Source: Callorhinchus milii
Taxonomy: Eukaryota
DNA length: 64,000 bases
Direction of reading: 5' to 3'
NCBI RefSeq assembly: GCF_018977255.1
Contig: NW_024704742.1
Location: 91,266,001 to 91,330,000 of the forward strand
The notes beneath the pieces are model-generated. The model was given only the letters and a program-made list of their open reading frames with translations, did not search any database and was not told the origin of the DNA. Every line of letters begins with the position of its first letter. The first letter of the stretch is position 1. The position numbers and the translations under genes are program-made. This document shows, piece by piece, positions 1 through 64,000 of this stretch.

Positions 1-1723
1 CTGATTGCATGACTTAGAGCCACGTACATTTTTGGCAGGTTTCATATAAACATTTGAGCATTTTGCTGCTCTAACTTTCATTGCTGATTAGTTATTCTTG
101 CAAGAATACACATCTTCAGCAGAACAACTCCCTTTCAAATGGTTTTGGGAGCCACACAGACACAGCATTAATCGGGATGGTCATATTGCATGAAAGATAT
201 GTTTTGCAGTTTTTCTATCTATAATGCAATCAATGTTGTTCATAGTGAAACTGCCTCCACTGCAGAATCTTCCTCATATTTCAAATACAAGCACCTTGTG
301 CAGACCAGTTCATCAATAGGAAAAATCACCAGGATAAGGTTGATTTAATGGGTTTTCTATCCTTAGGTTAGGAAAACACTAAATAACTCTTCTATGATGC
401 ATTTTTCCTGGCCTGTTAAATAATCATTTTTCCACACGATGTCCACTTTGACTATGAGCTCATGTGTGAGCTCATGAAAATGCACCATTTTCTGATATGG
501 AGACAAGAGCTCTACCAACTGAGCCAGGCTGATACCTAAAAATGAAAGGAACAAAAACAGGCTGGGTTGCTTGGTACGTGGAGGACACTTCCCTCGATAA
601 ATGAGAAAATCTCTACAAAATGGGCAATCTCATTTTATATTCTCTCTCATTATCAACCTTTATATTCTAAGCAGGTTAATTAACTTCAATGGTTGGTGAG
701 GTAAATGGTGTGTACAGGAAGGAATTGCGTGAATAGAGATGTTTTCAAGCAGAAGTAATGTTTATAGGAAAATGGTCTGGATGTAATTATTGCGCAGAGG
801 GAGCAAAGCTTTTGGCACAAAACATAAATGCAGCAAATGGGACTGATATGTAAGCAGACTTTAGTGATGGGAACATAAGGAAGATAATGAACTCAAGGGT
901 CACTCAGTCAAGTATTGATGGACATCCTTCAAAAACACTCTGCAGATCATGCAGGACAAGAGCATAGCCAAATGAAGCAGAGGCAAATTAAACAAACATT
1001 CAGCAATGGATCCAGATGAAAATTAATAAACAGATTAAGACAAAGTTTGAAAGAAGATCAGATCACCCTGCTAACTTCAGCACAATGCCTGGGCTGAAGA
1101 TCTCCGTGCTCGTGGAGAATATAATTTTGAGAACATCATCTATGAGCATAAAATAAAATCATCTCAGCTGGTGACCTGTAAAGCCGCATTCATGTGCTGC
1201 CTCTGGACTTGTTAACATTTATCCTTTCCCACTCTAGCTCGACCTGATCAGATAATAGCCAAACCACCACGAAAGAAACAAAAATGGCTGACATGCAGGG
1301 CATCAGGACAGCAATGAAGTTTCATCAGGCGCACAGGAGTCGACTCTGGCAGTGACATGATGACTCAGTAGTTGGTAATTTTGGCTTCCTGCACACTAAC
1401 TGGCATTTTGAAGCACCGATGTTGGCAGCCTCTTTCTGCATGCACGTGCAGTAACAATGACAATGGACGAGTAACACAGCAATCACACCGCATTATAGCG
1501 CTGGTTGCAAATCTGTGGACCCCAATTACTGCATTATACTTTTCCATCAATTATAGGATTATATGAATATTGAAAAGGGATTTTCATTAATCCATTTATT
1601 CTTTAGCCCATAATGTCTAATTTACACATTACTCAAAATACAAAACTGATTATTTCAATTCAACGAAGACAATAAAAAAAGAAGCAAATATAATTAAGAC
1701 TACATCCTAATAAAGAGAACTTA

Positions 1724-1843
<120 letters not shown>

Positions 1844-3654
1844 TCAAGTTTCTTCACTAAAGCATCAATTCGTTCGTTTGTTAGTATTCAGAGTTTTAAA
1901 AAATTCTTTCATGATTATAAAATTGAATTCTGTTGTTTAGACAACTACAACTTGCATTTTACATCACCCTTCATGCGGGTAGTGTCATTGAACGCTCAAC
2001 AGTGGCATGGCTTGATGATGAGCCAGAGGGGGAGAGGAGTTGTCCCAAGGTACAGTTGAAGAGGAAAGTCTTCAGGTGTGATTTAAAGACCAGCAAAGAG
2101 GGGGCAAGAAGGAGTTCCAGAGATTCGGGACAAAGTGGCTAAAAGCACGGCTCCCAATTGTAGAGCAGTGGGGTCGAGAACTTGCAGAAGACCCCAAGGT
2201 GCCAGGTCATGAAGCGATTTGAAAGTGAGAGTAAGGATCTTGAAATCCATCCGATCTGCCAGGGGAACCTGGCAAGAATTTGGGTGATAAGGGTGAACAG
2301 CCTGGAATGGATGAGGATACGAATGGCAGAGTTTCGAATGATTTGGACCTTACTAATGGTTGAGCTAGGGAAACAGGTGAGGAGTGCATTGGAAAAAAAT
2401 CGAGATGGGAGGTGAATGAAAGTTTCAGCAACATTTGAAGATAAGAGTGAAGGCAACTGATGTGTCGGAGGTGGAGGAAGGCAGTCCTGGTTAGGGACTG
2501 GATGTGGAGTACGAAGGAACTGGGAAGTGCAACTGATTCAAGGTTACATATAGGTTTGGTGAGTCTGAGGGATAGGTAAGTCAGTCTAAGGAATCAGGTT
2601 AAGGGTTAAGTTATGATACAGGCAATATCAGTGTGAAAATATTCACTACACAAAATACAATTTAAAAATATTGTATTAGAAGAGGACAACACATTAAAAC
2701 TCACTAATGTTGTTATACTGCCAATTCCATGTCAGAAATACATTGATAATGACATTAATCTAACAGCGAGTAAGAGGATATATGCCACAAAAATTGAAGT
2801 ACCCTTAATGCACTTCTTGTCAGACTATCTGAAACCATTCGTATTGTTGGCTTTAACATAACATCTGCAATTGATACAATCTGAATTAATTCAGTACAAT
2901 CTAGTTAGAAACAAGACTCTGAACCTCCCACTTGCACCCTACCATGAGCTGGTTAGACTTGCACTGATAACTAAACGCTTGTGTCAGCCTGATAGTTGGA
3001 ACAGATCAGGTGCACCACATAGTCAGGAGCAAAATGACTGGAGGCAGTATCCCTCTTCACCAAGGAGGATCTTCAATCCAGAATTTACAACCAGCATAAA
3101 ATAAATGGGAAGTAAAACAAACCCACAAAGTTGATTTCAGTTACAAAATCGTTTAGGCTAAAATCACCAAGCAGTAATGCTAGATTTCAGACAATGAACC
3201 AAGCACACCACCATGGGTTGAAAGAAACATGTCTGCAGTGTGGCCCTCTTATAGTGCCAGAAGAGAACAATTACATATTGTCATCCAACCAAAAACAGAA
3301 AGAGTCAGATGTACTTGGCTGCCAATTCACACAAATATAACGTGTGCCATGTGTAAACACTGAAATTACAGGTAATTCTTAACTGTGTAATTAACAACAA
3401 ACAAAAAAAGGTTTTGTTAATTTGATTAGTTAATAATCATAATTAAGGCCACCTAAAATTTCACGCTACATGCCCAAGGCAGCAAATAAATTGCTATAGG
3501 TGAGGTACTGAAAGGTAACAGTAAAAGCACGAGAAAATAAAAGAGCAAAATGCCTCCACATGAATTTAACAGATGATACATGACCCTAAATAACACCCCT
3601 GCCATCTAAAATGTAAATTAAAAACCAAATGCATATGTCAGAGATATTAATTAC

Positions 3655-3801
3655 CTCAAGCTCTGATTTTAATCGTTCCTCTCGCTCAGTGCTGAACTGA
3701 AGTTCATTCGCTTGTCGTCGCAATGCCTCAGCGTTACTGTTCCGATCAACTTCAAGTTCCTTTAATCTTTTCTGCAGCTCAATAAATGTTTGTTGTTGTT
3801 C
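3655..3801 (-). CDS. CCDC171: CCDC171 coding exon (147 nt, phase 0/0): EQQQTFIELQKRLKELEVDRNSNAEALRRQANELQFSTEREERLKSELE
   Basis: ttgaaag|GAA acceptor and GAG|gtaatt donor. Open coiled-coil peptide resembling the recalled human [23 protein letters not shown]. Confidence 0.92.
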
Positions 3802-3919
3802 CTTTCAAAATATAAATCCAACTATTTAAATAGGAATTATAAGCAACTGCACAGTAATTTCTCTCCAATCATCATCATGGATTATTACTAAAAATAATAA
3901 TCCGTACATTTGGTAATAA

Positions 3920-4280
3920 ATAATAATAACCCTTGCATTTGATATAGCGCTTTATCACGTCTCCGAGACGTCTCAAAGCTCTTCGCAGAATATACTGTAA
4001 AGTGGATTAACTGTATATTTTGTGGACGAAATACAGCAGCCAATTGCGCACAACAATGTCCCACAAACAGTCGTAGATTGAGTGACAAAATTACCATTAT
4101 TTTTCTGTTTTTTGAAGGGATTATGACCCCGGAAAAACAATCGGCAAATCAACTAACAACCGGGTTCCTACTCACTGCTAGGTAAACAGGGGAATGTGGA
4201 ATAAGGAAACTTGCGCAATGTTTTGCCTTGTCCAGGAATCGAATTGCTTGCGATGCGAATGTTCTAACCACTAAGCTACA
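3920..4280 (-). mobile_element. Intermediate-age SINE carrying an extra GTTTACCTAGCAGTRAGTAGGAACCCGG segment (others at 8103-8384 + 11946-12010, 41886-42233, 56876-57332, 58294-58627)
   Basis: Same head and tail as the young family, plus a ~60-bp internal segment; more diverged. Confidence 0.82.
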
Positions 4281-4342
4281 AGATGACACCATTCACATTA
4301 GGAGAATGTCTCAAAGGATCTCACAGGATTCAGCAACAATGC

Positions 4343-4785
4343 GTCAGCCTGGCTCAGCTGATAGCGCTCTCGTCTCTGAGTCAGAAAGTTGTGGGCTCGA
4401 GCCCTACTTCGGTACTTGGAATCTGTTAGTCCAGGCTGATATTCCAATGCAGGGCGCGTGCTGTGCTACATTGTCGATGGTGCCATTCTTTGGATGAGAA
4501 GCTAAACCGAGGTCCCACCTGCCTGTACTGATCCCTTTAAAGGGATCATTAGATATTAAAGATCTCATGGTACGATTCAAAAAACAGTTTCTCTTTGCCC
4601 TGGCCAACAGTCCCCAAAATAGAATTAGGCATGCATTTCATGGCTGTTTTTGGGACATTGCTGTGTGCAAGTTGACTGATGTGTTCACCCACAAAATACA
4701 GTTACATCACTTCACAGTATATCCTGTGAAGATGTCTCAATAATGTGAATAAGGCTCTATATCAAATGCAAAGATTATTATTATA
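4343..4785 (+). mobile_element. Old full-Deu-domain SINE (SacSINE1/AmnSINE-like; others at ~35000-35362, 43865-44300, 46570-46990, 54890-55285, 61635-62010, 63570-64000)
   Basis: Head GGCTCAG..TCTGAGTCAGAAAGTTGTGGGCTCGAGCCC, central GGATGAGA..TAAACCGAGG and the Deu-like core. Family name assigned from memory of the consensus. Confidence 0.75.
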
Positions 4786-6194
4786 TACTGTAAAGTGTAG
4801 TAACTATGCATTTCATACGTGAATGATGATGACATTGGTGCAGTGGGACTCACTTAGATCATTTTCAAAATTAATATATGGAGAATAACATCCTTGAATT
4901 CGTCCTTTAACCTTCCACCAACTGCATCGTAACATGCCAACTTCAACTGAATACACATTTCCACAAACCAATCTACAAACATATTAAAATACCTCTGCTA
5001 AACCATGCCAGGTACGAATATTCATCTTTTCAGTATTTTATGTCCGCACCGCTTATTTTGCATTTATCCACATTAAGCACTATTAGCCCAACTGCTGAAC
5101 CTCACTTTATACATACATTTTGTTTTATGTAAAATGGGGTCAAAGTCTGAACATTAGGAATCCCTATTAGTGACTCAGCCACAGCTCGTATAATGCTCAC
5201 GTATAATGGCTCCAGTTTCTTACCATTAGTTTCAATTCAATGTGTTAAATGTCCCTTAATTTCAAGAACCCTCAATTCACTAACAGTTTTTATTCTAAAA
5301 GGTACTTCATTAAATGTCTTGGGAAAAAAAATGCATTAAACCGATCTACTAGGAGCTGGATTCTTCCCATCCGGTTCCTGCAAGACGAATCCTTAATGGG
5401 TAGAATAGTCCAAGCTGAACAAGCATCAGGAAGCTTGCCAATCTGTGTCATGACAAGTTGTGTGATTTTAGCTATTTAATGTTTAATAGTACACCAATGC
5501 ACACTCTTACCAAGCTGCACCTAAATTCTCCAGGATTAGGCAAACAAGGTGAAACAAAATACATCAGGAAAATTTTTAAAAAAGGACAGGAAAAAAANTA
5601 GCATCCAAGAAACAACTGCTGAGTTTAGACAACTATAGTCACCTTCCTTCCACAAAATAAAACTATCATACTTTGCTGCTAAGATACTGGAACTATTTTT
5701 AAAATATTGAATTAAAAAGCATAGTGTTAGATACAATTCTCAAGGAGCAGGTAACGAGGTGAAATTCACCCAAGCTTTCCTCTTGGAGGATATTTCACAC
5801 TCTTCTATTCTTTGGACTGTTGTTCACCAAATAGCCAGAAGGGGTCATACTGTGTACATTAACTATCTGTATTTACTTCTTCCACCGGGTGATCAAAACT
5901 TCTTCCTATTCTAGCTCACACAATGCCTCAAATTTAACTTCTTCATTTATATTTGTAGGATCCTTAACTTCCCACGCACTAAACTCTGTAAGACCATCAT
6001 CCCAATCCTCGCCAGTCCCCACTGGTTCCCTGAACAGATCACTACATTTCAGGTGATGCTAAAATACGATACAGAAACACACACTGATGAATTCAGCAAG
6101 TACTGAAAGGAAAATATGTAAAAATGCAGCTACATCAAAGTTAACCACACAACAAAAGCGGCTCACACAAAATGGAGTAAGGTAGAAAAATGGC

Positions 6195-6575
6195 AAAATA
6201 CTGCAGATGCTGGAAATCAGAAATAAAAACACAAGTCGCTGGGAACACTGAGCAGGTCAGGCGGCATCTATGGTGAGAGAGTGAGTTAACGCTTCAGGTC
6301 AATGACCTTGCGTCAGAACTTTTTTTGGGAGCGGGTGGGTCCTGCTGTGCAGCGGAAAGCCTCCTGGCCAAAAAAGTTGGCTTGGAGCCAAGACGGCGAA
6401 GAAGAAGAGCTCAGCATCATGTGAAGCTCAAAATTGATGAGGTAAGTGGGTGAAGCCTTTCGTTTCAGGTCATGGACATGAAACGTTAACCCACTTTCCT
6501 CAAATTTTGCTCTCTCCATAGATGCTGCTTGAACTGCTGACCTGAGCATTCCCAGCGACTCCTGTTTTTATTTTG
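6195..6575. mobile_element. Penelope-like element remnant with inverted terminal arms
   Basis: Arm ~6220-6305 (AATAAAAACACAAGTCGCTGGGAA..AGCAGGTCAGGCGGCATCTATGG..GTTAACG) is the inverted copy of ~6465-6575 (CGTTAAC..CCATAGATGCTGCTTGAACTGCTGA..TTCCCAGCGACTCCTGTTTTTATT). Confidence 0.7.
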
Positions 6576-7058
6576 AAGCAACGTGGAGGTGGCCTTGCCC
6601 ATAAGCAGGTTTTAACAGGTTAGGTTTTCTGACGGGAAGAGATAAGTGGGTAGGGGGGAGATGGAGGGGTACAGGAAAGGAGTTCCAGAGGTTAGGGATG
6701 TAGGAACTGAAAGCTCAGCATCAATGGTGTTCCAGTGAGGGCTGGAAACATGCAGCAAGCTTGAGGTTGTTAAGCGGAGGAGAAGACCAGTGAGATTACA
6801 AGCTACCAGGATGTGGATGAATATGTGGGTAAAGACGAGAACCTTGAAAATCAATCCAATAGACAATATAAAGTACTAAGTGGAAAGAATTATAATATTT
6901 TGTTATTGCAAAAACAATAGAATTTAAACATTAAGAAAGAATGATTGAGAAACAGTTCCTGTGAACCATACCCAACCATAACCAAAATAAGCATGAAAAA
7001 AAATCAGGAAAGGAATGCACATCATAATTGCAAAGAAACATGAGACATTGTTTGGTAC

Positions 7059-7249
7059 CTGCAAGACAGCATCAATTTGATCTCTCTCAACGACGAGCAA
7101 CTCATTTTCAGCATTGTAATTGTGAATAATTTTCTCTCGATCCTCCAGTTCTATTTGAGACCTAATCTGATCATCTTCCCGAGCTTGCTTGGAAATGTAT
7201 AGGGCGTTCTCCAAATCCTCTCCTCTCTGCTTAAGGGCTGTATTTTGCT
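7059..7249 (-). CDS. CCDC171: CCDC171 coding exon (191 nt, phase 1/0): (E)QNTALKQRGEDLENALYISKQAREDDQIRSQIELEDREKIIHNYNAENELLVVERDQIDAVLQ
   Basis: aaacag|AG acceptor and CAG|gtacca donor. Overlaps ORF 6924..7214; phases fit both neighbouring exons. Confidence 0.88.
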
Positions 7250-7304
7250 CTGTTTATTTCAGCAAAAGACAGCAGTTCGTAAAATGATGTACAAGTAACT
7301 TCTT

Positions 7305-7878
7305 CACATTACCTGCCTCCAATCGAACCTTACCCCAAATGCAGCCGAAACCCTCGTACATGCCTCGGTGTCACCTCCTGCTTGGAATACTCCAACACAC
7401 TCCTCGCCTGTCTCCCCAGCTCCACCATTCAAAAGATCCAGCTCATTCAAAACTCTGCTGCTCCGCATACTGACCCAGACCAAACTTCGTATCCACATCT
7501 CATCAGTTCTGGCCGGGCTCCACTGGCTCCCCATCACCTTAAAGATCAACTTCAAGATCCTCACACTTGTGTTCAAATCCATTCATTCCCTGTCACCTCC
7601 CTACCTCTCCGACCTCCTCATTCCCCAATCCACCACCCGGAGCCTCCGCTCAACTGGCACCGGCCTCCTGCTTGTCACTCGCACCCTCCCACCCCACCAT
7701 TGAAGGTCGTGCTTTCAGCCACTACGCCCCAAAACTCTGGAACACTCTCCCTCTTCAACCATGCATACAGCCACCTCCCCTCTCCCCCCGGCTCAGAGTC
7801 AGACTCCGCCACTGTTAAGTGCTCTGAGATGCTACCCTGCCTTGAGAGCGCCATATAAGTGCAAGTTGTTATTGCTGT
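7305..7878 (+). mobile_element. L2-clade LINE 3' fragment
   Basis: [37 protein letters not shown] and RAFSHYAPKLWNTLP; GTT-type tail. Confidence 0.9.
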
Positions 7879-9107
7879 CACAAAATTAGCTATTCTACTG
7901 TTTTAATCTGCATGGCTGCAAATTTCAAGACACTGAGAAATGTTTCAGGTATACTGCAATAGTCCAGAAGACAAACTTGTTAAGAGACTACAAAAGCCTT
8001 CAATGTTGAAGTAGTTGAAGAAACTACATTTGAAATAATGTACATAATTTCCATTCTTATCCTTAAATTATCTCTGGGACGCTACCCTGGGTGAAGGCCG
8101 CCATAATAATAAATAATAAAAATTCTTGCATTTGATATAGCACCTTATCACGTCTTCTAGACGTCTAAAGAGCTTCACAGAATATACTGTAAAGTGAATT
8201 GACTGTATATATTTTGAGTGGCAAAACGCGGCAGCCAATTGCGCACAAGAGTGTCCCACAGAGTAGTGGATTGACCAAATTATTATTTTTTTTTGAAGGG
8301 ATTATTAATCCCAGAAAAGCAATCCGCCAATCGACCCACAACCAGTTTCCTACTTACTGCTAGGTAAAGAGAGGCATGTGGAATACATAAGAACATAAGA
8401 AATAGAAGCAGCAGTAGGCCATTCGGCCCCTCGAGCCTGCCTTGCCATTTAATAAGATCATGGTTGATCTAACCTAATTCCATTTACCCGCACTATTCCC
8501 ATATCCCTTAATCCCTTTAGTTTTTAAAAATCTATCAATCTCAGTCTTGAATATGTTCAAGGACTGAGCATCCACAGTATTCTGGGGTAGAGAATTCCAT
8601 AAATTCACTACCCTCTGAGTGAAGAAATGTTTTCTCAACTCAGTTCGAAAAGGCTGACCTTTAATCCTGAGACGATGACTCCTAGTTATAGATTCTCCTA
8701 CCAGGGAAAACAGTCTCACACGATCTACCCTGTCAAGACCCTTAAGAATCTTATAGGTTTCTATAAGATCACCTCTAATTCTTCTATATTCTAGAGAATA
8801 TAGGCCTAGTTTATTCAACCTCTCTTTGTAGGTCAACCCTCTCATCCCAGGAACCAACCTAGTGAACCTACGTTGCACCCCCTCTAAGGCGAGTATAGCC
8901 TTTCTTAGATAAGGAGACCAAAACTGCACACAATATTCCAGTTGCTGTCTCACCAAACCCCTATACAATTGCAGCAAGACTTCTCTACTCTTCTACTCTA
9001 ACCCCTTTGCAATAAACGTTAACATGCTATTAGTCTTTCTAATTGTTTGCTGTACCTGCATACTAACTTTCTGTGATTCATGTACAAGGACACCTAAATC
9101 CCTCTGA

Positions 9108-9283
9108 ATACAACAACAACTTGGATTTATATAGCGCCCTCCACGCTGGACGCCGTCTCAGAGCACTTCACAGTAACAGATCCCGGGGCCGAGCCAGGGG
9201 GAGGGGGAGGAAGGTGACCAAAGGCGCGGTCGAAAAGAAAGGTCTTCAGCCGAGACCTGAAAATAGGAAGGGAGGGGGCGATT
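9108..9283 (-). mobile_element. Short L2 3' end inserted inside the CR1
   Basis: Close reverse complement of 43680-43850, with a (CAA)n tail at 9111-9120. Confidence 0.88.
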
Positions 9284-11477
9284 ACTAATGCTATCAAGTC
9301 TCTCCCCCTCTAAAAAATAATCTGCTTTTCTATTTTTTCTACCTAGGTGAATAACTTCGCACTTCCCCACGTTATACTCCATCTGCCACCTTCTTGCCCA
9401 CTCACTTGACCTGTCTACATCCCTTTGCATCCACCTTGTGTCTTCCTCACAGCCTACTTTCCCACCTAGCTTTATATCGCCCGCGAATTTAGATGCATTA
9501 AGCTCTATTTCCTCATCTAAGTCATTGATGTAGACTATAAACAGTTGAGGCCCAAGCACTGATCCTTGTGGCACTTTACTAGTCACAAGCTGCCAATCTG
9601 AGAAGGACCTACTCTCTGTTTTCTGCCTGTTAACCACTTTTCGATCCACGCTATACTACCCTTAATTCCATGAGCCCTAATCGTATGTAACAACCTTTTG
9701 TGTGGCACCTTGTCAAATGCCTTCTGAAAATCCAAATACACTATATCCACTGGTTCTCCCCTATCTAACCTGTTAGTTACATCCTCAAAAAATTCTAAAA
9801 GATTTGTTAAACACGATTTCCCTTTCGTAAAGCCATGTTGACTCTGCCTAATCATGTTATGACTTTCTAAGTGCCCCACGACGACGTCCCTAATTATAGA
9901 CTCTAGAACCACCGATGTCAGGCTAAGTGGTCTATAGTACCCCATTTTTTCTCTCCCACCCGTCTTAAATAGCAGCATTATGTTTGCGACTTTCCAATCA
10001 ACGGGAACCGTTCCAGAATCCAGGGATTTTGGAAGATCAAAAACAATGCATCCACTATCTCTGCAGCCACATCTTTTAAAACCCTAGGATGGAAGCCATC
10101 AGGTCCAGGGGATTTATCAGTTTTTAGTCCCATCAATTTCTATAGTACTATTACTTTACTGATATTAATTTCTTTAAGTTCTTCACTAACATTAGTCTCT
10201 TGGTTCCCCACTATTTCTGGTAAGTTTTAGTATCTTCTAAGACAGAAGCAAAGTATTTGTTTAGTGACTCTGCCATTTCTTTATTCCCCATTATAATTTC
10301 TCTTGTCTGCCTGTAAGGGACCCACATTTACTTTTGTTAATCTCTTCCTCTTTATATACTTGTAAAAGCTTTTACAATCTGTCTTTATATCTCTAGTTAC
10401 TTTACTCTCATATTCCATTTCCTCCCTCTTAATCAGTTTCTTGGTTATCCTTTGCTGATCTCTAAAGCCCTCCTGATCCTCAGGCGTACAGCTCTTTTTG
10501 GCAATATTATTGCCCTCTTCTTTTAATTTTATACTTTCCTTAACTTCTCTAGTTAGCCATGGTTGAACCACTTTCCCGAGGATTTTTTATTTCTCAAGGG
10601 AATATGCATTCGCTGGGAATTATCTAATATATCTTTGAACATCTGCCATTGCTTGACTACCGTCATATTTATTAATCTACTTTCCCAGTCTATTTTAGCC
10701 AAATTATCCCTCATACCTGTAAAGTTGGCTTTATTTAAGTTTAAGACCCTTGTTTCAAACTTAACTACATCACTCTCAAACTTAATATTAAATTCCATCA
10801 TATTATGGTCACTCTGCCCTAGAGCCTTAACTTCCAGATTGCTGATTAGCCCTCTTCATTACACAAAACAAGATCTAGGATCGCCTGTTCCCTGGTTAGT
10901 TCCTCAGCAAACTGTTCTAGAAAACTCTAATGCATTCCATAAACTCATCCTCTAATTTACTTTTGCCAATTTGGTTTTCCCAGTCTATATGAAGATTAAA
11001 ATCACCCACTGTTATTCTATTCCCCTTGTTACATGCTCCACTAATATCCTAATTAATACTCTGCTCAATACTGTAACTGCTGTTTGGGGGTCTATTAACT
11101 ACTCACACTGGTGTTTTCTGCCCCTTGTTGTTTCTTAGCTACACCCGTATTGATTCTACATCCTGATTTTCTGACTTAAGATCCTTCCTCTCTACTGTTT
11201 TTATTTCATCCTTTATTAACAGGGCTACCTCACCCCCTCGTTTTCCATATTGCCTATCTTTCCTATATGTCAGGTACCCTGGAATGTTTAGCACCCAACT
11301 TTAGTCTCTCTATAACCACGTCTCATTAATGGCTACTAGATCGTACCCGTTTATCTCTATTTGTGCCATTAATTCATCGATCTTGTTACGAATGCTTCGT
11401 GCATTCAGGTATAGCGCCTTAATTTTAACTGTTTACGGTTTCCCCTACTCATTAATGCCCTGTTTTCTTTGTTAAAC

Positions 11478-11808
11478 TGGAGTCCTGTAGCTCAGTGGTT
11501 AGAGCACTCGCTTTGCAAGTGAGAGACCGGAGTTCAATTCCAGGCAGAGGGCGAAACCTTGGGCAAGTTTCCTTACTCCACACAGAGCCTAATAATAATC
11601 CCTCCAAAACCCAAAACAATAATAAATTGGTCATTTTCAATCTACGACTGTTTGTGGGACATTGCTGTGCGCAATTGGCTGCCGCGTTTGCCCACAAATA
11701 TACAGTCAATTCACTTTACAGTGTGTTCTGTGAAGCGCTTTGGGACGTCCTCCCGACGTGAAAAGCGCTATATCAAATGCAAGGATTATTATTATATTAT
11801 ATTATTAT
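11478..11808 (+). mobile_element. Young full-length tRNA(Ala-like)-headed SINE with a partial Deu-like domain and L2-type tail, inserted in the CR1
   Basis: A box TAGCTCAGTGG, TTTGCAA anticodon-loop-like stretch, B box GTTCAATTCC, Deu-like TGTTTGTGGGACATTGCTGTGCGCAATTGGCTGCCGCGTTT and (ATT)n tail. Near-identical to 51545-51866 and 57962-58293. Confidence 0.92.
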
Positions 11809-13287
11809 TTCTCCCTATTTGACGCACTTAGTTTTTCATCTCCCAAGTCACTACTCTGCTCTGCAGCCTTGACTTTTCTTATTTGCTTTGTGAGTTTACA
11901 TCTAGCCGTAACCCCCCCACCCCTTATTAGTTTAAAGCTCTAAAGGAAGGAAACTTGCCCAATGTTTCGCCCTGCCTGGGAATCAAACTCAGGACCTCTC
12001 GCAAGTAAATGCAAGTTGGAGGAGGACAGTGTCTGTAGACATGGTCGAAAAGGTACGTTTTTGGCGGCTTTTGAAGACAGTGAGGGAGCAAACTATTTCA
12101 AATATTCACTCTTTCAGTCAACAAGTGAATCGATCAAAACACCCAAATGTCGAAATAGCAAATAATTATTAAATCTTCAGTTGTTTATTCACTTAATGAA
12201 CCACAGGAACTGAACATTATACTGTACTATATACTATCATCCTGCTCGCTCCCTCCACTCAGCGGGCTCCAGCCTGCTTCACGTCCCCCGCCTCACTCGC
12301 CCCACTATTGGCGCGCGGGCCTTCTGCCACTCTGCCCCCACCCTCTGGAACTCCATCCCGCAGTACCTCCACCTCACCTCCTCCCTTGGCTCCTTCAAGA
12401 CGCATCTCAAACCCCTCCTCTTCGACCGTGCTTTCAATCTCCCTGCTTTCCCCCCTGCCCTCCACCCACCCCGACCACGGCCCCCAGCTCGGGTCTGAAA
12501 CTTTGTCTGTCCAGCGCCGTGGGACGTCCTCCCGACATGAAAGGCGTTATACAAATGTAATTTTGTTGTTGTTGTATAGCATTTTCCCAGTAATTAACTA
12601 GAGGTGAATCGAGGCTTGGATTGGATTGTATATCATGTCGATATACAATCTTTCATTATATGATTGTAAAACAAAAGTTCTAAAAACAGAATAGACCATA
12701 ACTCCATGTTATTCACTTTGTATGGATCCCCATGATTTAAAAAAAAGCATTGTCTTGCAGGCAGAGGGGTCTGTGGGCAAGGAAAGGAGTTTTGATGAAG
12801 CCTTCATTGAGTAGAATAATTCAAAGATAGAAGTCTACCACACATCGGAGGATATTCGACCCATTTTTCATGTCGATATACAATCTTTCAAAAAGCTGTC
12901 TGTCAGAATCCCAATCCACTGCTCTTTCCCCGTAAAATCCTTCCTCTGCATGTATTTGTCTAATTCTCTTTTATAAGCCTACGATTGACTCCATTCCAAC
13001 AGCGACACTTAGCAAAATATTCCACACTCAGACAACCCTCTGAGAGAAGTTGTTCTTCCAAACCCTTCCTTTTACTTCCCTAGTCACCATCTTGAATTCA
13101 TGCCCTCTTATCCTCAAATCTAGGTTCTTACTGTTGTTAAAAAAGTCAATCAGGTCACCCGGGGATTTATAAGCACATCTTTTTACCTTAAAACCTCTTT
13201 TGAAATTGGCATTAGGGCAACTTGGAAGCAAAGCTCAAAATCAGATTAAAACTGTCAAAACTGGATTGATACTACGCTTTTAGCATT

Positions 13288-13608
13288 GTGGAATCCTGTA
13301 GCTCAGTGGTTAGAGCACTCGCCTCAGCGAGAGACCTGGGTTCGATTCCCGGCAGAGCAAAATCTTGGGCAAGTTTCCTTACTCCTCACGCCTGATAATA
13401 ATCCCTCAAGATAAAAAAGAACAATAATAATTTGGTCACTTCAATCCATGACTGTTTTTGGGACATTGTTGTGCGCAATTGGCTGCCGTGTTTCGCCCAC
13501 AAAAATGCAGTTAATTCACTTTACAGGATATTCTGTGAAGCGCTTTGAGACGTCCAGAAGACGTGAAATGCGCTATATCAAATTCAAGGATTATTATTAT
13601 TATTATTA
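13288..13608 (+). mobile_element. Full-length SINE of a related subfamily, lying between CR1 3' fragments (~12880-13130, ~13690-13870)
   Basis: Same tRNA-like head, Deu-like core and (ATT)n tail. Confidence 0.88.
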
Positions 13609-15001
13609 TAAATCCCCTTCCAGCTGAACGGAGTTTCACAATTAGTTCTTTCAAGCCTTTTCATTATCTTAAGCACATTTATCACATCACCCGTCAATCT
13701 CCTCTGCACCAATGGAAATAATTCAAACCTCTCCTCAAACCTATATCTTTCATTTCCAGCATCATCCTCATGAACCTACACTGTACCCTTTCTCTAGCTT
13801 TAATATCCTTTCTATAATGAAGTGCCCAAAATGCATACAACATTCCAGCTGCAGCCTAATCAACATCTTGTACAGAATCTTTTTTTTGTATTCAGTAGTT
13901 CTGTATATAAAACCCAGATTCCTGTTTACCCTTTTAAGGGCAATCATATTTTTAACAAACTATGTATCTGTACCCCAAATCACTCCCCAAATCCAAATAA
14001 ACATCTACTTTGAACAGTATATACTGCAGTTGGATCTGTCACATAGATAGAACGTAATTATTCACTGTCACTAAGAGTAAAACCTTCCACCTCTTTTCAT
14101 TATGCCAGGAAGGGGGTCAATGGCATCCATTTGTCTTTTTATATATTCACCATAGTGGATTGATTAAATCATCAGAATCTTTATAGGATTCATATGGTGG
14201 ATGTCATGTCTCTGTATGTTGATAGGTTCTCTCTTGACAATATACTTGTATTTTACAGCTTTAGCAAGAATTTGAGATACTGAGCACCTACATTTATTGC
14301 TTTAGTTTGCTTTTCATTCCTCTCTTTGTACAAGAATCCACTGCCCTGACAGCAGATTGCTTCAGTTACTGAATTGGGTTTAAATCATGCATTTGGACTT
14401 TGCCTCTGACTCTGGGTATAATAATAGTATTTAAATTTGGTATAGTACCTTTGACATCAAGAGGGTGTCCCAAAACATTTTATGACTAATTTTATTTGGG
14501 GGATTCTTTTTTTTGGAACATGAAATCATTAACATCCATATAACAAGCAAACGGGGCTTCAGTTTTAATATCTCATACAAAGGACGGCACCTCCAACAAT
14601 GCAGAACACCACATTGTAGTGTCAGCTATACGAGTTCCATGTCCCAACCTGGATATTGTTCTTCATCTACACACAATTGGCTTATCTTATGTAGTCACAA
14701 AAGAATTGGCTTTACAACATGAAAAAAATCCCAAATAAAATTAGATTAAAACATTTTTCAAAACTACTACTAATAATAATAATACTATCCTTGCAATTGA
14801 TATAGAGCCTCATCATGTCAATGAGACATCTCAAAACCCTTTACAGGATATACTGTAAAGTGCATTGACTGGATAGTTTGTGGGCGAAATCTAAATCTAT
14901 ACCTTAATTATCTACAACAGCGGCATTTATATAACGCCCTTCACACAGAGTAACGTCCCGGAGCACTTATCTAATTATCATCGGGAAACAGAAACTTGTA
15001 C

Positions 15002-15176
15002 CTTTCAGTTCCTCATGTATTTTGTTCACCTCATCTATTCTGTCTTGTGATCTGCACTGAATAATATTAGCTTCCTTCCTGGCCACAGCTAGCTCATACT
15101 CCAGATTCTGTCTCAGGGCTTCTCCTTTCTCCAGCTGAGCTCGTAACTTTGCAACCTTGCTTTCAAATTTTGATCT
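15002..15176 (-). CDS. CCDC171: CCDC171 coding exon (175 nt, phase 0/1): [58 protein letters not shown]
   Basis: ttccacag|AGA acceptor and AAAG|gtacaa donor. Matches the recalled human [28 protein letters not shown]. Confidence 0.93.
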
Positions 15177-15582
15177 CTGTGGAACAAAGTGACAGTGACA
15201 AAACATTAAAATATACATCACACTTTTATTGTCCAAATTAAATGGTCAAGTACCTGCATGATATTGAGACTATTAACTGGGGAACAGGTTGAACCCTAGT
15301 CTTCCTTGGAGAAGAAAAACAATCACATCCACTGTTCATCAATTGCCCAACATCACTGACATCACTCAGAGAGAACTATGGTCTCTCTGAACCCATGAGA
15401 AGATACAACTATCAACTAGACTTGAGCATCTATCCCCTCCTTTCCCACTTTCAAAGCCCGACTTATCTGTTTGACCATGCTTTCAGTCATCATTCCCTTC
15501 CCTACCCTCTTCAGCTGCCAGCTCAGGAGCCCAGCCAGCAGCGTAAACCATTTGTAACTCTCAGATAGAGACACACTCACAA

Positions 15583-16400
15583 AACAACAACAACAAGATT
15601 CCATTTATAAAGCGCCTTTCACGTCAGGAGGACGTCCCAAGGCGCTGCACAGTTGGGTCATGACCCGAGCAGGGGGGAAATGGTCAGGGTGAGGGGAGGG
15701 ATGAGAGGGAGCGAGAAGGGGGAAGAGAGTCGAGAGGGGATGTGAAGGCTCGGTCAAAGAGAAAGGTTTTGAGACCGGCCTTGAAGGAGGAAAGGGAGGA
15801 GGCGGCGAAGGCACTGGGGGATAGAGTTCCAGAGCCTCGGGGCTGAGAGGCTGAAAGCCCGACCACCGATGGTAGGGCGGTTGGGGCGGGGGACGTGGAG
15901 CAGACCGGAGCCAGAGGAACGGAGGGTACAGGCAGGTAGGTAGGGGGATAGTAGGTTGGAGAGGTAGGAGGGAGCGAGGCCGTGAATGGCCTTGTAGGTG
16001 AGGATGAGGATCTTGAAATCAATCCTCTGGGGGATGGGGAGCCAGTGGAGGCGAGCGAGGGTGGGAGTGATGTGGTCCCGAAGCCTGGTGCGGGACAGTA
16101 CACGAGCTGCAGAGTTCTGAATGACCTGCAGCTTGTGGAGAGAGGTGGCGGGAAGGCCGACGAGGAGAGAGTTCCCATAGTCCAGCCTTGAGGTGACAAA
16201 GGCGTGAACCAGAGTTTCAGCAGCGTGAGGGGTGAGGTAGTGCCGTAGTCTGGCGATGTTCCGGAGGTGATGGAAGGCGGTGCCAGTTGTGGCGCGGATA
16301 TGAGGGAGAAAGGACAGCTCAGGGTCGAACAAAACGCCGAGGTTCCTGACTGGCTTTGAGAGGTGGAGAGTGCAGCCTTGGATGCTGATGGTGTCGGCGT
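15583..16400 (-). mobile_element. Young L2 LINE 3' fragment (ORF2 C-terminus open for 192 aa)
   Basis: AETLVHAFVTSRLDYGNSLLVGLP..QNSAARVL..HITPTLARLHWLP; CpG-rich; intact 3' stem-loop and (TTG)n tail. Confidence 0.93.
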
Positions 16401-16684
16401 TTTGTGACCAAAAGCCAGATCATTAAATACATTTGTAGCATCCTAGTTCTGAAGTAACAAAAAATGCACTTGTATTTTAATGCAATGGTACTCTAGTTTT
16501 TGATACAGCAAGTTATACAAAATGTACTGGTATATAATGAAATATATATCAAATTGGTAAGCACATTTCTCCTGGAAGTCAGGTAAACAGCCAACCTCTA
16601 AGATTAATCATTAAGTGACTATACATGCTTTTAAAAACGTTTAATAATCATCAAGGTATAACACTTCACACCATAAAAGATAAA

Positions 16685-17960
16685 ACAATAACAAAATTAC
16701 ATTTGTATAGCACTTTTCACGTTGGGAGGATGTCGCTGACCAGTCAGTGCTTCAGAGCCAAGCTGGGGGTCAGGATTGGGGAGGGTGGAGGGCAGGGGGC
16801 AGGGTGGAGGGCAGGGTGACCGAAAGCATGGTCGAAGAGGAGGGACTTGAGATGGGTTTTGAAGGAGGCAAGGGAAAGGTGAGGCAGAGGGACTGCAGGA
16901 TGAAGTTCCAGAGGGTAGGGGCAGATTGTCAGAAAGCCCGCCTGCCAATGGTGGGCAGGGCAAAGCGGGAGACGTGAAGCAGGCCGGAGCCCGCTGAGCA
17001 GAGGGAGCGAGCAGGATGGGGTTATTAGGTCACAGAGGTAGGGGGGAGCAAGGCCATGGAGGGCTTTGAAGGTGAGGACCAGGATCTTGAACTGTATCCT
17101 CTGTGTGATGGGAAGTCAGCGGAGTTGGACGAGGTTGGGGGTGATAGGGTGACGGAGCCTGGTGCAGGAGAGGACACGGCCTACAGATTCTGAATGATCT
17201 GCAGCCTATGGAGGGAGGAGTTGGGGAGGCCGACAAGCAGTGAGTTTGCACTGTCAAGCCACGATGTAATGAATGCACGTATGAGGGTTTCAGTGCCATG
17301 CGATGTAAGACAGTGGTGGAGCCGGGAGATGCTGCGGAGGTGGGGGAAAGCAGAGCAGTTCATGGTACGGACGTGGGATAGAAAGGATAGTTCAGAGTCA
17401 AACAAGACGCCAAGGTTCCGGACTGGCTTAGTCAAGTGGAGGGTGGCCTGAGGCGCTGACGGGAGCCAATCAGGAGGGCCTCGGTCTTGTTAACGTTCAA
17501 CTGAAGAAAGTTAGCTCTCATCCAGGATTTGATGTCTGATAGACATTCTTGTACAGTTGGGTGTCATCCGCATTCATGTTGAAGTTGACCCCATGTCTGC
17601 GGATGATGTCACCAAGAGGAACCATATAGATGTTGAAGAGAAGGGGTTCAAGGACAGAGCCGAGGAACGCCGCACGAGACGGTGCAGTGACTACAGGAGA
17701 AACCATTTGTGAAGATGAAATGGAGGAGGTGTGAGAGGTATGATCTGAACCATTCAAGGACAGAACCGTGAAGGTTGAGGTGAGAGAAGAGGTGGTGGAT
17801 GAGGATTGAGTGGTCAACGGTGTCAAAGGCAGCAGAGAGGTCAAGAAGGACGAGGAGACATGGGAGCCCTGGTCGTAGATGAACAGAATGTCATTTGTCA
17901 TTTTGACCATGACTTATTTCAGGACCTTGGAAAGGAAAGTGAGGTTGGAGATGGTTTGAA
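16685..17960 (-). mobile_element. L2 LINE fragment including a degenerate RT
   Basis: [32 protein letters not shown] and VRNLGVLFDSELSF. Confidence 0.9.
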
Positions 17961-18729
17961 GATAATTTATTGTTTTATACATCAATCGTAATTTTCTTTC
18001 AAATCACCAAAATATTTTTCAACTCCTGTAGCACAGGATGTGATTGAATAAACTGTAATAAAGTAAGGAAAATACATTAATGAGCTTGTGGCACATTATA
18101 TTATAACATATTTGTATTTTCATGCATTAGCAAGGCATTCTACTCAACAGCAAATTTGAAGAAATGTTCTCATAACTTTTGAAAAATATAACAGCCATGA
18201 ATAGCTACAGCTCTATTTCCCAAATATACACCAAAACTAATTTATTTGTTCTTCAGTATCACCATGCACCTTGATATGGTTCCACACACATTTTTCATTG
18301 GGCAGTTGCTGCGAGTTTACCCTCCAAGTACTTAAAAATGGTAGAAAATGTATAAATTTTACATCTGCCAATACCAGGGTGAAGATTCTAAGCTCTCATA
18401 GTTCAAATCAAAATAAAATGTTCTTGCAGTTAAGGAGACCACATAATGTAGATTACTCAAAGACTGCCATGTTATTTGATCAATCCCATTACTACATTAC
18501 ACATTTTCATGTCAAAAGTTATGTTTGTTTCTACAAACGATGGAAGGGATACCAACACGCCAGTGTGCAAGGCTCAGGGAAACCAGAGGGGAGAAATATG
18601 CAGAGAATCAATGCAAGAATAATAACCTCAACACAAAAACACATTTTTTAAGCTGTCCTAATACTAGGAAGTTACTATATTCCACAAAAGATTGGTTTGA
18701 AATAATAATAAACAATTTTGCAACTCTAC

Positions 18730-18865
18730 CTCTTCATTGTATATGCTTCTGATTTCCAGCTTTTCTTTCTCCACTTTGTTCAATTTCCACCGAAGATTTG
18801 TATTCATGTCATCTCCATTCCCGGACTGTAACTGGTTTTGGAATTGGCCAATGGTGCTTTGCAAT
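18730..18865 (-). CDS. CCDC171: CCDC171 coding exon (136 nt, phase 2/0): (R)LQSTIGQFQNQLQSGNGDDMNTNLRWKLNKVEKEKLEIRSIYNEE
   Basis: ttactcag|A acceptor and GAG|gtagag donor. Matches the recalled human NLRKKLHWAKKEKLEI. Confidence 0.9.
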
Positions 18866-21800
18866 CTGAGTAATAAAATATGTAGAACTGTGTAGATCAG
18901 AAAGAATGTTGTTCATTATATACACCATTTATTCAGGCGCAGATCAATTTTTCACACATTCAAGTGGGAAACAATGCTGACAATCGTGGAGTCATCTTGT
19001 GCTATTTCTAGATGTATTCCAAGTTTGAACTTTTATCAATTTGTTTCAGTTATATTTGTAAGGTTTCATGGAAAATATCTATAATAATCCAGTTTGTGTT
19101 AGTTTTTTAAAAACCCTCAGAGCGCCAATTTACATTTTCTAGTTTTTAATACAAGAGGTTGCTAGAACCACATCATACAAGCTTCAATTTTGTAATTTCT
19201 GATTCACTATAAAAGCAGTCAGTCACAAATAAATAGTTAACCTTCTAAGATGGACGTTGGGGAAAAAAAGGTAAGCAATGTAGGTCTGATATTCATAAAA
19301 GATAGAATATGTTAAAAAAAAGTTGTAAACTGGTAAAATTTACCAGTTTTTTTTAACATGGGCCCAGTGCCAAGAAAAAATAACCTCTTAGATGCAGGAG
19401 AAAAAGTTCAGAATGTACGATTTATTTTACCAAAACATTGGAGGTGTTCTGATAAGTATATATTTATTATAAAACATTCATGGGTTTTTTTGGTGTGTAG
19501 TTAAGCACCGCTTTACGCACTAGCAATGTAGCACATCTCAGGATGGGCAGTTTGGAGATGGGTTTATCTGGAAGCAAAAGTCTTTGAGCGAGCTGTCGGT
19601 AATGATCCTAACTACTTTGTGAATGCGTCCATGTTCTATTTGTCTTTGTGCTTTTCTCTCCCTCAATTCCTGTTTGTCTCCCTGTCGTCCCCATCTCACT
19701 GTGGGCTTTATCTGTTCGTCACTCTTTCTCGTCCGTCTTTCTAGCATTCTCTGCAACACTCACTTGTTGCTTCCCACCTGAACAACTTGGATTTATATAG
19801 AATTCTTTATATACAGTAATGTGTCAGAGCACATTATAGAGTGTGCTGAACACCAATCAGGGAGAGTGAGTCACTCTCACTTTTCCTCTCCTCGGTCCTC
19901 CTTCCCTTTCACTGAGACTCTTTCTGTTTCTCTTACATCTCCTAGTATGTAATTCACTCTTCTCTCTCATGAACATTATTTTGTCCTTTCCCCTATCTAT
20001 TACCTCATCCACTCACACTCTTACACTGTCTCTCGTACATTCGTCCCTTGTGCTCACTAAGAATTCTATGTATGTGTGTCTGTGTGTCCATGGGAACCAT
20101 TTTTCGCTCAATGTAGACTTTATAAATGTGCAAAAGAAGAATTGAGAGTGGCTAGAAGTTGAGGTGCAGAAGCATATGTGCTGAGAATCGCAGGTGCTGT
20201 AGTTCTAAAGTTGTAAACCGGATTGTAAGGTAGGAGCAAAGTAAAAATGGCTGTTCTTAATTTCATTTTCTGGGCAGGAAGTAATGTCAAGGCAGGCATC
20301 TTGACCATGTGCCTCCTTACAACATGGTCCCTTGATGTCTCTTCATGTCTGTGGATGAGCACCACACAAGGCAGGGCAAAACCTTGGGCAAGGTTACTCC
20401 ACACGCTTAATAATAATCCCTCCAAAATAATAATAAATTGGTTATTTTCAATCCATGACTGTTTGACTGGCTGCCGCGTTTTGCCCACAAATATATGGTC
20501 AATTCACTTTATAGCATATTCTGTGAAACGCTTTGAGACAACTAGAAGATGTGAAAAGCACTATAACAAATGCAAGAATTATTATTATTATTATAAAATT
20601 AGTTAAAACAAAAATTTAGAAAAATTTAAATATGCAATAAGCTGGACAAGCAAAAATAATTGTAATAAAACCTTGATAGAAAAACTTGGAAAAAAGGAAA
20701 TGGAAGGAAACAACAACAAGATTACATTTGTACAGCACCTTTCATGCCAGGAGGACGTCCCAAGGCGCTGGACAATGTACAGCATTTCAGACCCGAGCTG
20801 GGGTCAGGGGGGAGAAGGGAGGGGAGGGGAAGGAGGGTGACCAATGGCATGGTCGAAGAGGAAGGTTTTGAAGCGGAACTTGAAGGAGGTTAAGGAGGGG
20901 GCGAGGCGGAGAGATTGGGGGATGGAGTTCCAGAAGTTGGGAGCAGAGTGGCTGAAGGCTCTCTTCAGGAAAATACAATATTGGTGATAGGGAAAGTACG
21001 GGTAAACTTTTAAATTTACCTTTTTATCTTTTCTATTAATTTAGATGTTTTGAGCTAATGTAGAGGTAATAATGCTATTCCAATGTTAAAGTAGCTTTAT
21101 TATTCCATTATTAAAATTTTCTCCAAATCACAGTAACTGAGCTGATAACATTCAAAACCAGTTGGCAGCCACACGCTCTGTGGAACTGGAAGCTTTCCAA
21201 GTGTTATATGTATACATGTACAATAACAACAACTTGGATATTATAAAGTGCCTACACGCTGAGTACTTAAAGAATACCCCCTTGAAAGAATACTCTACAG
21301 CAGCAGAATCAGTTCAGTGCTGCATATGGTTTATTACCTTTTTAAGACTTTGCTGAGTATTTGAACAAAACAAGGACCATACTCAATGGAGACTAACAAA
21401 CAGCCCATAGTTGGGTTGTAAACAGATAAGAAATTGCAAATCTGTCGTGGATTAATGCTTTCAACCAAATGTGGTGCACTGGGATTCCTTTGCATCATGT
21501 CATCCAAGTGCTTTTGCTTTCCCACAAAATAGAAATTTGTAAATTAGGACATTCAGCTAATTGATAAAACATATAATTTGGATCAGACATAGGAGTACCC
21601 TTCAGGCCCATACTCCTCTAAACACCATAACTCAAAATCATTCAATTATCACTTTTATATTATAACAATCAATAGTTTTTCCTGCCAAGTTTAAAAATTC
21701 TAAAAACCTTGCATGGTTCTGTATTTTTTATCCCTCATGACCAAATCATTGATCAGAGCCTATCCTGGTGCCAACTCCTCAACTGAAGCTAACTACTCTA

Positions 21801-22982
21801 ATCCCAGCATCTAATTATCAAAACAAATCCTTTTTATACTGTTTCCCTTCAAATATTTATCCAATTTCCTTTTAAATGTTTTATGGTCTTAACCTCAATA
21901 GCTATTTGTGGCAACGCATTCCATGTTCTGACAACCATCTCATGATAACGTTTCTTCCAACTTCCACCTTTAACTATTTTAGTGACAATTCTGTCCTAAT
22001 GCTCCATAGATAGTTACTGATTCATCAACCAGCAGAATTAATCTCTCATGATTTAGCCTATAAAGACCCTTCATAATTTTGAATCTCAATTAGAATAACA
22101 TTTTCTGTTCAAGTTCCTTTTTTCAAGCCTATTTTAACTATTACCACTTGTTCCTCTGAATGAAAACCCTTTCTGTACCTTTTCCATGACTTTGATGTCC
22201 TTTCTATCCAGTGGCTGGGTTGTAAAAAAAATTGTCATTTAGGTAGGGCATTAGGATAGAGTCAAGGCCTCCCTTCAATCTGCACAGGTGCTCACTCCTT
22301 CTCATGGAACCAGAGAGGAACTTCTGCGGAACCACCAACTGTCCTTCAAACCCCACATACATACTCTCACTCACTCTACTTTCCCTTACCTTTGCAACAT
22401 TGCCCACCTCTGCCACTACCTCTATCCCCCTCTCCAAGGCTGCCAAGACCTTCACTCATGCATTAATCATCTCCAGGCTCAACTAGTCCATTGCCCTTCT
22501 CACTGGCCTCCTCAGTTCCTCCCTATACAAGTTGCAGGCCATCCAGAACGCTGCAGCCCTTGTTCTCTTCTACACCAGCCTTCACAAGCCCGTCACGTCC
22601 CTTCCTTACCCGGGTCCACTGCCCACTCCATGCCAGCTACTTTGCCCCCTGCTATCTGAAACACCATCTCAAAACCTTCTCCACCTTGCCCCTTTCATCT
22701 CAGACTTTAAAGCCAATTTTAAAACCCATCTCTTGGACTATGCTTTCAACCATTATTCCCCTCCCCTCCCTGTTCAGTCTCTTAGTCAGTTGTGTGAAGT
22801 GTTCTGAGATGTCTTTCTAACATACAAGTTTCTACATAAATATTAATTGTTGTTGTTGTATAGTTCCTTTCTTTTTCCTCACAAAATGTACGTCACATTC
22901 CGCAACATTAAACTGCATCTGCCTATTTTTCTAAATGATCAGTTCTCACAGTATCTTGCATTCTTATATTAAATTACATTAC

Positions 22983-23146
22983 CTCTCAATTTCATTTTCA
23001 CAATGGTTTTGTTTTTCCTCAAGAGCCAAACTTCGGGTCCTTCCATTTCTTATTCCCGTGCTTGTTCTTAACTGAGCTGACTGAGTGTTGTCCCCTGTCC
23101 CATCTAGGATACACTCCACACGTCCTTCGAAACCTGTAGCGGACAT
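22983..23146 (-). CDS. CCDC171: CCDC171 first coding exon (exon 22983-23174, ATG at 23146): MSATGFEGRVECILDGTGDNTQSAQLRTSTGIRNGRTRSLALEEKQNHCENEIE(R)
   Basis: Strong polypyrimidine acceptor ttttgtttttgtag|A at 23174 and an in-frame upstream stop. 54 open codons plus AG end at GAG AG|gtaatg, whose phase 2 joins the 18865 exon. The N-terminal sequence itself is not recognisably conserved. Confidence 0.72.
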
Positions 23147-23929
23147 ACCTAAGCTTCCCTACATTCTCCAAAATCTACAAAAACAAAACAAAAAAATGAA
23201 AGTTTACATTGAAAAACTATGAGCAACATTATTTACATATTTAAAAAGCTTTGTGCATTCACAAAAATATCCACATAAATATTATATCCAGAATACCAAC
23301 TGAAACACCAAATCGGGCAGAGCATAGGGATGTTCAAAGGCAAAGAAGACTAGTCTGCTAGTTCTCTGGATGCTAAATAAATTGCTGGTCAGCCACCCCA
23401 TAAGTCTGGTCCAGATCAGCTAGAATTATTTCAAGCCACTTGTGAACTGCAGAATGTGGAATTGTGTGGTTCTGCTCATTAAAATCAATTTCAAACCTAA
23501 GAAGAAAGAACCTGCATTCAATGGAACCCCATTGTAATGTTCTTGTTATATTGCAGGTTTGCTTAATGTGTGATTGGGGCGTGGGTCCAGATATTTATTT
23601 TCCAAAAAATACAAAATACATCCAGAAAGCTGGCAGCCTTACTTCAAAACGTTGAAATGACATCTGCAGCAACCTGATGTCCCAGACATTCACCATTGTT
23701 TAGCACAGAAGTCAGCCAGCTTTCTACACTTGTGTGCAGTGAATGCAAAGCGCTGTCAATCATGACCTGTTATAACACTGGTTGGTATGGATCATAATTG
23801 CCATATTATAATGGGACCCCACTGTATTTTTACTACTTTATCATGTTAAAATGTTCCAAAGCACTTCACAGTGTCGTGCCTAATTGTTTTTGGCACCAAG
23901 TGCCTACACAGAAACCCATCTCCATGTTT

Positions 23930-26900
23930 AAGTGTATGCTTATACTCACTTACTGTGAGTATATATATAATTATATGAAGTGTGTGCTTATACTTACTCT
24001 TACTGTGTGTATATGTGTATATATAATTGTATATAGTGTAGTGTTTATACTCACTCTCAGTGTATATATAATTGTATATAGTGTAGTGTTTATACTCACT
24101 CTCAATGTATATATATAATTGTATGTAGTGTATGTTTATACTCACTCTCAGTGTATATATATATTTGTATGGAGTGTATGTTTATACTCACTCTCAGTGT
24201 ATATATATATTTGTATATAGTGTATGTTTATACTCACTCTCAGTATATATATATATATAAATTGGATATAGTGTAGTGTTTATACTCACTCTCAGTGTAT
24301 ATATAATTGTATATAGTGTATGGTTATACTTACTCTGTGTATATAGTGTAGGTTTATACTCACTCTCAGTATATATATAGTGTACGTTTATTCTCAATCT
24401 CAGTGTGCATATATAGTGTATATAGTGTATGTTTATACTCACTCTCATTGTACATATAGTGTATATAGTGTAGGTTTATACTCACTCTCAGTGTATATAT
24501 AGTGTACGTGTTTACTCACTCAGTGTATATGTAGTGTATATAATGTATGTTTATGCTCACTCTCAGCATATATAGTGTACATTGTGTGGGTTTATACTCA
24601 CTCTCAGTGTATATATAGTGTACATAGTGTATGTTTATACTCACTCTCAATGTGTGTATATATAGTGTACAGTGTGGGGGTTACACTCACTCTCAGTATA
24701 TATAGTGTGTACACTGTGGGGTTATACTCACTCTCAGTGTGTGTGTGTACTGTGGGGTTATACTCACTCTCAGTGTGTGTACACTGTGGGGTTATACTCA
24801 CTCTCAGTGTGTGTGTACACTGTGGGGGTTATACTCACTCTCAGTGTGTGTACACTGTGGGGGTTATACTCACTCTCAGTGTGTGTGTACACTGTGGGGT
24901 TATACTCACTCTCAGTGTGTGTGTACTGTGGGGGTTATACTCACTCTCAGTGTGTGTACACTGTGGGGGTTATACTCACTCTCAGTGTGTGTGTACACTG
25001 TGGGGGTTATACTCACTCTCAGTGTGTGTGTACACTGTGGGGGTTATACTCACTCTCAGTGTGTGTGTACACTGTGGGGGTTATACTCACTCTCAGTGTG
25101 TGTACACTGTGGGGGTTATACTCACTCTCAGTGTGTGTGTACACTGTGGGGGTTATACTCACTCTCAGTGTATATATAGTGTGTACACTGTGGGGTTATA
25201 CTCACTCTCAGTGTGTGTGTACTGTGGGGTTATACTCACTCTCAGTGTGTGTGTACTGTGGGGTTATACTCACTCTCAGTGTGTGTACACTGTGGGGTTA
25301 TACTCACTCTCAGTGTGTGTGTACACTGTGGGGTTATACTCACTCTCAGTGTGTGTACACTGTGGGGTTATACTCACTCTCAGTGTGTGTGTACTGTGGG
25401 GGTTATACTCACTCTCAGTGTGTGTGTACACTGTGGGGTTATACTCACTCTCAGTGTGTGTGTACACTGTGGGGGTTATACTCACTCTCAGTGTGTGTGT
25501 ACACTGTGGGGGTTATACTCACTCTCAGTGTGTGTACACTGTGGGGTTATACTCACTCTCAGTGTGTGTGTACACTGTGGGGGTTATACTCACTCTCAGT
25601 GTATATATATATATATAAATTGGATATAGTGTAGTGTTTATACTCACTCTCAGTGTATATATAATTGTATATAGTGTATGGTTATACTTACTCTGTGTAT
25701 ATAGTGTAGGTTTATACTCACTCTCAGTATATATATAGTGTACGTTTATTCTCAATCTCAGTGTGCATATATAGTGTATATAGTGTATGTTTATACTCAC
25801 TCTCATTGTACATATAGTGTATATAGTGTAGGTTTATACTCACTCTCAGTGTATATATAGTGTACGTGTTTACTCACTCAGTGTATATGTAGTGTATATA
25901 ATGTATGTTTATGCTCACTCTCAGCATATATAGTGTACATTGTGTGGGTTTATACTCACTCTCAGTGTATATATAGTGTACATAGTGTATGTTTATACTC
26001 ACTCTCAATGTGTGTATATATAGTGTACAGTGTGGGGGTTACACTCACTCTCAGTATATATAGTGTGTACACTGTGGGGTTATACTCACTCTCAGTGTGT
26101 GTGTGTACTGTGGGGGTTATACTCACTCTCAGTGTGTGTACACTGTGGGGTTATACTCACTCTCAGTGTGTGTGTACACTGTGGGGTTATACTCACTCTC
26201 AGTGTGTGTACACTGTGGGGGTTATACTCACTCTCAGTGTGTGTGTACACTGTGGGGGTTATACTCACTCTCAGTGTGTGTGTACTGTGGGTTATACTCA
26301 CTCTCAGTGTGTGTGTACTGTGGGGTTATACTCACTCTCAGTGTGTGTACACTGTGGGGGTTATACTCACTCTCAGTGTGTGTGTACACTGTGGGGTTAT
26401 ACTCACTCTCAGTGTGTGTGTACTGTGGGGGTTATACTCACTCTCAGTGTGTGTGTACACTGTGGGGTTATACTCACTCTCAGTGTGTGTGTACACTGTG
26501 GGGTTATACTCACTCTCAGTGTGTGTGTACACTGTGGGGGTTATACTCACTCTCAGTGTGTGTGTACACTGTGGGGGTTATACTCACTCTCAGTGTGTGT
26601 ACACTGTGGGGGTTATACTCACTCTCAGTGTGTGTGTACACTGTGGGGGTTATACTCACTCTCAGTGTATATATAGTGTGTACACTGTGGGGTTATACTC
26701 ACTCTCAGTGTGTGTGTACTGTGGGGTTATACTCACTCTCAGTGTGTGTGTACTGTGGGGTTATACTCACTCTCAGTGTGTGTACACTGTGGGGTTATAC
26801 TCACTCTCAGTGTGTGTACACTGTGGGGTTATACTCACTCTCAGTGTGTGTGTACACTGTGGGGTTATACTCACTCTCAGTGTGTGTACACTGTGGGGTT

Positions 26901-29900
26901 ATACTCACTCTCAGTGTGTGTGTACACTGTGGGGTTATACTCACTCTCAGTGTGTGTACACTGTGGGGTTATACTCACTCTCAGTGTGTGTGTACTGTGG
27001 GGTCATACTCACTCTCAGTGTGTGTGTACACTGTGGGGGTTATACTCACTCTCAGTGTGTGTGTACTGTGGGGTTATACTCACTCTCAGTGTGTGTACAC
27101 TGTGGGGTTATACTCACTCTCAGTGTGTGTACACTGTGGGGGTTATACTCACTCTCAGTGTGTGTGTACTGTGGGGTTATACTCACTCTCAGTGTGTGTA
27201 CACTGTGGGGTTATACTCACTCTCAGTGTGTGTACACTGTGGGGTTATACTCACTCTCAGTGTGTGTACACTGTGGGGTTATACTCACTCTCAGTGTGTG
27301 TACACTGTGGGGTTATACTCACTCTCAGTGTGTGTGTACTGTGGGGTTATACTCACTCTCAGTGTGTGTGTACTGTGGGGTTATACTCACTCTCAGTGTG
27401 TGTGTAACTGTGGGGTTATACTCACTCTCAGTGTGTGTGTACACTGTGGGGTTATACTCACTCTCAGTGTGTGTGTACACTGTGGGGTTATACTCACTCT
27501 CAGTGTGTGTGTACACTGTGGGGTTATACTCACTCTCAGTGTGTGTGTACTGTGGGGTTATACTCACTCTCAGTGTGTGTGTACACTGTGGGGTTATACT
27601 CACTCTCAGTGTGTGTGTACTGTGGGGTTATACTCACTCTCAGTGTGTGTACACTGTGGGGTTATACTCACTCTCAGTGTGTGTGTACACTGTGGGGTTA
27701 TACTCACTCTCAGTGTGTGTGTACACTGTGGGGGTTATACTCACTCTCAGTGTGTGTACACTGTGGGGTTATACTCACTCTCAGTGTGTGTGTACACTGT
27801 GGGGTTATACTCACTCTCAGTGTATATATAGTGTGTACACTGTGGGGTTATACTCACTCTCAGTGTGTGTGTACTGTGGGGTTATACTCACTCTCAGTGT
27901 GTGTACACTGTGGGGTTATACTCACTCTCAGTGTGTGTACACTGTGGGGTTATACTCACTCTCAGTGTGTGTGTACTGTGGGGTTATACTCACACTCAGT
28001 GTGTGTACACTGTGGGGTTATACTCACTCTCAGTGTGTGTGTACTGTGGGGGTTATACTCACTCTCAGTGTGTGTACACTGTGGGGTTATACTCACTCTC
28101 AGTGTGTGTGTACTGTGGGGGTTATACTCACTCTCAGTGTGTGTGTACACTGTGGGGTTATACTCACTCTCAGTGTGTGTACACTGTGGGTTATACTCAC
28201 TCTCAGTGTGTGTACACTGTGGGGTTATACTCACTCTCAGTGTGTGTACACTGTGGGGTTATACTCACTCTCAGTGTGTGTGTACTGTGGGGTTATACTC
28301 ACTCTCAGTGTGTGTGTACTGTGGGGTTATACTCACTCTCAGTGTGTGTACACTGTGGGGTTATACTCACTCTCAGTGTGTGTGTACACTGTGGGGGTTA
28401 TACTCACTCTCAGTGTGTGTACACTGTGGGGTTATACTCACTCTCAGTGTGTGTGTACACTGTGGGGTTATACTCACTCTCAGTGTGTGTGTACTGTGGG
28501 GTTATACTCACTCTCAGTGTGTGTACACTGTGGGGGTTATACTCACTCTCAGTGTGTGTGTACACTGTGGGGGTTATACTCACTCTCAGTGTGTGTGTAC
28601 ACTGTGGGGTTATACTCACTCTCAGTGTGTGTGTACTGTGGGGTTATACTCACTCTCAGTGTGTGTACACTGTGGGGTTATACTCACTCTCAGTGTGTGT
28701 GTACTGTGGGGTTATACTCACTCTCAGTGTGTGTTACACTGTGGGGTTATACTCACTCTCAGTGTGTGTGTACTGTGGGGTTATACTCACTCTCAGTGTG
28801 TGTGTACACTGTGGGGTTATACTCACTCTCAGTGTGTGTGTACTGTGGGGTTATACTCACTCTCAGTGTGTGTGTACACTGTGGGGGTTATACTCACTCT
28901 CAGTGTGTGTGTACTGTGGGGTTATACTCACTCTCAGTGTGTGTACACTGTGGGGTTATACTCACTCTCAGTGTGTGTACACTGTGGGGTTATACTCACT
29001 CTCAGTGTGTGTGTACACTGTGGGGTTATACTCACTCTCAGTGTGTGTACACTGTGGGGTTATACTCACTCTCAGTGTGTGTGTACACTGTGGGGTTATA
29101 CTCACTCTCAGTGTGTGTACACTGTGGGGTTATACTCACTCTCAGTGTGTGTGTACTGTGGGGTCATACTCACTCTCAGTGTGTGTGTACACTGTGGGGG
29201 TTATACTCACTCTCAGTGTGTGTGTACTGTGGGGTTATACTCACTCTCAGTGTGTGTACACTGTGGGGTTATACTCACTCTCAGTGTGTGTACACTGTGG
29301 GGTTATACTCACTCTCAGTGTGTGTGTACTGTGGGGTTATACTCACTCTCAGTGTGTGTACACTGTGGGGGTTATACTCACTCTCAGTGTGTGTACACTG
29401 TGGGGTTATACTCACTCTCAGTGTGTGTACACTGTGGGGTTATACTCACTCTCAGTGTGTGTACACTGTGGGGTTATACTCACTCTCAGTGTGTGTGTAC
29501 TGTGGGGTTATACTCACTCTCAGTGTGTGTGTACTGTGGGGTTATACTCACTCTCAGTGTGTGTGTAACTGTGGGGTTATACTCACTCTCAGTGTGTGTG
29601 TACACTGTGGGGTTATACTCACTCTCAGTGTGTGTGTACACTGTGGGGTTATACTCACTCTCAGTGTGTGTGTACACTGTGGGGTTATACTCACTCTCAG
29701 TGTGTGTGTACTGTGGGGTTATACTCACTCTCAGTGTGTGTGTACACTGTGGGGTTATACTCACTCTCAGTGTGTGTGTACTGTGGGGTTATACTCACTC
29801 TCAGTGTGTGTACACTGTGGGGTTATACTCACTCTCAGTGTGTGTACACTGTGGGGTTATACTCACTCTCAGTGTGTGTGTACCTGTGGGGGTTATACTC

Positions 29901-32900
29901 ACTCTCAGTGTGTGTGTACACTGTGGGGTTATACTCACTCTCAGTGTGTGTTACACTGTGGGGTTATACTCACTCTCAGTGTTTGTGTGTACACTGTGGG
30001 GTTATACTCACTCTCAGTGGTGTGTACTGTGGGGTTATACTCACTCTCAGTGTGTGTGTACTGTGGGTTATACTCACTCTCAGTGTGTGTACACTGTGGG
30101 GTTATACTCACTCTCAGTGTGTGTGTACTGTGGGGTTATACTCACTCTCAGTGTGTGTACACTGTGGGGTTATACTCACTCTCAGTGTGTGTGTACTGTG
30201 GGGTTATACTCACTCTCAGTGTGTGTACACTGTGGGGTTATACTCACTCTCAGTGTGTGTGTACTGTGGGGTTATACTCACTCTCAGTGTGTGTGTACAC
30301 TGTGGGGTTATACTCACTCTCAGTGTGTGTACACTGTGGGGTTATACTCACTCTCAGTGTGTGTACACTGTGGGGTTATACTCACTCTCAGTGTGTGTAC
30401 ACTGTGGGGTTATACTCACTCTCAGTGTGTGTGTACTGTGGGGTTATACTCACTCTCAGTGTGTGTGTACTGTGGGGTTATACTCACTCTCAGTGTGTGT
30501 ACACTGTGGGGTTATACTCACTCTCAGTGTGTTGTCACTGTGGGGGTTATACTCACTCTCAGTGTGTGTACACTGTGGGGTTATACTCACTCTCAGTGTG
30601 TGTGTACACTGTGGGGTTATACTCACTCTCAGTGTGTGTGTACTGTGGGGTTATACTCACTCTCAGTGTGTGTACACTGTGGGGGTTATACTCACTCTCA
30701 GTGTGTGTGTACACTGTGGGGGTTATACTCACTCTCAGTGTGTGTGTACACTGTGGGGTTATACTCACTCTCAGTGTGTGTGTACTGTGGGGTTATACTC
30801 ACTCTCAGTGTGTGTACACTGTGGGGTTATACTCACTCTCAGTGTGTGTGTACTGTGGGGGTTATACTCACTCTCAGTGTGTGTACACTGTGGGGTTATA
30901 CTCACTCTCAGTGTGTGTGTACTGTGGGGGTATACCACTCTCAGTGTGTGTGTACACTGTGGGGTTATACTCACTCTCAGTGTGTGTGTACTGTGGGGTT
31001 ATACTCACTCTCAGTGTGTGTGTACACTGTGGGGGTTATACTCACTCTCAGTGTGTGTGTACTGTGGGGTTATACTCACTCTCAGTGTGTGTACACTGTG
31101 GGGTTATACTCACTCTCAGTGTGTGTACACTGTGGGGTTATACTCACTCTCAGTGTGTGTGTACACTGTGGGGTTATACTCACTCTCAGTGTGTGTACAC
31201 TGTGGGGTTATACTCACTCTCAGTGTGTGTGTACACTGTGGGGTTATACTCACTCTCAGTGTGTGTACACTGTGGGGTTATACTCACTCTCAGTGTGTGT
31301 GTTCTGTGGGGTTATACTCACTCTCAGTGTGTGTGTACTGTGGGGTTATACTCACTCTCAGTGTGTGTACACTGTGGGGTTATACTCACTCTCAGTGTGT
31401 GTGTACTGTGGGGTTATACTCACTCTCAGTGTGTGTACACTGTGGGGTTATACTCACTCTCAGTGTGTGTGTACTGTGGGGTTATACTCACTCTCAGTGT
31501 GTGTGTACTGTGGGGTTATACTCACTCTCAGTGTGTGTGTACTGTGGGGGTTATACTCACTCTCAGTGTGTGTGTACTGTGGGGTTATACTCACTCTCAG
31601 TGTGTGTGTACACTGTTGGGGGTTATACTCACTCTCAGTGTGTGTGTACTGTGGGGTTATACTCACTCTCAGTGTGTGTACACTGTGGGGTTATACTCAC
31701 TCTCAGTGTGTGTACACTGTGGGGTTATACTCACTCTCAGTGTGTGTGTACACTGTGGGGGTTATACTCACTCTCAGTGTGTGTACACTGTGGGTTATAC
31801 TCACTCTCAGTGTGTGTGTACACTGTGGGGTTATACTCACTCTCAGTGTGTGTGTACACTGTGGGGTTATACTCACTCTCAGTGTGTGTGTACTGTGGGG
31901 TTATACTCACTCTCAGTGTGTGTGTACTGTGGGGTTATACTCACTCTCAGTGTGTGTACACTGTGGGGTTATACTCACTCTCAGTGTGTGTACACTGTGG
32001 GGTTATACTCACTCTCAGTGTGTGTGTACTGTGGGGGTATACTCACTCTCAGTGTGTGTACACTGTGGGGTTATACTCACTCTCAGTGTGTGTGTACTGT
32101 GGGGTTATACTCACTCTCAGTGTGTGTGTACACTGTGGGGTTATACTCACTCTCAGTGTGTGTACACTGTGGGGTTATACTCACTCTCAGTGTGTGTACA
32201 CTGTGGGGTTATACTCACTCTCAGTGTGTGTACACTGTGGGGTTATACTCACTCTCAGTGTGTGTACACTGTGGGGTTATACTCACTCTCAGTGTGTGTG
32301 TACTGTGGGGTTATACTCACTCTCAGTGTGTGTGTACTGTGGGGTTATACTCACTCTCAGTGTGTGTACACTGTGGGGTTATACTCACTCTCAGTGTGTG
32401 TGTACACTGTGGGGGTTATACTCACTCTCAGTGTGTGTACACTGTGGGGTTATACTCACTCTCAGTGTGTGTACACTGTGGGGGTTATACTCACTCTCAG
32501 TGTGTGTACACTGTGGGGGTTATACTCACTCTCAGTGTGTGTACACTGTGGGGTTATACTCACTCTCAGTGTGTGTACACTGTGGGGTTATACTCACTCT
32601 CAGTGTGTGTGTACTGTGGGGTTATACTCACTCTCAGTGTGTGTACACTGTGGGGTTATACTCACTCTCAGTGTGTGTACACTGTGGGGTTATACTCACT
32701 CTCAGTGTGTGTACACTGTGGGGTTATACTCACTCTCAGTGTGTGTACACTGTGGGGTTATACTCACTCTCAGTGTGTGTACACTGTGGGGTTATACTCA
32801 CTCTCAGTGTGTGTGTACTGTGGGGTTATACTCACTCTCAGTGTGTGTGTACTGTGGGGTTATACTCACTCTCAGTGTGTGTGTACACTGTGGGGTTATA

Positions 32901-34430
32901 CTCACTCTCAGTGTGTGTGTACTGTGGGGTTATACTCACTCTCAGTGTGTGTGTATTGTGGGGGTTATACTCACTCTCAGTGTGTGTGTACTGTGGGGGT
33001 TATACTCACTCTCAGTGTGTGTGTACACTGTGGGGGTTATACTCACTCTCAGTGTGTGTGTACACTGTGGGGGTTATACTCACTCTCAGTGTGTGTGTAC
33101 ACTGTGGGGTTATACTCACTCTCAGTGTGTGTGTACACTGTGGGGTTATACTCACTCTCCGTGTGTGTGTACTGTGGGGTTATACTCTCTCTCAGTGTGT
33201 GTGTACTGTGGGGTTATACTCACTCTCAGTGTGTGTGTACTGTGGGGTTATACTCACTCTCAGTGTGTGTACACTGTGGGGTTATACTCACTCTCAGTGT
33301 GTGTACACTGTGGGGTTATACTCACTCTCAGTGTGTGTGTACACTGTGGGGTTATACTCACTCTCAGTGTATTATAGTGTGTACACTGTGGGGTTATACT
33401 CACTCTCAGTGTGGTGTACTGTGGGGTTATACTCACTCTCAGTGTGTGTACACTGTGGGGTTATACTCACTCTCAGTGTGTGTACTGTGGGGTTATACTC
33501 ACTCTCAGTGTGTGTGTACACTGTGGGGTTATACTCACTCTCAGTGTGTGTACACTGTGGGGTTATACTCACTCTCAGTGTGTGTACACTGTGGGGTTAT
33601 ACTCACTCTCAGTGTGTGTACACTGTGGGGTTATACTCACTCTCAGTGTGTGTACACTGTGGGGTTATACTCACTCTCAGTGTGTGTGTACTGTGGGGTT
33701 ATACTCACTCTCAGTGTGTGTACACTGTGGGGGTTATACTCACTCTCAGTGTGTGTGTACTGTGGGGTTATACTCACTCTCAGTGTGTGTACACTGTGGG
33801 GTTATACTCACTCTCAGTGTGTGTGTACACTGTGGGGGTTATACTCACTCTCAGTGTGTGTACACTGTGGGGGTTATACTCACTCTCAGTGTGTGTGTAC
33901 TGTGGGGGTTATACTCACTCTCAGTGTGTGTGTACTGTGGGGTTATACTCACTCTCAGTGTGTGTACACTGTGGGGTTATACTCACTCTCAGTGTGTGTG
34001 TACACTGTGGGGTTATACTCACTCTCAGTGTGTGTGTACTGTGGGGGTTATACTCACTCTCAGTGTGTGTACACTGTGGGGGTTATACTCACTCTCAGTG
34101 TGTGTACACTGTGGGGGTTATACTCACTCTCAGTGTGTGTACACTGTGGGGTTATACTCACTCTCAGTGTGTGTACACTGTGGGGGTTATACTCACTCTC
34201 AGTGTGTGTGTACACTGTGGGGTTATACTCACTCTCAGTGTGTGTGTACTGTGGGGTTATACTCACTCTCAGTGTGTGTGTACACTGTGGGGTTATACTC
34301 ACTCTCAGTGTGTGTGTACTGTGGGGGTTATACTCACTCTCTGTGTGTGTGTATTGTGGGGTTATACTCACTCTCAGTGTGTGTACACTGTGGGGTTATA
34401 CTCACTCTGTGTGTGTGTACTGTGGGGGTT
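23930..34430. repeat. ~10.5 kb minisatellite, unit ~GTTATACTCACTCTCAGTGTGTGT(GT)AC(AC)TGTGGG(G), 34-37 bp, roughly 270 GT-rich copies plus AT-rich degenerate copies
   Basis: Direct reading; copy number is estimated from length. AT-rich variants at 23930-24700 and 25600-26070 share the core TATACTCACTCTCAGTGT. Confidence 0.98.
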
Positions 34431-34745
34431 CCTCACGCGCTCTCAGTTCTCCGCTTCAGTTTAAAATGTAACCGACGCTCCTCTTCCGCCAAACAAACGG
34501 TCATTTCCGCTCTCGCGGAGCAAACCGCCGCTTCCGATTGGTGAGCGCGTCGCTCCTCTGTGACGCCATCCGCCGCCTGTGGCGGGGAGGGGGAGGGGGA
34601 CGCGAGCCGGTCGCCAGGGGTAACCGGCGGCGGCTGCTGCGCACGCGCCGTGTCCTGGGCCAAGTGATTGACAGTGGCTCCGCACGCGCCAAAGACCCGC
34701 TCCACACAATGGGGAGGGCGGGAAGCTGCAGCTCTGCTCACTGTT
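34430..34745. promoter_or_regulatory. CpG-island promoter of CCDC171
   Basis: GC- and CpG-dense patch in AT-rich DNA. Contains CCAAT (minus, 34537-34541), ETS-like CTTCCG/TTTCCG sites, CRE-like TGACGCCA (34561), an RFX X-box match (34610-34624), GCGCACGCGC motifs and a GGGCGG box near 34716. Confidence 0.8.
34437..34520 (-). other. CCDC171: Probable non-coding exon 1 of CCDC171 (5' end approximate)
   Basis: Lies in the only CpG island upstream of the coding exons and ends at a gcgc|GTGAGg donor (GT at 34436-34435). The TSS cannot be determined from sequence. Confidence 0.55.
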
Positions 34746-37700
34746 GTCAACTGCACTTTTCCCATTGCATTATTTTCGTACCTAAACTGGATTTAACAGG
34801 AGTCACTGTTCTGCGTTAGTCACATCTCGCCCGCAAAATATACAGTCACTACACTTTACAGTGTATTGTGTGAAGCGCTTTCGAGACGTTTAGAAGATGT
34901 GACAAGGCGCTATATCAAATGCAAGGATTATTATTAGTCGATGGTCCTTGTGGTTCATTCACAGAAGTGGGCGTTTAATAAAAATAAACCTTGTATCTGA
35001 TGCAGCTCCTTGTCACGTCGTTGAGACGTCTCAAAGCGCTTCACAAGCTATGACGTAAAGTGGATTGCTTGTATATTTTATGGGCGAAACCCAGTAGCCA
35101 GTTGCACAGACCAATGTCCCCGTTACAGTGAGTGACTAATTTTATCTGGGGGATTGTTGGCCAGGAGTAACTTCTCTTTTTGAATAGTGCTTTATTTTAT
35201 CACAGGCAGATGGGACCCCAGTATAATGTCTCATCTGGCAATGAAACACGCCCCCAGCGCTGCATTGGAGTGCCAGTTCAGACTTCCAAGTCCTGACGTG
35301 GGGCTTGAAACCACAACCTTCTGACTCAGAGCTGAGCGTGATACCATTAAACCAGGCTGACATGAGAGTAAAGAGAGAGAGAAATGTATATTAAATTTAA
35401 CAGTGATTTAACAGTAATGAACATTCCCACTACACCCCTCTCTCAGATGAACACCTGAACGCTAAACTGACAGGACAAACACACACAGGACATTTCAACC
35501 CCTAGCGACCCGCTATGAAGCCACCACAAACCTGTAAACACCAAAATTAGTCTCTGTAACCCAAGAAGAAGCTAATGAACTTCTGCACTGTACAATTTGC
35601 CCTTTAATATTAAACTGCAAAATATTAAATTCATAACATTTAGAAAGAGCTTCTTTATCTAAAAACCTAGTCTGTAATGTGAAAAGATAATTAAAACCCC
35701 AAAACTAATACTAGACGATTAAACACCCCAAATTCCTATTGCTCCAAAGGATGACTAATCCCAAGATCTTCTAAAAAGTTCTGAAACCAGTCTACAACAA
35801 TAAAAACAACAAATTACATTTGTAGAGCGCCTTTCATGTCGGGAGGACGTCCCAAGTCCAGACTGCTTAGTCTATCCGAGACCAAAAAAATTAATGCTAA
35901 AAGATTAACTTTAAATTAATCTAAATTATTAATTTAGATTAATTTAATTTATAGCTAGCTGGAACCAAATTCTCTAACCCCCAGATTCTTTAAAAGGCTG
36001 AGACCTGCGCCCCAAGTCTTTACTGTTAACTCTAATTCAGACCTTGACTAATGTTAGACCCCTATCTCAGAGCATAAGGCAAAAAATATGCACCTGTAAT
36101 TTAAAAACCTACAACAACAACAACAACAAGATTCCATTTATTGAGCGCCTTTCACGTCGGGAGGACGTCCCAATGCGCTACCCCTGCTCGCCTGCCTGCC
36201 TGCCTTTCGTGTTGGGAGGGTATCACTTTGCTAGATTTCACTCTGAAGTGTCATGGCTGTGTATTTGTGGGTGAGCGCAGAACCTAGTTTGTGCACAGCA
36301 GTTATCAGACAGGCAGTCATGAGGTGAATGACCAATTTTATTTGGGGGATTGTTGGCCAGGAAACTCCCTTTTGTTTTTGACGAGTTTTAATGGAACTTT
36401 TCTGTGCAGCTGAGGGTTTTTGATAGAGATAAAGTATTTCCACTTTCCACTTTCCATTGACTGGAGGGCATCAATTTAAAATAGTTAGCAAATGGGAAAG
36501 TTAGGAGAATATTTTTCACCCACAGAGTTGTAACATATGAAATGGCCATTGGTTGAGGCAGAGCATTGGGTGAGGTAGAATCTATATTGGCTTTTAACTA
36601 GATAAATAACCTAAAAAGGAGTCAAATTTGGGGGATTGGGTAAGGGCAAGTAAATGAGTCTGAAAAAATAGCTCTTAAAAGAGCCAGCACAGATATGGTG
36701 GGCTGAATGACCATGCTCAGTGCTGAATATTTCCATGGTTCTATGATGTTTTACCATTAATATCTATATCTAATGTGTTAATTATAATAAAATAATCTTT
36801 GCATTTAATGCAGTGCCTTTAATAGTAAAACATCTAAAAATGCTTCACATTAATTCCTGTCAAGTGTAGTGACTCTGTATTCTTGGGAAATTGCAGTCAA
36901 TTTGTACACCACAAGTCCCCCAAACAGCCATGAAGTGAATTATCTGGGACCAAGACACCAGGAGAAACTTAGTTTTGTTTTGAATTGCATTTTAGCCAGC
37001 AGAACAGGGAGATGGGATCTGAGTTTATTGGCTCATCTGAAGGATGGTACCTCTGGCTAAGTAATTCTTGAGCACATTGTAATATATTTGGTTTACTAGA
37101 TCTCCTGTCTGGTTACCGCCAAACTGACCTCTCTAATCCTCACAAGCTGACAGCAAAAATGTTCTTTGTTTCACCTGCCAGCAAACCTGTGGAAATTGGT
37201 ATCTTAAGCAAAATTAACTTCATCTATACAGTTTGAATTGAGCTTTCAATAACCACTAGATGTTCGATATATCCTGATCTCATTAAGCACATATTTATTT
37301 GGCTATTTGTTCCTGATTCCACTACATAATAAAAAGGTGTTGTTGTATGCAGAAAAGTAGGGTATGTGGGACCCTGTAGATACATACAATATTTTAGTTC
37401 AGTTGGAATGTGTTTCATTTTGCATCTTAATGAAGTGCTCTGGATTTTCCAGTTACAGTTTTCTATAATTTGCTGTACACATTAAAGTCTTTATTTTGCA
37501 TTTACATTACTCCAGAGTGTTTTTAAACAGATGTTTAACACCCACATGAGTATGCAGCCACACCTCAGCTTAATGTTTCATCTGAAGGTTTAGTGAGTTG
37601 ATACAGCAAGTAGTTAAGCTATGAAAATGCCAGATTCAGTCCCTGGTCTGCGCTGAGTTTGCTGATCTCAGGATCCCAACTTTGGGAGAAAAAAAAATCT

Positions 37701-40624
37701 AGCCTTCCCATTTACCACTGATGTCCAGTGATCTTTGTTAGAAGTTTCTGGAGAACAATAATATAGCTTGGCTGCTATAACAACAACCATTTACATTTAC
37801 ACTATATAGCATCTTTCATGTCAGGAGAACGTCCCAAGGCACTGGACAGTCCAAGGTTTCCACCCAAGTTAGGGATGGGGATGAGAGGGTGGGAGGGGGA
37901 AAGATGACCGAAGGTGCAGTCAAAAAGGAAGGTGGACCTTGAAAGAAACGAGGGAAGGGGTGAGTCATTGGGAATCCAGGACGGAGTTCCAGAGAATATA
38001 AGGTCTAAAGCCTGCTGACAGTCATTGCATACAATACAGTACAAAATTCCATTTGTAAAGCATCTTTCATGTCGGAGGATGTCCCAAGGCGCTTAACAGT
38101 CAGGGATTAGGACCTGAGCGGGGGATGGGAGTTGGGATCAGGAGGGTGGAGGACAGATAAGGTAGGGGGGTGGCGGAGGCATGGTCGAAGAGGAGGGTCT
38201 TTAGGCATGCCTTGAAGGAGGTAAGGGAGGGAGCAAGGTGAAGGGAATGTGGGCTGGAGTTCTAGAGGGTAAGGGCAGAGAGGCTGAAGGCCTGACCGCT
38301 GATGGTGGGGCGGATCGGGCTGGGGACATGGAGCAGGCTAGAATCTGCTGAGCGGAGGGAGCGGACAGGTTGATAAGGAGGTAGCAGGTCAGAGAGGTAG
38401 AAGGGGGCAATGCCATGGAGGGCCTTGAGGGTGAGGAAGAGAATTTTGAACTTGATCCTCTGAAGGATGGTGAGCCAGTGGAACCCGGGCGAGGGTGGGT
38501 GTGATGGGATCACGGAGCCCGGTGCAGGAGAGGACACGAGCTACAGAATTCTGGATGAGCATAGACTCACGTATGAATAATGCTTATTTCGGTAAGGTAA
38601 TGGAAGGTCATGGAGATCCATTTTACCCCTAGGAGAAAAGTACCAGTACTTCTTCAGTGTACTTGGTTGAATACTATGCATTGGAACACACCACATTTTG
38701 ACAGCCCCATTAGAAAGGTTGTTATTCTTCAAAAGTACAATTAGTAGAACTAACACATACAAATTTCTGCAGTGGTATTCATCTTTTATCTACAGTATTA
38801 TACCATAATCTACTCTGGCATTTTTGATGGCAAACAACGAAAAGGACAACAAGATTCCATGCTTTTCATTTTATCCATGCAGTGTTACAATGTTAAATAA
38901 TGCCTACTGTGACTGCATGATGGAGACATCTGACATCAAAAGAGCAAGTGTCCCCTGGTGACTCACTCAGAAATAATTGGAAAGGTTCCTGAAGGTGAGA
39001 AAGTTTACAAAGCTCAATGAGGTTAACAAATCAACAATATCTCACATTCTTAAAGTAAAAGCTAGAGAGTAGAAGCTACATAGTTCAATGGTAGGAACAA
39101 AAAGAGAAGCAGGAAAACCTCCTGCTACGTGAAAATGTTTGTTGGTGGTGTTCAGCAGCTATAATACCCGGACAGCAATAAATGGACAGCTTCTTAAGTG
39201 ACATACTGGATAAATGTTTTGGATAAGGACTTGGGAACTTTGCTGATAAAATGGTTTGGAAGTTGAGACTTCTGTTTTGAAGCCTTTTCAATATTTTCAG
39301 ACAGAACCCCCATTATTTGGTCTCTAACATACCTCAGTACTCTGTGAATGACATCTAATTTGGTCCTGACAACTTGTCCACTTACGTTCCAGCTTTTGTC
39401 TATATTTATTATAATTCCTTCACAACTTCACAACCAGCCTCTCTCCCAGCACATGCTTTTCTCTGTCTACTGCAAAGAACTTATTTAGCAAATCAACCAT
39501 TTCCTTGCTTTCCACAATACATTTATCTTTCATATCCTTGAATGGATCTACAATCCCCCTATTCTCTTTTTGTTTTTGTTTTTGTCGCATTTCAGCCACT
39601 ACGCCCTAAAACTCTGGAACACTCTTCCTCAATCCCTCTGCCTTGCCCCCCTCTCTCCCCTTTTCCGAGTCCCGCCTGAAAATCCTTCCACTTTTGACCA
39701 TGCTGCGGCTACCCCCTACCTCCCACCCCCCCAGCTCAGAGTCAAGCTCCGCCATCGTTAAGCGCTTTGAGACTCTACACTGCATGCAGCACAGCGCCTT
39801 GGGATGTCCTCCCAAAGTGAAAGGCACTATACAAATGTAATCTTGTTGTTGTATATAAATGCACGTTGTTGTTGTTGTTTATGTGTCTGTAAAAGCCTTC
39901 TTTATTTCCTCTTAAGTTTCCCACATTCAGTCCACTAATAATAAAGCTTTGTGCTGCTTGTTGAAAGATGAACAAGAAGGACCAAAGTGGAAGGAAGGAA
40001 AACAGATTCTGACTTCAGTTTCACCTGTTTTTATACATTGAAAAACACCTGCTTCCAATAGCAGAGCTAAAAGTGGAAAACGTTAACAATCCTATCATTC
40101 CACAGTACAGCAGTTTTTGAGCTGATAATGATTTTACTCTTTACTGATTGTTTGATGCATGGGTTTCAATTATACAGAATTGCGTAGAATGGTATGGAAA
40201 TAGACCATTCAGCTCAATTAGTCCTTGCTAGCATTTATACAGTACTCCACATGAAATATCAGAGTTCTGTACTGCAAAGCATTAATGACTGAGGTAAGTT
40301 AACCGAGGTGGCTGAATGGGAAAAATCCCTTTGCAAGTGTAACTTTTTGTTTTGTTCTTATTTCCAGTTTATAGGTTTCCTGATCAACCCAACTCAGAAC
40401 ATCCCATCTGCAATGACCAGATGGTTACATCAGAATGTACTTCTCAACTTTATTTTTTTTGTAAGTGTAAAGGTATAAATAGGTATAGAGGCAATAGTTT
40501 AACTGTCTAATACTAAAATATCTTTGGTAATTGTCCAGCGTAATTGTCCAGCGGCAATTGTTAAACCCCTGATTGGCCAGGGCCCTGGAATGTCTTTCTG
40601 ACATGAAGAGCACTATACAAGTGA

Positions 40625-41110
40625 AAATTGTTGTTGTATCAAGATTACATTTGTATAGCGCCTTTCACGTCGGGAGGACATTCCAAGGCGCTGGACAATG
40701 TACAGCATTTCAGACCCAAGCTGAGGTCGGGGGGTGGGGTGGGGGGAGAAGGGAAGGGAGGGGAAGGGGGGTGGCAGATGGCATGGTCAAAGAGGAGGGT
40801 TTTGAGGCGGGACTTGAAGGAGGCTAAGGAGGAGGTGAGGCGGAGCAATTGGGGGATGGAATTCCAGAGGTTGAAGGCAGAGTGGCTGAAGGCTCTCCCG
40901 CCAATGGTGGGGCAGGTGGGTCGGGGGACATGGAGCAGGCCGGAGTCGGCTGAGCGGAGGAAGCGGGCAGATTAGTATGGGTTTAGGAGGTCACAGAGGT
41001 AGGGTGGGGCGAGGCCATGGGGGGCTTTGTAGGTGAGGACCAGGATCTTCAACTGGATCCTCTGATGGATAGGGAGCCAATGGAGTCGGGCAACAGTGGG
41101 GGAGATGGGC
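40625..41110 (-). mobile_element. L2 LINE 3' fragment (similar fragments at ~2040-2580, 6620-6860, 12258-12575, 20711-20960, 22330-22860, 37780-38560, 39590-39850, 59720-60110, 62440-62600)
   Basis: SLASFKSRLKTLLFD motif and the shared 3' stem-loop and tail. Boundaries are approximate. Confidence 0.85.
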
Positions 41111-43004
41111 GAGAAAGGGGGAGATGTAAGTATCCTACTTAGATAGTGGTTTAAAACTAATTTACTTTGGTCATTACACCTTACTATCTGCTCTAGACTT
41201 CTACTGATGGCAAATTTTACTGGCTTCCTTCAGACACTCGAAGGACCTCAGCTAGCTGAGCCTCTGATACATATGGTCCCGTATGGTGATTAAGTACCTG
41301 ATGCCTCTCAGCAATTTATGATCGATCAGGAACTCATGGAGAACAATTCCTGTGCCTCCACTACCTGTCTGCATATTTATAACATTTCATTAATTTAGGC
41401 TCAATGGCTTGAATGGTGTGATATCTATGATTCTCTCCTTTATAGAGGTAAAAAGATTTTAAATGGGATTGAGAAAGTAAATCCAGAGCAACACTTTCCA
41501 ATGCAACAAGATAACTGAACAAGAGGACACAGGTTTAGGGTGGCAAATATTTCTTTACTCAGAGGATTATTAATAACTAGAACAGGTTTCAAGGAAGGGT
41601 GGTGGTTGCAGCTAGACAATAAACTCACTTAAAAAGCTGCTTGATTCTGTGATGGGAGGGCAGTAAGAAGGGTTTTCTGGAGGGATGAAATCAAAGGGCC
41701 TTCCTCATCCAAACTTCCATTGTAATCTGGTGGTATTTTTCTAAGGAACCTTGTCACAATGTCAGGGTGACTGTTATTCAACATAAATCTTAGTCCTAAA
41801 AGTTGTGACTAGAGGCAGTCAGCTGCTTGAGCAAAAATTGTTGATGAATTTTCTAGATTTGCAACTATGGGGTCTAATCTAATCTAATAATAATAATCCT
41901 TGCATTTGATACAGCACCTTATCACGTCATTGAGATGTCTCAAAGCACTTCACACAATATATTGTGGAGCAACTGTATTTTTTGTGGGCGAAACACGGTA
42001 GCCAATTTCACACAGCAGTGTCCCACAAACAGTCGTGGATTCAATGACTAGATTTTTTTTGAGGGATTATTGCCCCCGCCGGAAGGCAATTCTCCAATCG
42101 ACTAACAACTGGGTTCCGACTTACTGCTAGGCAAATAGAGGTGCGTGGAGTGAGGTTTCGCCCTGCATGAGAATCAAACCCGGTTTCTCTTGCTTGGAAG
42201 GCGAGTGTGGTAACCACAATGCTTCAGGACTCCATACATATCTGTGATAGTGTGGAATCTGTGATATTCGTATCCTCAACTATTGTATTAATTGTATCAC
42301 TTCTAGTTTAATTTGCAAAATTCAAAGAACAGCTAAGCATGAATCCCAAAAGCCACCAATGTCCAAACAATAGACTATTGAATCACTGTTAACTTAATAA
42401 AGGTAAGCTGGTTTTGCCATCTGGTTCTGACACTGCAGAATGGTGCTCCTCAAATGCACACAGCTGGGTTTGCACTAACACAGAAGAGAGTTTCCGGGCT
42501 CTTCAAACGTTTTTGATAGCCTCATTCCAAAATAAAGGCCATCCATAAAAAAAACTTTCAAAAAAAACTTTCAAAGGAGATGGAGTAGCCCTCCATTGAT
42601 CCATAGCAACAGCAAAGAGCCAAGTTATGGACTGTTACCATCTGTTCTTGCCCACCGGGTGCAATATAGACTCACATTATTTTTTTAAGATGTGAAAACA
42701 GTAATCTCATGTTCAAAGCTGTTCTTGCTGAACTTTGCATCCAATGCTCAACTGCTGCTGTGTTTGGCTAAAAAAAAATCACTACACATGACAGTAATTC
42801 CCCTTGAAGCACTTGCGCCTTGAAGCAGCGCCTTGGGACGTCCTCCTGACGTGAAAGGCGCTTTATAAATGGAATCTTGTTGTTGTTGTTGTTGTTTGAG
42901 ATGTTTCAATGCTATAGGCGCTGGATTAAATACAAGGATTATTATTATTATAATCTAGACTTTAATAAAGTGTCAGGCGGCTTAGTTGGTAATTAGTTGG
43001 TAGA

Positions 43005-43865
43005 GTGCAAATTTCCTTCAGTTGAACATTGACAAGACGGAAGCCATACTCTTTGGCTCTCGTCAATGTCTAAAATCACATGGTTCTCACATCCACCACC
43101 TACCTGACCTCCCCCTAAAACTTTCCGAACCTGTACGCAGCCTAGGCATCAGGTTCGACACCCCAATTATCCTTCCTACCCCACATCCGGTCCCTCACCA
43201 GCACCGCTTTCTTCCACCTCCGACGCATCGCCTGTCTCCACCAATACCTCACTCCAAAAGCCGCTGAAACTCTGGTCCATGCCTTTGTCACCTCTTGATT
43301 GGACTATCCAAATGCCCTCCTCGCCGGCCTCCCCTCCACTACCATCCATAAAATCCAGATTATTCAAAACTCTGCCGCCCGCATTCTCACCCGCACCAAA
43401 CTCCGCTCCCCGATCACCCCAGTCCTTGACAGACTGCACTGGCTGCCTGTCCCAGAGAAGATCGACTTCAAGATCCTCACCCTTGTCTTCAAATCCCTCC
43501 ACTCCTCTGTACCCCCCGACCTCTCTGACCTCCTCTCTCCTCACAACAGTGCCCGTTGCCTTCATTCCACCGGGTCTGGCCTCCTCCTTGTCCCGAATCC
43601 TCCGCTCCACCATCGGCGGCCGTGCCTTCAGCCACTACGCCGTGAGGCTCTGGAATTCCCTTCCTCACTCCCTTTGCCTCGCCCCCTCTCTTCCTATTTT
43701 CAGGTCTCGGCTGAAGACCTTTCTTTTCGACCGCGCCTTTGGTCACCTTCCTCCCCCTCCCCCTGGCTCGGCTCCGGGATCCGTTACTGTGAATTGCTCT
43801 GAGACTCCGTCGGCATGGAGGGCGGTATATAAATCCAAGATGTTGTTGAAGTTGTTGTTGTTGTT
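43005..43865 (+). mobile_element. L2 LINE 3' fragment
   Basis: [47 protein letters not shown]; (TTG)n tail. Confidence 0.92.
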
Positions 43866-46800
43866 GGTAACAGTCTTACCTCTGAGTCCTAAGGTTGTGG
43901 ATTCAAGCCTCACGTTGGAATTTTGAGCTCATATCCAGGCTGATACTCCAGTGCAGTAATGGTGAGTCCTGTATTATCAGATACATTGAACTTCAGATGA
44001 GACGTAAAACTGCTGTTCTGTCTGTCTGTTCAGGTAGATGTTAAAGATTCCATTGCAGTATTCAGAAAGAGAAGGGAGTTTCGCCCAGTGTCCTGGCCAA
44101 AAATCCTCCAGATAAAAAAATGTTCAATCATTTGCTGGCTGTTTGTAAGATATTGCTTTGCACAAATTGGCTGCCGGATTCATCTGCAATTAGGCTGCTG
44201 CGATCAGCAACAAATGCAGTCACTACAGTTTACATAAGCATGAAGCCCTTTCAGGTATCACAACTTGATAAGGTGCTTTATCAAATGCAAGTGTTATTAT
44301 CAACTCACTTATCTCTGCATTGTACATATTTTCAGCTATCCTTCTTTGGGTGAGATAAGTGAAGTCTCCTTGGAGCTTGGCTGGCTCCAAGGTGACATTC
44401 TTGGAAATGGAATGTCAGAAATAAACTAACCCTCTGTGGTGGTCTCATTGGACCTGAATATTTCTGACAGCACAGCCAGCCTGGCTCGGCAGGAGTTGGA
44501 GGGCAAGCTGGTTACTGGGAGCAGTGATTCTTCCCATTTTTTTCCTGTAACCCAGTAAGCCAAATCCCTAATGGGTAGGGTGGTCCTAGCTGGACAAACA
44601 AATTGTTTCCCACAAAATATAGTCAGTTCACTTTACTATATTCTGTGAAGCGCTTTGAGGCGTCTCAATGACGTGATAAGGCTCTATATCAAATGCAAGG
44701 ATTATTATTGTTATAGACAGCAAGAAGCTTGCCTGGAAATGTTCGCAGTGGCAATCTATGCAGCTTTAGCTGGTTAGACACCAGCAATACCCAATGCACA
44801 TTCTGAGCTCTCACCAATCTGTGCCTAGTACTCTCTCGAATTAGATAAGCAGCGTGCATCCCTCCAGAGAGAGAGTGCACATTCCATTCCTGACACAGGG
44901 AAATTTCCATGTGCAGATGGCATACATATGTGTAATATTACTCTTAAGCATGGTGATGTGCTTGAACACAAGTCACACACTAGGTTGGCTAAAATCAGCT
45001 TTTCACAACACAATATAAGTATCACAAGACAGTAGTACTATATTATAAATTTGCTGACATCAGCACTTAGAATAACCGTGATCGGTGTTTATATGCTTGC
45101 ATCCTCACTGTCTATAGTTTATGGTTAAAACTGTTTGTTGTAAATCCTGTTTCTGGACTTCGTTCATTTGCATTGTCTGGATGTTTAGAGAACCACATCT
45201 GTTGATGTTTTACTCCTGGAATCCATCTATAAGTAAATGGGTTGAGGGGGGGTGGGGTCAGGAATGGAATGCACACTCTCTCCCTGGAGGGATGCACCCT
45301 GCTTACCTAATTCCAGAGAGTATTAGGCACAGATTGGTGAGAGCCCAGAGTGTGTGTTGTGGTACTGCAGTGAGTAATAAATTAATGTAGTTACAATCCA
45401 TACTTTCAGGGAAAAAAATATAACGTATCGGAATACAGATCCCAAGAAATCAGAGAGACTGTCTGTTTCATTTCCCACATGCAAGAATAATGATATGACC
45501 AAACTGATGGACACTGCCTTGCATGTGAAACAAGGAACAGGATGCCTACACGAGTGAGACCCAAGAACAGAAACCGTACTGAAAAACACAGCTCTGCCAA
45601 TATTTAGAATGCTTGGCTAACAGTGTGGTCAAATGATGTTATCCCCAACTCCAATTAAAACTATAACTAGGACAAAGGGGCTAATTAAGGTGATGGCCAA
45701 ATGTTATTTGTATTGGTCCGTACACTTGGGTTTTCACCATAAATGCTGTGGCATTTTGTGTGTCTGTGTACGGATTACAATGTATCTGCTGATTTCCCTA
45801 TAGGACGCGCTATATAATTAACATAAAATATTGATACATCTTTGCTACTGAACATAATAATCACATCAAACAGAGTTCTGTAAGACACATACTGATTACT
45901 GTATGTTTATCACAAATGAATGCCACATTATTCATACCATTTCCTGAATGTTAGTCACAGGGGATGGAATTGTTCACAGCAGGAGAGTCACAGATAGGAA
46001 TACTAATAAGGAATTAATTTAAAACAGGTCTGCACAGGTTCCAACAATTTTACACTCTGCAATGGTAAGTGGAAACATGAAGTGGCTCTGGCATGAAAAG
46101 TAAAGAATTTTAATGTTCAGCTATTTTCACGCCAATACCCAGAGTGAATGTGGTGTAGCTCTAAAGTAAGAAGACATCCATAATTGTGGTAATTTTAACA
46201 AAGAGTGCTCTTTTGAGGGGACATTAATGCCTCATCTACACTTTTTACAGATATAAAAATGGTGATCAGTTTCCATCATTTTTATCAGTATATTTTTGGG
46301 GAAGGAGAAAACAGCAGAGCATTCTTGTGATAAAGATGACAATTATAGATAGTAGTGATCATTAGGGACAGTGATCTTCAAGGTTTATTGCATTCACACA
46401 ACCTAGGTAGTCTTTTTCATGTCTTTTTACTGTAATAGCGCAAACTTATGGCAACTTTTCTCGGTGAGATTTAAATTACACAGTGAATGCACCAAATCAT
46501 TAACACATATAAACATTTTTAATGTACAGAAGATGCTGTAATTTATAATTATAAACCTTGCATAATTATAAACCTTGCATTTGTTATAGCTCCTTCCAGG
46601 TTGGGAGGGTTTCTCAAAGTGCTCTCAGAATTTACTGTGAAGTGTGGTGACTGCATATTTTATCGGCAAATTCAGGAGTCAATTTGCACACAGCATTTTC
46701 CCACAAACAGCAGTGAAGTGAATGATCAATTTTATCTGTCGGATTGTTTGCCAGGACACCAAGAAAAAGTCCATTCCCTTTCTGAATACTGCCAACGGAT

Positions 46801-47064
46801 CTTTAACATCCACTGAACAGGCAGACAGGTCTTCATTTATTGTCTCAACTGAACTGATGACACCTCTAATAATACAGTTCACATCCAGCACTGTTTTGGA
46901 ATCTTACTATGTTAATTCAAAGCCCTTACGCAAGGCTTGAACCCATAACCTTCTAACTCAAAGGGAAGTGCTACCAACTGAACCAGGCTAACACCGAAAG
47001 TAAATTTATCACACAACTTTTCAGGCAATTTCAGGGCAAATAAAAAAAAAGCTGGAAGGTAAAA

Positions 47065-47800
47065 TCTTAAAGGGGGTGAAGGAACAGAGAGACCTCGGCG
47101 TTCACATAAGTAAATCTTTGAAGGTGGCAGGACAGGGAGATAAAGCTGTTAAAAAAGCATACGGGATACTAGGCTTTATAAATAGGGGCATAGAATACAA
47201 AAGTCAGGAAGTTATGATGGACCTTTATAAAACACTGGTTAGACCTCAGCTAGAGACTGTGTTCAGTTCTGGGCCCCACACTTTAGGAAGGATGTCAAGG
47301 TTTGGGGAGGGTCAAAGGAGGTTTACCAGGATGGTACCAGGAATGAGGGACTTCAGTTATCAGGAGGCTGGAGACGCCAGGATTATTCTCCTTGGAACAG
47401 AGAAGGTTAAGAGGCGACTTAATAGAAAAGTTAATAGTTTTCAAAATTATGAGGGTATTCGTTAGGGTGAACAAGGAGAAACTATTTCCACTGGCGGGTG
47501 GGTCGGTAACCCGAGGGCACCGATTTAAAATAGTTGTTAAAAGAAACAGAGGGGAGGTGAGAATTTTTTTCACACAGCGAGTTGTTCAGATCTGGAATGC
47601 ATTGCCTAAAAGGGTGGTGGAAGCCGATTCGATAACAACTATTAAGAGAGTAGATAATTATTTGGGGAGGACAAGTTTGCAGGGCTATGGGGAGAGAGCG
47701 GGGGAGTGGGATTGATTTGAATAGTGCTTTTCAAAGAGCCCGCACAGACACGATGGGCCGAATGGCCTCCTTCTGTGCTGTATAATTCTGTGATTCTATG
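47065..47800 (+). mobile_element. CR1 LINE 3' fragment
   Basis: Peptides EQRDLGVHI..SLKVA, LYKTLVRPQLE, FFTQRVVQIWNALP; tail ttctgtgattctatga. Confidence 0.92.
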
Positions 47801-48398
47801 AAATAGTGGGGTCGTGTAAGCACTATTAATGTGCAGTGAGATCTCCAATTTAAAGTCAATGAATTCTGTGCACACAAACCTATTTGGGCTGCAGCAGTTT
47901 TATCTTGGATCAAAGAATCCTGCCACTGAGATGTACAAGCTGGATGGCAGTACAAGATCACCATATGAATATCCCACGTGACACAGAGACACACCATACA
48001 CGGATAAAGATGCTTTCTCTTTCTACTGCATTCATATTGACATGAAAGCCAAGGCCAATATGAAGAATTTATGGAATTTATGGAACCAATACTTCAGTGA
48101 CCTGCATGTCAAATATGCCTGGGTAAATTATCAAAAAGCTCTTATTTTGTAACCATGACGAGGAATGCCGACCCTTTGGGAACTGCAGCAGCATAGAGGT
48201 AGGCGTTGAAAAGGGAGATACGCACTTGACAAGTGATGATATTGAGGCATATGGGAAAAAGATAGGAAAATAAGATGAAAAAGGTATACCATAAGCTAAT
48301 AAGATTGTACAACAGGCTCGGTCAGCTGAATTTCTGCTTCTCTTCCTCTGTTCCTATTTTAGGAACAAAATGTGTGCTTTTAAAAAAAAAAAAATTAT

Positions 48399-48408
48399 TT
48401 TATTTATT
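48399..48408 (-). terminator. Candidate polyadenylation signal of C9orf72 (overlapping AATAAATAAA)
   Basis: Two overlapping AATAAA hexamers followed by a T-rich tract on the minus strand, ~2 kb after the stop. Another AATAAA at 49461-49466 is an alternative. Confidence 0.4.
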
Positions 48409-49964
48409 CCAAGGATAATAGCTACAATTTTTGGTTCTGTACATTTCTCATATTCATTATAACATTCAGCATTTGACATTCACAGATAAATTTTTTGCAA
48501 GCATCACGTGGGAAAATGTAAGGCTGCGTCTACCTAAAGTATTAAAAAAAGTTCAAACAATTTTAAAATGATTCCTTGATTTGGAGAATGCAACTAAGTG
48601 CACAGATGAAGTGCAACTTTTTACCTCCTGACACTGATATTGCATACTTCATGATCATAAGAACATGTCAAAATCTCCAGATCACTACAAGTAATAGATT
48701 ACATCTCCAGTTTATTATAACCTGAAATACATTTAAAATATTTTACTTTAAATTTAATCATAAAAAAAACTCAAAGCCGCACCATGAAGATCATGCAGTG
48801 ATCCAGCGACTGCTTGAATGAGCTAATTTTTCCTGCTCTCTAGTTTTAAACATTAGCCACATTAGGGAGAAGGGATTTGAGGGACAACGGTGATGGGTTT
48901 AAGAGATGCTGAGGCTCATTTGGAACACAAAGACCAACATGGGTTAAATAGTCTGATTTTTGCTATAATGAATAATTAATTTTTGTTCATTGTAATCATT
49001 CTTGCCTTTGATATCGCGCCTGATCATGCCATCAAAATGTCTCAAAAACATTTCACAGGATTTACTGTAAAGTATATTGACTGTATTTGTAGGCAAATAA
49101 TTCTACATAAAATCATATGAATAAAAATTGCCTTTGAAAAATGAATGGGAAAATGTGCCGTCAAAGTTCTAATAAAGTACAATCCTGCTAACTGAAAACT
49201 AGAAATTGATTGTGCAGCTTCAGTACATTGTCTATCAGAATAGATTGAGAACTGTTTTAGATTGGGTGGATTGGGGAATTCTAGTTCCACCGTACTTGAG
49301 TAATTCATATTTGATACTTGAGGAACCTCTTAATTTAGACCCCATTAATTCTTAAAGCTTTCAAAACGGTGCACGGGATAAACGATTGGGTAATGTGCTC
49401 CATGCTTTTTAATTTTGTGTGTGAAATTTTCAAATATTGTGACAAGGTACATCAATAGATTTTATTCATGTGAAGTATTTTAATTCTGTAGTTGTATTTC
49501 AATACTTAAATTTCAATAATTAAATGAAAAGAGAGATAAGCTTGGGCGAGACCTATTTTGAAATGTCTAATACAATTGCTTGAAACCACATGAGCAAGAA
49601 CTTCTGCACACAACAAAAGTACATTTTGATTTGCAATACAATTTACACTTATATCGTGCCTTTCATTTTGGGATGACGTCCTAAAGGGCTTGATAATTCT
49701 GGCTGGGTAAATGTGAGGGTGGAAGCTGAGGAGGGTGAAGAGGGTTGAGGCTTGTGTAAAATAGGATAGGTGTGTATAAAATCCAAGACAGATTCTTTAT
49801 ACATGACCAAGGTTTTCCGATGTTGATGTTAACCAAATACAGTTTACTCAACAATTTACTTTTTCACAGTTGTATGAAACAAGACAATAACATTTCAATA
49901 CAACATTAGCAGGTAGCCTATTTTAATTTCAAAATATTCCCCAGTAATAGCTTGGTTTTCAGTA

Positions 49965-50265
49965 CAGTAGAGCCCAGTTGTAATAGTTATAAAAGTAAAA
50001 TACTAACCCGTTATATAATGGGGCACGATTGCTGGTTAGTGCTCCCACATTCACCGCACAAGTGCAGCGGGCAACTGGCTCCAGTGGCACTTCAAAACAC
50101 CGGCGGGTTTGAAGAAAGACAAATAGCTGGCTGTGGAGCACTTTGAGGTGTCCTCCTGACATGAAAGGTGCTATATCAAATGCGAGGATTATTTAACAGC
50201 TCGCCTTTGATATTTTCTGCATGTTAAAGCATTATAATAAAGTGAGTTATAACGGGGTTCTAAAG
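49965..50265. mobile_element. Degenerate Tc1/mariner (Tigger/pogo-like) MITE in the C9orf72 3' UTR
   Basis: ta|CAGTAGAGCCCAGTTGTAAT ... GTTATAACGGGGTTCTAAAG|ta: imperfect TIRs flanked by TA. A SINE/L2 tail fragment lies inside. Confidence 0.55.
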
Positions 50266-50386
50266 TAATTCTGTTCTTTCCTTGTGAAATTGAGGAAAAG
50301 TGCACATTTAAAGACGTAAAGCAGCTATTTGCAATAAGCAATGCAAACAATTATTCATGTTAAAGTACAATTCATATCATTTATAT

Positions 50387-50573
50387 TTAAAGTGACATTA
50401 GTACATCTCGTTCTTGCACGCTAGTGTAGAAAGACTTTCCAAAAATAAATGAGTGCAAGCCAGGTTTTAATTTCTCAGCCAAGGCCATAATAATGCTCAA
50501 GTCACCCTCTACTGTAAGGTCAAGGTCAGTCTTCAGATTTCGCAGTGATTTGAAAGGCTTCTTTCCCTTTTGA
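50387..50573 (-). CDS. C9orf72: C9orf72 last coding exon (187 nt): (T)QKGKKPFKSLRNLKTDLDLTVEGDLSIIMALAEKLKPGLHSFIFGKSFYTSVQERDVLMSL*
   Basis: ttctctag|T acceptor, TAA at 50389-50387. Near-identical to the recalled C9orf72 C-terminus. Confidence 0.97.
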
Positions 50574-51544
50574 CTAGAGAGAAAACACAGAACAGAAGTT
50601 AACATACAAATAAAATACTTTCCGTGCTCTTCAGTTACAACAAATAAAACTGCACAGTTGTAAAATGCAAGGTATTTAAACACATAACTATGATAAACAG
50701 ACTGCTTAAGTACCTGCAGGATAATTAATGAAAACGCAGGTGATAATATGCTCATCACAAAAGCATATTATGATGGCACAAATCTGATCAACGCTGAGTT
50801 ACCATTAGGTATTCTGCTCACACAATAGCCTCTGATTTCCAATCTTGTAAAAAAAAATTTGAAGCTTCTTCAGAATTTTTTTTGTAGAAAATGTGATATG
50901 AGCTGTGTGCACTGTGTTGGGTTTACAGTGATACTGCTTATAATCTATGAAGTGGGATTAGATGGGGGATAGCAGAGAATTTTGCAGTTCAGGGTTTCTC
51001 TCTCCCTTTTATTTCAGTGTTGAATTTTTTTTAAAAGATTCTAGATTCAATTGAAATAGCTGCGGTTAACTTTCTTTTAATTGTGGGTTGGATCACAACT
51101 GCAGTGTGAAGATTTCGCTTTAGAGTGGGCAGAGAGTACAAACCAGCAATTCTGTCAATTTGGCTTGCCCTTTTTGGGGAGAGGGTTATTTTTTGGGTGT
51201 CTGACAAATGTAGAAACCCATCACCATGTTGTAGGCCACCTGCACGTTGAAATCTCCATGTCTGGAATGGAATGTGCACTCCACAGAGACCCACCATGTT
51301 TACCTAATTCTGGAGAGATTAGGCTCAGGTTGGCAAGAGCCAAGACTTTTCAAAGTGTGCATTGGAGCATTGCTGGAATTCGATCAGCTAAAACCACATA
51401 GTTTGCCATTGTCACTGCTTGTCCATCTTAGGACCGTTACGACTTTGCCTCGCAAGGTTAACAGGAACAGAGGAGGAAGAATACCTGCTCTAAGTGAATC
51501 TCTACACCTCCAAGTCCCATTGACACACATAGACTATAATCAGC

Positions 51545-51866
51545 AATAATAATAATAATCCTTGCATTTGATATAGCGCTTTTCACGTCGGCAGGACGTC
51601 CCAAAGCGCTTCACAGAACACACTGTAAACTGAATTGACTGTATATTTGTGGGCGAACGCGGCAGCCAATTGCGCACAGCAATGTCCCACAAACAGTCGT
51701 AGATTGAAAATGACCAATTTATTATTGTTTTTGGTTTTGGAGGGATTATTATTAGGCTCTGTGTGGAGTAAGGAAACTTGCCCAAGGTTTCGCCCTCTGC
51801 CTGGAATTGAACTCAGGTCTCTCACTTGCAAAGCGAGTGCTCTAACCACTGAGCTACAGGACTCCA
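51545..51866 (-). mobile_element. Young full-length SINE (same subfamily as 11478-11808)
   Basis: Near-identical reverse complement; the ORF track gives nearly identical spurious peptides. Confidence 0.92.
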
Positions 51867-52839
51867 CATGCCCCGGAGTATTATGGATCAACATGGCTTA
51901 TGAACTTGGATCACCACAGAAGGTTGACCTGATCTTGAAATTTTGCTACTAAGCACGTTATCTTGGAGCCAGATCAGCTCCAATGAAACTCTGCTTACCT
52001 TTCTCCCCACACCCCACCCCTCCCCGCGGAGGATAGGGAGAAGGGGAAAAAATTATGATACCAGTTGTATATTGAATGAAAGATTGATGAGAGTATTTAA
52101 CATAGTAATAACTCGCATTTATATAGCAGCTCTCACATAAAAGTGAACATCTCAAAGAGCCTTACAAAATATAATTGATTAGAAATGGAAGTGAAGTTGT
52201 TATACAGGCAAACACGGCAGCAAGACTGCACTAGCAACATCAACAATAATGAGACAAGCAGCCCAATTAACCTGAATTTGGGAGTAAATTGGGATTAGGA
52301 GGGGAATATAAACCAGGATAATTGGGAGAAAAACTCCATGTTCCCTCTCAATAGCAGCCCTTTTATACCCAGCTGTACCACAAGACAGATGGAATCTAAA
52401 AATTAACAACAGAAAAGCGCATTATGTCAGCACAATAGTATGGGTGATATGGGAATTAGTACCCCAAAATTATTTACAACCCCCATCTCAGACTTTTTTT
52501 AAAATACATCTGACTAACCACTCACAGTAAAACTACTGACTCTTACTATGCACATCTTGTATTGTTGAATGCTGTCCGTTGAGCCTGTCACTGTCTACTG
52601 ACATGACATTAACATCTGAGTGTTTCTTTTCTGTTTAACTACTCTTTATGGAATCCTACAAATGCACTATGAAGATACCATTAAAGGCATTTTTTAAATC
52701 AAAATGGGGAGACGATTTTAGCTGAAATACATTGAACAACTTTTCTAAACAGTCATTGTGCAAAAGGTACATGTTTTGTTAATTGCAGTCTTGATTCAAG
52801 ATCAAATTACAAGAGGCAGGGTTTTAGAGTGGTCATAAG

Positions 52840-53577
52840 CTGGGCCAACAGAAAAGTGCGGAAATATTTGCCCAAAATTGTGTCAAGGTTTGGAAAATTG
52901 CAGAGGGATTTTTGACAAATTTTGCAGAAAATGGTGGGGAGTTGATTAGTGCTATTGTACTACATGTTACTGCCAAGCTACATTTTTTCACTTTATTGAT
53001 AAAAACTAAACATGAGGAAATAACACATTAGATTGCTGAAGAAAAAATAATTGCTTCTTTAACAAAAACTGAGTGGCTTTTGGGGGCGCGGGGACACTAG
53101 TGAGACTACAGGAGCTCTCAGGCCAGCACCGCACACAGACCCAGAGAGACACACACACACTCACTGATACAGAGACACACGCGTATACACACATCAGAGA
53201 GACACACACACACTCGCGGACACAGAGACACACACATACACAGACAAGAGAGAGAGAGACACTCACATAGACACACACACACAAACACACAGAGACAAAC
53301 ACTCAGAGGGAGACACACTCACATAGACACTCACAAACAGAGAGACAAACACACAGACACACACACAGATACTCAAAAAAGCATACAGATACATACACAC
53401 AATCCTGCACTCTCACACTCAGAGACACACCGTGCATCTGCGTCAGGAGCTGCCCCGCCCACAGTGACATCAAGTAAACAGCGGGCAAGAAACTACATTT
53501 ATAGTGGGTTTGTGGTGGAGGGTTGTTTGTAGCGGATTCCATGGAAAAAGTGCGGCCGCACTTTTCTACTGGCCCAG
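52840..53577. mobile_element. 738-bp non-autonomous hAT-type DNA transposon in the last intron of C9orf72
   Basis: 22-bp TIRs CTGGGCCAACAGAAAAGTGCGG and CCGCACTTTTCTACTGGCCCAG (2 mismatches). Exact 8-bp TSD GTCATAAG at 52832-52839 and 53578-53585. Confidence 0.85.
53130..53430. repeat. Compound (CA)/(GA) microsatellite inside the hAT element
   Basis: Direct reading. Confidence 0.9.
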
Positions 53578-56247
53578 GTCATAAGTAACATACTTTTCAT
53601 AACGCTGTGTTGATTTTGCTGGAGCCCAGGATTCTAGATAGGGTTTGAGCAGAGCACTGCGTAGCTTAAGCATAACTTCTCAGGTTTATATTGAATTAAT
53701 ATGAATGTAACTCGTAATCCTGTTTGCTGTGTTTATTGATCAGCCTCATACTGCTTTTGCTGTGTTTTTTTGGGAGTTAAACATAATACAGCAAGAGTCA
53801 CCCTCTCCTTTTCCTGAAAAGGCATCAGTTATGTGGGTCAAAATGTATCTCTACCTAATTTTAAAGCTAATGTTTGCTAAATGTTGCTGAATGGGGACAC
53901 CTACTGGAGATAACTGATGCACAACAGATTTACTGTAAAAATAAGCATAAGGACAACTATCTCAAAATTGCACAATTGCAGCTCCGTTCCTCAAACCAGT
54001 CACTATATTTATGGAGCTAAAAAATATCAACTTTTCATAACAAGATTGTAAGCTGATTATTTAAGCAATACAGTATTTTTAGGGGGAAAAATAAGGTTAT
54101 TTAACTGTCTATTCCTTCTTATGCAGTTGCCATTTTTGAACTGTTAACTAAATAATGTAAATTATTGAAGAGTTCCCATCTCCAACCAGCATTTTAACTA
54201 ATTCGCAAGTTCTACACATTATGAATTCCAAAGCATCTTACAGTTTATAAACAATTATTTATGAATGTTATGCTTTTATTTATCTGAACTTTTTTTTTAA
54301 ATCACTGTGATCAGATAACTATGAAGCTGTTGTTTGTTACAGCATTTGACAAACGATAAGATCCACGGCCAGACTGAAAATCACTAACTGTAATTTCCAA
54401 ACCACCATAGTGCACACTATGTAGTTTATCGTCTTGCGGCCCTGGTAGATACATTAGGTAGATGCAGCCCAATGAAATATAATGTTTTTAAAAAGCTAGA
54501 AACACACAATAGGTTGATCAGTATACAAACAAGGAAATAAAATAAAAACAGTTTATTGTTTTGGGTAGGAAGGACTCAAGTTTGTTTGTTTTCCATTTGC
54601 ATCTAATTTATGTAACATTCCCTTAAGAGAACTTGAACTAGATTTGCTAATAAGGCCTTCAAACCGTGAGAATGCTTCTGAACTCTAAAATCCAAATAAA
54701 CTATAGGGAGTCCTGCTAAATCAGCTGGAAATGGTGTATTGGGATATAAACTGCAGGACTAACTTAAATGATTTTCACGTTCTCCATTTTCATGCAATAT
54801 TCAACAAGTATTAAAGGCATCATATCTTGTTGTGACCTACTGTTTTTTTGGGGGGAGATAAGCATTGTTATGTGGCTGAAACGAAACTGAGCAGTCCTTG
54901 CGCTTACAAAATGCGCACTCTGGCCTTGGTAGAACGTTGTGGGTTCCAGTCCCACATCTGGATTTGGAACCCATATACTCTACTCCAGTACTGGGGCTGC
55001 GCTGCATTTAGAGGTTCTGTCCTGCTGATGAGACATTAAACCGATATCCCATCGGATTGTCTATGGCACTATTCAAAAAGAGAAGGGAGCTTTTCTCCCG
55101 ATATCCTGACCAACAATCTCACAAATAAAAATTGGTCTCTCACTCCATGGTTATTTGTGGGACATTGCTGTGCACAAATTGCCTGTTGAATTCGCCTGCA
55201 AAATACACGCACGGTTATTCCACTTTACAATAAATCCTGTGAAGTACTTTGAGACGGTGTGATAAGGAGCTTTATGAAATGCAAGGATTATTGTTATTAT
55301 TTATTATAAAATATGAACACTGAACAATGGAAACGAATGCTATCAATACATTACAAATTTACATTTGTATAGTGTTTTTCATGTCAGGAGGACATCTAAA
55401 CAGTTATTCAGTTCAAACCATATTAAACTGTATTCAAACTGTACCAGTTCAAATCTCAAATCCCCAGTCTCTTCACCAATTGCACTTTAAAAAAAAAATT
55501 AATTAGCCAGTTAGCCTTAATAATAATACTTGCATTTGATATAGCGCCTTATCGTGTCCTTGAGACATCTCAAAGAGCTTCACAAAATATATTGTAAAAT
55601 GTAGTGACTGTATTGTGTATTTTGGCTGCGAAACTGTATCAAGGCAACATTGTAACTGTTTTAAACATTCACCTGCAGTTCATGAAACAGTCAGCCTTGT
55701 TGTGTTATTGAGAGTATACCATACATAAACCGATTTTTACATTTCAATGTGTTTCCCGCTCCAGTTTAAAAAAAAAACTTGCATTTATATAGTGTCCTTC
55801 ACACAAGGTAGCTTCCCGGAATGCATAATTTTATCAAACTGTCAGCAACGGACAGCCTACTGACAAGATTTTAGTTGTTAAAAGCAAAATTGGAAAAGGG
55901 TTTACATTTAAACTCCCTCAGCATCAGAGACTCTGATGAAAGTACCCTTAACACCTGTAAAGCACAACAAGATAGAAATTTCACCTAAATCCAGATTTAC
56001 TCTTATTTATGTGGCTATTCAAAGCGTCCAGAATTTAGTAAATTCTTAAATACTGTCTGAATTTTGAAGCCGGTTTTCTGTAAATAAAAATCTTTCAAGA
56101 ACTGCAGAAAAACGTTTTCAAAAATAAGATTGAATTTAACAAGTTCCCAAATTCTGCAGGCCTTGAGATGCAAAAAAAGACCCAGGTGGAATTTCATCCC
56201 CATACGTTTTTAAAAACAGTGAGAATCAAAAATAAAGCTTAACATAC

Positions 56248-56357
56248 GTTTCATCCTCTATGTATTTTATCACTGTTTGAGCTTTTCTGTAGAGAACAAG
56301 AAGAAACTGTGCCAAGAAAATGCTCCTCAGGGATAAACCAGACTTCAGCTGAAAAAT
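56248..56357 (-). CDS. C9orf72: C9orf72 coding exon (110 nt): IFQLKSGLSLRSIFLAQFLLVLYRKAQTVIKYIEDE(T)
   Basis: tttttag|ATT acceptor and AC|gtatgt donor. Matches the recalled VFQLKPGLSLRSTFLAQFLLVLHRKA. Confidence 0.96.
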
Positions 56358-57640
56358 CTAAAAAAAAATTGACATTTGCAATTATAGTTTTACAAATTCC
56401 ATCAAAAGCAGCAGCTTTACATAATGCTCTCAAAATGCTTAAAAATTCAAAAGGATCATTTTTTTTGTAAGAAAGTTTGTACTTTACCCACTGGGTAATT
56501 TACAACTGAAACGGGTTACCAGGGAGGGTGGTTGAAGTAAAGACACTGAACTCATTTAAAGAACAGCTTGATTCTGTGATGGGTGGATGGTGGGATAGGT
56601 GTTCTGGAAGGATTAAATCAGATGGGCCGAAGGGCCTTTTCATCCAAACTAGTCTTGTGATCTTGTGAAATGTTTTAAACATTAAAATTGCAGAGCAATT
56701 ACCGAGAACACTTCAATTACAAAAGTTGAAAGTTTTACAAAACAACCCCATTAGAAAACATCTTGCTGGAGCGAGAGTTCACTTATAACCCTGGTTTCTT
56801 GTGCATTATTGAAAATGCAGTACACTTCTGGTTTCTGGTGTGGACCAACTGGCTCCCTGCATTTTCATAATAATATTAATAATAATCACTGCATTTGATA
56901 TAATGCCTTATTATCTTTGAGACGTCCCAATGCGCTTCATAGAATATATTGTAAGTATACTGTACGTTGTACAAATTATATCAAAAGCAGCAGCTTTACA
57001 TGAAAGCTCAAAATGATTAAAAATTCAAAAGGGTCATTTGTTTTGTAAGAAAGTTTTACAAATTGACTATATTTTAGGGGCGAAACACAAACAGTAGTGG
57101 ATTGAGTTATCAAATTATTTTATCTTTTTTAAAAATTTTTTTTTTGAAGGGTTTATAAACCCGAGAAAAGTAATCTGCCAATCAACTGACAAGCGGGTTC
57201 CTACTTACTGCTAGGTAAACAGAGGTATGTGGAGTAAGGAAACTTGTCTATGACTTCGCCTTGCCTGGGAATCAAACCCAGGCCCACTCACTTGCGAGGC
57301 GAGTGCTCTAACCAATACGCTACAGGACTCTCCAATATAGGCAGGAAGCTGGTCGCTCACACATGCATTTCTTGTGCTAGAAACGATCACAAGGATTATC
57401 GCGGTTGACCAGCCAGATTCATGGACAGAAAGCAAGCTGATCCATGCAGAAACTGGGAGTGATGTAGGTGGCAGTGGAACTGATAGCCATTTTTTTGCAG
57501 ATGTTATATCTTTATGGATACGAAAAACACATTATAATGGGAGGGGGTTCCCTATAGTACTTGAACAAGAATTTTTACCTCCGAATACAATATTAATGAA
57601 AATTATTTATACTTACTATTATACTTATATTATTCCATAC

Positions 57641-57698
57641 CTGATCTAAAAATGACTTCACTAATGTGTCTCGATGCATCACATCCTGGAAGATATTC
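57641..57698 (-). CDS. C9orf72: C9orf72 coding exon (58 nt): (L)NIFQDVMHRDTLVKSFLDQ
   Basis: accaacag|G acceptor and CAG|gtatgg donor; conserved peptide. Confidence 0.96.
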
Positions 57699-57961
57699 CT
57701 GTTGGTAAAATAGGATAAAAAATAATTAGGTACCAAATAGCAAATGCAAACCTCAAAAGTTGCAAGATATTGACATATTGAATGGCACAAATGGGAAGAT
57801 GGCTTGAAATCTGACCAGAACAATTGGACTTCTAAAGGTGATTGAAGTTTCAGTATCTTATAATTGTATTTTTAAATACAATTCCAAAAATTCCCCACAC
57901 TTTTAAAAAAAAATAATTCAGCAATGTTAGGTTTATAGATAGGATTTTTCGTTAATGTTAC

Positions 57962-58293
57962 AAATAATAATAATAATAATAATAATCCTTGCATTTGATA
58001 TAGCGCTTTTCACGTCGGGAGGACGTCCAAAAGCGCTTCACAGAACACACTGTAAAGTGAATTGATATTATATTTGTGGGCGAACGCGGCAGCCAATTGC
58101 GCACAGCAGTGTCCCACAAACAGTCGTAGATTGAAAATGACCAATTTATTATTGTTTTTGGTTTTGGAGGGATTATTATTAGGCTCTGTGTGGAGTAAGG
58201 AAACTTGCCCAAGGTTTCGCCCTCTGCCTGGAATTGAACTCAGGTCTCTCGCTTGCAAAGCAAGTGCTCTAACCACTGAGCTACAGGACTCCA
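57962..58293 (-). mobile_element. Young full-length SINE abutting the tail of an older SINE (58294-58627)
   Basis: Near-identical to the other young copies; an older-type copy follows immediately. Confidence 0.9.
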
Positions 58294-58749
58294 CAGGTCG
58301 TAGAGATGTCTCAAAGAACTTCAGATAATATACTGTAAAGTGAATTGACTCTATAATTTTTGGGAGAAACGCAGCAGTCAATTACGCACAGCAGTGTCCC
58401 ACAAACGATTGAGGGACCAAATTCTTCTTGGGGGGGGGGGGGGTAAGGGATTATTACCTCCGAAAAGCGATTCGCCAATCGACCAACAACCGGGATCCTA
58501 CTTACTGCTAGGTAAACAGAGGTGTGGAATAAGGAAACTTGCCTAAGGTTTCACCCTGCCCAGGAATCGAACCTGAGTCCTCTTGCTTGCGAGGGGAGTG
58601 CTCTAACTTCTACACTATAAGACTCCACAAAGGCAAAATAATTTAGTTTTGTGTGTGTTCAACTCTGGATTTCAGTCTCAATTCAACGATCACGATTATA
58701 AATCTATATACCCCTTACATTGGCACATTTTATGAAAAAGAATACATAC

Positions 58750-58985
58750 AGATTAGGTGTAAAGCTTTCATCCATATGAATTACAGTATCAGGAATCATG
58801 TCGTCTTCTGATGCAATCTTTTGAAGTACTATAAGTTCTGATGTCATGTAATGCTGCTGGTTATAGATATGTTCATGGCATGGGGCCATCTGCTTCACTG
58901 TGTTAACATCTACGTCAATGTGTGTAGTTGGGTATGGAGCGTACATAATTTGACGGAAAGGCAACACAAAGCTACCAGTAGCATC
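58750..58985 (-). CDS. C9orf72: C9orf72 coding exon (236 nt): DATGSFVLPFRQIMYAPYPTTHIDVDVNTVKQMAPCHEHIYNQQHYMTSELIVLQKIASEDDMIPDTVIHMDESFTPN(L)
   Basis: cttttcag|GAT acceptor and CT|gtatgt donor. Overlaps ORF 58704..58967; conserved PYPTTHIDVDVNTVKQM. Confidence 0.97.
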
Positions 58986-60701
58986 CTGAAAAGATAAACA
59001 ATACGAAACATATTTGTTTCAATACAAAGCGTTGAGTTTTAAGTATTTTCTTTCAGCAACAATGAAAGCAGGTTCATGAATTTACTTAAAAGAGTTCACA
59101 TAATATAATAATGCTTGCATTTGATAGACCATTATCCACTTTGGAAGAACGTCTCATAGTGCTTTACAGGACTTACTGTAAAGCAATTGTGGCCAACCCA
59201 CGGGGGTGGGGGGGGTGGGGGAGTGGAGCAGTTCACACAGACTTAATTAATTAGACTAGTGCGAAGAAGCAGCCCGCTGAAAATTCGCATTAGTCTAGGT
59301 AAACATGTGTTAAATCAATATTTCTTTTGCCAGTAGCTACTGAGTAACGATATTTATGGTCATGAATCAAGAAATATTCAATAAAAATAAATTTATTTGG
59401 TTGGCTGACCAAGAAGATTACTGCTGTAAGTATAGTGACCGTGTATTTTGCAGGCAAGGGTGGTATCCAATTTGTGCACATCAATGTTCCACAAACAGCC
59501 ATGAAGTGAACGACCAATTGTTTTCTCTGGAGGACTGTTAATCATGACACTCGAAAAAACTTTCTCTTCTCAAATAGCACCATGGGAGCTTTAACATCCA
59601 CATCAATAGTTTAAAGGCTCATCGAAATGATGGCATCTCCAACAATGCAGCACTGCATTGGAGGATCAACCCAATTCAACCAAAAAACACAAATATGTTG
59701 AAGCAATCTTAATATAGAATTATTTAGCACCTTTCACATTTAGAAGAACGTCTTAAAGTGTTTTACAAAGACTGAACTGAAGCCCAACCTGGGAGGAGGC
59801 TGGGGGAAAGATGGCCAAATAATAATAATCCTTAATACTCAGTCAAAGAGGTAGGTTTTCGAGTGGAATTTAAAAAGCAGAAAGCAAAGGGATGAGGAGG
59901 GTGGATATCAGGAGAGAGTTCCAAAGGGTCGGGGTAAAGTAGCTGAAGACTCGACTGTTGATGGTGAGGTGTAGCATACAGGGGGGCATGAAGCAGGCCA
60001 GACTTGGTGGAGTAGACATGGCTGATACATTCTCAGGAGATCTAAAATATAGGGTGGTGCGAGGTCATAGAGACATCTGAAGGTGAGCTCAGGATTTTAG
60101 GTTGATTTGCTTTGGGACAGGATCAGAGGAATTGCAATTTGTTTTAAAGTTTCCATTTTTACAATAATTGGAACATAAACCAGCTTTTCGGTGTATACTT
60201 CCAATTACTGTAGTCCAGAAGATAATTATAAGAGAAATGAATGTTATATTCACAATAAACAATCTCAGCCTTTAATATTACATAATTTATGCTCATGTGG
60301 ATATGCTGTGTTGATCCTAAATGATCTAATGTCTTGTGGATTGTTTTGTCTGACACCCAGACAAGAGCAAAGAAACTATAAAGAGTTTGAGATGAACCAT
60401 TTTGGAGTGAGTTATTTATAAAGTAAGTGAACCCTGTTTTTGAAAATTACTACTATGATTATTACATGCATAAAATAATAATCATCCTTGCATTTCGCAC
60501 GGTGCCTCATTACTTTGTTGATATGTCTCAAAGCGCTCCACAGGATTTTACTGTGAAGTGTAATGCCTACAATCACCAGTTATGAACAACAGGTTATTTG
60601 CCTGCTCTCATGATCAAGCAACGATACCTTACATTAACGGTATAGATTACAAAACATTGGGTGGATGCTGAAAAGCAAATAGAGTACTAAAAATGCCTTA
60701 C

Positions 60702-60818
60702 CTTTAAGAGGCCCTGAACAAAAAGACCTGGGTCATATCTGAAAGAGCCATTGGCATTGGCAAGTCGTGAGCACTGCCGTTCTGCCGGAGTCAGGAAGAG
60801 GCACAGAGTGCGGACCAT
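60702..60818 (-). CDS. C9orf72: C9orf72 coding exon (117 nt): MVRTLCLFLTPAERQCSRLANANGSFRYDPGLFVQGLLK
   Basis: tttgacag|ATG acceptor and AAG|gtaagg donor; conserved RTLCLFLTPAER and GLFVQGLLK. Confidence 0.96.
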
Positions 60819-62267
60819 CTGTCAAATGTTCAAAAATGTTACAGAACACCTGGTGAGTAACAGTTAAGCAAAGGTTTACTTTCCAGCCTTTAGTCAAAAC
60901 TTTTCGGCCTTTTGTCAGTTTTAAAGAAAAATGCTGCCTGCAATCATAACTTCGGTTTTGAAATTTTACACCTTAGACTACTACTGTTGCTGTTTTGAAT
61001 GTGCTTTTTGCCCCACTCACAATATAATAATCCTTGCATTTGATATAGAGCCTTATCACGTCTTTGAAACATCTCAAAGCACTTCACAGAATATACTGTA
61101 GTGAATTGACTGTATATTTTGTGGGTAAAACGTGGCAGCCAATTGTGCACTTATAACCTAAGGAGAGGCATACCGAGGTTTGCGAGATGGACCACCCCAT
61201 GTTTGAAACCCAGGAGAACTAACCAAGGTCGGAAAACTATAAAAATGGGTAGAAACTTACTGCATCCATATATACTTGAAATGTTCTTTCAGGAATATGA
61301 CAAATTCTACAAATTCTATGGCCTGTGTTTTAATTTTTATTTAAAAAGAGATTATATAATGAAGAGAACAGTCTTGTACTTTATGACTGCAGGCTTCATA
61401 GAAGTTCAAACAACTGGTTCCACTCAGATAATCTCCAAAACCCTTGAGCAACATAATTTATCTATGACCTTAACTAGCTCTAAGCTTGCACCAATCAGCT
61501 ACTGTTATAATGTTAGGTAAACAGAGTGGTCAGAAGTCTTCATGTGAAGTTACCAAGATTACATAAAGCGAATAGAAAATATAGTTGGATAGATCTTATT
61601 GATATTGGAGAACTTGAATGGAAATACTATCTATAATAAATAATCCTTGCACTTGATATAGCACCTTTCATGTTGGGTGAACATCTTAAAGCACCTCATA
61701 GGATATACTGTAAAGTGTAGTGACTGTATATTTGGCAGGCAGACATGTTAGCCAATTTGCACACAGTAATGTCCCACAAACAAAGTGAATGACTAATTTT
61801 ATCTGGGGGATTGCTGACCCCAGGATACCCTGAAAAAACTCATTTCTCTTTTTGAATAATGCAATGGTATCTTCAATGGCCATCTGAATAGGATCTCAGT
61901 TTAACGTCACCTCCAAAGAGTGGCTCCTCCAACAATGCAGCACACCCCCAATAGTACACCGGAGTGTCAGCATAAAGTTCAAAGCCTTGACATGAGGCTT
62001 GAACCCAAAATATTCCTGTTTGCCTGCAAAAAGTGACTGTACTTGATAATTACCTGTGAAACATTTCCCAAAGCCCATGACACTATTGACTGAGCGCTAA
62101 CATAGATTTACACAGCCTGTACAGGGAACAGGACATTCATCCCAACCAGTCCGTGCTGGTGTTTATTCTCCACAAGTCAGCAACTCAGGAATCACCTCTC
62201 TGCTCTCCTTCTCCTTGACTTGGAATTTGTTTTCTTTTTCCTGCACATCTATCCACACATCTTTCTA

Positions 62268-62325
62268 CCGAGTTTCTATATCTTTCCTCCGAGTTTCTAT
62301 ATCTTTCCTCCGAGTTTCTACATCT
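62268..62325. repeat. 21-bp tandem repeat, ~2.7 copies (CCGAGTTTCTATATCTTTCCT)
   Basis: Direct reading. Confidence 0.85.
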
Positions 62326-62787
62326 TAGAATTTTTTGCAGCTTCCTCCTTGATGAAGAAAGGCACGTAGACTGAGGGACACATTAAGAATAAGTAGCCAT
62401 GGTCCACTGGATGCAGAGTATGTTAGCTGCACTCCCCACTCAAGCTGGGAGTGGGGGCCGAGTGAGTGGGGAGTAGAAAGAAGACTGAAAGTATGGTCAA
62501 AGAGGCATGTTTTGAGACAGGCTTGAGGGAGGGAGGGAGGGAGGGAGGGAGGGAATGAATTCCAGAGAATGGGGGCAGAATTGCTGAAAGCCCACCTGTC
62601 AAAAGCAGGCATTTGAGGTGTTAGCATAATAAGGCATTACAGACAGGTGTTTGTTTTCAAAGGTGAAATGGTAAAGATAAACATGGAGTACAACAGCAGC
62701 AGTTACAGCAATTAATTTTATGAAAAGATAATTTGATGTAAATATAAAGTAGTGTAATCAGAAGCTCAAGTGAAAGGAAATAACTAC

Positions 62788-62860
62788 CTTGTTTACTTTA
62801 TCTGGATTGCTTCCGATAACAACAGAGCATCCACATGTCTGTAGGTGAGAGCTAATGGCT
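62788..62860 (-). CDS. C9orf72: C9orf72 coding exon (73 nt): AISSHLQTCGCSVVIGSNPDKVNK; upstream exons lie beyond the window end
   Basis: tttacag|A acceptor and AAG|gtagtt donor; conserved AISSHLQTCGCSVV. Confidence 0.96.
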
Positions 62861-64000
62861 CTGTAAATCAAAACATACACATCTAATTATTGTAAGATAC
62901 TCATGTAATAGTTATGAGATGAGCTTGTGACAAGAATCTGCACTTCATTTGATACAAGTACCTGAAAAATTAAGCATTTAAATTTTTTATTTACTTCAAA
63001 TGAGAGAACACTTTTTTCTTTTACATTTTAGGACGGTGCCCTCAATTATGGGCATATAACATTATAATAGCTAAGTTTACCATTTACCCAGCTACATAAT
63101 GATCAGCCATTATATTATACAAGGTCCATAAACACGTCTACCCGGTAAATATGCAAACCTTGGTGTCAAGCCCAACAAGAGCGGCAGAAAACAATAATAA
63201 TCCTTGCATTTGATATAGTGCTTTTCACGTCTTCTAGACATCTCAAAGTGCTTCACAGAATATACTGTAAAGTGAATTGACTGTATATTTGTGGGCGAAA
63301 CGCGGCAGCCAATTGCGCACAACAGTTGCATAAGTTTCAATGTGCAAATAGCCTGCCCCCTATTGGCAGAGCTCAATATCTATATACTCTGTGTACATGG
63401 GCATATATGGGCTACACGTCAGCCAACCATAAAATAGTACACTGTGATGCCTTCCTTTCACTGTGCACTTCCTTTCCCCTTTTTCATTCCCATCCCAATT
63501 ATAAATTGACGTGAAAGCATTTAACTCCCTTTCTACTACTGCGATACAGTAAAGCAGCAGTAAAATAATTATAATAATCCTTCCATTTAGCATAACACCT
63601 TTCATGTTGGAAGGACGTCTCAAAGTGCTTCACAGGATATACTGTAACGTGTAGTAACTACACATAGCATATATGTAGAATATATATGCCCCATGGTGTT
63701 TTTTTGTGGGCAAATGTGACAGCCAATTTGAGCACAGCAATGTCCCACAACAGCCATGAAATGAATGAACAATTTTATTTGGGGCTTATTGGCCAAATCA
63801 ACAGGAGAAACTCCTCTCACTTTTCAAAAAGGGATCTTTAATGTCTACCTGAACAAGCAGACAGGGTCTCTGTCTAATGTGTCGTCCAAAAGACAGGATC
63901 TCCAACAATGCAGCACACCCCCAGCACTGCATTGGATTATATGCTTTGATAATATGGGCTTCAATTCACAAAGTGGGGCTTGAACCCATAACCTTCAACA

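What the first reader, a model, noticed from the sequence alone, without database searches (positions are those of the whole stretch)
23930..34450. 10-kb minisatellite that looks like an amplified copy of the CCDC171 first splice donor
Seen: on the transcribed (minus) strand the putative exon-1/intron-1 junction reads ACTGAGAgcgc|GTGAGgAACCCCCACAG. The repeat unit that follows with no spacer reads ACTGAGA|GTGAGTATAACCCCACAG, so the junction is effectively the first variant unit. Known: U1 snRNA pairs with |GURAGUAU. Each unit's GTGAGTAT fits intron positions +1..+8 better than the presumed real donor (GTGAGGAA), though its exonic positions (AGA) are weak. Units also carry CA repeats (hnRNP L-type sites) and CCCCACAG, and the consensus has no ATG on this strand. 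Inference: intron 1 presents roughly 270 competing donors. This could give a ladder of 5' UTR lengths, a U1 sink or telescripting platform, or a copy-number-dependent expression rheostat.
Basis: partly seen in the sequence, partly recalled or inferred. Interest (0 to 1): 0.72.

Follow-up and report, generated by a model that had tools for sequence, protein, structure and literature searches.

The report
Splice-donor minisatellite in CCDC171 intron
A 10.5-kb tandem repeat at the start of an elephant-shark gene repeats a splice signal almost 300 times, and RNA assemblies hint that the gene splices from two or more of the copies, which makes it a very large example of a repeat type already known from human genes.

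Summary
The array is real: 295 units (mostly 34-37 bp) at 23921-34436, with 281 GTGAGTAT on the sense strand and none elsewhere in the window. It lies between a CpG island and the ATG-bearing exon of CCDC171 (100% identical to the Callorhinchus milii protein). RNA-like contigs confirm the 23174 acceptor in 4 of 4 runs. The letters upstream of it were not shown. In 3 of 4 runs (two studies) the contig stops exactly 3 letters upstream. So the working junction probably lies inside the array, with at least two donors or two alleles of one; this is indirect. The layout matches human F7, CBS, IFI6 and ABCA7 VNTRs and amphioxus 'mirages', where only the first one to three donors are used. Nothing here supports a deep 5'UTR ladder, a U1 sink or a rheostat. 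Verdict: an unusually large new member of a known kind, probably near-neutral because exon 1 is non-coding.

The parts
34380..34680 (.). CpG island, likely CCDC171 promoter; on the minus strand a GC-box-like motif (34587), a CRE-like motif (34568) and CCAAT (34541)
   Evidence: 200-bp windows starting 34381-34601 have GC 0.57-0.71 and CpG o/e 0.86-1.21; motif positions. Promoter role inferred; TSS not measured
34406..34515 (-). Most likely non-coding exon 1, ending at the first consensus unit donor (CAGA|GTGAGTAT, GT at 34405); includes the eroded unit 1
   Evidence: Inference. Contig X1 runs 110 unbranched letters upstream of the acceptor, letters not shown; placed on this donor it would start at 34515
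34433..34504 (-). 23-codon upstream ORF in putative exon 1, whose stop lies at the 34436 site
   Evidence: Translation; use not shown
34406..34447 (-).
   Evidence: Sequence; U1 duplex -5.2 kcal/mol; every simulated path set that combines it with another path breaks at 0 letters, not 3
26100..34405 (-). Homogeneous part of the minisatellite, 34-37 bp units, GC about 0.47; each unit carries AGA|GTGAGTAT
27140..31450 (-). Higher-order duplication: two diverged ~62-unit (2.15 kb) blocks, with a partial third copy below
   Evidence: Unit identity at lag 62 is 0.36, against a best-lag maximum of 0.28 in 300 shuffles; aligned blocks are the same at 46 of 65 columns, with 13 differences (3 unit-type swaps) and 6 gaps
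25601..26115 (-). 515-bp exact copy of the start of the AT-rich block at 24243-24757 (1358 bp apart): recent duplication or merged haplotypes
   Evidence: 515-bp exact repeat; 450 of 450 identical over the AT-rich core; flanking units differ
23921..24731 (-). AT-rich degenerate tail of the array, units 29-57 bp, donor core retained; includes AGA|GTAAGTAT sites at 24333 and 23997
   Evidence: last bin: similarity to consensus 0.38, GC 0.275
22983..23174 (-). CCDC171 exon 2: acceptor at 23174, in-frame ATG-TAG start-stop at 23164-23159, main ATG at 23146
   Evidence: tblastn 100% to residues 1-55 of P0002; contigs of 4 of 4 runs end their match at 23174 and 3 of 4 join exon 3; translation

Best explanation
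A locally grown minisatellite whose unit spans the first exon-intron junction of CCDC171, so that each copy reiterates a 5' splice site. Shown: the array, its donor core, the gene and the acceptor. Inferred: (1) transcription starts in the CpG island and runs through the array; (2) the weak first site GCGC|GTGAGGAA is mostly passed over, and exon 1 ends at the first consensus unit (34405), with one or more further units used as minor donors and the rest silent, as in 5'-proximal donor choice; (3) exon 1 is non-coding and the units carry no ATG, so using a later unit only adds ~34 nt to the 5'UTR, and selection neither limits the array nor preserves any single donor; (4) the array grew by slippage and unequal exchange, giving homogeneous GC-richer units beside the island, block duplications in the middle and degenerate AT-rich units at the far end.
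For: Array anatomy. 286 of 293 GT[AG]AG sites in the array have AGA before the GT: 282 GAGA, 3 CAGA, 1 AAGA. Contigs of X2, X6 and X7 (two studies) have exactly 3 letters upstream of 23174, and the match stops at 23174 although 23175 is an unmasked G. Of 6 single paths, 15 pairs and 10 printed triples simulated, the value 3 arose for 34405+34371, 34405+34337, those three together, and 34781+intron. The same model predicts the 28 exon-3 letters at the other end of X7's contig when an intron-2 path joins. Chance pairs of upstream donors with this signature: 29 of 18915 upstream of the array and 0 of 21 within 1 kb. Precedent: IFI6 and CBS use the first donor plus two more, F7 only the first (PMC1557585); ABCA7 retains one unit (PMC5954066).
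Against: X1's contig is unbranched for 110 letters and fits any single donor not ending in G, 34436 included. The pair 34781 (TTAG|GTACG) plus unspliced intron also gives 3; it is disfavoured only because its last letter is G and no run covers the intron. Two alleles of one donor (CAGA/TGAGA) would give the same break. X2's contig also ends at an unexplained place (22989). The CAGA partner could be 25691 or 24333 rather than 34405. In F7 constructs, stronger downstream sites did not displace the most upstream functional site, which would favour 34436 if it is functional. Neutrality is inferred, not tested.
Confidence: 0.62

Rival explanations
1. One donor only; the rest of the array is silent intron. 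Either the 34436 site is used and the 3-letter contig ends have another cause (donor 34781 plus unspliced intron), or one repeat donor is used and differs between alleles.
For: X1 is unbranched. 34781+intron simulates to 3. F7, LMNB2 and PDGF use only the first donor. Earlier AI notes on similar arrays report first-donor use (unchecked).
Against: The intron path needs a G at -1, yet all four matches stop at 23174 and depth over 23199-24030 is 0 in 4 of 4 runs. No plausible partner shares CGC|. The allelic version needs heterozygous animals in both studies.
Confidence: 0.27
2. A functional device: many donors in real competition, a long 5'UTR ladder, U1 loading that protects the transcript, or expression set by copy number.
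For: 281 strong U1 sites in sense orientation directly behind the promoter: 28 GT[AG]AG per kb against 1.8 per kb elsewhere, and no AATAAA/ATTAAA in the homogeneous 8.3 kb against 1.6 per kb. The donor core survives in the degenerate units. ABCA7 VNTR length correlates with expression and exon skipping. At least two donors seem to be used.
Against: Motif density and absence of PAS hexamers follow trivially from any repeat of this unit. The variable part of the unit is a CA/TA microsatellite that mutates faster anyway. In ABCA7, unit retention did not change with VNTR size. A global U1 sink fails on numbers (recalled U1 abundance). No conservation data.
Confidence: 0.08
3. The array is real but its length is partly inflated by assembly (merged haplotypes or duplicated reads). 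Not exclusive of the best explanation.
For: A 515-bp exact internal repeat returns the array's AT-rich end 1358 bp upstream. Singleton units with 1-base indels cluster at 29900-31650, as in thin long-read consensus.
Against: The 62-unit blocks share rare variants but differ by unit swaps and whole-unit gaps, as real diverged duplications do. Removing the 1.36-kb copy would still leave about 9 kb.
Confidence: 0.25
4. Driver of growth: meiotic recombination aimed at the promoter CpG island expands and homogenises the array from the island side and shifts it toward GC. Not exclusive of the best explanation.
For: Polarity: similarity 0.91-0.93 and GC 0.47 over the 8 kb next to the island, against 0.38 and 0.275 at the far end. 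[quoted passage not shown] Unchecked notes report other long arrays and GC shifts beside CpG islands in this genome.
Against: No recombination map. Homogenised interiors with divergent edges are typical of tandem repeats generally (PMC3087553). The direction of the AT/GC change is not rooted.
Confidence: 0.3

Closest known systems
Human F7 intron 7 37-bp VNTR (Borensztajn et al. 2006, PMC1557585; abstract, Discussion whole, Introduction passages read)
   Same: The first unit spans the exon-intron junction and the donor is reiterated in every unit.
   Different: 5-9 copies against 295; coding exon; only the first site is used. Here the first site is eroded and seems to be bypassed.
Human IFI6 (6-16) intron 2 and CBS intron 13 minisatellites (known only from the Introduction of PMC1557585; original papers not read)
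   Same: The authentic donor plus the next two pseudo-sites are used, the pattern that best fits the contig ends here.
   Different: 25 pseudo-sites and 15-20 units. Here about 290, in a 5'UTR intron where unit retention has no frame effect.
Human ABCA7 intron 18 25-bp VNTR (De Roeck et al. 2018, PMC5954066; passages read)
   Same: Starts at the donor GT; alleles up to 9.7 kb; retention of one unit is observed.
   Different: Internal coding exon, retention causes a frameshift, length effects measured. Here no length or expression data.
Amphioxus 'mirages' (Adh3, globins; PMC3087553, passages read)
   Same: Minisatellite duplications of exon-intron boundaries with homogenised interior and divergent edges.
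   Different: 3-6 units in the globin BflGb6 case; no effect on splicing seen.

Membership tests
Junction-spanning minisatellite (F7/CBS/IFI6/ABCA7 type; 'mirage') | Head-to-tail units of 10-100 bp | tested here: met
   295 units, mostly 34-37 bp
Junction-spanning minisatellite (F7/CBS/IFI6/ABCA7 type; 'mirage') | Donor sequence reiterated in the units, in sense orientation | tested here: met
   291 of 295 units begin GT[AG]AG on the CCDC171 strand
Junction-spanning minisatellite (F7/CBS/IFI6/ABCA7 type; 'mirage') | A unit spans a real exon-intron boundary | tested here: inconclusive
   Contig ends fit AGA| unit donors in 3 of 4 runs, but the exon 1 letters were not shown
Junction-spanning minisatellite (F7/CBS/IFI6/ABCA7 type; 'mirage') | Only the most upstream one to three donors are used | tested here: inconclusive
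   At least two AGA| paths inferred; which units cannot be told
Junction-spanning minisatellite (F7/CBS/IFI6/ABCA7 type; 'mirage') | Copy number varies between individuals (VNTR) | not testable with these tools
   Only contigs of short-read runs were listed
Recursive-splicing (AG|GT ratchet) array | Acceptor AG directly followed by a donor GT | tested here: not met
   In the unit list, AGGT occurs in 1 singleton unit of 295; the units have a C-run, not a U-rich tract, before CAG
Dispersed satellite or mobile-element repeat inserted at the junction | Copies elsewhere in the genome | tested here: inconclusive
   0 GTGAGTAT outside the array in the window; no look-alike in earlier notes; no protein hit for a translated stretch; whole genome not held
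U1 sink / telescripting element | U1 bound along the nascent array, with a measurable effect on cleavage or expression | not testable with these tools
   Only motif densities computed
Structured RNA family | Rfam match or unusually stable fold | tested here: not met
   No Rfam hit in the array; fold of the junction region z = -1.57

The most novel reading that the evidence does not exclude
The array acts as a renewable pool of splice donors. The original first donor decayed at the CpG-island edge, the junction slid into the repeat, and exon 1 now ends at many units, giving a ladder of 5'UTRs in ~34-nt steps. The ladder depends on the allele's unit order and length and sets the distance from the exon-1 uORF to the main AUG, and so the protein output.
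Probability: 0.12. Interest if true: 0.58.

Novelty: new member of a known kind. Interest (0 to 1): 0.3.

Why it matters
If near-neutral, it shows how far a donor-reiterating repeat can grow when the exon is non-coding. It also offers a natural test of 5'-proximal donor choice with about 290 near-identical sites and a weak first site; one long-read RNA experiment would settle which are used. If the junction has moved into the array, it is a case of junction sliding by tandem duplication. It does not point to a new mechanism. This locus was not found in print by my searches (0 papers; two searches listed none on it).

Tried and rejected
Own-genome search: no genome held, so a genome-wide copy count was impossible. 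No listed holder is on record as RNA; the runs are RNA by guess, though 3 of 4 laid contigs join exon 2 to exon 3. Shark CCDC171 models with an extra ~41-residue N-terminus (P0005-P0008, P0015) gave no credible tblastn match near putative exon 1, so the orthologous first exon could not be placed. A translated repeat stretch found no protein relative among proteins of 61-195 residues. Rfam found only 5 tRNA-like hits, none in the array. The junction fold is not unusual. The long open frames across the array, e.g. 2815 aa on +, come from the unit lacking stops in some frames; rejected as genes. Micro-exons (CAG..16-18 nt..GT within a unit) were considered and thought unlikely: no U-rich tract, and only 18 nt from the previous donor. 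MaxEntScan was not available; U1-duplex energy is a crude stand-in that ranks the repeat donor (-8.4) above all six confirmed coding donors (-5.6 to -8.0) and the 34436 site (-5.2) below them. A search for papers linking minisatellite polarity, hotspots and CpG islands gave 1 listing, not read. PMC10078293 passages gave no case of reiterated donors. Supplements of the papers were not opened.
Full report
Observation. Tandem Repeats Finder reports a 34-bp array at 24705-34427 (277.5 copies, 91% matches) and degenerate periods down to 23958. Splitting the minus strand at the donor-like core gives 295 units between 34436 and 23921; six variants make up 233 of them. GTGAGTAT occurs 281 times, all in the array and none in the rest of the window. 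The consensus has no ATG; 15 ATGs lie in variant units or at the 3' edge.

Gene. A 58-residue exon at 15003-15176 is 100% identical to Callorhinchus milii CCDC171. The full protein maps to six exons on the minus strand, with residues 1-55 at 23146-22982. The ATG thus lies 28 nt inside the exon that starts at 23174, and any upstream exon is non-coding in this model. A CpG island (GC up to 0.71, CpG o/e about 1.1) abuts the 5' end of the array, with CCAAT at 34541 and GC-box- and CRE-like motifs on the minus strand. That exon 1 lies here is inferred.

Donor strength. The unit donor AGA|GTGAGTAT pairs with the U1 5' end at -8.4 kcal/mol; 41 of 3053 background GT sites do as well. The presumed donor CGC|GTGAGGAA gives -5.2 (329 of 3053). 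The six coding donors give -5.6 to -8.0. This is a crude score, and the U1 motif was recalled.

RNA evidence. Fifteen runs were listed, 13 holding exon 2, nine of those RNA by guess. I laid 4 of the 9 (X1, X2, X6, X7; two studies) on 22830-24030. Each gave one contig, matching exon 2 up to 23174, with no depth in the intron; 3 of 4 carry the start of exon 3 as a loose end, so they are spliced RNA. Upstream of the acceptor, X1's contig runs on for 110 letters that were not shown (row dropped beside a masked T-tract), while those of X2, X6 and X7 hold exactly 3 more letters. In a 31-mer graph a contig starts where paths converge, so this suggests two upstream partners that share their last three letters and differ at the fourth. 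The match stops at 23174 although 23175 is an unmasked G, so the last letter is probably not G.

Simulation. The value 3 arose for 34405+34371, 34405+34337 and those three together; 34371+34337 gave 4; every combination of 34436 with another path gave 0. One other pair gave 3: donor 34781 plus unspliced intron, which needs G at -1 and intron cover. As a check, the same model predicts 28 exon-3 letters at the other end if an intron-2 path joins, and X7 shows 28. Of 293 GT[AG]AG sites in the array, 282 follow GAGA, 3 CAGA (34405, 25691, 24333) and 1 AAGA; outside it, 29 of 18915 upstream donor pairs and 0 of 21 within 1 kb would leave this signature. Against this reading: no letters were seen; X1 fits any single non-G donor, 34436 included; two alleles of one donor would look the same; and X2's other end (22989) is unexplained.

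Architecture. The 8 kb next to the island are homogeneous (similarity to consensus 0.91-0.93, GC 0.47); the far end is degenerate and AT-rich (0.38, GC 0.275) but keeps the donor core. A 62-unit period stands out (0.36 against a shuffle maximum of 0.28). Its two full copies are the same at 46 of 65 columns and differ by unit swaps and whole-unit gaps, which fits real unequal exchange. A 515-bp exact duplicate 1358 bp apart may be a recent duplication or merged haplotypes, so the length is uncertain by roughly 1.4 kb.

Mechanism. Most likely (0.62), the junction unit was amplified locally; the first site is weak and mostly bypassed; exon 1 ends at the first consensus unit, with minor use of further units; the rest are silent. 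Since exon 1 is non-coding and the units lack ATG, an extra unit costs only 34 nt of 5'UTR, which would explain both the size of the array and the decay of the first site. These steps are inferred. Growth may be driven by promoter-directed recombination (0.3): C. milii PRDM9 is reported as partial, slowly evolving and undetected in RNA-seq (PMC5519329; abstract and passages), but no map exists. A functional rheostat or U1 device gets 0.08: the high donor density and lack of AATAAA/ATTAAA follow from any repeat of this unit, and a global U1 sink fails on recalled U1 abundance.

Comparison. Minisatellites whose first unit spans an exon-intron junction are described for human F7, IFI6, CBS, LMNB2 and PDGF; the first donor, or the first three, are used (PMC1557585; abstract, Discussion, Introduction passages). 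The ABCA7 VNTR starts at the donor GT, has an allele of 9711 bp and shows one-unit retention that did not change with length (PMC5954066; passages). Amphioxus 'mirages' are similar (PMC3087553; passages). Earlier AI notes list six such arrays in other genomes (unchecked, used as leads only). This locus works like those and meets the two sequence criteria; the junction criterion is inconclusive and polymorphism is untested. It differs in size (295 units), in lying in a 5'UTR intron, and in the apparent bypass of the first site, which is not what the F7 scanning results would predict if that site is functional. Searches for the locus in print found nothing.

Verdict. Real; a new member of a known kind; interest 0.30. 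The most novel reading not excluded, an allele-dependent ladder from a junction that slid into the array, has probability 0.12.

Noticed in passing
window:50387-60760 (-): Exons of a C9orf72-like gene on the same strand, ending about 16 kb upstream of the CCDC171 island. The piece at 58707-59018 hits Pfam PF15019 at E 6.4e-06, 26.5 bits, just under the cut-off of 27; two other pieces had no hit and were assigned by recalled likeness. Read-through into CCDC171 exon 2 was not tested.
   Followed up: partly
window:23159-23164 (-): An in-frame ATG-TAG start-stop element 12 nt before the CCDC171 start codon.
   Followed up: no
P0005-P0008, P0015: Several shark CCDC171 models have an extra ~41-residue N-terminus from an upstream in-frame ATG; no match in this window.
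   Followed up: partly
window:15265-15339 (-): UniRef model A0A4W3I5V2 (P0001) starts in this intronic stretch, lacks exons 2-3 and reads into intron 5, so it looks mis-predicted.
   Followed up: no
window:23930-34436 (+): On the antisense strand each unit ends in TATACTCACTCTCAG, an acceptor-like motif, followed by TG repeats; no antisense transcript was looked for.
   Followed up: no
window:11485-11547, 13296-13355, 51797-51859, 57265-57322, 58224-58286: Five tRNA-like Rfam hits inside a recurring interspersed repeat, probably tRNA-derived SINE heads.
   Followed up: no
window:18865: X7's contig ends 28 letters into exon 3, implying a second path into the exon-3 acceptor that shares only the final AG: retained intron 2 or another upstream exon.
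   Followed up: partly
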